4,871 bases of DNA, from IMG/VR virus record IMGVR_UViG_2636415477_000008, positions 1 through 4,871 of that record. The stretch is one strand, 5' to 3'. Below the pieces are notes generated by a model. It was given only the letters and a program-made list of their open reading frames with translations, did not search any database and had not been told where the DNA came from. This document shows positions 1-4,871 of the stretch, in pieces. Source of the DNA: a virus (taxonomy: Duplodnaviria; Heunggongvirae; Uroviricota; Caudoviricetes). How positions within the stretch are numbered: position 1 is the first letter of the stretch; the number at the start of each line of letters is the position of its first letter. A program made the position numbers and the translations under genes.

Positions 1-21
1 TACATCACAGTTTCTGGAACC

Positions 22-55
22 TTGGGTACTACAGTATCAGTCAGGGTGCTATATT
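22..55 (+). promoter_or_regulatory. Candidate promoter with extended -10 (TGcTATATT at 47-55); possible pR'-like late promoter
   Basis: TG at 47-48, one spacer base, then TATATT at 50-55 (5/6 match to TATAAT). No good -35: TTGGGT at 22-27 is 22 bp upstream. A strong intrinsic terminator lies about 125 nt downstream, resembling the lambda pR'-tR' short-transcript layout. Motif match only. Confidence 0.25.
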
Positions 56-181
56 TTCAGATGTGATGAAAGCCTGTCAGCAGGCAGGGCGTATCGGAAA
101 TGACCCAGTAGAGAAAACGTTGACTCAGATACCGGTGCTGAGTTACCGGGAAACCGGCATCACATGACCGCTATCCTTCCA

Positions 182-208
182 GGCCCATCCGCTCCGGTGG
201 GCCTTTTT
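182..208 (+). terminator. Rho-independent terminator (tR'-like)
   Basis: GGCCCA(T)CCG ctc CGGTGGGCC: 9-bp GC-rich stem with one bulged T and a 3-nt loop, followed by TTTTT (204-208). Confidence 0.55.
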
Positions 209-262
209 ACTGCAGAAAACAGGTTCCCCGTTAAATGCTATGTTGCTCACAATTCAGTAAGT

Positions 263-278
263 TGACAGTTGCCTGTCA
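263..278. repeat. Perfect inverted repeat TGACAG-ttgc-CTGTCA
   Basis: 6-bp arms with 4-bp spacer; a TTGACA hexamer (262-267) overlaps the left arm. Operator-like dyad or RNA hairpin. Confidence 0.3.
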
Positions 279-454
279 GACTGGGCATTTGTTAAAAAAA
301 TTTCGCATGGTGAATCCCCCTGAGCGGAGGGGCGACTGGTGACGGTATAATCTCTGATTATCAAAACGAGAATGACGCGGGTTTAGTGGCACCGGGCTGA
401 ACTCACCGGGAGGCACCCGGCACCATGTTCATGGTGATACAGAAATGCGGCTTC

Positions 455-479
455 AGCCCCTCTCCGGAGGGGCTTTCTT
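455..479 (+). terminator. Rho-independent terminator
   Basis: AGCCCCTC tccg GAGGGGCT: 8-bp stem, 4-nt loop, followed by the T-rich run TTTCTT. Confidence 0.55.
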
Positions 480-485
480 ATGGAC

Positions 486-513
486 AAAAAAGCCCGCGCT
501 GGGAGACGCGGGC
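486..513 (-). terminator. Rho-independent terminator oriented for the minus strand
   Basis: GCCCGCG ctgggaga CGCGGGC (492-513): 7-bp stem preceded on the + strand by AAAAAA (486-491), so the minus-strand transcript has hairpin then U6. It sits back-to-back with the + terminator at 455-479. Confidence 0.4.
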
Positions 514-581
514 GGCAAGGAATAAACAATAAAACGTGAAGTAATATTTCAGCTGGCGAATAATACCCCATAGTAATCACT

Positions 582-604
582 CTGCGCAACTGCGCGGCCT
601 TTTT
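582..604 (+). terminator. Rho-independent terminator
   Basis: CTGCGC aact GCGCGG: 6-bp stem including one G-U pair, 4-nt loop, then CC and TTTTT (600-604). Confidence 0.45.
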
Positions 605-706
605 CGTATTGCGGGCTGTAGTCTCCCTTCTGCCATTGTCCTGTAACTTCCGGACTTCAGCTCGCTCCTTATCTGACTCACAACATTATCCCGACCGGGA
701 GGATTC

Positions 707-2695
707 ATGACATTTAAACACTACGATGTGGTCAGGGCGGCGTCGCCGTCAGACCTTGCGGAGCGACTGACACAAAAACTGAAGGAGGGGTGGCAGCCAT
801 TTGGCAGCCCTGTCGCCATCACGCCTTATACCCTGATGCAGGCCATTGCGGCGGAAGGTGATGTCACCACACCTGTGGTGGTGAAGCCGTCGGATGGAGA
901 AGGCACAGTTATCAGCACCACCAGCGAACCGGAGTATTACTTTGTTGTTGTTCTGGCGGGGCAGTCAAACTCAATGTCTTTTGGTGAAGGGCTGCCGCTG
1001 CCGGAGACATATGACCGTCCGGACCCGCGTATTAAACAGCTGGCGCGTCGCAGTACGGTGACGCCGGGTGGTGTCGCCTGTAAATATAACGACATCATTC
1101 CGGCAGACCACTGTCTGCATGATGTGCAGGATATGAGTAACCTGAATCATCCTGAAGCGGACTTGTCAAAGGGACAGTACGGTTGTGTGGGGCATGCTCT
1201 GCATGTTGCCAAAAAGCTGCTGCCGTTTATGCCTGCGAATGCGGGTATCCTTCTTGTTCCATGTGGCCGTGGCGATTCGGGATTTACTGCGGGGGCCGAG
1301 GGGGCGTTTAACGAAGCGTCGGGAGCGACCGCAGGCTCGTCCCTGTGGGGGGCGGATAAACCGCTGTATCATGACCTGGTCAGCAGAACCCGTGCGGCCC
1401 TGAAGAAAAATCCGAAGAACGTGCTGTTATCAGTGATCTGGATGCAGGGAGAAAAAGATGTCAGTTCGGGGAGACATGCAGAACACAATGCGCTTTTCCT
1501 TGCCATGGTAAATCAGTTCCGTACGGAACTGGCAGATGTGGCAGAGCAGTGTACTGGCGGGACAACGGCCAGCGTCCCGTGGATTTGCGGTGATACCACG
1601 TACTACTGGAAGGAAAGGTATGCAGCGCCGTATGAGGCGGTTTACGGTGGGTATAAAGGCAAAGCTGCGCAGAATATTCACTTTGTGCCGTTGATGACGG
1701 ATGAGCATGGTGTGAATGTGCCGACAAACGAGCCGTCAGAAGATCCGGACATTATCCCGGCGGGATACTATGGCGCTGCGTCACGCACTGCCAGTAACTG
1801 GACGTCAGCCGATCGTAAAACGCACTTCAGTTCATGGGCGCGAAGAGGCCTTGTTTCAGACCGCCTGGCAGGTGCCATTTTGCAGTACGCCGGGCGGACA
1901 TTATCGTTCCTTACCGGGCAGAGCGCACCGCAGTCGGGTGGTACAACTCCCGGTGATGATGTCAGTCCGGGGGTACCGGGTGTTGAGAAACCGCAGGATG
2001 GCGGTGTTGCTGGTACTGGTCATGATGAGGCCGTGAGCAGTACCAGGACGGTGGCTGAATATGATGCGAACAGTGGAAATGGTGTATGGACAGAGCAGCA
2101 GTGGGGGGCTGCCGGTGGCAAAGGCACTGTGACTGATGACGGTGGACGGAAAGCGCTGCGACTGGAAAAACAGCCCGGTAAACTGACGTCCTGGAAAATG
2201 TTCTGTACTGTTGCAGTGGAGGAGGCAAAAAATCTTCTCAGCAAGGGGGGTGAAATTGCCGTACGGTTCAAAATTCCGGATGGAAGCGAACTGGTGAACG
2301 GACAGTTTGTCTTTGGTCTCTACTGGCCGGTGTCGCAGTGGGCGTCAGGCGCGGCAGCAAACAGTATGCTGGCATCATTCTTCCTTCAGACGGATGCATC
2401 AAATCTGAATCTTATGCACCACAAGGGCACGTCGAATGCACAACTGGGTACATTTGGTGCGTTTGACCATAACTGGCATACGGTTGTTTTCCGCTTTGCG
2501 GGAAATAACAGCGAAAGAGTCGTTCCGGTGATTGATGGTACAGAGCAGACGGCGTTTGACCTTGTGATGTGGACAAATGATGGCTTTACAGCAGATACGC
2601 TGACGCTGACAGATATCACGGGGGCAAAAGCGACGTATCCGGTACTGCTTGATACGGTCACAGTCAAAGTTAACGAAAACCGGGAATCAGCATAA
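707..2695 (+). CDS. nanS: Prophage NanS-p-like sialate O-acetylesterase (DUF1737 N-terminus + SGNH/SASA esterase + C-terminal probable carbohydrate-binding domain)
   Basis: 662-codon ORF. ATG at 707 with GGGAGG (697-702) 4 nt upstream; stop TAA at 2693-2695. The N-terminus MTFKHYDVVRAASPSDLAERL...GWQPFGSPVAITPYTLMQA matches the DUF1737 leader of prophage NanS-p proteins as I recall them. GQSN at aa 85-88 (nt 959-970) is the SGNH block-I motif with the putative nucleophile Ser87; WMQGE at aa 245-249 (nt 1439-1453) is a typical SASA-family motif. The C-terminal ~250 aa are Gly/Thr-rich. Position between the late leader and the lysis cassette matches where nanS-p (and stx in Stx phages) sits. 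Confidence 0.85.
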   Translation: MTFKHYDVVRAASPSDLAERLTQKLKEGWQPFGSPVAITPYTLMQAIAAEGDVTTPVVVKPSDGEGTVISTTSEPEYYFVVVLAGQSNSMSFGEGLPLPETYDRPDPRIKQLARRSTVTPGGVACKYNDIIPADHCLHDVQDMSNLNHPEADLSKGQYGCVGHALHVAKKLLPFMPANAGILLVPCGRGDSGFTAGAEGAFNEASGATAGSSLWGADKPLYHDLVSRTRAALKKNPKNVLLSVIWMQGEKDVSSGRHAEHNALFLAMVNQFRTELADVAEQCTGGTTASVPWICGDTTYYWKERYAAPYEAVYGGYKGKAAQNIHFVPLMTDEHGVNVPTNEPSEDPDIIPAGYYGAASRTASNWTSADRKTHFSSWARRGLVSDRLAGAILQYAGRTLSFLTGQSAPQSGGTTPGDDVSPGVPGVEKPQDGGVAGTGHDEAVSSTRTVAEYDANSGNGVWTEQQWGAAGGKGTVTDDGGRKALRLEKQPGKLTSWKMFCTVAVEEAKNLLSKGGEIAVRFKIPDGSELVNGQFVFGLYWPVSQWASGAAANSMLASFFLQTDASNLNLMHHKGTSNAQLGTFGAFDHNWHTVVFRFAGNNSERVVPVIDGTEQTAFDLVMWTNDGFTADTLTLTDITGAKATYPVLLDTVTVKVNENRESA

Positions 2696-2700
2696 CCGGC

Positions 2701-2737
2701 AAAAAAAACCGCCAGCGGCAGAAACGGAAGCTGGCGG
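2701..2737. terminator. Stem-loop immediately 3' of the esterase gene; A8 tract upstream, no T tract downstream
   Basis: A8 (2701-2708), then CCGCCAGC (2709-2716), a 13-nt loop, and GCTGGCGG (2730-2737). The geometry is that of an intrinsic terminator for the minus strand, or a stabilising or partially terminating hairpin for the + strand late transcript. Confidence 0.35.
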
Positions 2738-2834
2738 AGGTAATCCCAATGGAGAATGTAAAGAAAAGATGCTTTCGTATATCGGTTTTTTAAATGAAAA
2801 CAGTTCTCATTGTCAACCATAACGGTAAGAAACT

Positions 2835-3029
2835 ATGACATTTGTTCATCAGGTGATGCTGTACTTCTGTACGGCAGTCTGTGTGCTGTATCTTCTTTCG
2901 GGTGGGTACAGGGCAGTGCGCGATTTCTGGCGCAGGCAGATTGATAAAAGGGCCGCAGAGAAAATCAGCGCCAGTCAGTCAGCCGGAGCAAAAACAGAAG
3001 CCCCACTCATTCCGGAACAACCTTCTTAA
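2835..3029 (+). CDS. Small hypothetical single-pass membrane protein (64 aa)
   Basis: ATG at 2835, stop TAA at 3027-3029. Hydrophobic N-terminal segment VMLYFCTAVCVLYLLSGGY followed by a basic stretch RAVRDFWRRQIDKR (positive-inside). Weak SD (GGTAAG). Function unknown. Confidence 0.4.
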   Translation: MTFVHQVMLYFCTAVCVLYLLSGGYRAVRDFWRRQIDKRAAEKISASQSAGAKTEAPLIPEQPS

Positions 3030-3054
3030 TAACCCCTTTCAACGAGAAAATCCT

Positions 3055-3345
3055 ATGTCAGAAATAAAATCGCTGGTCACTGCTGAGGCAGTGAAGGAAG
3101 TCCTGCGCTCTGAAGAAGTCCGGAGCGCACTGAAACAGCAACTTCGGCAGAACCTTGAGGCGCGTCTTGATGCAGAAGTGGATGCCATTCTGGATGAATT
3201 GCTTGGTGCACAGCCGGAACCATCCCCGGAACTGCTTCCGGAACCACAGGCGGAAGATGTCACCACGGAAAATGGTGATATTCAGCCGGAGCCACCGGTG
3301 ACGGATATGACAGACACACAGCCAGAATCGGGCACAATGCTGTAA
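3055..3345 (+). CDS. Hypothetical acidic protein (96 aa): helical N-terminus, Pro/Glu-rich C-terminus
   Basis: ATG at 3055 (MSEIKSLV...), chosen over the GTG at 2881 that the ORF track uses, because that extension overlaps the 64-aa ORF and has no RBS. Weak SD-like GAGAAA. The C-terminus has PEPSPELLPEPQAE-type repeats. Function unknown. Confidence 0.45.
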   Translation: MSEIKSLVTAEAVKEVLRSEEVRSALKQQLRQNLEARLDAEVDAILDELLGAQPEPSPELLPEPQAEDVTTENGDIQPEPPVTDMTDTQPESGTML

Positions 3346-3420
3346 CGGTGAGTCAGGGTCATCAGTAAAGAGCTGGTGGCCCTTTTGTTGTTGTGAGCTT
3401 CCGAGTACGGGAGACGGGGT

Positions 3421-3636
3421 ATGTACCAGATGGAAAAAATCACAACAGGTGTGTCATACACCACGTCAGCGGTGGGAACGGGCTACTGGTTCCTGCAGTT
3501 GCTGGACAGGGTTTCCCCGTCTCAGTGGGCGGCAATAGGCGTGCTGGGGAGTCTGCTGTTTGGGCTGCTGACATATCTGACTAACCTGTATTTCAAAATC
3601 AGAGAGGACCGTCGTAAGGCAGCGCGGGGAGAGTAA
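3421..3636 (+). CDS. S: Class II holin (S21-like pinholin) with dual-start motif
   Basis: 71 codons. GGGAG (3409-3413) 7 nt upstream of ATG 3421. In-frame Met at codons 1 and 4 (MYQMEK). Two TM segments: a weakly hydrophobic Gly/Ser/Thr-containing TMD1 ([18 protein letters not shown]) and TMD2 ([18 protein letters not shown]); basic C-tail [13 protein letters not shown]. Close resemblance to phage 21 S21 as I recall its sequence. Confidence 0.85.
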
Positions 3637-3640
3637 GGCG

Positions 3641-4276
3641 ATGAATAAACAATACAAACTGGTTGTTAAAGGGATAAATAATTACCCGGATAAGATTACT
3701 GTTACTGTGGCACTGGAAATTGGTGGGTATCCGTCACTGTTGTTGCCAAATGTGGCGATTAGTCTTGACCGTACTGAAGGTGCCACGCTGGAATTTTACG
3801 AAGCTGAGGCGAAAAAACAGGCGAAGCAGTTTTTCATGGATATTGCTGCCGCTTTATGTGAAGGGGATGAGCAGTCGCCGGAAAAGCGCCCCATAATTTT
3901 AGAGGCGCAGGATGTGTTGATAACCTACAGAGGAAAACTACCGGGAATAATTACTGGTTCTCTGAAGACGCCACCGACGGCATTGCGGTCAGAAAACGAT
4001 GATATTGAATCACGCATTGAAAAACTGGAGTGCTATATCGCTGAATTGAAAAAAAGCATCCCAACAAAAAATGAGGTGCTTGCAGCAGATGAAATGAAAG
4101 AAACTATTCTTGATCGCGCGGCGCATCTAAGCTGCGCTTCACGGTTGAAAGAGCATCTTCAGCGGCCTGAAGAAAAACGCCGCGATGAGCAGTTCGCGGC
4201 GTTTTACGATTATTGCATTGAAGTTACTCGCAGGAATTTTGTGAAGGCTTTTGAGGAGAGTAAATCTCTTCAGTAA
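3641..4276 (+). CDS. Hypothetical soluble protein (211 aa) inserted between holin and endolysin; function unknown
   Basis: ATG at 3641, only 4 nt after the holin stop (TAA 3634-3636), with a purine-rich SD GGGGAGAG (3626-3633). Stop TAA at 4274-4276. No TM segment; beta-rich N-terminal half and charged helical C-terminal half (NDDIESRIEKLECYIAELKK...). Visibly more A/T-rich than the flanking genes. I do not recognise the family. Confidence 0.65.
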   Translation: MNKQYKLVVKGINNYPDKITVTVALEIGGYPSLLLPNVAISLDRTEGATLEFYEAEAKKQAKQFFMDIAAALCEGDEQSPEKRPIILEAQDVLITYRGKLPGIITGSLKTPPTALRSENDDIESRIEKLECYIAELKKSIPTKNEVLAADEMKETILDRAAHLSCASRLKEHLQRPEEKRRDEQFAAFYDYCIEVTRRNFVKAFEESKSLQ

Positions 4277-4484
4277 GCTTAATGGCGGACGCTGCAATTA
4301 ATTCAGGAAGGTCCGCAAGGTCATCTGTCAGTGGGAATGATGAAAAATCGGCGGCAGTTCTGTTAAGAATTGCTTTAACTAATTCCTTTTCCTCATCCGG
4401 CAACACGTTGATTAGAGCTACGACTGCTTGCCTGAGTGCGATTAAATCAGCAAAAGTTTGTTTTGGTAGATTTGGATAATCCAT
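4224..4484 (-). CDS. Hypothetical small acidic protein (86 aa), convergent with and 3'-overlapping the 211-aa ORF
   Basis: Minus-strand ATG at 4484-4482 preceded by GAGGTG about 4 nt upstream. Product starts MDYPNLPKQTFADLIALRQAVVALINVLPDEEKE...; stop TAA is the complement of 4224-4226. An alternative upstream ATG (4556-4554) lacks an SD. The protein is more plausible than the antisense + ORF 4282-4479, which is Ser/Ala-rich. Overlaps the 3' end of the 211-aa gene by 53 bp. Confidence 0.4.
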   Translation of the reverse strand: MDYPNLPKQTFADLIALRQAVVALINVLPDEEKELVKAILNRTAADFSSFPLTDDLADLPELIAASAIKLTEEIYSPQKPSQNSCE

Positions 4485-4514
4485 AGTCACCTCTGTGTTT
4501 ATCAGATTGACATA

Positions 4515-4538
4515 CCCTGGCCAGTGCCCACCACTGGC
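4515..4538. repeat. Interlaced dyad symmetries in the intergenic region between the minus-strand ORF start and the endolysin
   Basis: GCCAGTG-cccac-CACTGGC (4520-4538; 7-bp arms, 5-bp spacer), overlapping the 8-bp palindrome CTGGCCAG (4517-4524). Operator-like; no T tract follows, so not a terminator. Confidence 0.3.
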
Positions 4539-4595
4539 GGGGTGAAGGCTTAACATATCCAGGGATTCGGAACCGATAAATCCTGATAAATATCC

Positions 4596-4871
4596 ATGAA
4601 CGCAAAAATCAAATACGGCCTGTCGGCTGCCGTTCTGGCGCTGATTGCCGCAGGGGCTTCTGCGCCTGAAATTCTCGACCAGTTTCTGGATGAAAAGGAA
4701 GGTAACCACACCACGGCATACCGTGATGGTGCAGGTATCTGGACCATCTGCCGTGGTGCCACCCGGGTGGATGGTAAGCCTGTCGTCCCCGGCATGAAGT
4801 TGTCGAAGGAAAAATGCGACCAGGTTAACGCCATTGAGCGTGATAAAGCGCTGGCGTGGGTGGAGAAAAAC
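4596..4871 (+). CDS. R: SAR endolysin (T4/P21-type lysozyme), 5' partial, runs off the window
   Basis: ATG at 4596, with an in-frame TAA 9 nt upstream, so this is the first possible start; 92 codons are present. N-terminal signal-anchor-release-type segment YGLSAAVLALIAAGASAP (Gly/Ala-rich, weakly hydrophobic). Catalytic triad spacing E35-x8-D44-x5-T50 in EGNHTTAYRDGAGIWT, as in P21 R. No recognisable SD upstream. Confidence 0.85.
   Translation, partial: MNAKIKYGLSAAVLALIAAGASAPEILDQFLDEKEGNHTTAYRDGAGIWTICRGATRVDGKPVVPGMKLSKEKCDQVNAIERDKALAWVEKN

Follow-up and report, generated by a model that had tools for sequence, protein, structure and literature searches.

STnc100-family and EcOnc08/21-type RNA genes very probably form a convergent pair in the late-region moron slot of a lambdoid prophage

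Using Hfq-CRAC, Tree et al. (2014; PMC4104026) described convergent sRNA dyads in the moron slot 3′ of PR′ in eight Sakai prophages (Sp3, 4, 5, 9, 10, 11, 15 and 17), an arrangement restated in a review (PMC7873438). In Sp5 the pair consists of EcOnc27 on the plus strand and EcOnc02, now known as AsxR, on the minus strand. On Northern blots EcOnc27 appears as species of ~235 and 247 nt, and the 247-nt form is destabilised in the absence of hfq (PMC4104026). EcOnc27 is the sRNA103 of EDL933, overexpression of which raises fimZ and espA transcripts, and these are the sole effects reported for RNAs of the STnc100 type. In bacterial genome annotation, few sRNAs are recorded more often than STnc100. 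Eleven copies are transcribed in EDL933, one of which was confirmed by Northern blot; a copy located 75 nt downstream of stx2 has been detected in outer membrane vesicles, and HUS prediction draws on SNPs in the stx2-downstream copy, among other features. The EPEC sRNAs PasD1 and PasD2, which a 2026 preprint relates to STnc100, are 172–173 nt in length by RNA-seq and Northern blot, start with GCATGGTGAATCC, and have been validated by RIL-seq. A second EPEC sRNA detected by RIL-seq, E2348C_1409.E2348C_1408.IGR, is equated by its authors with EcOnc08/21/42 of EHEC. Its RIL-seq targets in EPEC include the cfa 5′UTR (767 chimeras), the dppA 5′UTR (197), tir and emrA, and targets of its CCUUGCC seed share the motif GGCAAGG/GGCAGGG.

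We analysed a 4,871-nt stretch of viral DNA, referred to as the window, in which an earlier note had proposed a candidate small structured RNA between a TATAAT hexamer and a back-to-back pair of terminators, with noncoding RNA on one or both strands. RNA genes are in fact present on both. With high confidence, we read the interval as two known, convergent and independently terminated regulatory RNA genes, an STnc100-family gene on the plus strand and an EcOnc08/21-type gene on the minus strand. The covariance-model search that the note had suggested was decisive. Positions 276–485 (+) match STnc100 (RF02076) with 165.6 bits (gathering score 47, E = 1.8e-38), and the match is full length, covering model positions 1–206 of 206. 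This segment belongs to the STnc100 family, and one GenBank phage record annotates STnc100 at the homologous position; the feature is already catalogued in Rfam and in the literature, and is not a new candidate. Our reading draws on family membership, homology, conserved structure and genomic context in the window, and what we say of transcription, Hfq binding and targets is carried over from published work on homologues. By analogy with EcOnc27/sRNA103, EcOnc05/06 and PasD1/2, the plus-strand RNA would be an Hfq-associated, trans-acting sRNA, and we infer the expression, seed and targets of this copy from the same comparison.

A genome identical to the window over positions 1–720 places the region in the late region of a lambdoid prophage. 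The gene order there is Q antiterminator, tRNA-Ile, tRNA-Arg, tRNA-Arg, the sRNA region and an esterase of the SASA/DUF6645 type, followed 3′ of the esterase by DUF1378, DUF826, holin and lysozyme genes, and the proteins encoded by the window itself give a matching picture. The gene thus lies 3′ of Q and the tRNAs and 5′ of the esterase and lysis genes, as STnc100 genes of this late-region context do. Positions 247–720 are collinear with the segment of Sakai Sp5 that extends from stx2B to the nanS-p-like gene, in which Rfam detects STnc100 (207.7 bits, +) abutting AsxR (88.1 bits, −). Since no stx gene is present at the window locus, and given this collinearity with the Sp5 STnc100/AsxR segment, the window represents an stx-less version of a well-studied locus. 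In the proposed arrangement, the interval singled out by the earlier note would hold the 3′ halves of both sRNA genes, in a moron slot with the order Q, three tRNAs, sRNAs, NanS-p-like esterase, holin and endolysin. Further downstream, at 3641–4484, two genes are inserted between holin and endolysin: one encodes a 211-aa DUF1327 protein (+), and the other is a convergent ORF of ~86 aa (−) that matched nothing in Pfam or PADLOC. The genome that is exact over 1–720 lacks this insertion, and the window therefore comes from a different mosaic.

The plus-strand RNA begins with a conserved, structured 5′ domain of ~124 nt (305–428), delimited by helix pairing and by the PasD 5′ end, which aligns to position 305. 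It comprises P1 (305–312/421–428), P2 (317–321/328–332), a variable P3 (347–352/356–361), P4 (379–386/397–404) and P5 (406–410/416–420). These helices were evaluated in a MAFFT alignment of 28 distinct 5′ domains, a sample consisting mostly of closely related enterobacterial prophages from IMG/VR contigs and E. coli. Helix cells were paired in 96.8% of cases, as compared with 37–49% when the partners were slid, and none of 500 shuffles reached the observed values on four of five covariation measures. Ten pairs have changed on both sides, in P1, P2 and P4, with many of the double-sided changes in P1 and P2 coming from one divergent sequence, the copy at 37–210 of the window. P5 never varies and so is neither supported nor contradicted, and P3 is specific to individual variants. 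Matches from a scan of genome contigs with a 15-base pattern, GCATGGTGAATCCNCC, were chance occurrences in unrelated phyla, and these loci (L006–L125) were set aside. The STnc100 consensus helices thus have comparative support, with P5 uninformative, and the covariation analysis proposed for homologous prophages upholds P1, P2, P4 and a pseudoknot.

The pseudoknot joins the linker that follows P2 to the loop of P4. In the window, CUGGUG (336–341) is complementary to CACCGG (390–395), and the corresponding segments are complementary in all 28 sequences, over 6–9 bp and in six sequence classes: CUGGUG/CACCGG, as in the window; AUCAGC/GCUGAU; AAUGAC/GUCAUU; CUGGCU/AGCCAG; AAUGAUC/GAUCAUU, as in PasD; and UAUCGG/CCGGUG, as in the 37–210 copy. 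A 1-nt indel in the linker shifts the register of the MAFFT alignment, and column-wise counting was for this reason replaced by our own comparison of duplex energies, which ignores phylogeny; cognate duplexes average −10.1 kcal/mol and non-cognate duplexes −3.2 kcal/mol (sd 2.2). These sequence comparisons indicate a co-varying pseudoknot between 336–341 and 390–395. It appears neither in the Rfam consensus structure line nor in the 2026 preprint.

Most of the small motifs that had drawn attention to the interval find their place in this architecture. GGCACC occurs at 388, 412 and 419, as had been described, and nowhere else on the plus strand of the 4,871 nt. The first occurrence contains the pseudoknot's 3′ strand, the second forms the P5 loop and 3′ stem, and the third falls at the P5/P1 junction, which accounts for all three. 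The CCGGG/CCCGG hairpin (406–410 with 416–420) pairs as predicted and corresponds to P5. The second hairpin is present as CCCCCTGAGCGGAGGGG, and its resemblance to the terminator stem holds, both having the form CCCCU...GGAGGGG; it spans 316–332, one base more at the 3′ end than had been reported. Repeats and hairpins alike belong to a conserved 5′ domain made up of several helices, and not to a ~100-nt RNA. Single-sequence folding energies are unexceptional for both full-length RNAs (z −1.3 and −0.6), and the minimum-energy fold of the plus-strand RNA exchanges most of P1 for a competing hairpin between 421–426 and 431–436. The 3′ strand of P1, CACCAUG (421–427), can pair instead with CAUGGUG (430–436) downstream, and folding suggests that this hairpin may be an alternative conformation of this tail variant.

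The RNA probably has its 5′ end between ~248 and 305 and its 3′ end at ~479–481. Length estimates for the family disagree, falling at 172–187 nt or at 222–247 nt. The RNA-seq-defined 5′ end of PasD1/2 aligns to window position 305. Northern sizes of ~222 nt for EcOnc05 (Sp4) and ~235/247 nt for EcOnc27 (Sp5) correspond to 5′ ends near window 248–250, since the distance from CACAATTCAG to the terminator is 214 nt in Sp4, for a Northern size of 222 nt, and 232 nt in Sp5, for one of 235 nt. The intervening region, 248–298 (+), is a conserved block and a candidate promoter or 5′ leader that is kept in most upstream contexts. It contains CACAATTCAG at 248–257, TTGACA at 262–267 and TTTGTTAAAA at 288–297, and the pattern CACAATTCAG...TTGAC(A/T)...TTTGTTAAAA is kept in most copies; the Northern sizes fit a 5′ end near CACAAT. 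TTGACA has no acceptable −10 at a spacing of 16–18 bp, and several candidate promoter elements consequently remain for the plus-strand family. From its sequence, the conserved TGTTAAAAA (290–298) would suit an extended −10 for a start at G305, and TGcTATGTT (235–243) would suit a start near 250.

Downstream of P1, family sequences diverge completely. In the window, the conserved domain is followed by a variable 3′ tail, UCAUGGUGAUACAGAAAUGCGGCUUC (429–454), and then by an intrinsic terminator with a stem-loop at 455–474 and the tail UUUCUUAU, T-rich to about 481, in agreement with the plus-strand terminator already noted. Among 118 copies (117 from viral contigs, plus the window), 21 different tails are joined to the common 5′ domain. 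One internal-domain variant was seen with 7 different tails, and tails are common to different pseudoknot classes. These comparative data support a conserved 5′ domain to which exchangeable seed/terminator tails are attached on the 3′ side. In PasD the seed, UGUGAG, occupies the position equivalent to 429–454, and the Hfq-CRAC peak of EcOnc27 spans the 3′ ~75 nt; for these reasons we presume, by analogy with homologues, that 429–454 serves as the seed region of this copy. The plus-strand RNA would then consist of a pseudoknotted 5′ domain (305–428), a single-stranded tail (429–454) carrying the target-pairing seed just upstream of the terminator, and the terminator itself (455–481). Terminators are more abundant here than expected by chance, with 7 terminator-like sites in positions 1–760 as against 0.7 expected from shuffles, an approximately tenfold enrichment.

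On the opposite strand, the sequence from 666 to 486 and the EPEC RNA E2348C_1409.E2348C_1408.IGR (NC_011601 1444797–1444978, −) share 93.9% identity across 181 nt, and the homology covers the RNA body including seed and terminator. The minus-strand terminator (486–513) has its stem at 513–492 and a run of T residues at 491–486, as had been noted. Directly 5′ of the stem is the seed CCUUGCC (514–520), identical to that of EPEC. The gene is convergent with the STnc100-type gene, and upstream of and antisense to the esterase gene. The proposal that the back-to-back terminators mark the 3′ ends of converging transcripts is supported by the STnc100 match on one strand and the EcOnc08/21-type homologue on the other. 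By homology, the minus-strand RNA would end at the 492–513 hairpin and present its seed at 520 to 514. We assign it to 486–666, with an uncertain 5′ end at about 666–678 or further upstream. A promoter-like ATGTCA-17-GATAAT at 713–685 (−) would give an RNA of ~193 nt, and length estimates for the family again disagree (182 nt by RNA-seq, ~271 nt by Northern blot). The Sp4 Hfq peaks EcOnc08 and EcOnc21, which are convergent with EcOnc05, correspond to window positions ~486–558 and ~564–649. Convergent minus-strand partners of two recognised types accompany 51 of the 118 copies: 31 have the type found in the window and 20 the AsxR/AgvB type, with 64 having neither.

Compared with the named systems, the plus-strand RNA has the same 5′ domain, orientation and intrinsic terminator as EcOnc27/sRNA103 (Sp5, downstream of stx2B), EcOnc05 (Sp4) and EcOnc06 (Sp17). 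It occupies the same slot, after tRNA or stx genes and before a nanS-p-like esterase, and likewise faces a convergent partner on the opposite strand; the probe sequences for EcOnc05 and EcOnc06 map inside the STnc100 5′ domain. In contrast to these RNAs, the window copy has its own P3, which includes TATAAT, and its own tail, found in 3 of 118 copies including the window, and its targets, if any, need not equal those of sRNA103. PasD1 and PasD2 share its architecture and first 26 nt and keep P1, P2, P4 and the pseudoknot, but lack P5 and have a different tail, with the seed UGUGAG, which does not occur in 276–485. Only patches of 29 and 22 nt align between the window and PasD by BLAST, and PasD is a relative, not the same sRNA. 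At this level of comparison, neither 37–210 nor 276–485 is PasD itself.

The minus-strand RNA resembles EcOnc08, EcOnc21 and EcOnc42 in its identical CCUUGCC seed, its terminator and its antisense position relative to the esterase upstream region, and it differs from the EPEC IGR sRNA by a few substitutions, one of them in the terminator loop (CCCAG versus CCCUG). This RNA is absent from Rfam and unnamed. The anti-sRNAs AsxR (RF02703) and AgvB (RF02702), both Hfq-bound, occupy the same slot and strand and are also convergent with an STnc100-type sRNA. Their models gave no hit at E ≤ 10 on the window minus strand and detected the true AsxR of Sp5 (88.1 bits). Unlike AsxR and AgvB, the window RNA does not have the conserved ~42-nt 3′ region GCCCGAACCCACUCGGGC, the aligned segment being divergent, and its homologues are ~180–270 nt in length versus 51–60 nt. 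An AsxR/AgvB assignment was rejected on these grounds: no Rfam hit, a different 3′ region, and homologues three to five times longer.

The most direct alternative follows from the original proposal of an RNA of about 100 nt running from the TATAAT to the terminator. It would take TATAAT (346–351) as the promoter of an RNA of ~125 nt, terminated at 455–479, either as the main product or as an additional short form confined to this variant. The hexamer is a perfect −10 and 358–481 folds well alone (z −3.1), but the good fold reflects P4, P5 and the terminator and does not show a start there. As had been conceded, no convincing −35 accompanies the hexamer; there is also no TG extension, the preceding bases being CGG, and a promoter scan gave no call. 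Although this is the sole TATAAT in the window, by our own arithmetic a given hexamer is expected ~2.4 times on both strands of a 4.9-kb window, so its occurrence carries no statistical weight. The hexamer lies inside the RNA, in the P3 segment, which is hypervariable among the 117 viral-contig copies (69 unique); of 34 unique internal variants a single one has it, corresponding to 8 of 117 loci, and it is absent from the Sp5 homologue. In the window it forms one arm of a perfect 6-bp, variant-specific hairpin, AUAAUC (347–352) with GAUUAU (356–361). The Rfam match starts at 276, and the 5′ ends of homologues lie at or upstream of the equivalent of position 305, at least 41 nt upstream of the hexamer. 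Finally, TATAAT is located within the covariation-supported P1 and between the strands of the pseudoknot, and a transcript initiating from it would lack half of the conserved domain. The sequence is not a conserved promoter and has none of the attributes expected of a sigma-70 promoter for this RNA (a −35 or TG element, conservation, or a position upstream of mapped 5′ ends). We rejected it as the promoter, and consider an RNA initiating there very unlikely.

Could the interval instead act only in cis, as a bidirectional terminator or insulator with conserved recombination sequences between morons, its RNAs having no trans role? The element does sit at moron junctions and is strongly mosaic, and the literature offers no validated direct target for an STnc100-type RNA. 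Against this, helices P1, P2 and P4 and also the pseudoknot have changed in a compensatory manner, which indicates selection on RNA structure and not on DNA alone; homologues are abundant, discrete and Hfq-bound, some being Hfq-dependent for stability; and the minus-strand homologue forms hundreds of Hfq-mediated chimeras with particular mRNAs via a shared motif. We regard a purely cis-acting boundary as unlikely. Protein coding is highly improbable. A 68-aa ORF (383–589, −) and a 35-aa ORF (425–532, +) exist, and hypothetical CDSs have been annotated at homologous positions in some genomes, but the 68-aa ORF has no Pfam family and extends through the terminator on the minus strand as well as the one on the plus strand. 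Conservation tracks the RNA helices, not codons, and RefSeq annotates nothing here in the identical genome. A decayed tRNA origin, a possibility raised in the earlier note itself, would here point to the adjacent phage genes ileZ/argN/argO, and we can virtually dismiss it. The element follows directly on the tRNA cluster, its closing stem around several hairpins is loosely cloverleaf-like, and in Sp5 the STnc100 model scores weakly over argO (18.9 bits, E 0.93). However, ARAGORN found no tRNA even with permissive settings. Of nine local alignments to ileZ/argN/argO, eight scored at shuffle level, among them all those of the window's 5′ domain and of the divergent copy (z −0.8 to 0.3), and the ninth, of the major-type domain with ileZ, reached z 2.9, a value that the best shuffle exceeded. 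Neither a T-loop nor a D-loop consensus is present, and Rfam gives STnc100, not tRNA.

The STnc100-family gene at 276–485 is one member of a tandem array. Upstream, at 37–210 (+), is a divergent paralogue of STnc100 architecture with its own terminator at 181–204 followed by a T-run. It scores 30.1 bits with the STnc100 model, below the gathering score, and keeps P1, P2, P4 and P5 through compensatory changes, along with the pseudoknot UAUCGG/CCGGUG (−6.3 kcal/mol). Standard annotation would miss this copy. In the identical genome, another full STnc100 copy (141 bits; L001 8793–8998) ends just before window position 1, which makes a tandem array of three family members after the three phage tRNA genes. 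Several viral contigs have two copies ~470 nt apart. In the literature searched, we found no mention of the pseudoknot or of a tandem array with a diverged isostructural copy.

Two other elements were observed nearby. A hairpin resembling a terminator, CTGCGCAACTGCGCGG with CCTTTTTCG after it, occupies 582–604 (+) and shares 87% identity with the terminator of PasD1. It is kept in Sp4 and Sp5, is antisense to the minus-strand sRNA, lies ~100 nt upstream of the esterase start, and may represent what is left of a PasD-type tail, or an additional 3′ end. Immediately 3′ of the esterase stop codon, at ~2701–2785 (−), is a strong intrinsic terminator, GCCAGC...GCTGGCGG followed by eight Ts, preceded by a weak Esr41 match (23.3 bits, gathering score 102) with TTGACA-17-TTAAAA upstream. 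To judge from these motifs, it looks like a small-RNA candidate in the slot of EPEC PasA/PasC; BLAST ruled out PasA itself.

As the feature belongs to a catalogued family, the main value of the locus is as a positive control for sequence-only RNA detection. Our additions are modest, namely the pseudoknot, the scaffold-plus-tail modularity, and the tandem array with its divergent isostructural copy. In recent work, variation in the Sp5 copy downstream of stx2a has been linked statistically to HUS outcome, and this lends some practical interest to structural detail in the family, including the pseudoknot, the modular tails and the two partner classes. We offer, as a tentative suggestion, that the near-invariant, pseudoknotted 5′ domain of STnc100/PasD-type RNAs might function as a module by itself, perhaps as a platform for a phage or host protein, or as a processing or stability signal; prophages would recombine it with swappable 3′ seed/terminator cassettes and antisense partners. 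If so, these RNAs would make up a "scaffold plus swappable seed" system, and not just a collection of ordinary sRNAs.

Follow-up and report, generated by a model that had tools for sequence, protein, structure and literature searches.

What is the DNA that separates an S21-type pinholin gene (S) from its SAR endolysin gene (R) in a 4,871-nucleotide stretch of a Caudoviricetes record (hereafter the window)? A first-pass annotation had counted about 960 bp between the two genes, with a 211-aa ORF starting 4 nt after the holin stop and an 86-aa ORF (orf86) on the opposite strand, and had described these as an A/T-rich two-gene insert and a candidate undescribed system. The gap measures 959 bp (3637-4595), and all coordinates as well as the descriptions of both ORFs hold. 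We conclude that the interval is the long form of a ydfR accessory cassette in S21-pinholin/RrrQ-type SAR-endolysin modules, and not a novel insert. The genes concerned are the following.

3421..3636, plus strand: S21-type (class II) pinholin, 71 aa, with dual starts Met1/Met4 (PF04971, E 9e-33; phrog_9876 and phrog_20, 'holin')
3641..4276, plus strand: YdfR-family gene, long 211-aa form, with its ATG 4 nt past the holin stop
4224..4484, minus strand (start at 4484): orf86, 86 aa, convergent with ydfR
4596..4871, plus strand: 5' part of the RrrQ-type SAR endolysin gene, cut by the window end (PF00959, phrog_7)

Layout and composition of the interval

The flanking genes form an S21-type pinholin/SAR endolysin cassette, as they combine a PF04971 holin with a PF00959 lysozyme (incomplete in the window) whose N-terminus has a Gly/Ala-rich, weakly hydrophobic segment (YGLSAAVLALIAAGASAP). 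In near-identical genomes, the pinholin is annotated by PGAP as 'class II holin family protein'. The pN/pS ratios (nonsynonymous to synonymous differences; pS is the number of synonymous differences per site) are 0.06-0.24 for the pinholin and 0.04-0.16 for the endolysin. The impression that the interval is richer in A/T than its neighbours was confirmed by computation: the GC content is 44.7% for 3637-4595, compared with 53.7% in the holin gene, 55.1% in the endolysin part, and 54.4% in the upstream esterase gene, and the respective GC3 values are 0.43 and 0.34 for the 211-aa and 86-aa ORFs and 0.55-0.65 for the neighbours. Each of the two ORFs is a member of a recurrent family (PF07041 and phrog_2572, respectively), and they are thus more than chance ORFs. 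No RNA family from Rfam was found in 3300-4871.

In the Stx2a phage VT2phi_272, the lysozyme ATG lies exactly 4 nt past the holin stop, which is the start position of ydfR in the window. Thus the interval is extra DNA relative to some relatives, and an A/T-rich indel when compared with cassettes that have adjacent S and R. Since ydfR starts in the translational slot that is used by the endolysin in phages without ydfR, it is very likely carried on the late lysis transcript, in line with the co-expression with the lysis genes that had been proposed for the 211-aa ORF. A Shine-Dalgarno sequence is absent from the 20 nt upstream of the endolysin gene (ATAAATCCTGATAAATATCC), and the S:R ratio is therefore probably altered in this cassette.

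The YdfR family and its variable 3' end

Neither ORF had been recognised in the first-pass annotation. This no longer applies to the 211-aa protein, which matches PF07041 (DUF1327) over residues 1-112 with 141.1 bits against a gathering cut-off of 25 (E 1e-41), as well as phrog_2091, phrog_1085, and phrog_406; it still applies to orf86, which has no known family and only a full-length match to phrog_2572 (E 4e-50). The YdfR family takes its name from b1555 of E. coli K-12. Near-identical genomic copies of the 211-aa gene carry the PGAP label 'YdfR family protein', which is used in thousands of genomes, and the gene order typical of the family (class II holin, ydfR, lysozyme, in a lambdoid prophage) is found in the window, in the K-12 prophage Qin, and in 81 related loci. 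As a modular member of this family, the 211-aa protein consists of three parts.

3641..3865, plus strand: DUF1327 core domain, aa 1-75, predicted beta-beta-beta-alpha (AF2 pLDDT 64-84)
3866..3976, plus strand: optional linker, aa 76-112, predicted disordered (pLDDT 26-41)
3977..4276, plus strand: C-terminal coiled-coil module, aa 113-211, with predicted helices at 122-137, 143-173, and 183-208 and the conserved tail EEKRRDEQFAAFYDYCIEVTRRNFVKAFEESKSLQ

The DUF1327 core shares 43% identity with residues 1-74 of K-12 YdfR, is the counterpart of the part of that protein that binds RNase E (see below), and has a pN/pS of about 0.45 at a pS of about 0.7, whereas pN/pS is high outside this N-terminal domain. 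The linker is missing or substituted in the 169-aa, 195-aa, and K-12 forms of YdfR. The coiled-coil module is homologous to a stand-alone 73-aa gene in locus L021 and to the tail of ydfR in locus L024. Within this module, the commoner 183-aa form is shorter by 28 aa: it has neither a 26-codon segment (4095-4172) nor two codons near 4067-4072. Altogether, the 200 YdfR homologues range from 103 to 333 aa in length and have alternative C-termini. The AF2 model of the 211-aa protein is of low confidence (mean pLDDT 53.9), and its structural matches are weak.

Among complete E. coli genomes, we found the holin at 13,418 places in 4,296 genomes, the ydfR N-domain at 6,410 places in 3,018 of 5,426 genomes, and the orf86 cassette at 335 places in 314 genomes; the corresponding numbers of phage records are 436, 101, and 8. 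YdfR-family genes thus lie inside about half of the E. coli prophage pinholin/SAR-endolysin cassettes, including those of many Stx1a and Stx2c phages, while orf86 is present in about 2.5% of cassettes.

Located between S and R, and separated from S by the 4 nt through which R is otherwise coupled to it, ydfR could encode a cytoplasmic factor for lysis timing, similar to T4 RIII or P1 LydB: an acidic protein, made together with the pinholin, that binds the basic C-terminal tail of the latter (13 residues) or affects release of the SAR endolysin, with orf86 tuning YdfR. The confinement of YdfR and of the gene pair described below to lysis cassettes (a stand-alone pair after Rz included) and the lack of a Shine-Dalgarno sequence at R are consistent with such a factor. 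A K-12 ydfR mutant was also picked up in a screen for envelope integrity (cited in PMC13232886), although this phenotype could be a polar effect on rrrQ. However, YdfR has no transmembrane segment and no similarity to known antiholins or lysis regulators, and about half of the cassettes function without ydfR, including those of some phages with 98-100% identical holins. We consider a timing role unlikely.

The short forms of the family bear on the origin of the interval. An imperfect direct repeat flanks a 557-bp segment of the window:

3971..3981, no strand: left copy of the repeat, CCACCGACGGC
4528..4538, no strand: right copy of the repeat, CCACCACTGGC, within a palindrome

This segment is missing from the 114-aa short forms of Stx1a, Stx2c, and some Stx2a phages, in which the junction reads CCACCGCTGGC, a hybrid of both repeat copies. 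In turn, alignment of K-12 YdfR with the ydfR of L024 points to a deletion derivative of about 575 bp that now overlaps rrrQ. At least two short YdfR forms, including the K-12 namesake, therefore look like deletion derivatives of the long form or of the pair, which argues against the long form being an insertion. The family namesake, and the subject of its only biochemistry, thus looks like a truncated remnant, whereas the full form has a modular build and is linked to a conserved convergent partner gene.

Other prophages carry other genes in the same slot. In locus L014 it holds an antisense 210-aa gene, with homologues elsewhere (53-65% identical) that are located in other moron sites near tail genes. 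Across prophages, the 3' end of ydfR acts as a slot for variable cargo. An apparent third C-terminal domain in the 305-aa YdfR proteins was rejected as a probable read-through over the real antisense 210-aa gene.

Independent deletions, numerous length variants, the frameshifted ydfR of L024, and high pN/pS outside the N-domain would also be expected if the interval were mostly selfish or decaying mosaic DNA, retained without a current function through its linkage to the lysis genes. We regard this as quite improbable, because the ORFs are intact in 92 of 92 loci, the architecture of the pair is kept over deep divergence and in two genomic positions, and the N-domain has a pN/pS of 0.45 at a pS of about 0.7.

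The coiled-coil module and its convergent partner

The region of orf86 contains the following further elements.

4224..4276, no strand: 53-nt convergent 3' overlap of ydfR and orf86 (from ORF coordinates)
4487..4493, minus strand: Shine-Dalgarno sequence of orf86, GAGGTGA (read from the sequence)
4513..4545, no strand: hairpin on the perfect 19-bp palindrome GCCAGTGCCCACCACTGGC (4520-4538), RNA fold -19.5 kcal/mol
4552..4580, minus strand: weak promoter-like element for orf86, TTTATC-17 nt-TATGTT, below the scan threshold

The overlap encodes the poorly ordered end of orf86 (its last 17 codons; pLDDT is below 50 at residues 78-86). Loci L021 and L024 have overlaps of 59 nt, with tails homologous to that of the window ydfR. 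The former contains the stand-alone 73-aa coiled-coil gene and orf93, located after Rz, and the latter a K-12-type long ydfR, orf89, and a SAR lysozyme. The two genes are indeed linked, as had been suspected, since the 3' overlap with the tail of the plus-strand gene is kept in homologues with 41-58% identity, and orf86 sits between the ydfR tail and the lysozyme gene in 81 of 81 IMG/VR and GTDB loci. However, the linked unit is not the two-gene insert of the first-pass annotation, as about 95% of DUF1327 parts occur without orf86. Judged from these alignments, the coiled-coil third of YdfR and orf86 (about 3982-4545) are a conserved convergent gene pair. In comparison with Qin-like loci, pS is 0.04-0.10 for 3866-4484 versus 0.5-0.7 in the holin, the ydfR N-domain, and the lysozyme; by these distances, the pair has recently been swapped between Qin-like and Stx-like prophages.

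The start of orf86 was set at an ATG inside a longer GTG-extended ORF call; the Shine-Dalgarno sequence precedes this ATG. The protein is acidic (pI 4.3), is predicted to form a three-helix bundle (AF2 pLDDT 68.6), and is restricted to E. coli in the GTDB species scan. Its distant homologues of 93 and 89 aa (41-58% identity) keep the length, frame, and helix pattern. The frame has no internal stops in 92 of 92 loci, indels are in frame, and variable sites are enriched at the third codon position (15 versus 9 and 8). Selection is weakly demonstrable, with a pN/pS of 0.5-0.8 on 12-14 substitutions, and in pairwise dN/dS comparisons the substitutions are too few to set this frame apart from control frames. 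With a GC content of 41.8%, a GC3 of 0.34, and 335 places against 13,418 for the holin, orf86 has the composition and patchy presence of a moron. The DUF1823 (PF08853) label on orf86 in PhiR phage records was rejected, as the match covers only 30 residues and scores 15.3 bits, below the cut-off of 25. Matches to TPR-CHAT proteins (P0147, P0148) were discarded as artefacts of repeats or composition, and P0149 has the look of an off-frame product.

The promoter/terminator scan gave no consensus promoter or terminator for orf86, so the phase in which it is expressed is a guess. Across 20 distinct alleles, both hexamers of the weak promoter-like element are unchanged, in contrast to the variable spacer. 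The counterpart of this element in L021 has TTTATC, a different 17-nt spacer, and the -10-like variant TATTGT. The hairpin at 4513-4545 bounds the variable cargo slot on the right and is likely the 5' UTR of orf86; the homology of L014 to the window resumes at 4520, and the palindrome is kept in Qin-like alleles with one G-U change. Another hairpin (4173-4156) was ruled out as a terminator because its segment is missing from most alleles.

Searches of Pfam, NCBIfam, PADLOC, and PDB sequences, as well as fold searches, lent no support to the roles proposed earlier for the interval (lysis timing, exclusion or defence, and toxin-antitoxin). Scans of both proteins and the long YdfR forms against Pfam, NCBIfam, and PADLOC gave nothing besides DUF1327, and in particular no toxin or antitoxin domain; PADLOC-DB 2.0 gave no match for orf86 and a chance-level Cmr5 match for the 211-aa protein (E 0.018), and PDB sequence-profile searches gave no match.

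The coiled-coil gene and orf86 could still be a toxin/antitoxin-like or defence/exclusion pair, that is, a moron helping the lysogen against superinfecting phages. Low GC, presence/absence polymorphism, and the mobility of the pair as a unit fit such a module, as do the orientation of orf86 opposite to the late operon, which is also that of lambda bor, and the slot of L014 with another antisense orphan gene whose homologues occupy moron sites near tail genes. However, no component was matched in the above databases, and the genes are convergent with overlapping 3' ends, whereas type II toxin-antitoxin operons are typically co-directional. Furthermore, the presumed toxin would be fused to a late lysis-cassette gene and made only in an already doomed cell. 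We find this very improbable.

SAR endolysins are able to lyse cells without holin. The functional element might be the antisense transcription unit rather than the orf86 protein, with leftward transcription and the hairpin upstream of R blocking or degrading read-through and preventing leaky SAR endolysin in lysogens. Its position directly upstream of R, the conserved hairpin and promoter-like hexamers, and the weak selection on the orf86 protein would agree with this. We give it very little credence, because the distant homologues retain length, frame, and helix pattern, third-position variation is enriched, indels are in frame, and most cassettes lack such a unit.

Candidate mechanism and comparison with known systems

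Our literature searches found no functional study of a gene between S and R apart from one on K-12 YdfR (PMC13232886). In bacterial two-hybrid assays, K-12 YdfR binds the N-terminal (catalytic) half of RNase E, the full-length fusion interacting only with residues 1-597; it co-purifies with RNase E 1-598, and YdfR residues 1-72 are sufficient for the interaction (PMC13232886). DNase-resistant nucleic acid co-purifies with it, for which the authors consider a contaminant as a possible RNA source, and its overproduction barely changed the transcriptome and growth (PMC13232886). The interaction with RNase E is known for the K-12 homologue (43% identical) only.

By analogy, YdfR of the window would be a cytoplasmic late protein whose DUF1327 domain docks on the catalytic half of host RNase E and/or on RNA, acting as an adaptor that alters RNA processing or stability late in infection, and the variable C-terminus would set its partner or specificity. 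Orf86 would have a weak leftward promoter of its own, and would be expressed from it, probably in the lysogen. It would pair with or counteract the coiled-coil module, and upon induction the opposing late transcription would switch it off. Lysis itself would need neither gene; repeated loss of the pair and the lack of ydfR in about half of the cassettes indicate that they are dispensable. This mechanism as a whole is possible but doubtful, and the overall account that we prefer, in which it is joined to a long ydfR cassette with a conserved pair, is tentative and falls somewhat short of probable. It is decidedly unlikely that the coiled-coil module (aa 113-211 or the stand-alone 73-aa gene) and orf86 constitute an undescribed two-component switch moving between lysis cassettes. 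In such a switch, orf86 would be produced in the lysogen and its coiled-coil partner from the late transcript only. Through converging transcription and antagonism between the two proteins, the lysis decision would then be linked to an activity of the lysogen phase (exclusion, anti-defence, or shielding from SAR-endolysin or RNase E action that comes too early).

The two genes are not conserved core accessories with a known role, and the 211-aa ORF is not a protein of known function. With ydfR in about half and orf86 in about 2.5% of cassettes, the finding survives with reduced novelty: ydfR is a common, uncharacterised E. coli prophage gene, and what is new is the conserved pairing of the coiled-coil module with orf86, the apparent deletion origin of the short forms, and the variable cargo. 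Should YdfR indeed redirect RNase E at late times of infection, it could alter how the late operon is expressed, and in Stx phages this operon includes the toxin genes. Experiments are feasible, since the isolated phage PhiR5_1 (PV340545), which plates on E. coli C, carries a cassette 98.7% identical to that of the window.

T7 gp0.7, T4 Srd, and phiKZ Dip are phage-encoded modulators of RNase E or the degradosome. They bind host RNase E, as K-12 YdfR does (PMC13232886). However, they share no sequence or fold similarity with YdfR, for which no effect on RNase E activity was shown, and YdfR in contrast is encoded in the late lysis cassette of temperate phages.

Lambda bor and lom are lambdoid morons transcribed against the late operon. 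Similarly, orf86 has low GC, is present in only some relatives, and is placed at the lysis cassette's edge, running against the late genes. Unlike bor and lom, it has no signal peptide or lipobox and no clear promoter or terminator, its product is a cytoplasmic acidic helical protein, and it overlaps the 3' end of its neighbour. As extra genes of lysis cassettes, some of them with SAR endolysins, ydfR and orf86 also resemble T4 RI/RIII, P1 LydB, and Mu gp23/gp25 (for the Mu proteins, PMC9239132), but there is no homology to these accessory regulators, and YdfR and orf86 have no membrane segments.

Among the closest known arrangements is essQ-ydfR-rrrQ of the K-12 Qin prophage, where the gene for YdfR (b1555, P76160; PF07041, N-domain 43% identical) likewise starts 4 nt past the class II holin gene essQ and upstream of the RrrQ-type lysozyme gene rrrQ. 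Unlike the window form, K-12 YdfR has only 103 aa, without linker or coiled-coil module, and is not accompanied by a small convergent gene. The long YdfR forms of 296-333 aa (phrog_1085) have an architecture identical to that of the window as far as the motif FAAFYDYC. Beyond it, the long forms (as in locus L016) are extended in frame by a C-terminal domain of about 120 aa and have no antisense gene, whereas the window protein ends with IEVTRRNFVKAFEESKSLQ and is accompanied by orf86.

The ydfR gene between holin and endolysin

The window represents a late-region segment of a lambdoid prophage, in which the following genes were located:

707-2695, plus strand: NanS-p-like esterase, 662 aa (DUF1737 + SASA + DUF6645)
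2835-3029 and 3055-3345: two small DUF genes
3421-3636: S21-type pinholin (PF04971)
3641-4276, plus strand: 211-aa ORF
4484-4224, minus strand: 86-aa ORF (orf86)
from 4596: lysozyme whose N-terminal segment is Gly/Ala-rich, as is typical of SAR endolysins

Outside the lysis genes, a strong Rfam match to the STnc100 sRNA family (RF02076, 165.6 bits; gathering score 47) was found at 276-485 (plus strand), upstream of the esterase gene, which is annotated as split in the 99.9% identical genome UCPROB-002 (part pseudogene, part DUF6645 protein). A terminator-like hairpin of 12 pairs followed by TTTGTTGTTG (3355-3383, plus strand) lies within the late operon, between the DUF826 gene and the holin.

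Both the existence of the feature and its location are confirmed. As described in the first-pass annotation, the pinholin and the SAR endolysin are separated by about 960 bp (959 bp, 3637-4595), with the 211-aa ORF beginning 4 nt past the holin stop and the 86-aa ORF on the opposite strand. The interval is indeed A/T-richer than its neighbours (44.7% GC vs 54-55%), and GC3 is 0.43 for the 211-aa ORF and 0.34 for orf86 vs 0.55-0.65. Since the lysozyme ATG of the Stx2a phage VT2phi_272 is found exactly 4 nt after the holin stop, 3637-4595 is extra DNA relative to cassettes with adjacent S and R. In translational terms, the 211-aa ORF stands where the endolysin stands in cassettes with adjoining S and R, and it has taken over the holin-coupled initiation site.

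This ORF, previously reported as unrecognised, encodes a YdfR/DUF1327 protein (PF07041, 141 bits; cut-off 25). The K-12 prophage Qin has the same arrangement (essQ, 4-nt gap, ydfR of 103 aa, rrrQ), PGAP labels near-identical (99.9%) copies 'class II holin | YdfR family protein | hypothetical protein | lysozyme', and the isolated phage PhiR5_1 carries a 98.7% identical cassette including the 211-aa ORF. Among 5,426 complete E. coli genomes (blastn) and phage records (tblastn), the holin was found at 13,418 places in 4,296 genomes and in 436 phage records, the ydfR N-domain at 6,410 places in 3,018 genomes and in 101 records, and the orf86 cassette at 335 places in 314 genomes and in 8 records. 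By places counted, ydfR is therefore present in about half of the genomic cassettes and absent from the others, and orf86 accompanies about 5% of ydfR copies. In the near-identical copies PGAP calls ydfR, an intact ORF, a pseudogene 'missing C-terminus', likely as a result of the reference proteins being 296-333-aa forms; intact long ydfR ORFs get this label in L001 (6242-6583) and L008 (2160-2495), with only the first ~112-114 codons annotated.

Modular YdfR and its convergent partner

YdfR homologues are mosaics of 103 to 333 aa. They begin with a DUF1327 core (aa 1-75), to which a linker may be added, and continue with a coiled-coil segment (LRSEKDDIESRIEKLE...), in some forms a 28-aa block, the motif EKKRRDEQFAAFYDYC, and one of several kinds of ending. 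The window-type ending, IEVTRRNFVKAFEESKSLQ, is always accompanied by orf86. In all 81 of the IMG/VR and GTDB loci having orf86, this gene has the ydfR tail on one side and the lysozyme on the other; the dominant YdfR type there is the 183-aa form (55 loci), against 3 loci with the rare 211-aa form. A 78-nt segment (4095-4172, including the hairpin TCTTCAGCGGCCTGAAGA) and 6 nt near 4067-4072 are peculiar to the 211-aa form and missing from the 183-aa form.

Several observations support orf86 as a gene. It is preceded by a strong Shine-Dalgarno sequence, matches phrog_2572 over its full length, and contains no internal stops among 92 loci. A whole-library HMMER scan yielded diverged homologues in which the helix pattern is kept, 93 aa long at 49-58% identity and 89 aa long at 41-42%. 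Allele indels are in frame; across 13 gapless alleles, variable sites at codon positions 3/1/2 number 15/9/8, and variant codons divide into synonymous and non-synonymous as 10:23 in frame vs 4:26 and 5:26 out of frame. Pairwise pN/pS of 0.5-0.8, on 12-14 substitutions, is without power. By AF2 (pLDDT 68.6), the protein is a predicted three-helix bundle whose tail, the portion encoded in the ydfR overlap, is disordered. No match was obtained in Pfam, NCBIfam, PADLOC, PDB or fold searches, and orf86 is restricted to E. coli among GTDB species representatives. We regard the reading of the interval as non-functional passenger DNA as quite unlikely.

The proposed two-gene insert stands as far as the genes are linked as a convergent pair. 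On a metagenomic contig (L024), a long-form K-12-type ydfR is followed by a convergent orf89 (59-nt overlap) and then a SAR lysozyme; an additional A within an A-run, either a frameshift or a sequencing error, splits this ydfR (~1032-1154 and 602-952, minus strand). In three further loci (L021-L023), a convergent pair is formed by orf93 and a stand-alone 73-aa gene (59-nt overlap), the latter being homologous to the coiled-coil module of YdfR (LKGLERQCIVIKAQL...AEQKRRDENEAALY...VLVRNFQKLKSTQQG); instead of lying between S and R, the pair is 3' of the Rz-like gene (DUF2514). From these contexts, the conserved unit is the coiled-coil module plus orf86 (~3982-4545) rather than the full interval. 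Between the window and Qin-like loci, synonymous divergence is 0.04-0.10 across 3866-4484, far below the 0.5-0.7 in the flanks (holin, ydfR N-domain, lysozyme), which indicates recent exchange of this segment.

Other endings carry other DNA. In the 296-333-aa forms the reading frame runs on into a ~120-aa domain, and there is no antisense gene (L016). The prophage L014, with a '305-aa' form, departs from the window at 4217 and regains homology at 4520; the DNA between contains an antisense 210-aa ORF (L014 positions 3170-3799, minus strand) with a Shine-Dalgarno sequence, uncalled in annotation. Because homologues of equal length (53-65% identical) occur in Salmonella and metagenomes, at other moron-type positions adjoining sodC (Salmonella) or lambdoid tail genes, it is a real orphan gene, and the extra C-terminus of database 305-aa YdfR proteins is probably read-through across it. 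The ydfR 3' end, from ~4217 to the palindrome at 4520-4538, is therefore a variable-cargo slot. Separately, a Tad2-like gene (PF11195, anti-Thoeris family) directly 3' of the Rz gene in L016 (4592-5113), a prophage with the 333-aa form, suggests that counter-defence cargo collects at lysis-cassette edges.

Short forms of YdfR

Missing from the 114-aa form found in Stx1a, Stx2c and some Stx2a phages is a 557-bp segment, which in the window has CCACCGACGGC (3971-3981) on one side and CCACCACTGGC (4528-4538) on the other; the junction of the short form, CCACCGCTGGC, is a hybrid of both sequences. The K-12 gene is ~93% identical to that of L024 as far as ...CGTCCTCATC, beyond which it jumps to ATAAATATC, just 5' of the lysozyme start; by sequence comparison, this junction fits a ~575-bp deletion between TCCTCAT and TCCTGAT. 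K-12 YdfR (L004, Qin, 6055-6366, minus strand), the family namesake and the protein used in the RNase E work, thus appears to be what a deletion left of a long form with a convergent orf86-like gene. As two independent losses remove exactly the pair, we argue from these two junctions that the long form may be ancestral.

Expression signals and possible function

On the minus strand, TTTATC (4580-4575) and TATGTT (4557-4552) are separated by 17 nt. Both hexamers are invariant among 20 distinct alleles in which the spacer varies. In L021, TTTATC and the 17-nt distance are retained, the spacer differs in sequence, and the -10-like hexamer is TATTGT. The element matches the consensus at only 7 of 12 positions and was not called by a promoter scan. 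A hairpin at 4513-4545 (-19.5 kcal/mol) would form the 5' end of its transcript; as expression signals, both are suggestive only. Read on the opposite strand, the bases of the hexamer element are also located upstream of the endolysin, and no Shine-Dalgarno sequence was found within 20 nt upstream of that gene (4576-4595, ATAAATCCTGATAAATATCC). An antisense insulator protecting against leaky SAR-endolysin expression seems to us very improbable.

Experimental data on the family concern K-12 YdfR alone, which was recovered from a two-hybrid library screen with RNase G, the RNase E paralogue, as bait, and gave stronger signals with RNase E's N-terminal half than with RNase G (PMC13232886). With the full-length fusion, only the RNase E 1-597 construct gave a positive result, and residues 1-72 were enough for the interaction; RNase E 1-598 and DNase-resistant nucleic acid co-purified with YdfR, and overproduction altered few transcripts and did not stop growth (PMC13232886). 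Because of these data we tentatively favour a model in which YdfR would be expressed late and act as an adaptor for RNase E or RNA, its C-terminus being variable and orf86 its possible partner or antagonist. The roles proposed earlier (lysis timing, defence or exclusion, toxin-antitoxin) found no match to any known family of such kinds; a cytoplasmic lysis-timing factor is an unlikely alternative to the adaptor model, and a toxin-antitoxin or defence-type moron pair a distinctly doubtful one.

Compared with what is already described, the main gene of the interval is an annotated 'known unknown', widespread in E. coli including K-12. The novelty lies in how the locus is built, with a long YdfR made of modules, a convergent partner gene that is conserved, short forms that look deletion-derived, and a slot for cargo.

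What the first reader, a model, noticed from the sequence alone, without database searches (positions are those of the whole stretch)
4224..4538. Convergent, 3'-overlapping gene pair with an operator-like dyad upstream of the minus-strand gene
The 211-aa + ORF (stop at 4276) and the 86-aa minus-strand ORF (stop at 4224) overlap tail-to-tail by 53 bp. Transcription of the minus-strand gene would therefore run antisense into the late transcript that must cross this region to express R. The intergenic region upstream of the minus gene contains interlaced palindromes (CTGGCCAG at 4517-4524; GCCAGTG-N5-CACTGGC at 4520-4538) and only weak sigma70-like hexamers (minus strand TTTATC-N17-TATGTT). This looks like a separately regulated antisense-oriented gene, possibly the regulator or antitoxin-like partner of the 211-aa protein, or a brake on endolysin expression.
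Basis: partly seen in the sequence, partly recalled or inferred. Interest (0 to 1): 0.55.

Follow-up and report, generated by a model that had tools for sequence, protein, structure and literature searches.

The report
Antisense accessory gene inside phage lysis operon
Between the holin and endolysin genes of this E. coli lambda-like prophage sits a small, real, backwards-facing gene with its own terminator and probable promoter, always paired tail-to-tail with the end of the neighbouring gene; it looks like an ordinary prophage add-on ("moron") of unknown function, not a demonstrated brake on lysis.

Summary
The 211-aa + ORF (3641-4276) and the 86-aa minus ORF (4224-4484) overlap by 53 bp, and the palindromes are where stated.

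The minus ORF is a real gene:
- It matches phrog_2572 over its full length.
- It occurs in 314 of 5426 complete E. coli genomes.
- Relatives with 39-53% identity exist, some in Salmonella prophages.
- dN/dS is 0.22-0.29 between lineages.

It carries an intrinsic terminator (4174-4205 plus a U-tract) that lies inside the + ORF. Upstream is a module (-35 TTTATC 4575-4580, -10 TATGTT 4552-4557) whose core motifs are invariant or near-invariant in all eight loci aligned, including Salmonella ones.

The block 4168-4600 moves as a unit. Two unrelated antisense genes sit behind the same upstream module in other phages.

The overlap persists in three diverged lineages (53 or 59 bp). The partner is either a DUF1327 fusion or a stand-alone 73-aa ORF.

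The "operator" dyad is weak evidence:
- CTGGCCAG is lost in most haplotypes.
- A 7-bp stem arises by chance about 5% of the time.
- The dyad has no second good copy in a 98.7%-identical complete phage.
- Every homologous leader folds into a 5' hairpin of different sequence.

Best reading: a bor-like moron expressed in lysogens, silenced by late transcription. Function unknown. The antitoxin and lysis-brake ideas are untested.

The parts
276..485 (+). STnc100-type short leader RNA. It marks the start of the Q-dependent late operon that runs through the whole region.
   Evidence: Rfam RF02076, 165.6 bits against a gathering score of 47, E 1.8e-38. The antiterminator Q is annotated just upstream in the 98.7%-identical phage PhiR5_1.
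3421..3636 (+). Class II (phage 21-type) holin S
   Evidence: Pfam Phage_holin_2_1, 112.5 bits. PHROG holin families.
3641..4276 (+). Protein A, 211 aa. It has a DUF1327/YdfR domain (aa 1-112, 3641-3976), a coiled-coil-like middle part, and a conserved 36-aa tail (4169-4276) encoded antisense to gene B's terminator and last 17 codons.
   Evidence: Pfam DUF1327, 141 bits; phrog_2091 and phrog_1085. On the late strand only this frame is open for at least 66 codons in all three lineages. Five of 6 variable sites in 4168-4223 are synonymous third positions of this frame. The tail is 42% identical over 36 aa to a stand-alone 73-aa ORF in a metagenomic Salmonella-type (Gifsy-like) locus, L091.
4174..4205 (-). 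Intrinsic terminator hairpin of gene B. The stem is 12 bp (AAAACGCCGCGA/UCGCGGCGUUUU) with an 8-nt loop. The U-tract runs on to about 4166 on the minus strand. It lies inside the coding sequence of protein A (residues KRRDEQFAAFY).
   Evidence: dG -20.5 kcal/mol, z -3.6. In the commonest haplotype it is followed by U8 (L005). The stem is kept in two other lineages, with two pairs changed on both sides in L090. It lies at the left edge (4168) of the homology block shared between different contexts.
4224..4484 (-). Gene B: an 86-aa acidic (pI 4.3) protein predicted as three helices, family phrog_2572. The last 17 codons overlap protein A. Residues 75-86 (the last 12 of those codons) are non-helical and 78-86 have pLDDT below 50.
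   Evidence: phrog_2572 full length, E 3.6e-50. Annotated by RefSeq (WP_001306174, WP_071528021). Found in 314 of 5426 complete E. coli genomes. No internal stop in 86 of 87 loci. Distant homologues with 39-53% identity. dN/dS 0.22-0.62. AF2 model with helices 8-27, 30-48 and 56-74, pLDDT 69.
4490..4493 (-). Shine-Dalgarno GAGG of gene B, 5 nt upstream of the ATG at 4484
   Evidence: Read from the sequence. The other lineages have TAAGGA at the equivalent place.
4515..4543 (-). The finding's dyad: a 5'-proximal stem-loop of the putative B mRNA (core GCCAGUG-GUGGG-CACUGGC at 4520-4538, extended by CCCC/GGGG)
   Evidence: The leader folds at -25.5 kcal/mol, z -2.7. All seven homologous or analogous leaders form a 5'-proximal hairpin of different sequence. 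The stem is kept in nearly all of the 25 aligned sequences.
4552..4593 (-). Conserved upstream (putative promoter) module: -10 TATGTT (4557->4552), a 17-nt spacer, -35 TTTATC (4580->4575), and the direct repeat ATATTTATCAGGATTTATC (4593->4575). It abuts the ATG of R.
   Evidence: ATATTTATCAGG and TTTATC are invariant, and the -10 is TAT(G/T)(T/G)T, in 8 loci. These include Salmonella-type loci not next to R and two loci with unrelated antisense cargo. Both hexamers are invariant in the 25 aligned sequences, while the spacer has 7 variable sites. It matches only 7 of 12 consensus positions and was not called by the scan.
4596..4871 (+). 5' part of the endolysin R, with an N-terminal hydrophobic signal-anchor-like segment; cut by the window end
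   Evidence: Pfam Phage_lysozyme; annotated lysozyme R / rrrQ in homologous loci.
4282..4479 (+). 65-aa + ORF antisense to B: judged not to be a gene
   Evidence: It shares third codon positions with B, so it stays open as a by-product (and the frame arithmetic). Its cross-lineage BLOSUM score is lower than B's. Its ATG is TTG in 6 of the 25 aligned sequences. It has no family hit.

Best explanation
What it is. Window 4168-4595 is a self-contained accessory transcription unit (a "moron") placed antisense inside the Q-dependent late/lysis operon of a lambda-like E. coli prophage, as bor is in phage lambda.

Components, read on the minus strand:
- a weak sigma-70-like promoter module that abuts R's start codon
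- a Shine-Dalgarno sequence and the 86-aa acidic three-helix protein B
- 18 nt after the stop, a Rho-independent terminator

Relation to protein A. The terminator and B's last 17 codons are also read on the other strand, as the C-terminal 36 aa of the DUF1327 protein A. This A-tail always travels with B, either fused to DUF1327 or as a stand-alone 73-aa ORF.

Proposed working (inferred, not shown):
1. In the lysogen the late operon stops at tR', and only B is made from its own promoter.
2. After induction, Q-modified polymerase reads through the embedded terminator and B's promoter.
3. That produces A and R, while convergent transcription and antisense pairing shut B off.
4. B and the A-tail would therefore be expressed in opposite states.

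The biochemical function of B is unknown.
For: Shown:
- B is coding. Evidence: phrog_2572 over full length; homologues with 39-53% identity in E. coli-type and Salmonella prophages; dN/dS 0.22-0.29 between lineages; the best-conserved of six frames.
- B has a terminator hairpin plus U-tract directly after its stop, with z -3.6. The stem is kept in all lineages, and two pairs are changed on both sides in one of them.
- The homology block shared among different genomic contexts is 4168-4600. That is promoter module through terminator.
- The core motifs of the upstream module are invariant or near-invariant in 8 loci. These include loci not adjacent to R and loci with unrelated cargo, phrog_1853 and phrog_2411. 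The hexamers are invariant while the spacer varies.
- The unit is present or absent among close relatives. Most Stx phages have only a short DUF1327 gene in this gap.
- G+C is 0.44 against 0.54-0.55 in the flanks.
- The overlap is conserved at 53 or 59 bp, and the A frame is open in three lineages.
- A viable phage, PhiR5_1, carries the same arrangement.

Precedent:
- Lambda bor and lom are expressed in lysogens.
- A prophage antisense RNA directed against late genes has a demonstrated function (PMC7067206).
Against: - There are no expression data of any kind.
- The promoter hexamers match only 7 of 12 consensus positions and were not called by the scan.
- The same upstream sequence is retained in phages that lack any antisense cargo. 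It may therefore be conserved partly as R's 5' leader.
- Seven of 87 loci have ACG in place of B's ATG, and 4 have a 2-bp insertion at the stop. B is therefore dispensable.
- Within-lineage dN/dS is only 0.33-0.62.
- With four sequences, the terminator covariation does not exceed the shuffle controls.
Confidence: 0.6

Rival explanations
1. Functional two-gene switch. B and the A-tail would be a cognate protein pair (B active in the lysogen, neutralised by late-expressed A). Alternatively, B's mRNA would act as an antisense regulator of the late transcript, lowering expression of A, R or downstream genes, or excluding superinfecting relatives.
For: - The pair is co-inherited in four different contexts, with the overlap kept at 53 or 59 bp.
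- The A frame is kept open in all lineages, including as a stand-alone 73-aa ORF whose start is coupled to the Rz stop.
- Five of 6 substitutions in A's non-overlapping tail are synonymous.
- The complementary stretch between B mRNA and late mRNA is at least about 380 nt by geometry.
- Precedents are lambda OOP/cII and the STnc6030 exclusion RNA (PMC7067206).
Against: - Co-inheritance is partly trivial, because the A-tail is physically the antisense of B's 3' end and terminator.
- DUF1327 C-termini are very variable: 103 to 268 aa among the ORFs read here, and a 296-position PHROG profile (phrog_1085). This suggests opportunistic read-through fusions.
- In Salmonella the pair lies after Rz, so no effect specific to R is implied.
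- No interaction or RNA data exist.
Confidence: 0.2
2. The dyad at 4517-4538 is a protein operator that represses or activates the minus-strand promoter.
For: - It is a perfect 7-bp inverted repeat with a 5-nt loop, interlaced with an 8-nt palindrome.
- It lies about 7-26 nt downstream of the putative start point, a position where repressors can act.
- The sequence GTGGTGGG(A)CACTG is partly shared between the E. coli and Salmonella lineages.
Against: - The chance probability is about 0.05 for the stem, and 0.45 such 8-nt palindromes are expected.
- CTGGCCAG is lost in 19 of the 25 aligned sequences.
- There is no second good copy in 50 kb of PhiR5_1, immunity region included. The only other match needs 2 mismatches and lies in tail gene J.
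- The dyad symmetry is not kept in Salmonella.
- Other lineages and other cargos have hairpins of unrelated sequence at the same place. That points to RNA structure rather than a shared binding site.
Confidence: 0.12
3. There is no minus-strand gene. The region is just late-operon sequence, and either the + ORF 4282-4479 is real or the region is non-coding spacer.
For: - The + ORF is open in all lineages.
- Codon-position counts cannot separate the two frames, because their third positions coincide.
Against: - B is the only frame open end to end, and it has the highest cross-lineage substitution score.
- dN/dS is 0.22-0.29 between lineages.
- B has a Shine-Dalgarno sequence. The + ORF has none, and its ATG is not conserved.
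- The terminator's U-tract is on the minus strand (U8 in the main haplotype).
- The + ORF stays open simply because B has few Tyr, His and Gln codons (frame arithmetic).
Confidence: 0.05

Closest known systems
Lambda bor (and lom) type morons: autonomously transcribed accessory genes in the late region of lambdoid prophages
   Same: - A small gene in or next to the lysis cassette, oriented against late transcription.
- Its own terminator and putative promoter.
- Patchy presence among close relatives and lower G+C.
- In Salmonella the B cassette sits between Rz and the terminase genes, the slot bor occupies in lambda (that placement of bor is from my own knowledge; expression of bor and lom in lysogens is from PMC7067206).
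   Different: - B is a cytoplasmic-looking acidic helical protein, not a lipoprotein.
- It has no sequence or fold relation to Bor.
- Its terminator and 3' end lie inside a conserved partner ORF on the other strand.
- Expression in lysogens has not been shown.
3'-overlapping convergent antisense pairs in phages (lambda OOP RNA against cII; prophage BTP1 STnc6030 against late genes)
   Same: Convergent transcripts overlap at their 3' ends. The prophage-expressed partner is antisense to a lytic-cycle mRNA (PMC7067206).
   Different: The antisense partner here encodes a protein under purifying selection. No RNA-level effect has been tested.
DUF1327 / YdfR family (the gene between holin and endolysin in the Qin prophage and Stx phages)
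   Same: The + ORF's first 112 aa are a clear member, at 141 bits against a cutoff of 25. It lies in the same position between S and R.
   Different: K-12 YdfR is 103 aa and overlaps rrrQ, with no antisense gene. Here the protein carries a coiled-coil extension plus the cassette-encoded tail. The family has no known function.
Pfam DUF1823 (the label given to B in the PhiR phage records)
   Same: A weak local similarity over 30 residues.
   Different: It scores 15.3 bits against a gathering score of 25, E 0.023. That is below threshold, so B should not be filed there.

Membership tests
Moron (autonomous accessory transcription unit in a prophage) | Own transcription terminator downstream of the gene | tested here: met
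   A 12-bp G+C-rich stem plus U-tract lies 18 nt after B's stop, z -3.6. It is conserved in three lineages, with two pairs changed on both sides.
Moron (autonomous accessory transcription unit in a prophage) | Own promoter upstream of the gene | tested here: inconclusive
   The module with TTTATC-N17-TAT(G/T)(T/G)T has invariant or near-invariant core motifs in 8 loci. It matches only 7 of 12 consensus positions, was not called by the scan, and there are no expression data.
Moron (autonomous accessory transcription unit in a prophage) | Present or absent among otherwise similar phages, with atypical composition | tested here: met
   Only 5 of 368 matching phage records carry the full arrangement. 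314 of 5426 E. coli genomes carry B. G+C is 0.44 against 0.54-0.55.
Moron (autonomous accessory transcription unit in a prophage) | Expressed from the repressed prophage | not testable with these tools
   This needs strand-specific RNA-seq or a reporter in a lysogen.
PHROG 2572 | Full-length profile match | tested here: met
   E 3.6e-50, residues 1-86 on profile positions 1-86. The family has no annotated function.
Pfam DUF1823 | Score at or above the gathering threshold (25 bits) | tested here: not met
   15.3 bits over 30 residues.
Pfam DUF1327 / YdfR (the + ORF) | Score at or above the gathering threshold (25 bits) | tested here: met
   141.1 bits, residues 1-112.
Type II toxin-antitoxin or known anti-phage defence system | Co-directional two-gene operon whose members hit a known toxin, antitoxin or defence family | tested here: not met
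   The genes are convergent. There are no significant hits in Pfam, NCBIfam or PADLOC for either protein beyond DUF1327.
Type I TA / cis-antisense RNA pair | The antisense partner is a non-coding RNA and the target encodes a small hydrophobic toxin | tested here: not met
   B is under purifying selection as a protein. The A-tail is hydrophilic, with 8 acidic and 7 basic residues in 36. The 3' overlap itself is present.
Repressor operator | Dyad conserved in sequence across homologous loci, and usually repeated at other controlled promoters of the same phage | tested here: not met
   Half of the dyad is lost in 19 of the 25 aligned sequences. There is no second good copy in PhiR5_1. Unrelated hairpins sit at the same position in other lineages.

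The most novel reading that the evidence does not exclude
The B / A-tail cassette would be a portable reciprocal switch. B (protein, mRNA or both) acts in the lysogen, for example as an antisense or protein-based silencer of leaky or superinfecting late transcripts of related phages. The late-expressed A-tail, encoded on the reverse of B's own terminator and 3' end, neutralises it on induction. The terminator inside a coding sequence and the fixed 53/59-bp overlap would then be functional design, not packing.
Probability: 0.15. Interest if true: 0.65.

Novelty: new member of a known kind. Interest (0 to 1): 0.35.

Why it matters
- It gives a defined anatomy (upstream module, leader hairpin, ORF, terminator) to an uncharacterised gene family carried by about 6% of complete E. 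coli genomes, by some Salmonella prophages, and by uropathogenic strain CFT073.
- The gap between holin and endolysin in phage 21/Stx-type lysis cassettes turns out to be a slot where unrelated antisense genes are exchanged behind one constant upstream module.
- RefSeq annotates the partner DUF1327 genes here as truncated pseudogenes, although the full ORFs are intact.
- If B proves active in lysogens, it is a candidate lysogenic-conversion or phage-exclusion factor.
- As it stands, this is an ordinary kind of prophage feature with one neat structural twist.

Tried and rejected
- Function by homology: Pfam, NCBIfam, PADLOC and PDB sequence searches gave nothing for B, and only DUF1327 for A.
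- Function by fold: AF2 models of B reached only pLDDT 65 (single sequence) and 69 (11-sequence alignment). Foldseek against PDB and BFVD gave no match with E below 0.9.
- Full HMMER scan of 1.8 billion representatives: it found two long TPR/CHAT-type repeat proteins (P0021, P0022). I judge these compositional or helical-repeat matches, not homologues.
- Common origin of the three antisense cargos (phrog_2572, 1853, 2411): hhalign gave probability below 1%.
- Codon-position test to separate B from the + ORF 4282-4479: uninformative, because their third positions coincide. Cross-lineage substitution scores and dN/dS were used in its place.
- Species-representative genome scan: only one locus, in E. 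coli.
- Literature searches for DUF1327, YdfR, the RefSeq accessions, the PHROG number and the PhiR phages found nothing relevant. A K-12 promoter catalogue lists only the promoter upstream of essQ.
- Covariation statistics on the terminator: with four sequences they do not exceed the shuffles.
Full report
**Context**

The window is the late region of a lambda-like E. coli prophage. Its parts, in order:
- an STnc100-type pR'-tR' leader (276-485, 165.6 bits)
- a NanS-p-like SASA esterase (707-2695)
- DUF1378 and DUF826 genes
- a phage 21-type holin (3421-3636)
- a DUF1327/YdfR protein of 211 aa (3641-4276)
- the 86-aa minus-strand ORF (4224-4484)
- the start of endolysin R (4596 onward)

The S-R segment queried (3400-4871) is 98.7% identical to the isolated phage PhiR5_1, which has Q upstream and lambda-type structural genes. 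A 621-bp stretch (3980-4600) is 99.8% identical to a prophage of a STEC strain.

**Observation**

This covers the 53-bp tail-to-tail overlap (4224-4276), CTGGCCAG (4517-4524), GCCAGTG-N5-CACTGGC (4520-4538), and the minus-strand TTTATC-N17-TATGTT (4580-4575 and 4557-4552).

**Is the minus ORF (B) a gene?**

Yes. The evidence:
- It matches phrog_2572 end to end, E 3.6e-50.
- RefSeq annotates it, including in CFT073.
- It occurs in 314 of 5426 complete E. coli genomes.
- It has no internal stop in 86 of 87 loci.
- Exhaustive and profile searches found relatives of 89-108 aa with 39-53% identity. Some are in Salmonella enterica prophages.

The + ORF 4282-4479 shares third codon positions with B, so position counts cannot separate the two frames. 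Other measures can:
- Between lineages, B has the highest substitution score of all six frames (for example 146 against 88, and 208 against 150). It is the only frame open end to end.
- dN/dS is 0.22-0.29 between lineages and 0.33-0.62 within them.
- B has GAGG 5 nt before its ATG. The + ORF has no Shine-Dalgarno sequence, and its ATG is TTG in 6 of the 25 aligned sequences (24 locus haplotypes plus the window reference).

The DUF1823 label in the phage records is below Pfam's threshold, at 15.3 bits against 25.

B is acidic (pI 4.3). It is predicted as three helices followed by a non-helical tail from residue 75, at pLDDT 69. That tail covers the last 12 of the 17 overlapping codons; the other 5 lie at the end of helix 3.

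**A terminator inside the partner gene**

Eighteen nt after B's stop, the minus strand forms AAAACGCCGCGA / UCGCGGCGUUUU (4174-4205), followed by UCUUC. The fold is -20.5 kcal/mol with z -3.6. In the commonest haplotype the stem is followed by U8.

The stem is kept in the two other lineages. Two pairs are changed on both sides in L090. With four sequences this does not exceed the shuffle controls.

The hairpin encodes residues KRRDEQFAAFY of protein A. On the + strand only four T's follow it. Late transcription is Q-antiterminated (established lambda biology, from my own knowledge), so read-through is expected.

**The unit that moves**

In E. coli genomes, one class of hits covers exactly window 4168-4600. 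That runs from the terminator's U-tract to R's ATG, joined to different upstream sequences. Protein A is accordingly 211, 183, 176, 171 or 169 aa in different prophages, always ending in the same tail.

RefSeq marks these A genes as truncated YdfR pseudogenes, although the ORFs are intact.

G+C is 0.44 in the DUF1327-B segment against 0.54-0.55 in the flanks.

**The upstream module**

I aligned the 115-135 nt before the start codon in 8 loci:
- two E. coli haplotypes
- two loci of the P0020/P0024 lineage
- two Salmonella-type loci that are not next to R
- two loci where unrelated antisense genes (phrog_1853 in Stx2 phage 86, phrog_2411 in strain SF-166) occupy the same slot

The alignment shows invariant ATATTTATCAGG-n-TTTATC, a 17-nt spacer, then TAT(G/T)(T/G)T. 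Among the 25 aligned E. coli sequences both hexamers are invariant, while the spacer has 7 variable sites.

This is the pattern expected of a real but weak promoter. It matches only 7 of 12 consensus positions and was not called by the scan. It is also retained in phages with no antisense cargo, so part of its conservation may serve R's leader. The motif occurs once in PhiR5_1.

**The dyad**

- By chance, a stem of 7 bp or more appears in 5% of composition-matched 111-mers. An 8-nt palindrome is expected 0.45 times.
- CTGGCCAG is CCCGCCAG in 19 of the 25 aligned sequences. The GCCAGTG/CACTGG(C/T) stem persists.
- The dyad has no second good copy in PhiR5_1.
- Folding the putative leaders of all seven loci gives, in every case, a stem-loop starting within about 8 nt of the predicted 5' end. 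The sequences differ: GCCAGUG..., ACCAGUG..., GGCAGG..., AUCCGAACCA..., GCCAG..., GCCUG....

Conserved structure with varying sequence favours an RNA 5' stem-loop, such as an mRNA-stabilising hairpin, over a shared operator. In the window and in L005, a second hairpin partly pairs with the Shine-Dalgarno sequence.

**The partner**

On the late strand only the A frame is open for at least 66 codons in all three lineages. The other two frames each carry at least 5 stops.

Five of 6 variable sites in A's non-overlapping tail (4168-4223) are synonymous third positions. By my own calculation, the binomial P is about 0.02.

The partner takes different forms:
- In Salmonella-type Gifsy-like prophages it is a stand-alone 73-aa ORF. 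Its ATG overlaps the stop of the Rz-like DUF2514 gene. It lies between Rz and the DUF1441 terminase gene and overlaps the 93-aa B homologue by 59 bp.
- Its last 36 aa are 42% identical to the window's tail.
- In the third lineage the partner is a 243-aa DUF1327 protein, a 116-aa ORF in a DUF1327 gene that looks frameshifted, or a 144-aa protein. The overlap is again 59 bp.

The pair is therefore co-inherited. Part of that is unavoidable, because the tail is the reverse complement of B's own 3' end and terminator. DUF1327 C-termini are in general very plastic: K-12 YdfR (103 aa) overlaps rrrQ's start by 4 nt, leaving no intergenic gap, so its 3' end appears to read through this module.

**Mechanism**

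Shown: the anatomy of a minus-strand unit, the coding status of B and of the A-tail, the conserved overlap, and the mobility of the block.

Inferred: B is transcribed from its own weak promoter in the lysogen, while the late operon is terminated at tR'. After induction, Q-modified polymerase reads through the embedded terminator and through B's promoter. That makes A and R and suppresses B by collision and antisense pairing.

Lambda bor and lom, and the BTP1 antisense RNA STnc6030, are precedents for lysogen-expressed units in or against late genes (PMC7067206).

The function of B is unknown. No family, solved structure or fold match was found. Seven loci with ACG in place of ATG, and four with a 2-bp insertion at the stop, show that B is dispensable.

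**Verdict**

This is a real, conserved, antisense-oriented accessory gene with a neat embedded terminator and a co-travelling partner tail. In kind it is a moron.

The operator, antitoxin and lysis-brake ideas are not supported by anything testable here.

Noticed in passing
window 276-485 (+), weaker copy at 37-210: Strong Rfam STnc100 match (165.6 bits), preceded by TTGACA at 256-261. This is probably the short pR'-tR' leader of the late operon. A second, sub-threshold copy (30 bits) lies just upstream.
   Followed up: partly
window ~3969-3975 and ~4528-4533; L004 2060-2075: The short (114-aa) DUF1327 arrangement in most Stx phages looks like a deletion of the coiled-coil part, gene B and half the dyad. 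The apparent end points are two CCACC(G/A) microhomologies. The upstream module next to R is left behind, there with an even better -10 (TATATT).
   Followed up: partly
L003 2551-2865 (-) in Stx2 phage 86; L103 567-839 (-) in E. coli SF-166: Two unrelated antisense genes (phrog_1853, 104 aa; phrog_2411, 90 aa) occupy the same holin-endolysin slot behind the same upstream module. The second also overlaps the DUF1327 gene tail-to-tail, by 35 bp. The slot behaves as a cargo-exchange site.
   Followed up: partly
L104 3055-3366 (E. coli K-12 Qin prophage): K-12 ydfR (103 aa) overlaps the start of rrrQ by 4 nt, leaving no intergenic gap. Since window 4552-4600 has a match next to rrrQ in many genomes that lack B, its 3' end appears to run through the sequence that elsewhere forms the upstream module (not aligned directly). 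DUF1327 C-termini seem to be set by whatever lies downstream.
   Followed up: no
L005, L006, L007, L008, L089 (RefSeq records): PGAP annotates the long DUF1327 genes as 'YdfR family, incomplete, missing C-terminus' pseudogenes of 112 codons. In L005 and L006 the ORFs were read and are intact at 183 aa.
   Followed up: partly
window 4485-4511 (minus strand): A second predicted hairpin in B's leader pairs part of the Shine-Dalgarno sequence (GAGGUGAC with GUCA/AUCUG). It is conserved in the main E. coli haplotype and might limit translation.
   Followed up: no
Stx2 phage 86 has TACCGCTGGCGG at the same place. This is recalled from memory, not tested. Two extra bases break the operator spacing, and it may well be coincidence.
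   Followed up: no
window 3355-3383 (+): A terminator-like hairpin (12 pairs plus TTTGTTGTTG) lies just upstream of the holin gene on the late strand. Late transcription would have to read through it.
   Followed up: no
L076-type loci (7) and L054-type loci (4) among the 87: Natural B variants occur. In one type ATG is replaced by ACG at the start. In the other, a 2-bp insertion at the stop removes B's stop and also changes protein A's tail, shortening the overlap to 21 bp. These are ready-made natural mutants for phenotype comparison.
   Followed up: no
window 3641-4595: G+C drops to 0.44-0.45 across the DUF1327 gene and the B cassette, against 0.54-0.55 in the holin, esterase and endolysin genes.
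   Followed up: yes
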